Shown: piece by piece, positions 1 through 41,338 of the stretch
Numbering within the stretch: the first letter of the stretch is position 1
How the letters are laid out: each line of letters begins with the position of its first letter
DNA from: a virus
Lineage: Duplodnaviria > Caudoviricetes
IMG/VR virus record: IMGVR_UViG_3300037313_000552
Span: 1-41,338 of that record
Strand: one strand, 5' to 3'
Length of the DNA: 41,338 nt
The notes under the pieces: model-generated
Database searches by the model: none
The model's input: the letters and a program-made list of their open reading frames with translations, nothing else
What the model was told of the DNA's origin: nothing
Program-made: the position numbers and the translations under genes

Positions 1-2
1 GC

Positions 3-137
3 GATCGGCAACCATCGCGGGCTCTTGCGATCCACATATTCCGGCAAACGGGGTGGAAGCATTCGTCAATCGCGGACCTGACTGACGAGCAAATCGAGAT
101 TCTTGAGCAAGTCGAGCCGTGGACGAAAGCGGCGTGA
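3..137 (+). CDS. 3' end of Cro-like HTH regulator (partial, runs off window start)
   Basis: Frame 3 reads DRQPSRALAIHIFRQTGWKH...WTKAA*; R-x-P-S-x-x-L-A-x-x-I-x-x-x-T-G is typical of the C-terminal half of Cro-like proteins; first gene of the rightward early operon. Confidence 0.55.
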   Translation, partial: DRQPSRALAIHIFRQTGWKHSSIADLTDEQIEILEQVEPWTKAA

Positions 138-139
138 TG

Positions 140-370
140 TCAGGCGCGCTTTCGGAACGGAATGATCTTTGCCGAACTGGCGGGAACACTCTCGCTAGCA
201 AGGTAGGCATTGATGGCGATTGCGGAGTTCTCGAAATTCCGCAGGAAGGTCGCGACCGGAATCGCTCTGTCAAATCCGAGCGACGGATCGGTGACGATGA
301 ACACGCCGTCACGGTACGCAAACTCACAAGGCTGCTCACAGACGAGCGTGGCCGCATTCGACTGACCCAT
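140..370 (-). CDS. Small hypothetical protein antisense to the early operon
   Basis: ATG at 370 preceded by GGGAACGAGA; protein-like composition ending KIIPFRKRA; fills the gap between cro and the methyltransferase. Confidence 0.55.
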   Translation of the reverse strand: MGQSNAATLVCEQPCEFAYRDGVFIVTDPSLGFDRAIPVATFLRNFENSAIAINAYLASESVPASSAKIIPFRKRA

Positions 371-481
371 ATTCTCGTTCCCCACTCGCCCGAAACAACC
401 GGGCGATTCGGAAACATCATTGCCGCAAGATTACAACCGGCTGAACAAACCTCGTTACTAATTGAAACTCCATCATTTTCC

Positions 482-546
482 GCATGGCCTTCTCCTGCCA
501 TGCAGTGGATGGGTGGCATTACTTGCCCCGTGTGCCACCCATCTTC
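482..546 (+). terminator. Tandem hairpins, tR1-like terminator
   Basis: GCATGGC/GCCATGC (482-503) and perfect 11-bp GATGGGTGGCA/TGCCACCCATC (508-543) followed by TTC. Confidence 0.45.
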
Positions 547-564
547 GCCACCCGGAATCCGCTG

Positions 565-1008
565 ATGAGCGGCGGGGGAAACATTCACTTTAGCAGCGCG
601 ACAGACCTGTGGGCCACACCGCAGGACTTCTTCGATCGCCTGAACGTGAAGTTCGGCTTTACGCTGGACGTTTGCGCGACCGCTGAGAACGCCAAGTGCG
701 CTCGATTCTACACCTCTGCCGATGATGGGCTTTCGCAGCCTTGGGCGGGCGTCTGCTGGATGAACCCGCCCTATGGCCGCGAGATCGGCAAATGGATGCG
801 GAAGGCATACGAAAGCAGCCTTCGCGGCGCAACTGTCGTGTGCCTCGTGCCCGCCCGCACGGACACGAATTGGTGGCACGACTACGCGATGCGCGGCGAG
901 GTTGAGTTCGTCCGTGGCCGCCTGAAATTCGGCGATCGCAAGAAGGACGCGCCGTTTCCCTGTGCTGTCGTCGTGTTCCGCCATCAAGCGATCGCGAGGG
1001 CTGCATAG
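565..1008 (+). CDS. Phage DNA N6-adenine methyltransferase (Dam-like phage family)
   Basis: W-x-TP (DLWATPQ), F-x-LD-x-C-A, WMNPPY catalytic motif, LVPARTDT-x-WW, RGRLKF; ATG at 565 preferred over 484. Confidence 0.92.
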   Translation: MSGGGNIHFSSATDLWATPQDFFDRLNVKFGFTLDVCATAENAKCARFYTSADDGLSQPWAGVCWMNPPYGREIGKWMRKAYESSLRGATVVCLVPARTDTNWWHDYAMRGEVEFVRGRLKFGDRKKDAPFPCAVVVFRHQAIARAA

Positions 1009-1314
1009 ATGCCCGCTCTCTACACCGCTCTCGCAATCCTCGGCTGGCTCGCCTTCTGCGCTCTCATCGCATGGTTTGCCGGTAGTGTTCTCGATTACGC
1101 GGCCAAGGTCCACGAGAACCGTGCGCGCGAGTTCGCCAATGCTGATTGCCGCATCTGTGGTGAGGTCGTCAACGTCCCCCAGGAGATGCGGCCCGCCCGA
1201 CGCTTTCAAGCGATGGGGGGAACGATCGCTGCCGAGCTCAGCGAGCGGGCCGATACGCACTCTACACATTCTGTTCTTCTTTCCGGTCCTCTTAGCGGGA
1301 CGGGTCGGTTGTAA
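1009..1314 (+). CDS. Hypothetical membrane-anchored protein
   Basis: N-terminal hydrophobic helix, CxxC; abuts both neighbours. Confidence 0.6.
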   Translation: MPALYTALAILGWLAFCALIAWFAGSVLDYAAKVHENRAREFANADCRICGEVVNVPQEMRPARRFQAMGGTIAAELSERADTHSTHSVLLSGPLSGTGRL

Positions 1315-1664
1315 TGAACGCCAGTTTAACAAGCGAGCCGCAGGTGTGCGGTGTTAGCATCTTCTCGAAGCGTCACGCCGCCGTGCTGGCCGACATTGGC
1401 GCGGCGCTTCTCATCATCAAAACTCAGCGCGGTCTCACTCTCGTCGAGATGGGTGAGGACATCCGCAAGAGCGACGACACGATTGCTCGCTATATCGCTG
1501 GCGAAAAGGAGATGGGTGTCGTCACTTGGCTGCGCGCCTGCGAGATCTATCCCGAGCTTCCTGATTTGATTGTGGAAGCCGAGCGCCGCCGACTGGCCGA
1601 GCAGCCCGCGAAATACAGAGCAGCAATGGCCGAGACCGGCCAGCCGGTGGGTAAAGCTGCATGA
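1314..1664 (+). CDS. HTH regulator, CII-position
   Basis: GLTLVEMGEDIRKSDDTIARYIAGEKEM is XRE/CII-like HTH; translationally coupled. Confidence 0.7.
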   Translation: MNASLTSEPQVCGVSIFSKRHAAVLADIGAALLIIKTQRGLTLVEMGEDIRKSDDTIARYIAGEKEMGVVTWLRACEIYPELPDLIVEAERRRLAEQPAKYRAAMAETGQPVGKAA

Positions 1665-2134
1665 GCGTCTATTTCATCAGCATCCGCGAACTCGACTTCG
1701 TAAAGATCGGGTATGCGTCCAACCCGCTTTATCGCTTGCGTGGGCTACAAGTTTCGACGCCGCTCGACCTCACTCTTGAGGGCGCGATTCCTGGTGGTCG
1801 CGAGAAAGAGGCTGAACTTCACAAGAAGTTCGCCTTGGCAAGAGTTCGCGGCGAGTGGTTCAAGCTAACGCCAGAGCTTCAAACCGAGATCAGCAAGAGC
1901 ACTCGGCCTGAGAGATACACGGTCGCGGCCGTTCGCAAGTGGATCAGGAAACTGGCTGAGGCTGACGAAGCCGCAGAGCGCAGAGAAGTCCCGCCTGAAA
2001 TCGAGATGAAAATCAATCAGGTCGTCCAAGATCGCTTGGACACTGCCGCTCGCCGTCGCCGCATGACTGAGCTCGAACGGCTCGAAGCTGACGGCCACAT
2101 CTTTTTCCCGTTCCGCGTGAAGGAGGAAGCATGA
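1661..2134 (+). CDS. GIY-YIG-like (T5orf172/MUG113) domain protein
   Basis: VYFI...VKIGYASNP..RL..LQ...E.ELH.KF...RVRGEWF signature. Confidence 0.85.
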   Translation: MSVYFISIRELDFVKIGYASNPLYRLRGLQVSTPLDLTLEGAIPGGREKEAELHKKFALARVRGEWFKLTPELQTEISKSTRPERYTVAAVRKWIRKLAEADEAAERREVPPEIEMKINQVVQDRLDTAARRRRMTELERLEADGHIFFPFRVKEEA

Positions 2135-2319
2135 CCCTCCGCACCTTCATCTTCCTCCTTCGCCACAAGCACTCCTGTAACCGCACAATCGCAAGCGCTC
2201 GTGAGCTAGCGTGTGAAGCATTGGCTCATGATGTCGAAAAGCGGCGCAATAGCTTTGAGGTTCAGGATTACCGGAAGCGCCGTGAGGCTGCGCTGAAGCG
2301 GACGCGGGGGCTGGCGTGA
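2131..2319 (+). CDS. Hypothetical protein
   Basis: ATGA/GTGA overlaps at both ends; GGAGG upstream. Confidence 0.65.
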   Translation: MTLRTFIFLLRHKHSCNRTIASARELACEALAHDVEKRRNSFEVQDYRKRREAALKRTRGLA

Positions 2320-3551
2320 GGTATCTCAGCGTCTGCTCTGGCATCGAAGCCGCAACCGTCGCCTGGCATCAGCTCGGATGGACCCCGGCTGCGTTCAGCG
2401 AAATCGAGGCATTCCCGCGCGCCGTTCTGGCTCATCACTATCCCGATGTGCCGTGCCACGGCGACTTTACCACAATCGGAGCCGATGAGTATGGCCCAAT
2501 TGACCTTCTTGTCGGAGGAACCCCCTGCCAATCCTTCAGCGTTGCGGGCCTCCGAGGAGGCTTGGGTGACGATCGCGGCAACCTGGCCCTCGAATATCTT
2601 AGGTTGGCTGACCGCAAACGGCCCAGGTGGCTGGTTTGGGAGAACGTCCCCGGCGTCCTGTCATCGAATGGAGGACGGGACTTTGGTGCCATTCTCGGGG
2701 GCATGGTCGAACTCGGGTATAGCTTCGCCTACCGAGTGCTTGACGCTCAGTTCTTTGGAGTTCCGCAGCGCCGCCGTCGCGTCTTCGTTGTCGGACATCT
2801 TGGAGACTGGCGACGTGCCACAGCGGTTCTATTTGAGTGCCACAGCCTGTCGGGGAATCCTGCGCCGCGCCGTCAACCGAGGGAAAGAATTGCCCCCACA
2901 ATTAGCGCACGCCCTTCAGGCGGCGGCGGGCTTGGAACCGACTTCGACTGCGACGGCGGACTCATCGAACAATGGTGGGACGGAGGAGATACCGCCACAA
3001 GCCTGACTACGCGCAGCAATGACCAAGCCATGCCTGACAAGGGCAACTTCGCAGCGATCGTCTCAGCTACGGTTACTAGCAAGTGGGCCAAGGGCAGCGG
3101 CGGTCCTGCCGGAGCCGAGTGCGGCAATCTCGTCGCCATTCAGAGTGTCAACACGCCACGAGAGAAGGCGCAGAACGGCATCGGCGTAAGCGACAGCGGG
3201 CAGATGTATTCACTGACAGCCCGCGACCAACACGCCGTCTGTTTCGCTCAAAACAGCCGCGATGAAGTGCGCGAAATGCCTTACGCGGGCGCCCTCGCTG
3301 CCGAGCCGGGCATGAAGCAGCAAAGCTACATCCGCCTAGCCTCGGCCGTCCGCCGCCTCACTCCTCGGGAATGCGAACGCCTACAAGGCTTCCCCGACGA
3401 TTACACCGCCGTTCCCTATCGCGGAAAACCGGCTTCCGATGGGCCGCGATACAAGGCGCTCGGCAATTCGATGGCAGTTCCGGTCATGCGCTGGATCGGT
3501 GAGCGGATCGCGATGGTCGAAGCGCTTCAGTCGCAAAGCCTCGCGGCATGA
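2316..3551 (+). CDS. DNA (cytosine-5) methyltransferase
   Basis: Motif I (SVCSGIEA), IV (GGTPCQSFS), VI (WENVPG), VIII (PQRRRRVF), IX (RRLTPRECERLQGFPD), X (YKALGNSMAVPV). Confidence 0.95.
   Translation: MRYLSVCSGIEAATVAWHQLGWTPAAFSEIEAFPRAVLAHHYPDVPCHGDFTTIGADEYGPIDLLVGGTPCQSFSVAGLRGGLGDDRGNLALEYLRLADRKRPRWLVWENVPGVLSSNGGRDFGAILGGMVELGYSFAYRVLDAQFFGVPQRRRRVFVVGHLGDWRRATAVLFECHSLSGNPAPRRQPRERIAPTISARPSGGGGLGTDFDCDGGLIEQWWDGGDTATSLTTRSNDQAMPDKGNFAAIVSATVTSKWAKGSGGPAGAECGNLVAIQSVNTPREKAQNGIGVSDSGQMYSLTARDQHAVCFAQNSRDEVREMPYAGALAAEPGMKQQSYIRLASAVRRLTPRECERLQGFPDDYTAVPYRGKPASDGPRYKALGNSMAVPVMRWIGERIAMVEALQSQSLAA
2491..3006 (+). CDS. Alternative-frame gene nested in the C5 methyltransferase (EcoHK31I beta-like polypeptide)
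   Basis: Open +1 frame 2446-3006; GGAG at 2478-2481 then ATG at 2485/2491; contains WSNSG...SLSDILETGDVPQRFYLS..AC.GILRRA..RGK.LP. Confidence 0.7.
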   Translation: MAQLTFLSEEPPANPSALRASEEAWVTIAATWPSNILGWLTANGPGGWFGRTSPASCHRMEDGTLVPFSGAWSNSGIASPTECLTLSSLEFRSAAVASSLSDILETGDVPQRFYLSATACRGILRRAVNRGKELPPQLAHALQAAAGLEPTSTATADSSNNGGTEEIPPQA

Positions 3552-4405
3552 CACCCCCACAAACCCAAACACCTCCAGAGTCGCTCGGCAAGCGAGCTTG
3601 GACCGACGATGAAATAGCGCTGCTTAAGAGCGCATACGAAAATGCGACATGCGCCGACGATCTCGGCTTGGACGATCTGGCCGCCAAGTTCGGAAGGCAT
3701 AAGTCCAATGTGTCCCGCAAAGCGCGGGCGCTCGGCCTTACCGATAAAAGCCGTCGATATAAGAAGGTTCGCAAGGATCGCCGAAAATTCAAAGGCGACA
3801 CCAATGCTCTTCGGGAACATCTGTCTGCCAGCATCAAGGACAGAATCGCCAAGAACGGCCACCCACGCGGCATGGCTGGCAAGAAGCACACCGCTCAAGC
3901 CCGGCAAGCCATCAGCGAGAAGTCCAAAGAGTTTTGGGCCGGCCTCACCCAAGCGCAGCGCGATGATCTGCAAAACAAGATGCATCGGTCAATTCGCGAA
4001 AACGGACCTCCGAAGGTCGCCCGAGGCACATGGAAAGCCGACTGGCGGACGATTGGCGGTAAACGCAATTATTATCGCTCGCGGTGGGAAGCGAACTACG
4101 CTCGCTGGCTCGAATATCTCAAGCAGTGCGGTGATATCATTGATTGGGAGCACGAGCCGAAAGTCTTTTGGTTCGAGAAGATCCTTCGCGGCGTGCGCTC
4201 CTATAAGCCAGACTTTTGCGTTCAGGATCGCGACGGCGAGATAACTTGGCATGAGGTCAAGGGGTGGATGGACGCGCGCAGCGTCACGGCCCTCAAACGC
4301 TTCGCCAAATACTACCCCGATGAAATCCTGATCCTGGTTCGGGAGCGTCAAATTCGCGCGCTCGGAAAGAACCACGCAGCCTTTATCGACGGGTGGGAAA
4401 TATGA
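3548..4405 (+). CDS. PD-(D/E)XK endonuclease (DUF1064/TnsA-like) with N-terminal HTH and NUMOD3-like motif
   Basis: RSRWEANYA, YKPDF, HEVKGW catalytic pattern; GMAGKKHTAQARQAISE resembles NUMOD3; WTDDEIALL..LAAKFGR HTH. Confidence 0.8.
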   Translation: MTPPQTQTPPESLGKRAWTDDEIALLKSAYENATCADDLGLDDLAAKFGRHKSNVSRKARALGLTDKSRRYKKVRKDRRKFKGDTNALREHLSASIKDRIAKNGHPRGMAGKKHTAQARQAISEKSKEFWAGLTQAQRDDLQNKMHRSIRENGPPKVARGTWKADWRTIGGKRNYYRSRWEANYARWLEYLKQCGDIIDWEHEPKVFWFEKILRGVRSYKPDFCVQDRDGEITWHEVKGWMDARSVTALKRFAKYYPDEILILVRERQIRALGKNHAAFIDGWEI

Positions 4406-4454
4406 CCTGCGCCGATCGCTGCGAGCGCGGCAAGCTCATCGTGAGGATAAGTTG

Positions 4455-4613
4455 ATGGCCTCTGCCTTCACGTTCAAAACGCTCGCCGAACAGCGCTTGG
4501 AATATCTCGAAAGCCTGCGCCGTCCGCTGACCGAGGCGGAAAGCGAAGAGCTGAGGCGATCTCTTCACGCAGTCTATGTCCGCAATCGCCGGCTGGCGAG
4601 GGAGGCGGCATGA
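4455..4613 (+). CDS. Hypothetical protein (52 aa, MASAFTFKTLAEQRLEYL...)
   Basis: GAGGA upstream; ATGA overlap with next gene; below ORF-track cutoff. Confidence 0.6.
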   Translation: MASAFTFKTLAEQRLEYLESLRRPLTEAESEELRRSLHAVYVRNRRLAREAA

Positions 4614-4774
4614 AGCGCTACGTCCTCACCGATGCTGACCGCGAGAAAGGCATCCACGTCCGCCGCGAGGGCTACGAGGCGCGGCAGATGCGCCGCCGCG
4701 GCGAATTGGCGCTGCTCAACAGGCTTATGGCCGAATTGGCAATGCCCGAAATGTATCCGGAGGAGCGCCCGTGA
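4610..4774 (+). CDS. Hypothetical protein (54 aa, MKRYVLTDADREKG...)
   Basis: GGAGG RBS; ATGA and GTGA coupling. Confidence 0.6.
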   Translation: MKRYVLTDADREKGIHVRREGYEARQMRRRGELALLNRLMAELAMPEMYPEERP

Positions 4775-4932
4775 GCTGGCGTTTCTATCCCCTAGCAGAC
4801 TGCATCTCCGAAGGCATCCTCGTTGGCGAGGGTAAAGGCGGTCCCAAGCCGAAGGTCGCTGAGTTTCTGACGCTGGAAGAGGCGAAGGCTCGCGCCGACG
4901 CCAAGCGGACGCGGAAGGCGATCGCGCGGTGA
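4771..4932 (+). CDS. Hypothetical protein (53 aa, MSWRFYPLADCISEG...)
   Basis: GGAGG RBS; GTGA coupling both ends. Confidence 0.6.
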   Translation: MSWRFYPLADCISEGILVGEGKGGPKPKVAEFLTLEEAKARADAKRTRKAIAR

Positions 4933-5465
4933 ACCGCATAACCGGAGACATGATCCGACGCATCGCCGCTCTCGGGCTGGAAGACATGTCCATGCTCGTA
5001 AAAGCTGCTGAGTTTGTAGAGTTGCGGCCGAATGGCCTGCATGAGCTGCACTGCATTCTCAGCGGCTTTGAGGCTCCTGGCTCTACACCCTTCAACGAGG
5101 CATTTCCACTCTTGATGAATGCGCTCGTACCAGAGCGCCGCGAGGCAGCAAATGACAGAACCCGGCGCTTCAATTCATCCGTGAAGGCCAAGCTTTATGC
5201 CGCCATTTGCGAGCGCGACGGAGAATGGTGTGCTGAATGCAAATGCGCGCCTTGCACCATTTGGAGGCGCAACGGCACATGTAGTTCCTCATCCTACGGG
5301 AGCTACCCGCATACGATAGTCTATCCTACACCAAACCTTGAGATAGACCACCGGACACCTCTTTGGGCCGGAGGATCAAACGAATTAGATAATCTCTGGC
5401 TTCTCTGCATAGAGTGCCACAAGGCAAAGACCGCAAATGAAGCGTCTCAGCGGAGGCGCGCGTGA
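4929..5465 (+). CDS. HNH endonuclease
   Basis: RDGEWCAEC...LEIDHRTPLWAGGSNELDNLWLLCIECHKAKT. Confidence 0.88.
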   Translation: MNRITGDMIRRIAALGLEDMSMLVKAAEFVELRPNGLHELHCILSGFEAPGSTPFNEAFPLLMNALVPERREAANDRTRRFNSSVKAKLYAAICERDGEWCAECKCAPCTIWRRNGTCSSSSYGSYPHTIVYPTPNLEIDHRTPLWAGGSNELDNLWLLCIECHKAKTANEASQRRRA

Positions 5466-6076
5466 GGTCTGCGCAGGCCGTCATGGCGGATCTAGCCGCT
5501 GCTGGTCTCACTGCTGAGCAGTTGGCGCTTGTTATGGAGCTGTCGGCTACGGTGGCCGCGGAAGCTCGCCCCGCAATCGACAAGGCCGCAGAGAACAAGC
5601 GCGCATATGACAGAGAGTATCGTCGCGCGAATCGTAAGAATCGTACGACATCGTACGAAATCAACGAGAAGAACGACCCCCCCTCAGGTTCCCCCAAAGA
5701 TATAAATCAAACCCCCTCCTCACCCCCCGTTGATGTTTCGGAAGCTGAAGCTTCCTCACATCAACCGCGCCCGTGGGCTTTGCCGGTCGGGGTGAGCCTT
5801 CAGGTTTGGACCGACTTCCTTGCCAACCGGAAGCGCAAGCGGCTCGGCACCACGCCGACAGCCTGGAAAGCCTTCAACGACGACCTGAAGCGCATCTCCT
5901 CTCAAACGGGGATTCCGCCGCCGAAGCTGATCGAGATGTGCACGGCCAAGGGCTGGGGAGCGATTTACGATCCGAGGACTGAAGATGAGCGACGACCTAA
6001 CACCCTGGGAAGACATCAACCCGCCGATGGCCTCAGCAACACGGCACGAGCCGCCTTGCAGGTCTTCGGTCGATGA
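5462..6076 (+). CDS. Phage replication initiator / replisome organizer
   Basis: N-terminal helical region, basic RAYDREYRR stretch, Pro-rich linker, C-terminal W.DF...RK...KGW.AIY domain; internal iterons. Confidence 0.75.
   Translation: MRSAQAVMADLAAAGLTAEQLALVMELSATVAAEARPAIDKAAENKRAYDREYRRANRKNRTTSYEINEKNDPPSGSPKDINQTPSSPPVDVSEAEASSHQPRPWALPVGVSLQVWTDFLANRKRKRLGTTPTAWKAFNDDLKRISSQTGIPPPKLIEMCTAKGWGAIYDPRTEDERRPNTLGRHQPADGLSNTARAALQVFGR
5619..5730. repeat. Putative replication origin iterons
   Basis: ATCGTAAGA (5631), ATCGTACGA (5640), ATCGTACGA (5650), ATCAACGA (5660) at ~10-bp spacing, then AT-rich AAAGATATAAATCAAA flanked by C-runs, inside the initiator gene. Confidence 0.65.
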
Positions 6077-6458
6077 GGAAACGCGAACGGTGTTTCGCAA
6101 TGAGCTGACCGCCTGCCTAGCCCTGACCGCGCCAGTCGGAATGACGGAGGAGAACCGCCGCGACTGGCTCATGGTGGCTTGGGATACGCTCAAGCACATT
6201 CCACCAGATATTCTGGCGATTGGCGCCAGCGCAGCCCGCAAGAAATGCGATCACCCCTGCAAGATCGTGCCGACGATCATTGCCGAGACTGAGCAGATGA
6301 TGAACTGGCGAGAGCCCAAGCGGAGCACCGGAGGGGTAGGTTACTACCTGCCGCCGCCAGATGAAAACTACTGCACACAAGAAGAGGCGCGGAAGATCCT
6401 CAGCGAGTTCGGGTTCAAGCGCAATCCGCTCGACATCTCACCCACCGGAGGAAGGTAA
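5985..6458 (+). CDS. Replication accessory protein (helicase-loader position)
   Basis: GAGGA RBS before 5985; follows and overlaps initiator gene as lambda P follows O. Confidence 0.65.
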   Translation: MSDDLTPWEDINPPMASATRHEPPCRSSVDEETRTVFRNELTACLALTAPVGMTEENRRDWLMVAWDTLKHIPPDILAIGASAARKKCDHPCKIVPTIIAETEQMMNWREPKRSTGGVGYYLPPPDENYCTQEEARKILSEFGFKRNPLDISPTGGR

Positions 6459-6586
6459 TGGCGTCTCGGATCTTCAAGTCGCTCGGCGTGAACTACCTCT
6501 GGGGAATCGCCAATTTCACCTTCGGCGTTGTTGCCGGAGGGATTTACGTTGCGGTTGCGCTCATCGCTGCCGGTTTGGCTAGGTGA
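6458..6586 (+). CDS. Small membrane protein (42 aa)
   Basis: MASRIFKSLGVNYLWGIANFTFGVVAGGIYVAVALIAAGLAR; GGAGG RBS; TAATG overlap. Confidence 0.6.
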   Translation: MASRIFKSLGVNYLWGIANFTFGVVAGGIYVAVALIAAGLAR

Positions 6587-6607
6587 TCTAACGAGAGGGT
6601 GGGGAAC

Positions 6608-7264
6608 ATGGGACGCAAGAAAACGCCAGGCTCTCGCTCAGCGGGCGGGCGCAAGAAGAAACCAAGCACGACAGCCCTGCGTGCCAAATGGGACTATGGC
6701 AATGAGCGATGCGTGGCCCGCCTTGAGCGGTTCCGGCATAGAGAAATCCTAGACGGCAAAGCGGCGTGGATCGATATATTCGACGGCGTTGGACAGCTCC
6801 ACGCGATCGGAATGCTCGAAGGCCACGGTCTCGACGGCAAGCTGCTGAGAGAAGCCGGCCGCGACTACATCGGGCTCTATAACTATCAGTTCATCGACCT
6901 TCTGCCCAAGGGTTCTGATCTGGAACGCGCTTACGGCGGACGCGGAGGAAGCGGGAAGAGCGATCTAATCCCACCTGCAACCAGGCGGGAGATCCGCTTC
7001 GCTCAGCTCGACGCGCTGCTGCCCACTGGATCTGATGAGCGCCGCTGGACGCATAAGCTCCTGCTCGACCACTTTGGTCTGGATACCGTGCACCCGGTAA
7101 TTGATCGGCTGGTGAACTACCGCTTCGCGCAATGGAAGTTGCCGGTCGTCGGCTTCGTCGCCGTCGCAGACGATTTCCAGATTTTGGGATGCTTCCTGCG
7201 CGGTCTGTTCGCGTTGGCAGACGGTTCTCTGCCTGGTCGCGAGCGATTTCGGATCGCAGCCTAG
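6608..7264 (+). CDS. Putative late-gene regulator (Q position)
   Basis: Last early gene before a promoter-bearing intergenic region and the packaging genes; function from position only. Confidence 0.6.
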   Translation: MGRKKTPGSRSAGGRKKKPSTTALRAKWDYGNERCVARLERFRHREILDGKAAWIDIFDGVGQLHAIGMLEGHGLDGKLLREAGRDYIGLYNYQFIDLLPKGSDLERAYGGRGGSGKSDLIPPATRREIRFAQLDALLPTGSDERRWTHKLLLDHFGLDTVHPVIDRLVNYRFAQWKLPVVGFVAVADDFQILGCFLRGLFALADGSLPGRERFRIAA

Positions 7265-7289
7265 GGAACGAAAACATATTTTGCGCGTT
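7265..7289 (+). promoter_or_regulatory. sigma-EcfG (sigmaT/RpoE2)-type promoter motif
   Basis: GGAAC-gaaaacatattttgcg-CGTT, exact GGAAC-N16-CGTT, intergenic. Confidence 0.5.
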
Positions 7290-7302
7290 GCCGCATGAGC
7301 GC

Positions 7303-7331
7303 TAGACAGCGGCAACAGACTGTGATATGCC
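7303..7331 (+). promoter_or_regulatory. Candidate late promoter (pR'-like)
   Basis: TAGACA-N17-TATGCC with TG extended -10; -35 flanked by inverted repeat GTTGCCGC/GCGGCAAC. Confidence 0.45.
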
Positions 7332-7340
7332 GCGCTCTCT

Positions 7341-7374
7341 AGACTAGGCGAATTGCGCCTACAAAGTCTTTCTT
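7341..7374 (+). terminator. Promoter-proximal hairpin plus T-rich tail (tR'-like)
   Basis: AGACT-AGGCG-aattg-CGCCT-acaa-AGTCT-TTCTT. Confidence 0.4.
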
Positions 7375-7489
7375 GCGCCGACCTCCTTCCCGGCGCGACC
7401 TCCCGGCCAGCAGCCTCTCAAAGTCGAGCGTACAGCAACCGCGACAATGACGCGCAACCGCTGGCCGGATTCATTCAAGGGACGCGCCA

Positions 7490-7792
7490 ATGTCCCGCGC
7501 TCGATCTCGTGCAATCGTCGAAAGGGCAGAAGTCGTGCCTGAAATCGCGTCCGAGATAGCCGAGGCCCTCAACCGGCTGGCGGACGAATGCGCGGGCATT
7601 GCTGGAGCCCTGAGCTACCTGGCCGCAGGAAAGCACTCGGGAACGGCGGGTGAGCAAAGGCAGCTCGGAGCGGTGATCTACCACACCTCGGTCCAGCGGT
7701 TCGGCGGGGTGAAGTACGACGGCGACCCGATTGACAAGCAGACGATCGACGAGCTCGACAAGACATTCCGGAAGCTGCTGAGAAAGCCGTGA
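7490..7792 (+). CDS. Hypothetical protein, first late gene
   Basis: AAGGGA RBS; 100-aa ORF with phage-like codon usage. Confidence 0.7.
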   Translation: MSRARSRAIVERAEVVPEIASEIAEALNRLADECAGIAGALSYLAAGKHSGTAGEQRQLGAVIYHTSVQRFGGVKYDGDPIDKQTIDELDKTFRKLLRKP

Positions 7793-7942
7793 TCTGGTTC
7801 CGCCCGCCCGTCAAATACCGGGCATGGTGGGATAGCAAGCTCTGCCAATTGTACGGCTGCGGTGGATGGGGGCGAGGCTGTGGGGAGCGCATCTCGCGCC
7901 TCTCCAGCACACGCCCGCTGACAATGACCGAGACCACCTCAG

Positions 7943-8224
7943 ATGGTGAAGCGCAACAACCATGGCAGGATCCAAGGCCGCAGAGGCGCAGCGCTAAGGC
8001 TTGCTCGTCTGGCAAGAGAGCCACTGTGCCGCGACTGCAAAGCCAAGGGTATCTACACCCGGAGCACTGTCCCCGACCACATCACGCCATTAGCGCTTGG
8101 CGGTACTGAGGACGACAGCAATATCCGCTGCCTATGTGGTCCATGCCACGATCGACGCACAGCCGAGCAATTCAAGCGCATCATTAAGCCAGAGTTCGGA
8201 GTGGACGGATGGCCCATCCCTTGA
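7943..8224 (+). CDS. Terminase-associated HNH endonuclease (HK97 gp74-like)
   Basis: EPLCRDC...PDHITPLALGGTEDDSNIRCLCGPCHDRRT...GVDGWP; directly upstream of cos/terS. Confidence 0.9.
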   Translation: MVKRNNHGRIQGRRGAALRLARLAREPLCRDCKAKGIYTRSTVPDHITPLALGGTEDDSNIRCLCGPCHDRRTAEQFKRIIKPEFGVDGWPIP

Positions 8225-8300
8225 AGGGGGGGGTATCTCAATCTCTATCGCCTCCGTGTCGGAAACCGTGCGCTGCCACGAATTTCATCGCTAACACAGG
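8225..8300. other. Probable cos region
   Basis: Between HNH and terS, starts with G-run; dyad GAAAcCGTG-cgctgc-CACGaaTTTC at 8262-8286. Confidence 0.55.
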
Positions 8301-8308
8301 ATTTTCCC

Positions 8309-8761
8309 ATGACCGCTCGCAAACAGCGCATAGATAGCGCCACGGCGGCGGTTCGCGTTATGGCCTCTGCGCTGGACGGCTTAAGTCCTCCGGAGCATTG
8401 CCCGCTTCCAGGGAATGCGATGCCCTTCTGGAATGCAATCACACGGGGGCGCACGCGCGACGAATGGGAAGGCACCCCCGCCTTACTCGTGACCGCTTCA
8501 AACCTTGCCTGGGTTCAATGGCAGATTGTGCGACTTCGCCAGCTAATCGATGCGGAGGGCGACATCCCGGACGCGAAGGCGACGAAGCGGCTGGATGATC
8601 TTCAGCGGCTGGAAATGGCATATCTCCGAACGCTTCAGCAGCATGGGCGCGGAGCGGAGGGTGAGGCAAGGGACGTTGGCAAGCGCCGAGCCCACGCTTC
8701 CGGAATCAAAGCCGATAACCCGCTAGACGATAATTTGCTGGCGAGGCCGGCGCTTAACTAG
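8309..8761 (+). CDS. terS: Terminase small subunit
   Basis: Position directly before terL; 150 aa; PPEH...FW motif typical of P27-like TerS. Confidence 0.85.
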   Translation: MTARKQRIDSATAAVRVMASALDGLSPPEHCPLPGNAMPFWNAITRGRTRDEWEGTPALLVTASNLAWVQWQIVRLRQLIDAEGDIPDAKATKRLDDLQRLEMAYLRTLQQHGRGAEGEARDVGKRRAHASGIKADNPLDDNLLARPALN

Positions 8762-10276
8762 ATGACGCGCGGCGAGAAGGTCATTGCCTTCATTCACCGC
8801 TACTGCCGGATACCAGAAGGGGCCAAGGTCGGACAGCCGATCGAGCTTGCCGAGTTCCAGAAGAAGTTCATCCTTGAGGTTTACGACAATCCCGCAGGAA
8901 CGCGGCGAGCATATCTAGCGATAGCGCGAAAGAACGGCAAGTCGGCGCTGATTGCCTGCCTGCTCCTGGCTCATCTTGTCGGGCCGGAAGCGGTGTTGAA
9001 CAGCCAATTGGTTTCTGGCGCCCGTTCGCGGGATCAGGCCGCACTTGTGTTCGCGCTGGCGAGCAAGATGGTGGACCTCAGCCCAGAGCTGAGGAAGCTG
9101 GTTAGGATCGTGCCATCGGGAAAGAGGCTCATCGGCCTCTCGATGAACACGGAATACAAGGCTCTCGCGGCTGACGGGACCACAGCCCACGGTCTTAGTC
9201 CTGTCCTCGCCATTCTTGACGAAGTGGGCCAGGTCAAAGGGCCGCAGGACGATTTCATTGACGCAATTACGACTTCGCAGGGCGCGCACGAAAAGCCGCT
9301 TCTGATTGCGATTTCAACGCAGGCGCCAACCGACGCTGATTTGTTCTCGATCTGGCTGGACGATGCTGAGCGGTCGGAAGATCCTTCGATTATATGCCAT
9401 GTTTATACGGCACCTGAAGATTGCGCGCTGGACGACGAGGATGCGTGGAAGGCGGCTAATCCTGCCCTGGGGCTGTTCCGCTCACGGCGGGATGTCGAAG
9501 AGCAATCGGCGCAGGCAATGCGTATGCCGAGCGCGGAGAATACCTTCCGCGTCCTGACACTGAACCAACGCGTCAACATGGTCGCGGCTTTCGTGTCTCC
9601 GGGCGTGTGGAAGGCCGGCAACGGTGCGCCCGGAGAGCTAGACGGAGTTGTCTATGGCGGGCTCGACCTCTCCGCGACAACTGACCTTACAGCGCTTGTT
9701 CTCACATGTCGTAAAGACGGCATGGTTCACGTTCGACCGTTCTTCTGGATGCCGCTCGATAGCGTCTCCGAAGCGTGCCGAAGGGACAAGGCGCCCTATG
9801 ACGTTTGGGTTCGGGAGGGGCTTTTACGGACCACTCCTGGGAAAGTCATCGATTACGATTACGTGGCGCGGGACATCGGACAAATATGTTCCGGTCTCTC
9901 GATAGCAAAGATCGGTTTCGACCGCTGGCGCATGGACCGGATGCAACAGGCTCTTGCTCGGCAGGGGGTCGGGCTCCCGCTTGAGCCATTCGGGCAGGGT
10001 TACATGAGCATGAGTCCGGCGCTTGATGCGCTGGAGGCGGACTTGCTCAAGGAGTGCGTACGCCACGGCGGACATCCGGTGCTGGCGATGTGCGCGGCCA
10101 ATGCTGTCGCGGTGTCCGATCCAGCCGGAAACAGGAAGCTCGACAAGGCGAAAGCGACGGGCCGCATTGACGGGATGCAGGCTCTGGCAATGGCGGAAGG
10201 GGTGGAGGCGATGATGCAGGATCTGATCCCCGTCTCCCCTTGGGATGATCCCAACTTCTCGCTGGTGAGCGCCTGA
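8762..10276 (+). CDS. terL: Terminase large subunit
   Basis: Walker A IARKNGKS, Walker B LAILDE, ISTQA, nuclease GGLDLS, GRIDGMQA. Confidence 0.97.
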   Translation: MTRGEKVIAFIHRYCRIPEGAKVGQPIELAEFQKKFILEVYDNPAGTRRAYLAIARKNGKSALIACLLLAHLVGPEAVLNSQLVSGARSRDQAALVFALASKMVDLSPELRKLVRIVPSGKRLIGLSMNTEYKALAADGTTAHGLSPVLAILDEVGQVKGPQDDFIDAITTSQGAHEKPLLIAISTQAPTDADLFSIWLDDAERSEDPSIICHVYTAPEDCALDDEDAWKAANPALGLFRSRRDVEEQSAQAMRMPSAENTFRVLTLNQRVNMVAAFVSPGVWKAGNGAPGELDGVVYGGLDLSATTDLTALVLTCRKDGMVHVRPFFWMPLDSVSEACRRDKAPYDVWVREGLLRTTPGKVIDYDYVARDIGQICSGLSIAKIGFDRWRMDRMQQALARQGVGLPLEPFGQGYMSMSPALDALEADLLKECVRHGGHPVLAMCAANAVAVSDPAGNRKLDKAKATGRIDGMQALAMAEGVEAMMQDLIPVSPWDDPNFSLVSA

Positions 10277-11529
10277 TGGGGCCGGACGATCCGATCTTTG
10301 CCGAAAAGCGGATGATTACGTCGCTGACCGGCGAATCCATCGAGCGGCCTGGATCCAATTTACTGCGCGTGTTCGGGCTAAGCGATATTGCGCTGCCTAC
10401 GGTCACGATCAGCACGGCGCTGACTGTTCCGGCTGTATGGGCGGCGGTGTCGTTCCTGTCCCGCACTCTAGCCGCTCTGCCTCTGCACGCATTCAGCAAC
10501 AAGGGCGATAAGGCCGAGCGGATCAAGGGGGGACTTGAGACGCTGATCCACGAAGCTCCTAACCCTGAGTGGACAAGCTTCAAGCTGCGCCAGCATTTCT
10601 GGCAACAAGTGTTCACCGGAGGTCGGGGGCTACTCTACATAGAGCGCTCAGGCTCGAATATCGTCGCTTTGTGGCCGATCGATCCGACGCGAGCCACGGT
10701 AAGGCGGACGCCTATCGGAACGACCACTTATGAGGTCGGAACAAAGACCTACCAGGCATCGGAAGTCATCGATGTTCCGTTCATGCTTCGGGCGGACGGG
10801 CTCTGCCATTATGGCCCGATCATGCAGGGCGCGGAGACGATCCAGCTCGCGCTCGCGATGAACAAATATGGGGCCAAGTTCTTTGCTGGCGGCGGGGTTC
10901 CTCCGCTCGGTCTGACTGGACCTCTACCAGCTGGCCCCGAGGCCATGAAGCGGGCGATGGCGGACGTTCAACGCTCGATTGACGTGGCGCGGGAATCCAG
11001 CGCTCCTATCGTCCAGCTTCCGCCCGGGTATGAGCTGAAGCCGATCGCCTTCGATCCCGACAAGGGACAGATGGCGGAAGGGCAAAGGTTCGTGGTCGAG
11101 CAGATCGCGCGGCTGTTCAACCTACCGCCCGTGTTTTTGCAGGACTTAGAGCGGGCGACGTTCACCAACGCCGAGCAGCAAGACCTTCACTTGGTGAAGC
11201 ACCTTGTTGGGCAGTGGGCGCAGGCGCTCGAAGAGGAAATGAACCTCAAGCTGTTCGGGCAGCGCAACGGCGGACGCTACGTCGAGCACAACCTTGACGG
11301 CCTTCTGCGCGGTGACTTCAAGACGCGCGCCGATGCCGTTGCGGCTCTAGTCCAGTGCGCGGTTTATACGCCGAACGCGGGCGCTCAGTACATGGGTCAA
11401 GAGAAGAGCGACGACCCACTGATGGACAAGCACTACATTCAAGGGGCGACTGTCCCGCTTGAGAAAAGCGGGGAAAAACCGGCTGGTAGCGTAGCGCCGA
11501 AGGGAGATAATAATGGCGCTACAGCTTAG
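10276..11529 (+). CDS. HK97-family portal protein
   Basis: PAVWAAV, PNPEWTSF, IARLFNLPP, FTNAEQQ, LLRGDFKTR. Confidence 0.95.
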   Translation: MGPDDPIFAEKRMITSLTGESIERPGSNLLRVFGLSDIALPTVTISTALTVPAVWAAVSFLSRTLAALPLHAFSNKGDKAERIKGGLETLIHEAPNPEWTSFKLRQHFWQQVFTGGRGLLYIERSGSNIVALWPIDPTRATVRRTPIGTTTYEVGTKTYQASEVIDVPFMLRADGLCHYGPIMQGAETIQLALAMNKYGAKFFAGGGVPPLGLTGPLPAGPEAMKRAMADVQRSIDVARESSAPIVQLPPGYELKPIAFDPDKGQMAEGQRFVVEQIARLFNLPPVFLQDLERATFTNAEQQDLHLVKHLVGQWAQALEEEMNLKLFGQRNGGRYVEHNLDGLLRGDFKTRADAVAALVQCAVYTPNAGAQYMGQEKSDDPLMDKHYIQGATVPLEKSGEKPAGSVAPKGDNNGATA

Positions 11530-11920
11530 CGTTGCCGCCCGCAATGCGCGGCTGGATGCGATCGAAACCGCGATTGGCGTTTCCGCCGTGCTCAAGATCA
11601 GGACCGGAGCGCAGCCGGCGAGCTGCGCGACTGCGGATAGTGGAACCGTTCTCGCGACTTGCTCGCTTCCCTCGGACTGGATGAGCAACGCCGCGTCCGG
11701 ATCCAAGGCGCTCTCGGGCTCGTGGAGCGACAATGCGGCGGACGCTGGCGGAACTGCGGCGCATTTCCGCATCTACGCGAGCGATGGGACGACTTGCCAC
11801 ATGCAGGGATCGGTCACGATCACGGGCGGCGGCGGGGATATGGAGCTCGATAATACCAACGTGGCCGTAGGCCAACAGTTCAGCGTAACGAGCTTCAGTC
11901 TTACCGACGCTAATTCCTAG
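11513..11920 (+). CDS. Virion structural protein (head-fibre cassette gene 1)
   Basis: Small-residue, beta-rich ARNARLDAI...LKIRTG...GTAAHFRI pattern seen in phage structural genes. Confidence 0.75.
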   Translation: MALQLSVAARNARLDAIETAIGVSAVLKIRTGAQPASCATADSGTVLATCSLPSDWMSNAASGSKALSGSWSDNAADAGGTAAHFRIYASDGTTCHMQGSVTITGGGGDMELDNTNVAVGQQFSVTSFSLTDANS

Positions 11921-11922
11921 CC

Positions 11923-12534
11923 GTGGCTGACAACATTGCCATCACTCCCGGTTCGGGGGCGACGGTCGCCACGGATGACGTTGGCGGGATCCAATATCAG
12001 CGGGTCAAGAATTGCTTTGGCGCTGACGGCGCGGCAACAGATGTCTCTGGTGCATCTCCGATGCCGGTATTCCAGCAGCACAGCGGGCGGACGTTTATTC
12101 ACCTCTGGGCGTCCGGTGCGGCATCGGGAACAACCGGGACGGAAACAGCGATCACGCTCACAAGAAGCGGGGGCGCCGGCGCGGCAACGAGTTCGGCTGC
12201 GACATTCGTTCCGACTGCCAGCAAGCGGTTCAGAATCACGAGTTTGACCTTCGGAAGCAGGGGCAACGCCACGGCGACCGCACAGGTCACGACTTTCACG
12301 GTTCGCGTCAATTCGGCTGGCGCAGTCACGACTTCCAGCAACGCCTTTCTTCAGACGCGGACGGCTACTCCGGCAACCGCCTTGGCGTGGGATCGGGTGA
12401 CGCTTCCGCTCGAAGAGGCTGGCATGGAGATTGTGGGCGACGGCACGCTTCAGTTCGGCGTGACGGCCAACGCAGTCTTTGTGACCAATGCTCCAACATG
12501 GGACGTAGTGATTACCGGCTACGAGTATTCGTAA
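11923..12534 (+). CDS. Putative head fibre / decoration protein
   Basis: ADNIAITPGSGATVATDDVGGIQYQRVK N-terminus; Thr/Ala/Gly-rich beta protein. Confidence 0.7.
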   Translation: MADNIAITPGSGATVATDDVGGIQYQRVKNCFGADGAATDVSGASPMPVFQQHSGRTFIHLWASGAASGTTGTETAITLTRSGGAGAATSSAATFVPTASKRFRITSLTFGSRGNATATAQVTTFTVRVNSAGAVTTSSNAFLQTRTATPATALAWDRVTLPLEEAGMEIVGDGTLQFGVTANAVFVTNAPTWDVVITGYEYS

Positions 12535-13008
12535 ATGCTGCTCCTGCTTCGCGGGACGGCGCAACAGTCAGGCATATCTGGAACGCTTTCAACGACCTTG
12601 GGAGCCGCGATCGCAACGTCCGCCGCGAAGGTCGCGGTTTCCGGTTCGGAAAGCAAAGCGCTTGGCGCTGCCGTCTCGGCCGCGGCTGCGAAAATTGGCC
12701 TCAAGGGTGGGGCAAGCAAGGCCCTAAGCGGCCTTACATCGGCAGGAACGGGGAAGGTTCAGGCGAAGGGCCAGGCGGTCAAATCGCTGAGCGGCGCAGC
12801 CTCTACGGGGGCGGGCAAGGTTTCGCTCGCCGGTCACGCGGCGAAGGCTTTGGGCGGCATAGCTCTGGGCGCCGCAAGTGGTCTCAAGGTCATGGGCAAC
12901 GCGACAAAATCGCTCGGCAGTACAATCGCCAGCGCGCGTGGAGCGATTGGAAATACGGCGGGCACATGTCGCCCGCACAGCAAGGCCAATGTGAGAGTTG
13001 GTCTTTGA
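12535..13008 (+). CDS. Ala/Gly/Ser-rich 21-aa repeat fibre protein
   Basis: Six ~21-residue repeats (SGTLSTTLGAAIATSAAKVAV / SGSESKALGAAVSAAAAKIGL / KGGASKALSGLTSAGTGKVQA ...). Confidence 0.7.
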   Translation: MLLLLRGTAQQSGISGTLSTTLGAAIATSAAKVAVSGSESKALGAAVSAAAAKIGLKGGASKALSGLTSAGTGKVQAKGQAVKSLSGAASTGAGKVSLAGHAAKALGGIALGAASGLKVMGNATKSLGSTIASARGAIGNTAGTCRPHSKANVRVGL

Positions 13009-13017
13009 GGGGATTAG

Positions 13018-13278
13018 ATGGCTGACAATTTTGCGACATTCCAGACGGGATTGGGCGATCCGCTCACGGACGGCGTTGCCGTCACTCCATCGGATTCGAC
13101 GGTCCTGACCACAACGCGAGCGGTGTTCGTGGGAGGCGCAGGAAATATCTCGGTCGTGACCAGTGCGGGAACCACGCTGACGCTTACCGGAGTGACGGCG
13201 GGAACGCTGCTCCCGATCAGGGTCACGAAGGTCCGGTCAACATCGACCACCGCGACCAACATCGCCGCTCTCTGGTAA
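13018..13278 (+). CDS. Head spike base protein (RcGTA Rcc01079-like)
   Basis: VTPSDST.L..TRA.FVG.AG...AG.LLPIRV.KV..T.TTAT.I.ALW matches recalled spike-base family pattern; 86 aa. Confidence 0.85.
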   Translation: MADNFATFQTGLGDPLTDGVAVTPSDSTVLTTTRAVFVGGAGNISVVTSAGTTLTLTGVTAGTLLPIRVTKVRSTSTTATNIAALW

Positions 13279-13291
13279 GGGGGTCAAGACA

Positions 13292-13879
13292 ATGGAGCGT
13301 AGATCGCTCACTACGCCGCCAGAGCTTCGCGGAGGCGGCAAGACGATCGCTGGCTATGCCGCGATTTTCAACGATGTCGCTGACATCGGCGGATCGTTCC
13401 GCGAAGTCATTGCGCCGGGCGCGTTCAGGGGAACGCTGGACGGCGATATTCGCGCTCTGGTCGATCACGACAGCGGGCGGGTCATCGGTCGTTCCAAGGC
13501 CGGAACTCTTCGGCTGAATGAGGACGACAAGGGCCTCGCTGTCGAAATCGATCTTCCCGATACGACGGACGGCAGGGACTTGGCAGTTTCGCTGACGCGC
13601 GGCGATATTTCGGGAATGAGCTTCGGCTTCCGCGTCACCCATGACGAATGGGACGAAACTGGCGATATTCCTCTTCGGACAATCCGCGCCGTCGAGCTGT
13701 TCGAGGTGTCGGCCGTCGCCTTCCCCGCATACGAGGGCACGGAGCTTGCACTTCGCTCGCTCAATGACGTGAAATCAGAGCGCGAGAAAGCAGAGCATAA
13801 CGCAGCCGCCGCCCGCGCCAGGATAGCCGCCCGCAAGGCTGAATCCGAACAAAAGTTTCGGGGCATCAAGCCCGAATAA
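13292..13879 (+). CDS. HK97-family prohead protease
   Basis: IAGYAAIFN, E.IAPGAF, LVDHD, GMSFGF, LFEVSAVAFPAY. Confidence 0.96.
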   Translation: MERRSLTTPPELRGGGKTIAGYAAIFNDVADIGGSFREVIAPGAFRGTLDGDIRALVDHDSGRVIGRSKAGTLRLNEDDKGLAVEIDLPDTTDGRDLAVSLTRGDISGMSFGFRVTHDEWDETGDIPLRTIRAVELFEVSAVAFPAYEGTELALRSLNDVKSEREKAEHNAAAARARIAARKAESEQKFRGIKPE

Positions 13880-13971
13880 TCCCGGCGCAAGCCGAGCCCT
13901 AACCAAGCCCTTGGGAAAGGCGTGACCCGCACCGTCGCGACGACGGCGCTTTCTCACAGAGAGACCCAACC

Positions 13972-15225
13972 ATGAACCTGACTGAAATGCAGGACAAGCG
14001 CGGCCAGCTTGTCACCGAGGCCCGTTCTGCGCTCGACGAAATCAAGGCCAACACCGACGAAGCCCGCGCGACCGAGCTTGAGCAGCGCCATGACAAGATC
14101 ATGGGCGAACTCGACAAGATCGACGCCAACATTGCTCGCGAAGAGCGTGTTGCCAAGCTGGAGAAGGAAGCTGAAGAGGCCCGCAAAGCCAAGCGTCCTG
14201 ACCAGAGCGGCGAGGGCCGCGGTGCCGACGAGCCGAAAACGCCAGAATATCGCGATGCTTTCATTGCGCTTGTTCGTGCTGGCTTCGATCCGCAGGAGCT
14301 TTCTCCTGAACATCGCGCAGCGCTGAAGGCGGGTGTTACCGAGTTCCGCGCGCAGACTGCCGGCACGACCACGGCAGGCGGTTACACCGTCCCGACCGAC
14401 CTAGCCGCATCCGTCGATAAGACGATGAAGATGTGGGGGCCGATGTATGACGAGGCGATCTGTACCGTATTGAACACGGCTTCCGGCAATCCGATCGACT
14501 TCCCTACCGTGGACGACACCGCATCGACGATCTCGCAGCATACCGAAGCCGGGGCGATGACGGATGACGGCTCCAAGGACGTGACGTTCGGCAAGATGAC
14601 GCTCAACGCGTTCGCTTACGACACGTCATGGATTCAGGTGTCGATGGAGCTGCTTCAGGACAGCAACATCAACGTCGAATCGTTCATTGGCGAACTGCTC
14701 GGCGAGCGTATTGCGCGCCGCGTCAATACCGAACTGACCACGGGCGACGGCACTGGCGATCCGAACGGCATTGTCGTGGCCTCTGTTGCCGGTAAGACTG
14801 CGGCTTCGACCACGGCGTTCACGGCGGACGAGGTGATCGACCTCCTGCATTCGGTCGATCCGGCCTACCGTGCTTCGCCGAAGTGCCGTTTCATGCTGCA
14901 TGACTCCGTTCTCGCGGCGGTTCGCAAGCTGAAGGACGGCAACGGCCAGTATATCTGGTCGATGGGCGACATTCGCGCGGGTACCCCTGGGAGCCTTCTG
15001 GGCCAGCCCTACAGCGTGAACCAGGCGATGGCGTCGGCCTTCACCACGGGTCAGAAGCTGATCCTGTTCGGCGACTTCAGCAAGTATCTCGTCCGCAAGG
15101 TCGGCTCGCCGGTCATCGGGGTGCGGCGCGAATACTACTGGCCGAATATCGGCCTCGCCGGGATCGTGCGCCTTGACGGCGACCTGATCCAGACCTCGGC
15201 CGTCAAGCACCTCAAGCTGGCTTAA
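13972..15225 (+). CDS. HK97-family major capsid protein
   Basis: Coiled-coil delta domain, GGYTVP, VSMELLQDS, GDGTGDPNGI, LKDGNGQYIW, FGDFS. Confidence 0.97.
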   Translation: MNLTEMQDKRGQLVTEARSALDEIKANTDEARATELEQRHDKIMGELDKIDANIAREERVAKLEKEAEEARKAKRPDQSGEGRGADEPKTPEYRDAFIALVRAGFDPQELSPEHRAALKAGVTEFRAQTAGTTTAGGYTVPTDLAASVDKTMKMWGPMYDEAICTVLNTASGNPIDFPTVDDTASTISQHTEAGAMTDDGSKDVTFGKMTLNAFAYDTSWIQVSMELLQDSNINVESFIGELLGERIARRVNTELTTGDGTGDPNGIVVASVAGKTAASTTAFTADEVIDLLHSVDPAYRASPKCRFMLHDSVLAAVRKLKDGNGQYIWSMGDIRAGTPGSLLGQPYSVNQAMASAFTTGQKLILFGDFSKYLVRKVGSPVIGVRREYYWPNIGLAGIVRLDGDLIQTSAVKHLKLA

Positions 15226-15232
15226 CCTGATC

Positions 15233-15260
15233 GGGGGCGGGTTTTCGGCTCGCCCCCTTT
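15233..15260 (+). terminator. Intrinsic terminator after capsid gene
   Basis: GGGGGCGGG-ttttcgg-CTCGCCCCC-TTT. Confidence 0.75.
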
Positions 15261-15279
15261 CTCATTCGGAGAAAGCCAC

Positions 15280-15657
15280 ATGGCTGGTTCTTACAATACC
15301 ACTGGCTATCGCAACGCCGATGGCGTTCCGGTGGTGCAGGGGCAGACTGCGGTAACGCAGATCACCTCAATTTCAACGGGCGTCACTTGCTCGGCTTATT
15401 CCGGTGTCATCACAACCGTTTCGCAGACGGTCGCTGCTGGTTCCAATGCCGAGTTCACGGTGACCAACACCAAGGTTGCGGCGACGGATAACGTTGTCGT
15501 TAACATCAAGACGCACACCTCGGCCGGTTCATTCATCGCGGCGGTTTCCGCCGTTGCGGCAGGATCGTTCAAGATCAGGCTTTGCAACCTTCACGCTTCG
15601 GCGGCGGGCGACAACGTGCTCGTGCTAAACTTCACAGTTGTGAAGGCCGAAGCCTAA
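15280..15657 (+). CDS. Putative capsid decoration protein
   Basis: VTQITSISTGVT...GVITT...FTVTNT.V.ATD.V.VN beta-rich domain; GGAGA RBS. Confidence 0.7.
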   Translation: MAGSYNTTGYRNADGVPVVQGQTAVTQITSISTGVTCSAYSGVITTVSQTVAAGSNAEFTVTNTKVAATDNVVVNIKTHTSAGSFIAAVSAVAAGSFKIRLCNLHASAAGDNVLVLNFTVVKAEA

Positions 15658-15830
15658 TGCGGGTTGAGATGCTCGTCGGCCTTGTCGGCGGCATCACACT
15701 TGCGCCTGGGGACGTTGCGGAGTTCGCGGATGATGAGGCGTTGCGCCTGATCTCTGCGGGCTTCGCCGTTCCAGTCGCGCCGAAGATCGAGCGTGCCGTT
15801 AAAACGCCAGTGGAGAAGCGCAAGAAATGA
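15657..15830 (+). CDS. Small head-associated hypothetical protein
   Basis: PGDVAEF.DDEA.RLI.AG.A.PV pattern common after MCP; TAATG/ATGA coupling. Confidence 0.7.
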   Translation: MRVEMLVGLVGGITLAPGDVAEFADDEALRLISAGFAVPVAPKIERAVKTPVEKRKK

Positions 15831-16411
15831 GCTGGCTTCCCACGGTCGTTACCGTTTCTCCAATCTCCGAACCTGTCTCATTGGCCGAGGCGAGGTCTCA
15901 GTGCCGGATAGATGGTACGGATTCAGACGGCGACCTCAACCGGTACATCATCGCCGCGCGGACGCTTATCGAGGAATATACGGGGACCAAGCTGGTCTCT
16001 CAGACCGTGCTCATGCAAGCTTCGCGTTTCTGCGACCTTATCGATCTCCCGACTGCCCCGATCATTTCTGTTTCGTCGGTCAAATATCTCGACACGACTG
16101 GCGTCGAGCAGACGCTTGATACTTCAGTTTACGAGCTCGTGAATACGGGTCTCGATCCGCAAATCCGATTGAAGATCAACCAGACCTGGCCGTCAGCGCG
16201 TCCCGTTTCGGATGCGGTCAGAGTTACCGCAACCGTTGGTTATTCGACGGTGCCGGAGTCCCTCCGCGCCGCGATGCTCATGCTCATTGCCCAATGGAAC
16301 GATGAGCGATCCTCGATTTCATCCGTGCGCCAATCCGTGACTTCTGATGGCGGCGTTCCGACGCTCCCCAACACGGTTGACGCGCTTCTCGCCAATTACC
16401 GCCGCTTCTAA
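15827..16411 (+). CDS. Head-tail connector (gp6-like)
   Basis: EPVSLAEA...RID...I.AAR...E.YTG, VPESLRAAMLMLIAQW. Confidence 0.9.
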   Translation: MSWLPTVVTVSPISEPVSLAEARSQCRIDGTDSDGDLNRYIIAARTLIEEYTGTKLVSQTVLMQASRFCDLIDLPTAPIISVSSVKYLDTTGVEQTLDTSVYELVNTGLDPQIRLKINQTWPSARPVSDAVRVTATVGYSTVPESLRAAMLMLIAQWNDERSSISSVRQSVTSDGGVPTLPNTVDALLANYRRF

Positions 16412-16477
16412 CCCAGCCTTAGGCAAGCTGCCGCCGCGCCGTGAGGCGCCGCATCCCTTTGATGGAGCCCACACAAT

Positions 16478-16891
16478 ATGGCCGACCTTACTATCACCGC
16501 AACGAGCGTTGTTGCCGGTTCTACTGCTCGCATCACCGAAGGAACCGCCGGGGTCGCAGTGACCGCTGGTCAGGTTCTCTATCAGGAAGGCGCGACCGGC
16601 CTGATGAAGCTCTGTGACTGCAACAGCGCGACCGCCGAAGTCCGCGTGCCCAAGGGTATCGCCCTTCACGCCGCCGCCGCGAACCAACCGGTCGCCTTTC
16701 TTACCCAAGGGCCGATTACGATCGGCGCGACCGTCACGGCCGGCGTTACCTATTTCGTTTCCGGCACTCCCGGCGGCATCCGGCCAGCCGCTGACAATAC
16801 CACGGGTGATTATGTTTCCATCGTCGGCATTGCCACGTCCACGACCGTCATTGACGTGCTGTTCCACCAGTCCGGCGTGGCGATGGCCTAA
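16478..16891 (+). CDS. Structural protein (capsid cement/DUF2190-like)
   Basis: AG..VTAGQVLY...GIALHAA...YFVS.TPGGI; GGAG RBS. Confidence 0.7.
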   Translation: MADLTITATSVVAGSTARITEGTAGVAVTAGQVLYQEGATGLMKLCDCNSATAEVRVPKGIALHAAAANQPVAFLTQGPITIGATVTAGVTYFVSGTPGGIRPAADNTTGDYVSIVGIATSTTVIDVLFHQSGVAMA

Positions 16892-17229
16892 TGCAAGCCG
16901 GCGACCTTCGGGACCGTATTGCCATCCGGCGAAGGACGGAAACGAAGAACGCTGGCGGCGGTCTCGATATCGGCTGGGCCGACCTTGCTACGGTATGGGC
17001 CAATATCCGGTCGATCAACGGCAAGGAGGCCGTCATTGGCGGTGTCCTCCAAGGGGTTTCATACTTCGAGATCGTCATTCGCCATCGGACGGACCTTGAG
17101 GTTTCCGATCAGATCCTGTGGCTTTCCAACGGCGACAGGGAACTGAATATTCTCTCTGCCGAGGATCGCGACGGACGGCGGCAATGGACCGTCATTCAAG
17201 CGTCTGACCAAAGCCCGCAGAATGCGTAG
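16891..17229 (+). CDS. Head closure / head-tail adaptor (SPP1 gp16-like)
   Basis: MQAGDLRDRIAI...W.DLATVWANI. Confidence 0.9.
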   Translation: MQAGDLRDRIAIRRRTETKNAGGGLDIGWADLATVWANIRSINGKEAVIGGVLQGVSYFEIVIRHRTDLEVSDQILWLSNGDRELNILSAEDRDGRRQWTVIQASDQSPQNA

Positions 17230-17665
17230 GTACGTTCGGGGGGATCGTTCGTTCACCCGGCTCCTCAAGCAAATGCCGGATACGGTTGCCGATGAACTGA
17301 GAACGGAACTCGGCAAGACAGGGCGCTCTGTTCTCGCGCTCCAGCGGCGCCGCGCTCCGTTCCGCACCGGAGCGTTGCAGGCGGGATTATCTTACGCGGT
17401 CACTCCCAAGCGCCTTAGCCTCAAGGTCGGCCTTGTCGGCAAGGCGATCAATCGCAAGTTGTTTTACGGATGGTTCGTCCAGTGGGGCCGCAAGGGCGGC
17501 GGTCGCGGAGTCAAGCGCAAGAGCGCGAAATATGCGGCTGGTGTCGGTTCGATGCCGCCGCATCCGTTCGTGTTCATCGCCGGGCTGAGAGAGCAGATTT
17601 ACCCTGCTTACCGCAACATCTGGGAGCGTGTGTTGAGAAAGGCCGGAGGGCAGAGCGATGATTGA
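17222..17665 (+). CDS. HK97 gp10-like tail completion protein
   Basis: APFRTGALQ, FYGWFVQWG, MPPHPF. Confidence 0.85.
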   Translation: MRRYVRGDRSFTRLLKQMPDTVADELRTELGKTGRSVLALQRRRAPFRTGALQAGLSYAVTPKRLSLKVGLVGKAINRKLFYGWFVQWGRKGGGRGVKRKSAKYAAGVGSMPPHPFVFIAGLREQIYPAYRNIWERVLRKAGGQSDD

Positions 17666-18059
17666 TGCCCAATCCGCGGTTCAGGTCGCGATATTCTCAA
17701 AGCTGAACGCTGCGGCCGGAGTCACCGCTCTCGCTGACGTTTGGCAGAATCCGCCGGAGAATACCCAACCGGGACACAAGGGCCTCGTCATTATCGGACT
17801 GGTTTCGCTGGATGCGGATCAGGACATGGCTGGGACCATCGACAAGGCGATCATCTCGGTATTCACCCAAGTCCGCAAGACCGACGCCCGTGAGCTATAT
17901 GCGCTGAACGCTGCGGTCAGGACCGCGATCGACGGGCAGGTGGTCACTGCATCCGGCGCCACGATTTCGCGCCCGCGATTCCTCTCGGCCGATCCTCATT
18001 TGATGGAGGACGGGCAGACTTACGAGGACGAGCTCAAGTTCGAGATGTTCGTACAATAA
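17658..18059 (+). CDS. Tail terminator (DUF3168-like)
   Basis: VQ.AIFSKL N-terminus; position before major tail protein. Confidence 0.8.
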   Translation: MIDAQSAVQVAIFSKLNAAAGVTALADVWQNPPENTQPGHKGLVIIGLVSLDADQDMAGTIDKAIISVFTQVRKTDARELYALNAAVRTAIDGQVVTASGATISRPRFLSADPHLMEDGQTYEDELKFEMFVQ

Positions 18060-18103
18060 CCGCCCCGCTGAGAAGCGGTGCATCCCTCAGATGGAGCACT
18101 TAA

Positions 18104-18541
18104 ATGAGTGTAAAATTAGGCAACGACTATCGGCTGTGGATCGAAAGCGCCACGCCGGGCACCTACAATTTGATCGCCGGTCAGCAGGATCTGTCGGTCA
18201 ACCGCAACGGGCAGACGATCGACATTTCCTCGAAGAACGACTTCCCTTACGCCGCGCAGGCGGCCGGCGCGCGGACGCTGAACATCTCCCTGTCCGGTGT
18301 CGCCGACCTCCCCGACGCTAACGGCTACACCCGCCTGGAGACGCAGGCCAACCTCACGGTTGCGACCCCGTTCAACGTCCAGGTCCGCAAGGGCGGTTCT
18401 TCGGGTTCGGGTTCGGACGTTGTGTTCCAGGGCTCGATGTACGCGACGGACTTCAACCAGTCGATGGGCCGCAATGACGCCGTGAAATACAGCGTCACTC
18501 TGGTTGCCTCGGCGGCGCCGACCACGGACGTTCTCGCCTAA
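18104..18541 (+). CDS. Major tail tube protein
   Basis: TP901-1/GTA-like: IDISSK, ISLSGV, FQGSMY.TDF, VKYSVTL. Confidence 0.88.
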   Translation: MSVKLGNDYRLWIESATPGTYNLIAGQQDLSVNRNGQTIDISSKNDFPYAAQAAGARTLNISLSGVADLPDANGYTRLETQANLTVATPFNVQVRKGGSSGSGSDVVFQGSMYATDFNQSMGRNDAVKYSVTLVASAAPTTDVLA

Positions 18542-18810
18542 TGAAGATCGGCAAGCTCACGCTGGAGACGGCCGCCCCCAACGCGGAACGGCTGCTCTCC
18601 AGCACCGGCTTATCGGTCGCGGAAATGCGCTCGATGCTGTCGGGGTCGCTCGCCGCCCACCTTCTAGCGCGGGCGATCAATGCCTGTCTCGAAGAGGCAC
18701 TGGAAGTCGCGTCTCTTGCCGAAGCCATTGCCGAGCATGGCGTCGAGGCAGTTCGGGAAGAGGTTCTGAAGCTTTACCAGAAGGAGCCGAAGCGTGGCGG
18801 AAAAGCCTGA
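18541..18810 (+). CDS. Hypothetical protein in tail module
   Basis: TAATG coupling; helical 89 aa. Confidence 0.65.
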   Translation: MKIGKLTLETAAPNAERLLSSTGLSVAEMRSMLSGSLAAHLLARAINACLEEALEVASLAEAIAEHGVEAVREEVLKLYQKEPKRGGKA

Positions 18811-19207
18811 AGAGGTTGACCTTCTCGGTCAGCTTACGGTCGATCTCGATGCCGAATACACGCTTCGCCCCTCCCGGCAGGCGATCTCGAACATCGAAAA
18901 GGCGCTCGGCAAGGCGTTGCCGCAACTGACGGTGCAGTGTGGATCCCTCGCACTTCCGGTCGAGGAATTGGGCATCTGCATTGCCGAGCTGATGAAGGCT
19001 TATGCGGTGTTCGATCCCGACGCGGGAACGGTTTACAAGGCACCCAATCCGGCAAAGATTGCCGACCTCATCTATGAGCATGGGCCAGTCGATACGGCCC
19101 GCAGGCTCGCGATCATCTTCACTGGCGCTCTGACGGGTGGATACACCGCGGCGGGGGAACCGAAGGCGGCGGGGATGATGACGGAGCCGACCCTGACCGC
19201 CGCCTGA
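18794..19207 (+). CDS. Tail assembly chaperone (gpG-like)
   Basis: YTLRPS..AI..IE..LG (GTA gp10-like); slippery GGGGGAA near 3' end. Confidence 0.8.
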   Translation: MAEKPEEVDLLGQLTVDLDAEYTLRPSRQAISNIEKALGKALPQLTVQCGSLALPVEELGICIAELMKAYAVFDPDAGTVYKAPNPAKIADLIYEHGPVDTARRLAIIFTGALTGGYTAAGEPKAAGMMTEPTLTAA

Positions 19208-19326
19208 TCGGCTTCGTCCAGGCCGCTTTAGGCTGGACTTCGCGCCAGTTCATGGACGCGACCAATCACGAGATTTTCGCCGCCTATGAAGCGTGGCGAG
19301 ACATGAACTGCACGAAGGAGGGATGA
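19153..19326 (+). CDS. Tail assembly chaperone -1 frame extension (gpT-like)
   Basis: -1 frame open from GGGGGAA (19153-19159) to TGA 19326; encodes ALGWTSRQFMDATNHEI (LGW.P..F..AT..E chaperone motif). Confidence 0.8.
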   Translation, partial: GGTEGGGDDDGADPDRRLIGFVQAALGWTSRQFMDATNHEIFAAYEAWRDMNCTKEG

Positions 19327-22322
19327 TGGCAACCGATCGCGCCGTTTCCCAGCTTGTCCTTCAGGTTGACGCGAATATCGCCGTTGCCCAGCGCTCGCTT
19401 CAGGAGCTTGCCAGAACCGTCAATCAGACGACCGGGCAGATGAACAATGCGCTGGGCTCAACGGCGCAAGCACACGGTCGGCTGAGCGGCGCGTTCAATC
19501 AATCCCGCCTTGCCCAGATGGAATTGTCGCACGTCATGACGGCGAGCGTCGATGCCTACGCGGCTGGCGCTTCGCCGCTCCGCATCCTGTCCCTCGAAAT
19601 GGGCCGCGTTGCCCAGGCCGCGTCCTTCATGGGCGGCGGGACCGGAGTGATGGGCAAGGTCGGCGCGTTCATGTCGGGGCCGTGGGGCATCGCGGTTCTT
19701 CTTGCTACTGCGGTGTTGGGCCAGCTTATCACCAAGTTTGCGGCGGGTAGTGAGTCTGTCGCCGATCTCGTGCAGAAGATGCGCGAGCACGCGAAAGAGG
19801 CGGCCAAGAGCAAGCTCGCCGATGAGGAATGGTCGCACTCGATCGACGGTTTGATTGAGCGCAACGAAAAGCTAATCGACACGCTGAAGCAGCGCCTCAA
19901 GACGCAGGAGGATGTCAGCCTTCAGGAATTGCAGGCCGCCCACCGCGACGAGGCTACGGCGCAAAAGGCCGTCACCGACGCGCAAAATAAGCTACGCAAT
20001 CTATTGGCACAGCAGGCGGCGAGCCAGCGCGGCGTCGGCATTGGGCAGGGCGGATCGCCAACCGGCTCTTCGTCGGTTATCGATGCACAGATAGCAAGGG
20101 CCAGAGAGGAGCTTGCCACCGCTCAGCAGGCGCTTGGTACCGCCCGTGCGGCGATCACCCAGAGCACCATCGCGGTTGGCGAGGAGCAGGGCAAGGCGCT
20201 GGCCGACATGAGCGCCGCGGTCGATCTCTGGGCCAAGCGTTATCAGTCGGCTCTGCACGGCATCGAACAGGCCAACAAGGGGGCGTTGGCCGGGCAAACC
20301 GAGACCCTGACCAACGCCTTTGAATCCGTTCGCAAGGCGATGGGCGATGCGGCCAGCGCCGGGGCTGGAAACGCATTCTACAGTGCGCGCAATCAGGCCA
20401 AGGACCTCGGTGTCCAACTGGAGCAGGGCAAGATCACGGTCGCGAAATATGCGTCCGAGATGCAGAAGCTTGCGACCTCTCTTGAGGCCGCCGCCAAGGC
20501 CGCTCGGGACGCGAAGAAGGGCACGGGCGAGTTCGGCAAAGAGATCAGCTTTACCGACGCGGCCAATATCGCGAAGGGCGCCGGCCTAACCGTTACTAGC
20601 GCCTATCGCAGCACAGCACACCAGCGCGACCTCTACAATGATCCGCGTTATAACCGGCCAGGCAATCCTGTAGCGCGACCGGGCACCTCTGCTCACGAGG
20701 GCGTCAACGGCAAGTGGGCGCTCGACATCGCGTTCGCGCCCGGCCTCACGCCGGAGAAAATCAAGAAGATTTACGGGGCAGAGGGCGTGAGTCTTTCCGC
20801 CATCTATAAGGAAAAGGGCCACTTCCACATTGAGGGAAGCCGGTCACAGGCCGCCGCCGCGGAAAATGCCCAAGCGCGAGCCGAGCAAAAGGCCAAGGTG
20901 GACGATGACACGTTCGCCCGCGAGAGTGCTGCGCTTGACGCTGAAATCCTCCAGACGAAGAAAGAGCTTGCGGCCGGCTATGACACGCAAGCCGCTCTCG
21001 CAACGCAGGAAGTAGAGGCTCAGAAAACCGCGCAACTAGCTTCGATCCAGAAGCAGCTTGACGCAAAGCAGATTGGGGATGCTGAAGCCAAGTCGCTGCG
21101 CCTTCAGGTCGAAGAGTTGGCGGCACAGCGCGAGGGCATTGTCGCTCGCCGGAAATATACCGACGATCTGGAGGCGCTGGCCCGTTCGGCTCAGCAGGAG
21201 AGCGAGTTCAAGATTGCCGACCTCCGTTTCGCCGACGAGATGGCGAAAACGCAGGGCGAGCATCGTTCCCTTCAGCTTCAGATCCTCGATATCCAGTATC
21301 AGCAGAAGGAAGCCGACCTAAAGCGTCTCCTTCTCACCATTCAATCGAACAAGGACTTCGCCACCTCCGTCGCCCTTCAGCAGCAGGCGATGGACGTTCA
21401 GGCCCAGCTCGCGCGCATCCCGATTGAGCGGGCGCAGGATCAGTCTCGCGTTCAGCAAGGCACGCTTGATCCTCTCCAGCAATATTTGAGCGGCATTCCG
21501 CACACCGCGGCCCAGGTCAACGAAGCGCTCAAGACCCTTGAGGTTCAGGGGCTGGACGGCCTCGCCAATGCCCTTTCTCACATCGGGGAAGGGTGGAAGG
21601 CGATGCGCGATATTGCCCTTTCGACCATTCAGGACATCGTTTCCGCGCTCATCAAAATGCAGATCGAGAAGATGTTCTTCTCGCTGCTTGGTGGCGCGGC
21701 TGGAGGTGCGGGCGCGGGTGCCGGAATAGTAGACCTTACCGGACCTGCGTTTGCTGGAGCATTTCCAGCCTTTGCTGACGGCGGTTTCGTTTCAGGCCGT
21801 GGTGGTCCTACCTCCGACAGTATCCCAGCGATGCTCTCCAATGGTGAATATGTGATGAGCGCTGAGGCCGTTCGCAAGTTCGGCGCTGGCTTTCTTGACG
21901 CGATGAACGAAGGCAAAATACCGCATAAGAAGCATGGGGGGTTGCTCGGCGGATTGTTTGGCGGGCTGTTCGGACTGACGGGTTTGCTCGCGACCGGAAC
22001 GCTCAAACCGAAAGACTTGCTTCCGATTCTCAGCCCCGGTCTCGCTCTGGCGACGGGTCACGCTGGCGTGCTCAAATATCTCAGTCCGGGCGGAATGCTC
22101 GCAAGCAAGATGTTCGGGCATGAGGCATCAAGCATTCCGCAGCCCTCCAGGATTTCACCTCCACGTGCTGCGAACTTCAACGCTGCCGGAGGCAACATCT
22201 TCTATATCAACATCACGGCGCCGAATACAGGTAACCAGCGCAGGGACAGGGCCACTGCGCTCCAGCAGGCGGGCATGGTGCGTGAGGCGGTGGCGACGGC
22301 CAATCGCAAAGGGGCGGCATAG
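19326..22322 (+). CDS. Tape measure protein with internal M15-like peptidase domain
   Basis: Long Ala/Gln-rich helical protein; FADGG..SG.GGPTSDSIPAMLSNGEYV C-terminus; AAGGAGG RBS before ATG 19323/19326. Confidence 0.93.
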   Translation: MATDRAVSQLVLQVDANIAVAQRSLQELARTVNQTTGQMNNALGSTAQAHGRLSGAFNQSRLAQMELSHVMTASVDAYAAGASPLRILSLEMGRVAQAASFMGGGTGVMGKVGAFMSGPWGIAVLLATAVLGQLITKFAAGSESVADLVQKMREHAKEAAKSKLADEEWSHSIDGLIERNEKLIDTLKQRLKTQEDVSLQELQAAHRDEATAQKAVTDAQNKLRNLLAQQAASQRGVGIGQGGSPTGSSSVIDAQIARAREELATAQQALGTARAAITQSTIAVGEEQGKALADMSAAVDLWAKRYQSALHGIEQANKGALAGQTETLTNAFESVRKAMGDAASAGAGNAFYSARNQAKDLGVQLEQGKITVAKYASEMQKLATSLEAAAKAARDAKKGTGEFGKEISFTDAANIAKGAGLTVTSAYRSTAHQRDLYNDPRYNRPGNPVARPGTSAHEGVNGKWALDIAFAPGLTPEKIKKIYGAEGVSLSAIYKEKGHFHIEGSRSQAAAAENAQARAEQKAKVDDDTFARESAALDAEILQTKKELAAGYDTQAALATQEVEAQKTAQLASIQKQLDAKQIGDAEAKSLRLQVEELAAQREGIVARRKYTDDLEALARSAQQESEFKIADLRFADEMAKTQGEHRSLQLQILDIQYQQKEADLKRLLLTIQSNKDFATSVALQQQAMDVQAQLARIPIERAQDQSRVQQGTLDPLQQYLSGIPHTAAQVNEALKTLEVQGLDGLANALSHIGEGWKAMRDIALSTIQDIVSALIKMQIEKMFFSLLGGAAGGAGAGAGIVDLTGPAFAGAFPAFADGGFVSGRGGPTSDSIPAMLSNGEYVMSAEAVRKFGAGFLDAMNEGKIPHKKHGGLLGGLFGGLFGLTGLLATGTLKPKDLLPILSPGLALATGHAGVLKYLSPGGMLASKMFGHEASSIPQPSRISPPRAANFNAAGGNIFYINITAPNTGNQRRDRATALQQAGMVREAVATANRKGAA

Positions 22323-22691
22323 GTGCATATTCCCCAGCAGCTCCCGCGCAATATCGAGAACGGCGCCCGCCGCAGCCTGATGTGGGATATTGAGATCGTC
22401 ACCACTGACGGCGGCAGCGAGGTCCGCAACCAGCGCTGGGCAACACCGCTCAGAACCTGGGAGATCGGCTATAACAACGGCGCCTTGACCAATGCTGACC
22501 ACGCGACGGTCGAGCGAATGTTCTATCAGACGGAAGGCGGGGTTCACACCTTCAATTGGTGGGATGAGCGCGGCAACAACGGCGCCGGAGAGATGGTCAA
22601 GGTCAGGTTCGATACCGACCTTCAGTTCACCAACACGGTTGGGCCGTATCACCACCTCGACAGCTTCACGATCAAGGAGGTGCGCGAGTGA
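22323..22691 (+). CDS. Distal tail protein (DUF2460-like, short form)
   Basis: EIVTTDGGSEVRNQRW..PLR.W, F.WWD, VRFDTD. Confidence 0.8.
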   Translation: MHIPQQLPRNIENGARRSLMWDIEIVTTDGGSEVRNQRWATPLRTWEIGYNNGALTNADHATVERMFYQTEGGVHTFNWWDERGNNGAGEMVKVRFDTDLQFTNTVGPYHHLDSFTIKEVRE

Positions 22692-23542
22692 GGACGCTTA
22701 GCAGCGCTCTCGCAACCCATCTTTCCGGACGCTCCCACACCCGCTGCTCAATGCTTCTGCTCAGCCTCAGAGACGGCACGAGTATCGGAATCACCGACCA
22801 CGACCAACCGCTGACTTTCGACATTGGCGACGGGTCCGTGACCTATTCGGCAAGAACCGGCATTCTCACTTCCAACGTGTCGCTATCGTGCGGGCTGGAG
22901 GCCGACAATTACGAAGTCACTGGACCCCTAAGTGATCTGGTCACGAAGGAAGCGGTTCTCGGAGGACGCTACAACCGGGCGCGGGCAAGGCTGTTCGAGG
23001 TCAATTGGAAAGACCTCTCGGCCGACGCGATCAAGATCCTCGCCGGTTACGTTTCGGAAGCGAGGATCGAGGGCGGCAAGTTCATCTTTGAAATCCGCTC
23101 AGATGTCGATTTCTACAACCAGATGGTGGGCCGCGTCATCACCAATATGTGCGATGCGGACTTCGGTGATGGGATCAGGTGCCACGGAACGCCAACTTCG
23201 GTTGTCGGGACCGTCACAGCCGTAACTGACGCTATGCGGTTCACGGTGTCGTTTACGGGCTCCTACGCCAACGACTTCTTCAACAAGGGAACGGTTCAGT
23301 TCCTGACTGGCGCGCTGGCCGGAACCGACAAGATCGAGATCGAGAACTGGACTTCAGCGGGGGCGATAACGCTCTTCGCTCCAGCGGTCGAAAATCCAGC
23401 GATCGGCGACACGCTGACGATCAAGGATGGCTGCGCGAAAACCCGTGATGCCTGCAAGGCGCATGGGCAGATATTGAACTTCCGGGGCTATCCAGAAGTG
23501 CCTGGCCGCAAGGCGCTAATGCCTGCGATACCGGGGCAGTAA
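22688..23542 (+). CDS. Baseplate hub protein (DUF2163/BR0599)
   Basis: G.TDHDQPL, GRYNRA...FEVNW, CDADFGD..C, GCAKT..AC...NFRGYPEVPG. Confidence 0.92.
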   Translation: MRTLSSALATHLSGRSHTRCSMLLLSLRDGTSIGITDHDQPLTFDIGDGSVTYSARTGILTSNVSLSCGLEADNYEVTGPLSDLVTKEAVLGGRYNRARARLFEVNWKDLSADAIKILAGYVSEARIEGGKFIFEIRSDVDFYNQMVGRVITNMCDADFGDGIRCHGTPTSVVGTVTAVTDAMRFTVSFTGSYANDFFNKGTVQFLTGALAGTDKIEIENWTSAGAITLFAPAVENPAIGDTLTIKDGCAKTRDACKAHGQILNFRGYPEVPGRKALMPAIPGQ

Positions 23543-23988
23543 TGCCGCGCAAAAAGAAGGATCGCGGCGCTCTCGTGGCGGCAGCACTTCCGTCATGGGA
23601 AGGAACGCCATTTCAGGACCACCAGCGCTGCAAGGGCGCTGGCGTCGATTGCAAGGGGCTTCTGTGGGGCGTGGCCGACGAGCTCGGGTTTCCCGAGGCT
23701 CAGTCAGAATATGCCCAAACGATCGATTACAACCTTCGCTCACGAAACGGGATCCCGTCCGCCCGTTTGAAAGAGGGCTTCGCCGCCCTATTCGATCCCG
23801 TCACGGACGAAAGGAAGTCGGGCGACATCCTGCTCTGCAAGCATGACGGGCAGGTTGGGCATATCGCGATTTTCGACGGCGAGAGGGCGTGGAACGCACT
23901 TCCCGGCTCGGGGGTGAAGTCGCGGACCTTGAGAAGCCTGTTTCACAAGTACCCATTGGACAGCGTGTGGCGGTGGAGGTCTAATTGA
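23542..23988 (+). CDS. NlpC/P60-family tail peptidase
   Basis: W.GTPF.....KGAGVDC.GL, GDILL, GHIAI. Confidence 0.9.
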   Translation: MPRKKKDRGALVAAALPSWEGTPFQDHQRCKGAGVDCKGLLWGVADELGFPEAQSEYAQTIDYNLRSRNGIPSARLKEGFAALFDPVTDERKSGDILLCKHDGQVGHIAIFDGERAWNALPGSGVKSRTLRSLFHKYPLDSVWRWRSN

Positions 23989-26900
23989 TCCCCAAGATTG
24001 TCGTCACCGTCGCCCTGATGGCCATGCAAATGGCTCTTCAGGCTACCCAGAAGGTCAGAGGTCCGCGCCTCGATAGCCTGAAGACGACAACCGCCGAATA
24101 TGGAACACCAATTTCAAGGTTCTGGGGCAAGCGCAAGTTTGAGTGCCCAGTCATCATGGCGGCGGACCTTATCGAGACGCAGCACACGTCAAAGGGAAAG
24201 GCCGGTAAGAACACTCAATACAAATACTTCGCCGACTTCGCGATTCTGATCTGCGACCATGAAATAGACGCCGTTACCCGGATCTGGATGGACGAAAAGC
24301 TCGTCTATCAAACCACGGATGCGGGACCGACATCGGTAGGTGCCGCGGCCAATCTCACAGTCGGCGGCAACATGCGGATTTATCTGGGCACGGAAACCCA
24401 AGATCCAGACCCGATGATCGAAGCATGGTGCGACGATCGCTATGGACCCAACTCTTGCCCCGCCTACAGGGGTTCCGCGTACATCGCCTTTGAACGTCTG
24501 CCGGTAAACAATTTCGGCAACCGTATTCCGAACATCACGGTCGAGGCGGTTAGCTCGAAAACTCCAGCCTATCCGTGGGAGTTCACCGCCTCAACGGACA
24601 CGTTCATTAACAAGCGCTTTTCTCCAGACGGAATGCGGCTCTACGCGATTTCGGCTTACATTCAGGTGTTCGACGTTCCGAACCGCTCTCCGCTCATCTA
24701 TCAGACCTTTTCGAGCGGCCTCGGCACGAGTGTTCCCTACGCCTTCGGAGCTGACGGCATCTACGGAATGGATGTCGTTGGGCAGCACCTTTATCTGGTC
24801 GGTTTTGACGGCGGGATAACCGATCTGGGCTCTACCGGGGGCGGCGGCTGGACGAACGGCGTTTGGTTGGCCGGCGGTGAAATGTATCTGGCGCCAGGAT
24901 CATTTGCCGGTCAGAGCCAAGCCATTGCGGCTGTTCCTGCAGCTCCTGTTTCGGTCAACTATTACGCATCCTGCTATTTCACGACCACCGATGGGGATGC
25001 AATCGGTGTCGGTCCGACAGATACAACTGCCAGCGCGCACCATCTGGCGATCGGCCCGGCACTTCAGAACGCGACGATTATCGATACGACCGCTTATGGC
25101 ACGACTGGCGTAGCCTATGGCTTCGATAACGGAACGAACTTTGTGGTTCGGCAGGGAAGCTATCTCTTCCTGACCACAAGAACAGCGCCTTATTCGATCG
25201 TTTCTGCGGTCAACACTGGTTCGAACATGGCCGCAGATCCGGTGTGCACTTATACCGCGATTGAGCCGGGGGCGGATTGGTGGTGGGATGGGCTGCAACG
25301 CCGCAGCTCGGCGGACCTTTCGGTTCTCCAGACTGCGACGCTCACGGACTGGTCGGGATCGGCCCGCGCCGCCGAAGTCGTCGGGACAATCTATGATCGC
25401 GTGAACGACGCTCTTCTGAGCTTCGACACGATCACCGATCCCGGTGTTATCTGGCGCTACCTTAATCGCGTCGGCTCAAGTGCGGTAACCCTAAAGACCG
25501 TTGTGGACGGTGTTTCCGGATGGGCGTTTCCAACAGGTGCAACCCTTCCTGACACTTCCGCTCTCACGCAACCCGTTCTCGGTTACTCAGTCACACAGGG
25601 CGCGGGCAAGGAGATGATCGGCCCGCTGCTCGACATTCACGATGTCGATTGCCGGCCGCATGATTTCGGAATCCAGTTCGTTAATCGCGGAGGCTCCCCC
25701 TCCGGAACGATTCTGACTGAGGATTTCGTAAGGAATGGAGATGAGGCCCGCTACACCGTCACGATCCAGCAGGACACGGATCTTCCTCGCAAGCTGACGT
25801 TCAATTACGCCGATAACGACCATGAGCAGCAGGCGAACAACGCGATAGCGCAACGGCCGTTCGATGCGGTAAACACGACACGAGAGGAAACGATCGACCT
25901 CTCGACCTATGCCGATACGGCGGACGGAGCCCAACAGAAAGCCGATCGGTTCCTCAGAAGGCTCTGGAACAGCCGGGAGCGGATCAAGAATAGCCTGACC
26001 GCACAGAAGCTGGCGCTGGAGCCGGGAGATGTAACCACCGTCTCGCTGGACGGGGTACTTAGAAACGTCCGGCTCGACAAGTGGACCAAGGCGCAGAGCG
26101 TACTTCAATGCGAGTTCGTTCGTGATGAAGTCTCTGTTGCCGCGGTCAATTCGGCCACGACCGGCGCGGACATGCAAGGCAACGATGTCCAGACGATCAC
26201 CGTTCCAACGGAGACCAAAGGATTCATCATCGATGCTCCATTAGTTCAGGATGCCGACAACGATGTGAACCCTGTGCTTTACTATGCGGCCGGGACTTAC
26301 GGAACGGGAACCTGGCTCGGGGCCACGGTAAACGAGCAAGACACGGCAGGAGATTATTCGATCCTGTTCGGCTCGGTGGACTCGACCAACGGAGCGACAT
26401 GGGGCTTTGCGACTTCGGCTCTGGGGACTGCCAACCCGAACCTCTGGGATCGCGGCAACAGCGTCACCGTGAGCGTTTACGGAACGCTGACTTCGAGCAC
26501 TGAAGCCGCGATCAATGCCGACCCATCGCTCAACCTCATTGCCTTGGGAACGGACGACCGCTGGGAATATCTCCAGTTCGTCACGGCAAACCTCACCGGA
26601 ACATCGGGCAACGCCAATCTCTACACCCTCTCTGGTTTCAAGCGAGGGCGCAGGGGGACCGAGGGCAATGTCGGCAACCACGCCAGCGGGGATTCGCTGA
26701 TCGTTCTCTCCAATGCCGTTCCGATCGAGATCGGGACCGATGCGATTGGCGATGCTCTGTCGTTCAAGATCCAGTCTCTTGGTCGGGACGTTGACGCGGC
26801 TCCGGCAATCGATCTCACCTATGACGGCAATACGCTGAAGCCCTACGCCCCAGCTCGGGTCAAATGGGTTTACAACGGCACCGACCTTCAAGGAACGATT

Positions 26901-27158
26901 TTCCGCCGCGCCAGAGTGGGCGGTGCGTGGACATCGACAAGCTGGGTTGTTCCGCTTGGTGAGACCTCGGAAGAATATGAAATCGACGTGATTGTCAGCG
27001 GCTCTGTGGTCCGCACGGTCACGGTCAGCGGGACGAACGTGTTTACCTATACCGCCGCAATGGCAACAGCGGACGGCGTAACACTCCCCACGCCCCCGTC
27101 AATTCGTGCTTACCAGATGAGTTCTGTCGTCGGCCGCGGCTTCGCGCTCGCCGCTTAA
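23985..27158 (+). CDS. Tail tip / host-specificity protein (GTA megatron / phage-tail_3-like)
   Basis: YGTPI...WG, RIW.DEKL, PAYRG.AYI.FE.L....FGNRIPNI, LEPGDV, RGRRGTE. Confidence 0.92.
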   Translation: MIPKIVVTVALMAMQMALQATQKVRGPRLDSLKTTTAEYGTPISRFWGKRKFECPVIMAADLIETQHTSKGKAGKNTQYKYFADFAILICDHEIDAVTRIWMDEKLVYQTTDAGPTSVGAAANLTVGGNMRIYLGTETQDPDPMIEAWCDDRYGPNSCPAYRGSAYIAFERLPVNNFGNRIPNITVEAVSSKTPAYPWEFTASTDTFINKRFSPDGMRLYAISAYIQVFDVPNRSPLIYQTFSSGLGTSVPYAFGADGIYGMDVVGQHLYLVGFDGGITDLGSTGGGGWTNGVWLAGGEMYLAPGSFAGQSQAIAAVPAAPVSVNYYASCYFTTTDGDAIGVGPTDTTASAHHLAIGPALQNATIIDTTAYGTTGVAYGFDNGTNFVVRQGSYLFLTTRTAPYSIVSAVNTGSNMAADPVCTYTAIEPGADWWWDGLQRRSSADLSVLQTATLTDWSGSARAAEVVGTIYDRVNDALLSFDTITDPGVIWRYLNRVGSSAVTLKTVVDGVSGWAFPTGATLPDTSALTQPVLGYSVTQGAGKEMIGPLLDIHDVDCRPHDFGIQFVNRGGSPSGTILTEDFVRNGDEARYTVTIQQDTDLPRKLTFNYADNDHEQQANNAIAQRPFDAVNTTREETIDLSTYADTADGAQQKADRFLRRLWNSRERIKNSLTAQKLALEPGDVTTVSLDGVLRNVRLDKWTKAQSVLQCEFVRDEVSVAAVNSATTGADMQGNDVQTITVPTETKGFIIDAPLVQDADNDVNPVLYYAAGTYGTGTWLGATVNEQDTAGDYSILFGSVDSTNGATWGFATSALGTANPNLWDRGNSVTVSVYGTLTSSTEAAINADPSLNLIALGTDDRWEYLQFVTANLTGTSGNANLYTLSGFKRGRRGTEGNVGNHASGDSLIVLSNAVPIEIGTDAIGDALSFKIQSLGRDVDAAPAIDLTYDGNTLKPYAPARVKWVYNGTDLQGTIFRRARVGGAWTSTSWVVPLGETSEEYEIDVIVSGSVVRTVTVSGTNVFTYTAAMATADGVTLPTPPSIRAYQMSSVVGRGFALAA

Positions 27159-27178
27159 AACACCGGAGAAATTGCCGA

Positions 27179-27910
27179 ATGTCCACGTTGCCGCAAACCG
27201 GCGCGACCGAACTCGTTGTCGGTCAAAGCGCAGCAGAAACGGCCGTCAATGAGATCGGGCGCTTTCTCGATGCGAACGCGACCCGTTCAATCATCGAGGA
27301 TCGCGATTTAACGGCTCCTCCTGGCTCCTGTTCTGACGGCGCCAGATATCTCGTCAAGGCAACGGCGACCGGGGCATGGTCGGGGAAGTCTGGCAAGCTT
27401 GCCATCGCGGTGGGAACCAACGCGGCCAACGGCTGGCTGTTTCAGACTGTCGCGGTCGAGGGATACAAGCTTTATGTCCGCGACGAGGATATTGAGATCC
27501 AGCATGACGGATCGAGTTGGGTAACGGTCTCGACCGGGGGAAATCCGACCGAGAGCTTCGTTATCGCATGTTCAGATGAATCGACCGCCCTGACCACCGG
27601 AACAGCCAAAATCACATTCAGGATGCCCTACGCCTTCACCGTGACGGCGGTGCGCGGGTCTCTCACGACCGCCCAGGCGACAAACGGTGGTGGCGGCATC
27701 TTCACCGTGGATATCAACGAAAGCGGAACGTCGATCCTCTCGACTAAACTGACGATCGACAACACGGAAAAGACCTCGACCACCGCAGCGACAGCGCCAG
27801 TCATCTCCGATAGTTCTCTGGCCGATGATGCCGAGATGACGGTGGACATCGACCAAGTTGGTGACGGCACAGCCAAGGGTCTCAAAATCGTATTGATAGG
27901 GCATCGCTAA
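27179..27910 (+). CDS. Tail fibre, DUF2793 N-terminus plus adaptor domain
   Basis: GQSAAE..VNE...LD, DRDLTAPP....GARYLV..ATGAWSG. Confidence 0.88.
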   Translation: MSTLPQTGATELVVGQSAAETAVNEIGRFLDANATRSIIEDRDLTAPPGSCSDGARYLVKATATGAWSGKSGKLAIAVGTNAANGWLFQTVAVEGYKLYVRDEDIEIQHDGSSWVTVSTGGNPTESFVIACSDESTALTTGTAKITFRMPYAFTVTAVRGSLTTAQATNGGGGIFTVDINESGTSILSTKLTIDNTEKTSTTAATAPVISDSSLADDAEMTVDIDQVGDGTAKGLKIVLIGHR

Positions 27911-28420
27911 ATGATCTTCATTAATCCCTACGCCGTTGTTCCTGGCGGCGTTCCGGCTGGCACATTCCTTGTAGGAAACAATGCTACACAGACGACGCAC
28001 TCGGCTGTGTCCGGGGACGTTCAGCAGGGCGTCATCGCCCAAGCTTCGGTGAGCGGAACGGCGAACAACATCGTTATCGTGACCGATGCCACGAGTTCCA
28101 GCGTAAACTTCCGGCTTGTGGCCTATAATGCGTCAAGCTCAACGGTGATCGGCGGATCGCTGCTGGGGAAATGCGCCGATAAAACAAGCCTTGCTTCCGG
28201 CGTGAACTCGTTCGCCCTGATTACGCCTTTCTCTGTGGTGAGCGGCCAATGGTACGGGCTGATGATCCATTGCGGAACGGGAACGTTCAATGGCATGTCA
28301 TCCAACGGCACGCTTACCGATCGTTGGTTCTCAGACACCTTCTCTGACGGACCCGTAGATCCCGCCCCAAATAGCGGGCTCAACTCGTCGAACGGTCGCA
28401 TGATCTATCTGACGACCTAG
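27911..28420 (+). CDS. Putative receptor-binding/fibre tip protein
   Basis: MIFINPY N-terminus typical of genes following this adaptor; beta-rich. Confidence 0.72.
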   Translation: MIFINPYAVVPGGVPAGTFLVGNNATQTTHSAVSGDVQQGVIAQASVSGTANNIVIVTDATSSSVNFRLVAYNASSSTVIGGSLLGKCADKTSLASGVNSFALITPFSVVSGQWYGLMIHCGTGTFNGMSSNGTLTDRWFSDTFSDGPVDPAPNSGLNSSNGRMIYLTT

Positions 28421-29470
28421 TCGTGTTTGGACCGCTAGCGCACAAAGAAGAACCGGAGGAACGAACCACGTTCCAAATACTCTGACCCAAGCGGGGCTGA
28501 GGAAGGCAAGGACGATAATCGCAGTTTCCCACGGGCTAAGCCTGCGCTCGCAAAGCATCAACAGGAATCCGGCACAGACGACAGTCATGTCATAGTGATA
28601 GCCATAGGGCGAGATTAGCATCGTTGCTGTCGCTGCGGTCCAGACATTGAAGTCGCGGGCAAGAAACCATGTGGCGCCGCAAGCGAACAGCAGCCAACCG
28701 TAGACGCCGTAGCCCACGCCGGGTGCCGTCGCGACCAGCACCCATGTAATCCAGCGACGGTCCCAAATTGCATGGGCCTGAGCCGAACCGGCGGACGAAA
28801 AGAATTCGTTCCAGCCTCCGAAGATGATGGCGGAAGAGATAATGATGACCGCGCCGATCGCCAAACCAATTACAGCCTTCTTCCAATCTGAGAACACGCT
28901 AACGCCAGCAAGGAAGCCCATGTGCGGCTTTATCAAGAGCAGGGCAGAGAGCGGCGCATAGCGGAAGCCGAAGAACCAGAGCGCGCCCACCAGAAAGCCA
29001 GTCTGCCCGAAGATCACGTTCACCACAGCGGCGGGGGTAAGAACAGCGAGCAGCCTTAGACCTCGCGGCAGGAACGGGCGGCTCGCGAAATAGAAGAGCG
29101 CCATCGTTGCTGCATTCCAGACGAAAAAGCCCACATCGTGGGGCAATAGCGAAAATGGGACTGCCGCAAACAGCATGGGCGGCGGGTATGGCCAGTTGAA
29201 CGGATAATCGCCGAACGTGCTCTTTCCGAAAGCGACGAACGCCTGCGGGTCAGAGGGATTGACGCCAGCAAGGAAGGCGCGACCAGCAAGCCAAATGTCG
29301 GTGAAGTCGCGGAACCCAACCGACGTTGGCCGGCCGCTGTAATAGATCGGAATGACCGCCCCGAGCGCGCAAAGCAGGACTACAAAAGCAGCGCTGCCGC
29401 GACGATCAGAACCGAGATAGCGTAGGCCCAGCTCACCAGGCTCAGAAAGTTGCGCTTCGCCCATTGCCAT
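28331..29470 (-). CDS. GT87 (DUF2029) integral membrane glycosyltransferase, moron
   Basis: DF...W.AG, F.WPYPP, L.PFSLLP, N...GQ.G, IKPH.G, SPY...YD; many TM helices; opposite strand to late operon. Confidence 0.88.
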   Translation of the reverse strand: MAMGEAQLSEPGELGLRYLGSDRRGSAAFVVLLCALGAVIPIYYSGRPTSVGFRDFTDIWLAGRAFLAGVNPSDPQAFVAFGKSTFGDYPFNWPYPPPMLFAAVPFSLLPHDVGFFVWNAATMALFYFASRPFLPRGLRLLAVLTPAAVVNVIFGQTGFLVGALWFFGFRYAPLSALLLIKPHMGFLAGVSVFSDWKKAVIGLAIGAVIIISSAIIFGGWNEFFSSAGSAQAHAIWDRRWITWVLVATAPGVGYGVYGWLLFACGATWFLARDFNVWTAATATMLISPYGYHYDMTVVCAGFLLMLCERRLSPWETAIIVLAFLSPAWVRVFGTWFVPPVLLCALAVQTRLGRQIDHATVRRVEPAIWGGIYGSVREGV

Positions 29471-29571
29471 ACCCGCTCCATCAAGGACCGTCCTTTCCGA
29501 GCAGGCGCATCAATAACGCAAATTAAACACACCGCCAACTGGGGGGAATTTGTCATGCGTGCGAGAATTTC

Positions 29572-29733
29572 GTGATACTGCCGGAATCCCCCAAGGCTCT
29601 GGCCTTTGACGGAACGCTCGCCGCCTGGGCGATGTGGGTTATAACGGTTGGCGCTCCAGCGATCGTGACGCTCTGTACGATCGTCCTGCTCGTCTTGAGG
29701 ATCGTGATTGCGGTTCGGGAGCTTCGGAAGTGA
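29572..29733 (+). CDS. Small holin-like membrane protein (53 aa)
   Basis: VILPESPKALAFDGTLAAWAMWVITVGAPAIVTLCTIVLLVLRIVIAVRELRK: hydrophobic with basic tail; GTGA-coupled to next gene; alternative ATG at 29632. Confidence 0.55.
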   Translation: MILPESPKALAFDGTLAAWAMWVITVGAPAIVTLCTIVLLVLRIVIAVRELRK

Positions 29734-29849
29734 AGCCTGTCTGCCCGCGAACAAAGACGGCTTTGAAAGAGCTGATGCGATCATGGGATGAGGCGCTTTC
29801 GGAGCCCGTTCCCGCAGACATGAAAGAGCTGCTCGCCAAATTGAAATGA
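29730..29849 (+). CDS. NepR-like anti-sigma mini-protein (39 aa)
   Basis: L.ELMRSWDEALSEPVPADMKELLAKL fits NepR core L-x3-(F/Y/W)-D-E-x3-EPVP-x2-(F/M)-x2-LL-x2-L; GTG start coupled to previous stop, GGGAG upstream. Confidence 0.7.
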   Translation: MKPVCPRTKTALKELMRSWDEALSEPVPADMKELLAKLK

Positions 29850-30025
29850 TGGCGGCGTTCGCGCATCGGCGCAGAGCGGGGGAAACCTGAAGCGCCTAGC
29901 CTACTGACCGCCATCGATACCGAGCTGCTGACGCCGCAGTTGCCATAAGCGCCGGCTTACACAGCCGCATCTCATAACTACGGCCAAGGGTGCACAGGAG
30001 CGCCCTCCCAAACACCTAGTCGCTC

Positions 30026-30050
30026 AACGCTCCGAAAAGGATGCGGTTCC
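30026..30050 (-). promoter_or_regulatory. Antisense sigma-EcfG-type promoter motif over endolysin RBS
   Basis: Plus strand AACG-ctccgaaaaggatgcg-GTTCC = GGAAC-N16-CGTT on minus strand, ending 1 nt before lysozyme ATG. Confidence 0.5.
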
Positions 30051-30479
30051 ATGAGAATTTCAGACAAGGGCCTCGCGCTCATCAAACGAGCGGAAGGACT
30101 GAAACTCGATGCCTATCAGGACGGCGGCGGGGTGTGGACGGTCGGCTACGGCTCAACCCTCGACGTCCACAGGGGCATGGTGATTACGCCCGGAGAAGCT
30201 GAGCGGCGGCTGCTGGAGGATTTGGGCCGCCACGACATTACGCCATACCTGGACGGCTGCGCGACCACGCAAAGCCAGTTCGACGCGATGACCAGCCTCG
30301 CGTTCAATATCGGGCTTGATCGCTTCAACGGCTCAACCGTCCTCAAGCGTCACCGGCTCGGCAATTACTCCGCAGCAGCGGCGGCTTTCCTTCTGTGGAA
30401 GTTCGACAACGGACGATTGGTCCTCGGTCTGCTCAACCGCCGCGAGCAAGAGCGCCTCCTTTACCTCGGAGAATTATGA
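30051..30479 (+). CDS. Endolysin, phage lysozyme (GH24)
   Basis: IKRAEGL.LDAYQDGGGVWTVGYG (E-x8-D-x5-T), QFDAMTSLAFNIG, GLLNRREQE. Confidence 0.95.
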   Translation: MRISDKGLALIKRAEGLKLDAYQDGGGVWTVGYGSTLDVHRGMVITPGEAERRLLEDLGRHDITPYLDGCATTQSQFDAMTSLAFNIGLDRFNGSTVLKRHRLGNYSAAAAAFLLWKFDNGRLVLGLLNRREQERLLYLGEL

Positions 30480-31930
30480 GCATGGCTCGCTATATTATCG
30501 CCGCAGCATTGCTCACCGGCTCCGCGTTCGTCGCTGCGGCCGGCAAGCCCTTGAGCATCAGCCTGACTCCCTCGGCTCAGACCGTCACCGAAGGGCAGAG
30601 CGCCTCCCTGTGCCTCAACAAGAGCGGCGGCAACGGGAGGCAGACTGCGGCCAAGGTGACGACCTCTGATGGCTGGTCCGGATCGGTCGTGCCCGGAAGC
30701 TGCTTCACCATTCCCACAAAGGATGACGCGCTGGTTAACGGTGCGCGCGATATCATTGTCACGGCTACGGCGAGCACGGGCGTAACCGCAATCGCCGTTA
30801 TCCACGAACTGGACAATGACGTCGCTCCGCCACCCCCGACGAACGGCCCGTCCGGCGAAGCGACAATTGCAGACAATTTCAACACCGCTTCCGGGATCGA
30901 GCAGACATGGTATGGCCCCAGCGGACGCGGCGGCATCGCTCCAGCATCAGCCGATCCTGTCGGCGCATTCCGCCTCTTTTGCGGCGCTGGACAACTGTTG
31001 AAAGACGATCCGCTAGTTTACCCCGGACAGCCCGGAGCCAGCCACCTTCACCAGTTCTTCGGCAACCTCGGGGCGAACGCGAGCTCCAATTACAATTCTC
31101 TGCGCACGAGCGGCGATTCGACATGCGACATCGGCTCAGTCCCGAACAATCGCTCAGCCTATTGGATGCCAGCGATGATGGATGGGGCGGGCGGCGTCGT
31201 GAAGCCGAACTGGCTCAAGGTCTATTACAAGCGCAATCCGAAGAGCGATCCGATGTGCAAGTCACCGGATCAGGGCGGCATCGGCATCTGCACCGACCTT
31301 CCCAACGGCATCCGCTACGTCTTCGGCTACAACATGAAGACGATGAGCGGAGGCCCCAACGACCTCAACAGTCAGGATAGCGGCGCGATCACGTTTCAAT
31401 GCTGGTCGAACAACGAAGGCGCTCCCGCTGTCGCTGGATATTTCCACAATCTCCGCGATATCGTGGCGGCCGGCTGTCCCGCGGGTGCTCTGCTGATGAT
31501 CGTTGCCGCAGCGCCCATTTGTTGGGACGGCGTGAACCTCGACAGCGCCGACCACCGATCGCACATGGCGATGGCGAATGGACCGATGTATCCGGGCCAG
31601 TTCTTCCGGGCGTGCCCGTCAACGCATCCGTACCTGATCGATAGCCTTGAGGTTCAGGCCGCTTTCCGCACGGACGCCAATTTCGTCGCTGGTAAGTGGC
31701 ATTTGTCGAGCGACGAGATGGTGCCTGGCACTGTTCCGGGCTCGACCTGGCATATGGACTATTGGGAAGCCTGGAGTCCGACCGTCAAGAAGACGTGGCA
31801 CGATAACTGCATCAACCTGAAGCTCTCGGGTTCTGGCGGCGACATGTGCAACGGAACGCAGATCATCGGTGCGAACGGACCACCTTGGCCTCAGGACTTC
31901 CCCGATCATGTCGTGGTGCCGGTCCAATGA
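30476..31930 (+). CDS. Secreted DUF1996-domain protein with Calx-beta-like N-terminal module
   Basis: Signal peptide; VTEG...DD.LV.G...DND Calx-beta-like; DPLVYPG...SHLHQFFGN, STC...N.SAYW.P, P.CWDGVNLDSADHRSH, CPSTHP, H.DY. Confidence 0.88.
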   Translation: MSMARYIIAAALLTGSAFVAAAGKPLSISLTPSAQTVTEGQSASLCLNKSGGNGRQTAAKVTTSDGWSGSVVPGSCFTIPTKDDALVNGARDIIVTATASTGVTAIAVIHELDNDVAPPPPTNGPSGEATIADNFNTASGIEQTWYGPSGRGGIAPASADPVGAFRLFCGAGQLLKDDPLVYPGQPGASHLHQFFGNLGANASSNYNSLRTSGDSTCDIGSVPNNRSAYWMPAMMDGAGGVVKPNWLKVYYKRNPKSDPMCKSPDQGGIGICTDLPNGIRYVFGYNMKTMSGGPNDLNSQDSGAITFQCWSNNEGAPAVAGYFHNLRDIVAAGCPAGALLMIVAAAPICWDGVNLDSADHRSHMAMANGPMYPGQFFRACPSTHPYLIDSLEVQAAFRTDANFVAGKWHLSSDEMVPGTVPGSTWHMDYWEAWSPTVKKTWHDNCINLKLSGSGGDMCNGTQIIGANGPPWPQDFPDHVVVPVQ

Positions 31931-32109
31931 GCGTCAAAACCGCCGCATCCTATCTCGAACGCCGCCTTCTGGAGCGCTCGTTCTGGCTTCAGTGCGGTGC
32001 TGCGATCATTCCCGCCATCGCTTTGCCCGCTCCGTGGCGGTTCATCTCTATCGGTGTCGCGGTCATCGCCGCGCTTGTGCCTGACGGAGTGCTCGGGCAG
32101 ACCAAGTAA
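31927..32109 (+). CDS. Holin-like membrane protein (60 aa)
   Basis: YLERRLLERSFW followed by two hydrophobic segments; ATGA coupling. Confidence 0.65.
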   Translation: MSVKTAASYLERRLLERSFWLQCGAAIIPAIALPAPWRFISIGVAVIAALVPDGVLGQTK

Positions 32110-32124
32110 CGGGGGAATTTCCAG

Positions 32125-32694
32125 ATGCTCAAAGCGCTTCTCGGCGCATCGCTGATGCTCGCCCCGGCCCCAGCCGTTCCGCAGACCAATCCGACTGGCC
32201 CGGCGCCCAAGGTCATCTGCCGTCAGGAGCATGGCTACAGCGCGGGAACCGCCTTCAGGATCGGCCCCCATCTTCTTGTGTCGGTAAACCACGTCACCAG
32301 CGCGGGGAATTGCGAAATCGACGGCGAGCCAATCCACATCCTTTACGCATCTCGCAAAGCCGACTTCTCCATTCTCTCCGATGATCGTTTAGGCAAGTGG
32401 CTCAAGGTCGATTGCGGCGGCTTCGTCAAGGGGCGCATGTACGTTGCTGTCGGCCATGCGAGGGCCATGGATGATCTAACCTTTGTGCCGATGGTCGCAA
32501 CGGGAATGACCTCGGGAAGCCTCTCAATTCTTGCCGGCGTGTTCACCGCGCAGCCAGGCCAATCGGGCGGACCTATTCTCGACGGCGAGACCGGCAAAGT
32601 CGTGGGAACGGTCAACACCGCGCAGTGGGATCGCGGCCTTACGGGAAGCATTGAGCTTCGTGGCACGAGCATTTGTGGCGGGGGTGCAGCATGA
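32125..32694 (+). CDS. Secreted trypsin-like serine protease
   Basis: Signal peptide; GTAF...VNHV (His), ADFSIL (Asp), PGQSGGPI (Ser). Confidence 0.88.
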   Translation: MLKALLGASLMLAPAPAVPQTNPTGPAPKVICRQEHGYSAGTAFRIGPHLLVSVNHVTSAGNCEIDGEPIHILYASRKADFSILSDDRLGKWLKVDCGGFVKGRMYVAVGHARAMDDLTFVPMVATGMTSGSLSILAGVFTAQPGQSGGPILDGETGKVVGTVNTAQWDRGLTGSIELRGTSICGGGAA

Positions 32695-32810
32695 GCCTCT
32701 TCCACCCCGAAACTGCAGAGGACCGCATGGCGATTGTGCCGCTGGTCGGCTGCGTCATTCCGCTGGTGCTTGCCGTTGCCGCGATTGTCGCTGTGCTGGT
32801 GTGGCTGTGA
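32691..32810 (+). CDS. Small membrane peptide (39 aa)
   Basis: MSLFHPETAEDRMAIVPLVGCVIPLVLAVAAIVAVLVWL; ATGA/GTGA coupling. Confidence 0.55.
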   Translation: MSLFHPETAEDRMAIVPLVGCVIPLVLAVAAIVAVLVWL

Positions 32811-33364
32811 CTTGGGCGCTCTCGCTCCTCAGCTTCGGCAAGTCAGTTATAACGGCTGTGCTAACGTGGCTGTCGAAGCGCTCGATCGCGGAGATCGGCT
32901 GTATCGCGCTGGCGTTGTTCGCTGGGCTTCAGACGATCCGCGTGGCGGCCGAGCAGAGGCACGCTCACAAGGTCGAAGCGCAGCTTAGCAAATGCACCGC
33001 CGCGAGGGAAGCTGACCGCCGCGCCTACGCCAAAGCCCAAGCCGACGCAGCCGCAAAGAACAAGGCTCACGTCGCCGAGGTCGAGGCTCAGCAGAAGAGG
33101 ATCACCGATGAAACCGTGGCATCTCTCAACGATCGCCTCAGCCGCCTTGCTGGCGAGCTGCGCGCACACGGTCCCGCCGCTCAAAGTCATCCCAACGGAG
33201 CCGGTTCACCCGCGCTTCCCAAGCCCGCCAGCGGAACTTCTGAAGCGCCCGGCCTGTGTCTTTCGCCCGAGCAGCTTTTGCGAGCAGCCCAGGACGAAGA
33301 GCGACACGATCAGATCATCCAGTGGATTGAGCAGCAAATGACGATCGATCCGAACAAGCCCTGA
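32807..33364 (+). CDS. Rz: Inner-membrane spanin (Rz-like)
   Basis: N-terminal TM then Ala/Gln-rich coiled coil; embeds a lipoprotein gene. Confidence 0.8.
   Translation: MTWALSLLSFGKSVITAVLTWLSKRSIAEIGCIALALFAGLQTIRVAAEQRHAHKVEAQLSKCTAAREADRRAYAKAQADAAAKNKAHVAEVEAQQKRITDETVASLNDRLSRLAGELRAHGPAAQSHPNGAGSPALPKPASGTSEAPGLCLSPEQLLRAAQDEERHDQIIQWIEQQMTIDPNKP
33108..33341 (+). CDS. Rz1: Outer-membrane spanin lipoprotein (Rz1-like), embedded
   Basis: Lipobox LLASC, Pro-rich mature part, GAGGA RBS, +1 frame inside Rz. Confidence 0.8.
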   Translation: MKPWHLSTIASAALLASCAHTVPPLKVIPTEPVHPRFPSPPAELLKRPACVFRPSSFCEQPRTKSDTIRSSSGLSSK

Positions 33365-33383
33365 AACAGTTGGGGGAAGAAAT

Positions 33384-34424
33384 GTGGGCCAAAGACCGCT
33401 CTCAGACAAAGAGTGCCGCGAGGCGCTTGAACAGCTAGAACGTCACGGCAACAAGCAAGCCGCAGCGGACGCGCTAGGCATATCGCGATCCACCTTTCAG
33501 TCGCGAATCCGCACGGCACTCAACCGCATGGAGGCGGACAGGCCGGATATTCCAACCGCCGAACCTCTCCCGCCCGCTGATCTGCCTACCGAGCAAATCA
33601 TCGGCCTCATGCGGGACCGCTTCAACCTCCGCGCTGCCAATGCGGCGGCGAGGAGATGGCGCGAGTTCAAGGTGCCGACAGACGGCCCCTATGCCCTGAT
33701 GCTGTTCGGCGATCCCCACATTGACGATGACGGCTGCAACTGGGGGCTGCTCGAATCCCACTGCCAGCTCGCCCGCGAGACCGAGCATCTATATGCGATC
33801 AGCGTCGGCGACCAGACGAACAATTGGGTAGGCCGCCTGACACGGCTATACGCCAATCAGGAAACCTCGGTTCACACGGCGCGCTCGCTCATCAAATGGC
33901 TGCTCGTTGAAAGCGGCGTTCCCTGGTTCCTGTGGATCCACGGCAACCATGACGCATGGAACGAAGGCATCCCTATTATCGAGGGAATGAACGCTCACCA
34001 AATTGCGATGGAGGACTGGCAAGCGAAGTTCGTCCTCAAATCCCCGAACGGCTACGGCTTCCGCACTTGGGTGGCGCACAATTTCCCCGGAACGTCACAG
34101 TGGAACAAGCTCCACGGCGCGCAGAAAGCCGCGCAGATGAAGGACTGGGCGCACCTCTATGTCGCCGGCCACCACCATAACTGGGCGCTGCATCAGGAAG
34201 AGCACGACCACCGCAATTTCGTCTATTGGCTGGCGAGGGTTCGCGGTTATAAATTCAACGACGACTACGCCAACGTGCTGGGCTTCGGCGAACAGGAATA
34301 TGGCTCGTCGATCGTCTGTGTCGTTGATCCTCACGCTGACAAGCTCAACGCGCTGACATGCTTTGCCGATCCGGCGGAGGGCGCGGACTTCCTACGGTTC
34401 AAGCGCCGCAAGGCCGCAGCGTGA
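33384..34424 (+). CDS. HTH-fused calcineurin-like metallophosphoesterase
   Basis: GNKQAAADALGISRSTF HTH; GDPH, GD, GNHD, H, GHHH metal motifs. Confidence 0.88.
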   Translation: MGQRPLSDKECREALEQLERHGNKQAAADALGISRSTFQSRIRTALNRMEADRPDIPTAEPLPPADLPTEQIIGLMRDRFNLRAANAAARRWREFKVPTDGPYALMLFGDPHIDDDGCNWGLLESHCQLARETEHLYAISVGDQTNNWVGRLTRLYANQETSVHTARSLIKWLLVESGVPWFLWIHGNHDAWNEGIPIIEGMNAHQIAMEDWQAKFVLKSPNGYGFRTWVAHNFPGTSQWNKLHGAQKAAQMKDWAHLYVAGHHHNWALHQEEHDHRNFVYWLARVRGYKFNDDYANVLGFGEQEYGSSIVCVVDPHADKLNALTCFADPAEGADFLRFKRRKAAA

Positions 34425-34588
34425 CCACCATCCTGCACCTGGAAGGCGATGAGGTTGGCGGCCAGGTAGAGCTGATCTACACGCCTGAATCGCAAACGCT
34501 GAAACTCCAATACCGAGGAGTCACGCTAAGCCGGAAGCTCACCGAGCACGAGCGGCGGAAGCTCAGTAAGTCGCTCTGGTATTCCTAA
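34421..34588 (+). CDS. Hypothetical protein (55 aa)
   Basis: GTGA coupling; last rightward ORF. Confidence 0.55.
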   Translation: MTTILHLEGDEVGGQVELIYTPESQTLKLQYRGVTLSRKLTEHERRKLSKSLWYS

Positions 34589-34647
34589 TACGGACTTCCC
34601 GACGCATCAGCTGGTGGCGATCCCCTAGTCGGCATTGCTTGTGTCCT

Positions 34648-34866
34648 TCAGGGCTTGGCGGGCGGTTCGGGGAGAGGCATCCAGTGGGTGGGATCAATCA
34701 ATTGTGCGTCTATGTGAATCGACCAGCCCCGAGTGCGTGAATACTCGCCCATCATAACGCGCTCTTCCTTGCAGTTTTCAGGACAGTAAACGATAGCCAA
34801 GAAGCCGTCTTTCTTCGGCGCCGTCTCAATATCCTGCCACCTCTGCTTCAGCTCAACCTCACCCAT
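34648..34866 (-). CDS. DUF551-like phage protein
   Basis: WQDIETAPK...PTHWMPLPEPP. Confidence 0.85.
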   Translation of the reverse strand: MGEVELKQRWQDIETAPKKDGFLAIVYCPENCKEERVMMGEYSRTRGWSIHIDAQLIDPTHWMPLPEPPAKP

Positions 34867-35006
34867 TACGACTTGCCCTGATCGCGAAATGCAATGCTCA
34901 TAGGGCGGAGAACGCACCTCCTGCACCGGGGGCAGAAATCGTACCAGCTTCCGCGTCCTGCCGGTGTTCCCCACTTGTGACCGAATATGGCGCAAAGTAG
35001 CCTCAC
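34866..35006 (-). CDS. DUF1660-like small Cys/His protein (46 aa)
   Basis: MRLLCAIFGHKW...CPRC; coupled at both ends. Confidence 0.7.
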   Translation of the reverse strand: MRLLCAIFGHKWGTPAGRGSWYDFCPRCRRCVLRPMSIAFRDQGKS

Positions 35007-35182
35007 GACTTTCCTCCTTCAGTTCGCGCTCTGAGGGCGGCGGCTTCGGCCCGGATCATCTCAGCGTCTTTGTTGTCGAAGGTCCAGCCATGCAGCCAGT
35101 AGATGATGGCGGCATTGTGCACCGGATCGTTGGGCCATCCTCCGAGTTCGCGGATGGTCACGGCCTCGTTGATGAAGCTCAT
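35003..35182 (-). CDS. Hypothetical protein
   Basis: ATGA coupling at 35182. Confidence 0.6.
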   Translation of the reverse strand: MSFINEAVTIRELGGWPNDPVHNAAIIYWLHGWTFDNKDAEMIRAEAAALRARTEGGKS

Positions 35183-35826
35183 GCGCCGCGCCATTTTCTC
35201 AACGCGCTCAGCTGCTTCTCGCTTCTCAATGCAGACGCTTCAGCGTAAAGCCTATTCGCAGCGGCCACGCGCAGAGGATTGTCACTGTCGCCTTCAATTT
35301 CACGCGCGCGGCGTTCTAGCTCGTCAGCTTCAGGGCATTCCTGCTTCTCGCTTTTCGGGGAAAGGGCGGCGCGGGTTTTGGGAGTTTCGCATTCAGGGCA
35401 TTCGCTCGATGCGTCCCACTCGCCTTCGTCAAACTCGCCGCCGCACGTAGAGCAGCGCTTAAGGCCGGGGAGTGTCAGGCCAACCGCTTTTGCGGCGCGG
35501 CGATAATCCTTGATGAGCAAGCGAAACTTCGCCCATTCTTCGTCGTCTTCGGTCGCTTTGATCTGCTCGACACAATTAGCGAACGGCTGTAGCGCCTCCC
35601 GCAACCGCTCGTTCTCCTCCATCACCGGGGCGTAGAGTGCGAGAACGGCGTCGGCTTTTTCGAGCGACTTACCAACGCCTCGGTTAGCCCACTGCCCGAA
35701 CGTCGTGTCGCCCCATCCGATCTTGATTTCGCTTTCCCATGCTTCGCGTCTGGTCAGACACTCGTCACGATGCTCCCACGCGCTCGGATCAATCGCCCGC
35801 GCGATCTTATCCCGCATCTCAGTCAT
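35179..35826 (-). CDS. Mosaic hypothetical protein with Zn-ribbon
   Basis: MRDKIARAI...ADAVLA; ENERLREAL.PF; CSTC...CPEC. Confidence 0.7.
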   Translation of the reverse strand: MTEMRDKIARAIDPSAWEHRDECLTRREAWESEIKIGWGDTTFGQWANRGVGKSLEKADAVLALYAPVMEENERLREALQPFANCVEQIKATEDDEEWAKFRLLIKDYRRAAKAVGLTLPGLKRCSTCGGEFDEGEWDASSECPECETPKTRAALSPKSEKQECPEADELERRAREIEGDSDNPLRVAAANRLYAEASALRSEKQLSALRKWRGA

Positions 35827-36125
35827 GGCCGCGTATCTCCCGCTTCGAGCTTGGCGAGGAGGGCGTCGTCGAGCGCCTTCAGCTTTTCCCATGTCCTCGT
35901 AACGAACTCTTGCTCGCCGCGAAGTTCGCCACGACCTACCCAATAGCAAGCTCGCGCATCCTTCAGCGCCTCCACAAGCTCAGTGATTGTGTCGGCGGCT
36001 TCGGGACCATCGGGGTTGACCAGACCGGGGCGCTCAATGATGTCGCCATTCTCCACGAATGGAAGTTGCACCTTGCGCAGCAGCCGCTCTACAATGGGCC
36101 GCGCTGCCCCTGCTTCTTGGGTCAT
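35823..36125 (-). CDS. Hypothetical phage protein
   Basis: IVERL...NPDGPEAADTI pattern; coupled. Confidence 0.7.
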   Translation of the reverse strand: MTQEAGAARPIVERLLRKVQLPFVENGDIIERPGLVNPDGPEAADTITELVEALKDARACYWVGRGELRGEQEFVTRTWEKLKALDDALLAKLEAGDTRP

Positions 36126-36478
36126 GCCGCTTCTCCGCGCGCTTTGGCGAGGGCAGCCTTTCCCTCTCTCAGCGCGCGCGAAACGCTATCTTCCGGATGA
36201 CCTGTCTGCCCGTGAGCCGCTAATTGCTGCTGGCAGTAGTCCAATTCCGTGCGACACTGCCGAAGCGCCTCATAAAGCTCCGGCGCGGCTGCGATCAGGT
36301 GGGCGTTGGCCTCTCGCTCATTCCACCGCTCAGACCCCCGCCAAGGGTTGCCCATCCCATCAACGGTGGCGATATTCCAATGCTCGGATTGGATGACCAG
36401 ATCGTAAGGGTCTTTGCCTCGCGCCCACGGCCCCGGAGTGAACTGCGCCCCTGCTTCTCGATGTGGGTTAGGTGTCAT
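36122..36478 (-). CDS. Hypothetical phage protein
   Basis: FTPGPW...ANAHLIAAAPELYEAL...AALAKARGE, widespread early-gene pattern. Confidence 0.8.
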   Translation of the reverse strand: MTPNPHREAGAQFTPGPWARGKDPYDLVIQSEHWNIATVDGMGNPWRGSERWNEREANAHLIAAAPELYEALRQCRTELDYCQQQLAAHGQTGHPEDSVSRALREGKAALAKARGEAA

Positions 36479-36750
36479 GCTGCGTCTCCTTGGGCGAAGA
36501 AGGCTCGCAACTCGGCTGCGACCTCTGGTGGAAGGCTAATGCAGACCGTTTCCCCCATTTGATAGAACTCGTCGCCTACGTTGCGGAACTCTGGCCCGCG
36601 CACCGTGACTACGCAGCGGCCATCCTCAAATAGCTTGAAGTTCGCATACTGCGGATAGTGCTTGTAACCGCCTGTACCGGGCGTCCACGCATAGACCTTG
36701 GGCCAATCGCCCTCATTCTGTCGTTCATCGGTCACTTGTCGGTTAGGCAT
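36475..36750 (-). CDS. Hypothetical protein
   Basis: ATG at 36750 with AAAGGG upstream; coupled. Confidence 0.6.
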   Translation of the reverse strand: MPNRQVTDERQNEGDWPKVYAWTPGTGGYKHYPQYANFKLFEDGRCVVTVRGPEFRNVGDEFYQMGETVCISLPPEVAAELRAFFAQGDAA

Positions 36751-37021
36751 TGTCGGACCCTTTCTGGGTGGATGACTTGTGGATCTCGCCGTTTGTTTCG
36801 AAGAGAAAACCGAGCGCGCCGACAATGAAGTCCGCTTCTTCCTGCGTCTCACAAATGGCGATGCGTTGGGTGTCGGTGACGGGGCCGGCAGCGACAATCC
36901 ATCTCCCATCCACGCGCTCGTAGCTGTTGAGCGATCGATATTGCGTCAGCTTTCGGAGGAAATAATCTGGAGCTAGTCGAACGATGCGCGTCGGATCGAA
37001 GCCAGAATCAGTCATCATCAT
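36743..37021 (-). CDS. Hypothetical protein, first gene beyond attP
   Basis: AGGGGA RBS; 92 aa. Confidence 0.65.
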   Translation of the reverse strand: MMMTDSGFDPTRIVRLAPDYFLRKLTQYRSLNSYERVDGRWIVAAGPVTDTQRIAICETQEEADFIVGALGFLFETNGEIHKSSTQKGSDNA

Positions 37022-37031
37022 TCCCCTGATG

Positions 37032-37050
37032 TGTGTACGGGCTGTGTACG
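37032..37050 (+). repeat. Integrase arm-type sites (left pair)
   Basis: TGTGTACG x2 at 11-bp period; matching TGTACG pair at 37214-37230. Confidence 0.65.
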
Positions 37051-37064
37051 CGCAGTGCCTGTTT

Positions 37065-37079
37065 GTTCGGCGCGCGTTC
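37065..37079. promoter_or_regulatory. Alphaproteobacterial LexA (SOS) box candidate
   Basis: GTTC-ggcgcgc-GTTC, exact GTTC-N7-GTTC. Confidence 0.5.
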
Positions 37080-37102
37080 CTGCAAGATTCTGCAGGGGAA
37101 GA

Positions 37103-37150
37103 TGGCGCACCCGACAGGATTCGAACCTGTGGCCTCTGCCTTCGGAGGGC
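37103..37150 (-). other. attP core: 3' half of tRNA-Arg(CCG)
   Basis: Minus strand GCCCTCCGAAGGCAGAGGCCACAGGTTCGAATCCTGTCGGGTGCGCCA: anticodon loop CCG, T-arm GTTCGAATC, CCA; 5' half absent; 17 nt from int stop. Confidence 0.92.
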
Positions 37151-37167
37151 TGAAACCGCAAACCATA

Positions 37168-38265
37168 TTATGCGCTTTCTTTCAGCAACTTAATGCCGGT
37201 ACGTTTTTCGGCTTGTACGCGCCCTGTACGATTTGCCCTATGAATCTTGCGAGAAACGTCCTCCGCATGGGTGTAGGTGCGCGACAGCATTGACGTGTCC
37301 GACCAAGCCCCGAAACGAGCCGCCGCCTTCGCGTCCACGCCGCGCCTGACAACCATCTCCTGGCCGAAGCCGTGACGGCCGGCAGAGTGCGGCGGCAAGT
37401 ACGGGATGCCTGCCCGCTTGCAGTCCGCTCTCCAGCCCTTGAGCATTGAGCAGCGATCGGCGTAACCGAACACGCGCAACGTGTCTCGCGTGTCCCGTGG
37501 CCAGCCTCGCGGCCTCTTCGGCGGTAGGGCGCGCAGCTCGGCGACCAGTTCAGGGGTCAGGTCCACCCATTCATCGTCATGGCCCTTGACGCCGACAACT
37601 CTTGCTCGCGCTCTGTCTAGGTCCAGGTCGTCGGGGTGCATCACAACCATTTGTCCGACGCGCCTTCCGGTTACGAACATGAAGTGCGCCATCGCGGCCC
37701 TGTACGGGCTGGTTGTGTGTCGGCGGAACTGTAGCAGCCATTCCCAGCTTCCTGGCGTCTTGGGAACGCGGCTGCGCTTACCCCGGCGCTTGTCCTGCTT
37801 AATCCGCTCGTCCTTGTCATATCCCTTGATCTTGATCGGCGGGCATCTGCCAAGCTCGTGAGCGTTGTTGATGACGGCGCGGGCAGGCGTAATCACCCAC
37901 CGTCGCCAGCTATCCGTGCAGTTGTCTGGATAGAGCTTCGGGCCAAGATCCTTGACCATTTTTGCCGTGATCTTGGCACAGGAGTAGGGGCCTAGCTCGC
38001 GGGCAATAGGCTCCAGATACTTCGCCATGTCCGGCGTCGGATTGTAGAGCAGAACAGCGCCCATGAAGGTTATCTGCTCACTCTCATCGCCGATGTAGAA
38101 GCGCCGTTCCTCCTGCTCCTCGCGGAGCCGGATCCAGTCCCTTGCGCCGCTCTCCGTAGATGATCCAGTGCTTTCCCTAATGTAGGCTGTGACCGGGCGC
38201 CCGTTGACCTCGACGCGCCCCTTGACCCACCAGACAGGGCCTCGCTTGTAGGCGGTGAGGGGCAT
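37168..38265 (-). CDS. int: Tyrosine integrase
   Basis: TGRR (R), VKG (K), HSAGRH, GAW, TYTH (Y); GGAGG RBS before ATG 38265; adjacent to attP. Confidence 0.92.
   Translation of the reverse strand: MPLTAYKRGPVWWVKGRVEVNGRPVTAYIRESTGSSTESGARDWIRLREEQEERRFYIGDESEQITFMGAVLLYNPTPDMAKYLEPIARELGPYSCAKITAKMVKDLGPKLYPDNCTDSWRRWVITPARAVINNAHELGRCPPIKIKGYDKDERIKQDKRRGKRSRVPKTPGSWEWLLQFRRHTTSPYRAAMAHFMFVTGRRVGQMVVMHPDDLDLDRARARVVGVKGHDDEWVDLTPELVAELRALPPKRPRGWPRDTRDTLRVFGYADRCSMLKGWRADCKRAGIPYLPPHSAGRHGFGQEMVVRRGVDAKAAARFGAWSDTSMLSRTYTHAEDVSRKIHRANRTGRVQAEKRTGIKLLKESA
37214..37230 (+). repeat. Integrase arm-type sites (right pair, within int 3' end)
   Basis: TGTACG-cgccc-TGTACG, 11-bp period; IHF-like TTTCAGCAACTTA at 37180-37192. 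Confidence 0.6.
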
Positions 38266-38459
38266 GTCGTTTCCTCCAGAATACGGTCGATTTGGGCGGG
38301 CGTAATAATCATCGCCTTGCCGATGACGTGGCAAGCGCCAAGTTCGCGAGCCTTAGCCCTCAGAGTGCGTTCGGACATGCTGATGCCCTTGGACGCGAAC
38401 ATGTTACACCATTCCGCAGGCGGCTTGCCGTGCTCCAGGATGAGGCTCACAGCGCTCAT
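38070..38459 (-). CDS. Excisionase-like winged HTH protein
   Basis: SERTLRAKARELGACHVIGKAMIITPAQIDRI; overlaps int 5' end by 196 nt. Confidence 0.75.
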   Translation of the reverse strand: MSAVSLILEHGKPPAEWCNMFASKGISMSERTLRAKARELGACHVIGKAMIITPAQIDRILEETTCPSPPTSEALSGGSRGASRSTGARSQPTLGKALDHLRRAAQGTGSGSARSRRNGASTSAMRVSR

Positions 38460-38785
38460 CGTGGCGAGAACTCCGCATCGGCGAAGAACATATCGCTCGG
38501 ATTGCCTGGGCACCTAACTTCAATGGCGCGGTACCGTGTTGTTCCGCCGCGTTGGTCGTTCAAGATAAGGTAGTCGCCGTCAAACGGGATGCGGTGTGTC
38601 CATCCGTAGATTTTGATGCGTTGCCCACCGTCAAACACTTGCGATATGCCGTAATTGACTAAGCGCAGCGTCCGCGGCTCCGGCTCTGGCTCGCGCGAGG
38701 GATTGAAGCGCGAAGCGGCGAGACGCGCAGCGGCTCGATCCCGAAGGGACGAAAGCCCGGTGCGAAGCACGCGCCAAAGCCTCAA
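38456..38785 (-). CDS. Hypothetical protein
   Basis: Coupled at 3' end; start uncertain. Confidence 0.55.
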   Translation of the reverse strand: MRLWRVLRTGLSSLRDRAAARLAASRFNPSREPEPEPRTLRLVNYGISQVFDGGQRIKIYGWTHRIPFDGDYLILNDQRGGTTRYRAIEVRCPGNPSDMFFADAEFSPR

Positions 38786-38982
38786 CTCACCCGCCTCAGC
38801 TTAGGATGCACCACCCGAAAGTCGCTGAATGCCCTCGACCAGCGAGGATGCTCTCTCGATCGAATAACGCGTACACAAAGAGCTTCATGCTCATCGTTGC
38901 GCCTGAAAGAGATATTGCAGACGCGGATGTCGAGAGGTTCATCCCGAACACTGTCCTGTCGGAGCGCATATGGTTTGGTCAT
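38782..38982 (-). CDS. Hypothetical protein
   Basis: ATGA coupling to ninB. Confidence 0.55.
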   Translation of the reverse strand: MTKPYALRQDSVRDEPLDIRVCNISFRRNDEHEALCVRVIRSREHPRWSRAFSDFRVVHPKLRRVS

Positions 38983-39368
38983 GCTGCCTGATCCTTGGCT
39001 TCGTCGCTCCAGCGCACGCCGTTCTCATCGCCGAACGCCTGGATGAAGTTGATAAGATCGCCCATCTGCGATTTGGTTAGGTGCGAGCTGCGAAAGCCTT
39101 TCGGGAACGGACGGCCATCCAAGCCTTCAACGAACTGGCACTCCCAACCGCAGGCGTTCATGAAGATCGCCTTCCAGTCGTCGGGAGTGTGCCTGCGTCC
39201 CAGCGGCATGGCCACGGACACGTCCGTCAGCATGGCCCAAAGCTTGTTGTTCTGGTCGAGCGTGCGCTTGGGTTCGCGCAGCTCCACAACGTAGCCGTGA
39301 GGCGCCTTATCGATCAGCATCTTCGCTCGTGCACGGCTGAACTCGCCTTCCAGGATGATCTTATGCAT
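38979..39368 (-). CDS. ninB: NinB/Orf recombination mediator
   Basis: KRTLDQNNKLWAMLTDVS, DWKAIF, G.RSS.LTK.QM.DLI.FI.AFG..GVRW. Confidence 0.9.
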   Translation of the reverse strand: MHKIILEGEFSRARAKMLIDKAPHGYVVELREPKRTLDQNNKLWAMLTDVSVAMPLGRRHTPDDWKAIFMNACGWECQFVEGLDGRPFPKGFRSSHLTKSQMGDLINFIQAFGDENGVRWSDEAKDQAA

Positions 39369-39753
39369 GGCTCGCCTCCATCTTGCGCTTCCACGCCGCG
39401 CCCATCGTTGTTCCGTCCAGCCACTCTAGCCAGTACGCAGTGACCACATCGCGCCCATCGAAGCCGTATTTCGATTGAAACGAAGGCCAGCCCATGCGGT
39501 GCTGTTCCTCGTGCCCGCCATCGCAGCACGGATAGGAAGCGCTGTCCGAAACCTTGCTCGACATGCCCTTGTCGCCCCACGGATCGAAGTGACAGGCGCG
39601 CACCTTGCCAGAGCACACATGCTTGCCTGGAGCGTGGATGCTCAGGAAGCAGGGACGACCACGCAGCCACTTGAGGAAAGGAGAGCACCTTTTCCATTCA
39701 TCGGCGCGATGCGACTTCTCGATCCGAGGCTTAAAGGCGGAACGGCTGAGCAT
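39361..39753 (-). CDS. DUF968-like HNH-fold nuclease
   Basis: FLKWLRGRPC...ACH...GMSSKVSD....PCC...H.EQH..G. Confidence 0.75.
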   Translation of the reverse strand: MLSRSAFKPRIEKSHRADEWKRCSPFLKWLRGRPCFLSIHAPGKHVCSGKVRACHFDPWGDKGMSSKVSDSASYPCCDGGHEEQHRMGWPSFQSKYGFDGRDVVTAYWLEWLDGTTMGAAWKRKMEASHA

Positions 39754-40013
39754 CAGAATGGCACATCGGAGTCGTCATCGTAGCGCTCTTCGGCATAAGG
39801 CTGTCTGCTCTCGCCTCGTCCGGAACTCGCTTGTTTCGGCTTGAACTTTAGCGACATGTATTTGTTGCCGTTGCGGTCCTCATTGATCCAGGCATCAAGC
39901 CAGTGATCTACGCCGCCGATGAGCGCGGAGCCCTTATAATCGGGATGCGTGTCGGCTTCCTTGCGGTCGTTCTTGAAGAGCGATCCGGTGAGGTCTTTGG
40001 GTTCGTAGGCCAT
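39753..40013 (-). CDS. Small single-stranded DNA-binding protein
   Basis: GSLFKNDRK...HPDYKG...W....KYMSL; acidic DDDSDVPF tail. Confidence 0.8.
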   Translation of the reverse strand: MAYEPKDLTGSLFKNDRKEADTHPDYKGSALIGGVDHWLDAWINEDRNGNKYMSLKFKPKQASSGRGESRQPYAEERYDDDSDVPF

Positions 40014-40014
40014 G

Positions 40015-40686
40015 CTATGCGTTCTCCAATTCGGCCGCGCGGGTGCGGTATTCTTTCTCGAGGAAGCTGTGCGCAGTCTCAGACGCTCCGCGGATCAGCT
40101 CGCGGTCAACTTCGCAGTCGTTCCAGGCCAAGCCGAGTTCGGCCAGGTCGGACGCCTCGCGCATCTTCTTGCGGATGCTGTTGGCGAGCTTCTGAAGATC
40201 GGTTTGCTGCTCGCCCTTTGAGGCGATATCGACTCCAGCCTTATCCGGATCGTCGCCGTCGCCAGTGGGGATCAGGAACAGCCCGCGCATGAACTGTTTG
40301 AGCGCGTAGGACTGCGCCGAACCCGCAGACTGCGCGCCTGTGTGCTGGACCTCCACACCCTTGTAGATCGGGCCGTAGCTCTCTCCGTCCTCGTGAATGA
40401 GCGTAAATGCGAAGCGAGCGCTCCACATGACTGCGGCCTTGCCCTTGCTGGTAGTGATTTCCCGTGTCTCCGCGTCTCGCGCTTCGTCGGGGATGATCGC
40501 TAGGCCAGCCTCCGCGCAATGGCCGCGAACGTGCGTGATGAAGTCGTCGATCGACGCATATTCGTACTTCGCGCCATAGTCGTCGCGCTTGTGCTCCTTG
40601 CCGAGCGTTCCCAAGCCCTTCATCACCTGGACGACCGCTTTTGCGATTGCTGGCGGGAAGGAATGGTTCTGAGTATCAGCAGCCAT
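40015..40686 (-). CDS. erf: ERF-family single-strand annealing protein
   Basis: YEYASIDD, LIHEDGE, QSAGSAQSYALKQF...F.I.TGD.DDPD; AAAGGA RBS before ATG 40686. Confidence 0.88.
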   Translation of the reverse strand: MAADTQNHSFPPAIAKAVVQVMKGLGTLGKEHKRDDYGAKYEYASIDDFITHVRGHCAEAGLAIIPDEARDAETREITTSKGKAAVMWSARFAFTLIHEDGESYGPIYKGVEVQHTGAQSAGSAQSYALKQFMRGLFLIPTGDGDDPDKAGVDIASKGEQQTDLQKLANSIRKKMREASDLAELGLAWNDCEVDRELIRGASETAHSFLEKEYRTRAAELENA

Positions 40687-40925
40687 TGATATTCGTCCTT
40701 TGAGATGGGGTGGGCGCGGTTGACGAAGCGGAACGGGTCTGCCGGGAACAGTCGGGGACTGTCTGTTCTTGGTGCCCATTCCGCTCGCCATCGCTGGTCG
40801 GAGAGCAATTCCCATGTTTCAGGGTCGCGCTCTCCGTCCTCAAGCCAGATGTGAACCGGCACCCAAGGACTGGCCTTGCGGAGCCTGATCTTGTAGTATC
40901 CCTCAACGATTTCATCGATCTGCAC
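40623..40925 (-). CDS. Hypothetical protein
   Basis: GYYKIRL....WVPV.IW...PIS..EY pattern; GAAGG upstream. Confidence 0.7.
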   Translation of the reverse strand: MQIDEIVEGYYKIRLRKASPWVPVHIWLEDGERDPETWELLSDQRWRAEWAPRTDSPRLFPADPFRFVNRAHPISKDEYQWLLILRTIPSRQQSQKRSSR

Positions 40926-41127
40926 CTTCGGCCTCTTTCAGATCCGCGACCTTGCAAGCCAGCAGATCGACCGCGTTGGCGAGTTCGGAGGCAAGCCCAG
41001 GGGTGAAGAGCCGAACCGGGCAGCGGGCAATGAATGGAGCGCAGCGGACGATCTCCGAAACGTCCTCGATGATCTGCGCTTGCGCCGACTGCTCCAGGAG
41101 AACGCGAGTTGCGTGGGGCGCATTCAT
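40912..41127 (-). CDS. Hypothetical protein
   Basis: GGAG RBS; ATGA coupling. Confidence 0.6.
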   Translation of the reverse strand: MNAPHATRVLLEQSAQAQIIEDVSEIVRCAPFIARCPVRLFTPGLASELANAVDLLACKVADLKEAEGADR

Positions 41128-41273
41128 CGCGCGTCTCCCTGTATCTTGCGGAACCTGTCCATTGCTTCATCGAAAGCGGTGAAATCGCCGCGCTTGAGAG
41201 CGTGAGCTGCAACATCAAAGAGAGCGCTCATCTCATTTGCTTTGGTGATGGTGGAGCGGAGGGAGGGGCTCAT
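41124..41273 (-). CDS. Hypothetical protein (49 aa)
   Basis: MSPSLRSTITKANEMSALFD...; GAGGA RBS; coupled. Confidence 0.55.
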   Translation of the reverse strand: MSPSLRSTITKANEMSALFDVAAHALKRGDFTAFDEAMDRFRKIQGDAR

Positions 41274-41338
41274 GATATCCTCACCTTCTTGCGCGGATTG
41301 GCGTGACAGGCGGCCATGATGTTCGCGAGAAATACGAT

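Follow-up and report, generated by a model that had tools for sequence, protein, structure and literature searches.

Can a temperate phage read the general stress response of its host and use it to time lysis? The question is raised by the lysis region of the virus record studied here, in which a short ORF resembling NepR, the host's own anti-sigma factor for EcfG, is followed by an EcfG-type promoter motif on the opposite strand. The whole record, 41.3 kb long, was analyzed and is called the window throughout. Its integrase, terminase and DUF2460/BR0599/NlpC tail module mark it, by gene content, as a temperate tailed phage. A sphingomonad is the likely host, since Novosphingobium (83%) was the sole organism-named match among the best 120 terminase relatives listed, a profile of the phage peptides matched host NepR in 270 of the 401 genomes of the family of G155, and the phage peptides, like Sphingomonas-type host NepRs, stop directly after helix 2. 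From the NepR and EcfG sequences of G155, we infer that this family is Sphingomonadaceae. Sphingomonads possess EcfG, NepR and PhyR.

The original prediction described a 39-aa ORF joined by a GTGA overlap to the stop of a holin-like 53-aa ORF and, 176 nt after the stop of the peptide gene, a minus-strand GGAAC-N16-CGTT motif (here P2) lying over the ribosome-binding region of the endolysin, and both were found where they had been placed (Table 1); the opposite strand of the P2 spacer is that ribosome-binding region. The peptide gene was present in 10 phage contigs (the window, L001 to L005, L079, L096, L158 and L351), which come from few datasets judging by their identifiers and include five close kin; one of the scans that led to them covered 331 loci. 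The L079 contig stops short of the endolysin, and the remaining nine are the loci scored for P2. No Pfam or PHROG match was obtained for the holin-like ORF; the relatives carry holins of three unrelated types, and a start/stop overlap with the peptide gene occurs in all three. The endolysin of the relatives is either a lysozyme at 45 to 87% identity or, in L351, a GH19 enzyme before which the motif is kept, and the genes upstream of the module also vary. Thus, the peptide, P2 and the RNA fold described below are conserved together across changes of holin, endolysin, spacer and upstream genes, and we are confident in the reality of the module and in its link to EcfG.

Table 1. Features of the lysis region and of the head of the late operon, in window coordinates.
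Feature	Position	Strand	Remarks
Candidate late-gene regulator	6599..7264	+	Upstream of P1; weak DUF6456-like lead
P1, second EcfG-type motif	7265..7289	+	Sense; head of late operon
Sigma70-like late promoter candidate	7303-7331	+	13 nt after P1; from the sequence and three relatives; putative function
Hairpin	7345-7361	+	After the sigma70-like promoter; same arrangement in three relatives; putative function
GT87 moron	28331..29538	-	Module neighbor; own sigma70-like site at 29538-29510
Holin-like gene	29572..29733	+	53 aa, hydrophobic; putative function from hydrophobicity, size and position
NepR-like peptide gene	29730..29849	+	GTG start; 39 aa; core helices; 9 residues before helix 1
Predicted EcfG-dependent antisense RNA	29843..30020	-	About 180 nt (about 90-185 nt in relatives); both ends predicted
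Conserved 3' domain of the predicted antisense RNA	29843..29919	-	Outer helix pairs 29915-29908 with 29855-29848
Second stem-loop	29964..29984	-	13-nt loop common to 6/9 loci, including the distant L096
P2, EcfG-type motif GGAAC-N16-CGTT	30026..30050	-	Abuts the endolysin start; 0 nt from the ATG
Endolysin, phage lysozyme (PF00959)	30051..30479	+	

NepR (PF18557) was the only Pfam match of the window peptide, at 22 bits (E 1.3e-4). The comparison with this family, proposed together with the original prediction, therefore succeeded in part: the window copy falls below the gathering cut-off of 25.7 bits, which was passed by 7 of the 14 relatives tested (4/9 and 3/5; best, 38.8 bits), and the L003 peptide had no Pfam match. 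Against the PDB, the family profile A2 ranked 3t0y_B first (E 6e-4) and 2lfw_B second (E 2.3e-3) of 10 matches, these two being the solved structures of Caulobacter and Sphingomonas NepR; the window peptide alone as the query found no NepR there. Membership of the NepR family is supported by the matches of the relatives to PF18557 and by the first ranks of the NepR structures. Protein searches gave 5, then 29 proteins, most of them 32 to 50 aa long with a C-terminal end like that of the window copy, and the 39-aa ORF is, by its sequence, part of a family of short phage NepR-like peptides. In S. melonis NepR, according to the accessible text of its description, L32 and Y36 matter, and R33A is without effect in vivo (PMC6599016). 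The window peptide has L15, W19 and M31 at the positions of S. melonis L32, Y36 and M48 and a methionine at that of R33; in three of the eight peptides listed (the L003/L004/L158 type), Y and L stand at the L32/Y36 positions.

The phage peptides are also distinguished by what precedes helix 1. Against the nine residues of the window peptide and the 1 to 15 of its phage relatives stand 22 to 48 residues in 27 host NepRs, that is, in those of the 31 host matches with a settable start. Caulobacter NepR needs its disordered N-terminal region (FR1) for anti-sigma function in vivo, and a core-only version bound sigmaT in a two-hybrid assay yet did not inhibit it in vivo (PMC4551977). A region of the FR1 type is mostly absent from the phage peptide, which diverges at the start of helix 1, and the gene sits in the lysis cassette, away from phyR/ecfG and with no EcfG-type sense motif upstream. 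The phage peptide thus appears to be NepR core in character, but two defining features of host NepR, FR1 and the phyR/ecfG locus, are absent. In several sphingomonads, the EcfG sigma factor itself carries an in-frame N-terminal NepR-like segment (L421, 5161-5949; L422, 3855-4634; L405; L414; L425), and such fusions are possibly self-inhibited sigma factors.

Counted in the window, GGAAC-N16/17-CGTT has three matches against 0.73 expected, and at least three occurred in 4 of 100 shuffles; P2 judged from the window alone is weak to marginal. The third EcfG-type motif (26206-26181, minus strand) lies inside a tail gene and is probably there by chance. The weak statistics of the window are no longer a doubt, since the minus-strand motif was conserved 0 to 10 nt from the endolysin start in all nine peptide loci that reach the endolysin. 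Across these loci, the P2 spacer has a mean identity of 0.36, and the -10 box is held at 16 to 17 nt in every case, tracking a shifted -35 in L001 and L005. Furthermore, among the 158 lysozyme loci with more than 400 nt of upstream DNA, the motif fell within -100 to +30 of the endolysin start in six, and a NepR-like ORF was found in exactly those six; none of the 152 loci without the peptide had it, many of the 152 being redundant and from unrelated hosts. The background of the minus-strand motif was 10 matches in 891 kb, and over 10 whole records it occurred once in eight of them, twice in G660 and once, elsewhere, in G661. The same motif is found upstream of nepR and phyR in host stress loci and agrees with the S. 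melonis EcfG motif in the accessible text of its report (PMC6599016). The proposals that P2 is an EcfG-type promoter motif and that peptide and motif are conserved together in related phages are therefore both borne out by the nine loci, the first also by the host genes.

Downstream of P2, a structured minus-strand RNA is predicted, its start being set 5 to 6 nt after the -10 box. A longest-helix search found 7 to 10 Watson-Crick pairs spanning 59 to 70 nt in 9 of the 10 loci, with five different sequences in register, against 0 to 6% of random positions matching. The helix opens at the peptide stop codon in seven loci, inside a read-through ORF in L096 and, in L158, at a remnant lying 146 nt farther on. 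The 3' domain has the internal loop AGUA (29905-29902)/GAA (29860-29858), a C-rich apex (29882-29874) and a short U-rich tail. AGUA/GAA, a sarcin-ricin/bulged-G signature according to the accessible text of PMC5737476, was in fixed register in all nine loci and readable on the minus strand only, with a rough chance of 4e-4 per lineage; the pair following the helix on that strand is U-G in seven of nine, and the apex has a C-rich tract in nine of nine. A covariance model built from nine loci recovered the held-out L351 at 32.5 bits (E 2e-6), where the RNA lies 47 nt after the promoter and 274 nt from the peptide stop, between the promoter and a cargo gene. This placement and the minus-only loop indicate that the RNA goes with the promoter and the minus strand, not with the nepR stop. 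The covariation pair counts are support rather than proof, as they come from a model-fitted alignment of the nine training rows, L351 and one junk row. Whole-spacer folding z-scores of the minus strand ranged from +0.2 to -3.5, with one of eight below -2, and are unremarkable. Rfam gave no match to the RNA in the window or in seven loci.

Two other explanations of the antisense strand were rejected: a small ORF on it is not conserved, its frames breaking between relatives, and the complement that would let the 13-nt loop pair with the endolysin start is not conserved either. In L351 (2776-2546, 77 aa) and L158 (373-182, 64 aa), a small inserted minus-strand cargo ORF separates the RNA from the peptide gene; the two ORFs are mutually unrelated and have no Pfam match, and similar sigma70-like sites precede them, each overlapping the RNA 3' tail. 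In L096 (2717-3004), the NepR-like ORF continues past helix 2 without a stop, crosses the RNA region and overlaps the endolysin start, so that holin, peptide and endolysin are coupled in a single chain.

The reach of this RNA bears on the circuit originally proposed, a mutually antagonistic switch in which the antisense transcript damps both holin and NepR. Since its 3' end is not a classical terminator, the transcript may extend over nepR and holin. However, such damping is doubtful: in 7 of the 10 loci, the end of the conserved RNA coincides with the nepR-like stop, and in L158 and L351 it lies farther away. Holin and NepR are thus likely spared, which makes a one-way gate likelier than mutual antagonism.

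The explanation to which we give an even chance is a stress-dependent lysis gate, in which an EcfG-driven antisense RNA would act against the endolysin leader and would later be lifted by the holin-coupled peptide quenching EcfG. In a stressed cell, EcfG would fire P2, with convergent transcription from the endolysin ribosome-binding region. The P2 RNA, fully complementary over the nepR-endolysin spacer, would lower the endolysin and the downstream Rz-like spanin and spare holin and peptide. The peptide would accumulate with the holin and bind EcfG, PhyR or both; its near-absent N-terminal region may let it escape removal by phospho-PhyR, and occupation of PhyR would be an alternative quenching route, as proposed for S. 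melonis NepR2 in the accessible text of PMC6599016. As EcfG activity fell, the antisense would end and lysis would follow. As an outcome, the latent period would lengthen in slow, stressed hosts, and the lysis genes would stay silent in stressed lysogens. The evidence for this gate is the co-occurrence of peptide and P2 in nine of nine loci with divergent spacers, the six lysozyme loci with the motif that all have the peptide, and the motif kept before the GH19 endolysin. It also includes the agreement of P2 with the host nepR and phyR promoter motif, the match of the peptide to solved NepRs and to their key residues, the minus-strand RNA with its loop and its recovery in L351, P1 in four phages, and the overlap of the peptide start with all three holin types. 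Several points count against it: core-only Caulobacter NepR is not inhibitory in vivo (PMC4551977), and the phage peptides are core-only; a pure cis-antisense needs no conserved loop sequences, yet the loops are conserved; the window peptide scores below the Pfam cut-off, and Y and L occupy the L32 and Y36 positions in the L003/L004/L158 type; and there are the unremarkable z-scores, the nonclassical 3' end, the read-through in L096, the few source datasets with five close kin, and a P1 effect that could be of either sign.

The conserved loops would be better accommodated if the RNA were a trans-acting, GsrN-like stress sRNA, a moron serving the stressed lysogen, with the peptide as a separate late inhibitor of the stress response that also shuts the RNA off and the endolysin as a mere neighbor. 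Both the C-rich apex and the 13-nt loop suggest a trans partner, GsrN is sigmaT-dependent and acts via a C-rich loop in the accessible text of its description (PMC5869019), the RNA travels with the promoter rather than the nepR stop, and the spacer tolerates the cargo ORFs of L158 and L351. In sRNAs of this kind, the C-rich loop would pair in trans with G-rich mRNA leaders. A mere neighbor, however, would hardly be expected to have the promoter 0 to 10 nt from its start in nine of nine loci and across two endolysin families. In addition, no target among 49 window start regions rose above the 1% tail of random 56-mers, where the best (-18.0 kcal/mol) fell, and no host homologue was found in 141 sphingomonad-family genomes, the covariance model giving four weak matches, none with a promoter. 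We consider this explanation unlikely, if a serious competitor to the lysis gate.

The window also carries an EcfG-type motif far from the lysis cassette. At the head of the late operon, the order is gene 6599-7264, P1, the sigma70-like promoter, a small gene and terminase. P1 was found in four phages, 13 to 15 nt before a sigma70-like -35, with L461 keeping it despite an altered spacer, and in the same setting in G660 and G661, both of the other module phages with records reaching the region; the five other module records are fragments without it. The gene upstream of P1 is 27 to 32% identical in G660 and G661, with an additional ORF intervening in G660, and homologues of this candidate regulator lie upstream of P1 in three phages. 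It had no Pfam or PHROG match and was found in 0 of 71 genomes and in no GenBank phage; a structure comparison to DUF6456-like proteins (Atlas, 0.87; TM, 0.45) is a lead only. GafZ-type antiterminators load between the -35 and -10 of their own promoter, according to the accessible text of PMC11150451, and by position and by this analogy the gene may be a late antiterminator, which is a weak lead. In the window (7490-7792) and in L477, L472 and L475, P1 and the sigma70-like promoter are immediately followed by a small gene with a basic start, in two sequence types with no family match; it could be the direct output of P1.

Under the gate, P1 and the sigma70-type late promoter would work in tandem, with EcfG sustaining late transcription as sigma70 activity drops. 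Taken together with P2, this leads to a broader proposal, to which we assign slightly less than an even chance: in a family of sphingomonad phages, EcfG would drive the late program, with one of its promoters beside the late promoter and another opposing the endolysin. Combined with a novel antisense RNA of the bulged-G type and a NepR mimic proof against PhyR, these would form a self-timing circuit, with lysis time set by the stress level of the host.

The tandem arrangement could also work in the opposite sense, and here lies the explanation nearest to that of the original prediction: a bistable dormancy switch, in which binding of EcfG to P1 shuts sigma70 out of the late promoter and antisense from P2 covers nepR and holin, so that stress blocks the whole late program until phage NepR wins. 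In four phages, about 8 nt separate the predicted P1 start from the sigma70-like -35 that follows it, the GafZ-type mode of loading (in the accessible text of PMC11150451) would suit such interference, and the P2 transcript has no classical terminator. Nevertheless, the conserved RNA has its end at the nepR-like stop or beyond it, an additive effect is the simpler reading of tandem promoters, and the identity of the regulator is only a lead, leaving this switch improbable. Doubt about the peptide itself gives rise to another alternative, that it is truncated and noninhibitory, binding EcfG without blocking it or displacing host NepR, so that EcfG activity would rise, P1 would be boosted and the delay at P2 prolonged. 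Core-only NepR does bind sigmaT with no inhibition (PMC4551977), and the phage peptides are core-only and divergent at the start of helix 1; on the other side, extra sphingomonad NepR paralogues act negatively via EcfG or PhyR in the accessible texts of PMC6599016 and PMC9303464, and there would be no path to lysis without a further switch, which renders the alternative very improbable. Finally, motifs read by another ECF sigma factor or a phage protein, or arising as by-products of ribosome-binding sites beside a merely NepR-resembling peptide, would suit the GTTCC next to the start codon and the low Pfam score in the window, but are scarcely credible given a -10 box that holds its distance in nine of nine loci, even behind a shifted -35, and the 7 of 14 relatives above the Pfam cut-off.

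The surroundings of the module were also considered. The GT87 gene had been suggested as an output of the antisense promoter; only 2 of the 10 loci (the window and L001) have a GT87-like gene next to the module, where a sigma70-like site of its own is present in the window and retained in L001, and it was rejected as EcfG cargo. Between the endolysin and the Rz-like spanin, the window has a secreted-looking DUF1996 protein and a trypsin-like protease (30395-32694), a slot into which other secreted enzymes are swapped among relatives. An HTH plus metallophosphoesterase-like gene ends the late region (33384-34424; also in L003), and L351 has a weak tRNA-like match (4689-4764, minus strand; Rfam tRNA-Sec, 30.8 bits, below cut-off). 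Prophage copies of the module were absent from the best 30 lysozyme loci and the best 30 peptide loci of the 401 family genomes, and cultured phages gave no significant peptide match. A 16-mer loop scan returned 27 matches in genome contigs, attributable to chance judging by their taxa and none with a NepR-like ORF, and three of eight viral matches were likewise unrelated; a metagenome scan (15 loci) yielded no new module, and a motif-plus-start scan of 120 loci found the peptide only in already known contigs.

Targeted literature searches, with thin coverage of subscription papers, found no phage NepR or phage EcfG promoter, and no phage NepR is mentioned in the accessible part of a review of the host pathway (PMC8103513). 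If the proposed gate is true, a phage would be reading the host general stress response directly to time lysis, with a captured anti-sigma factor closing the loop, and the adjustment of phage latent period to host state becomes testable with three small parts in Sphingomonas. Additionally, the 35- to 45-aa peptides would be natural core-only NepRs with which the need of host NepR for a disordered N terminus could be probed directly, and they are possible tools for switching off the stress response.

Several known systems share parts of this arrangement. The lambda paQ and OOP transcripts are antisense RNAs in phage development, and the VqmA of phage VP882 is a captured host regulator through which a host cue leads to lysis. 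The module resembles them in its antisense control and in a captured regulator coupling a cue to lysis; unlike them, it would take its input from the host stress sigma factor itself, acting at either end of the late operon, and the loop would be closed by an anti-sigma factor of the phage. T4 AsiA is a small phage protein against a host sigma factor. T7 Gp5.7 inhibits the sigmaS holoenzyme in the accessible text of its report (10.1101/262279). The peptide is likewise a small phage protein that would act against a host sigma factor and, as with Gp5.7, a general-stress one; in contrast to both, as far as the accessible text describes Gp5.7, it is homologous to the host's own anti-sigma factor and is paired with a promoter for the same sigma factor in the lysis cassette. 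The RNA is similar to GsrN and other EcfG-dependent sRNAs, as presented in the accessible text of PMC5869019, in its EcfG-type promoter, structured small RNA and exposed C-rich tract, and differs in being a phage RNA antisense to a late mRNA, with a bulged-G type loop, no Rfam match and no host homologue found. With the alphaproteobacterial NepR-EcfG-PhyR partner switch (PF18557; 2LFW, 3T0Y) and the NepR2 of S. melonis and S. granuli, the peptide shares a two-helix core and an E-P/G-V-P linker, and with host NepR the key hydrophobic residues, the Sphingomonas-type C terminus and the cognate promoter motif. Unlike host NepR, it is phage-borne and holin-coupled, with no EcfG-type promoter in front, no ecfG/phyR nearby and an N-terminal region of 1 to 15 residues. 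That a phage can couple lysis to a host cue through a captured host regulator is thus known already. What appears to be new is the use of EcfG as the input, along with the anti-sigma mimic, the promoter pair and the RNA.
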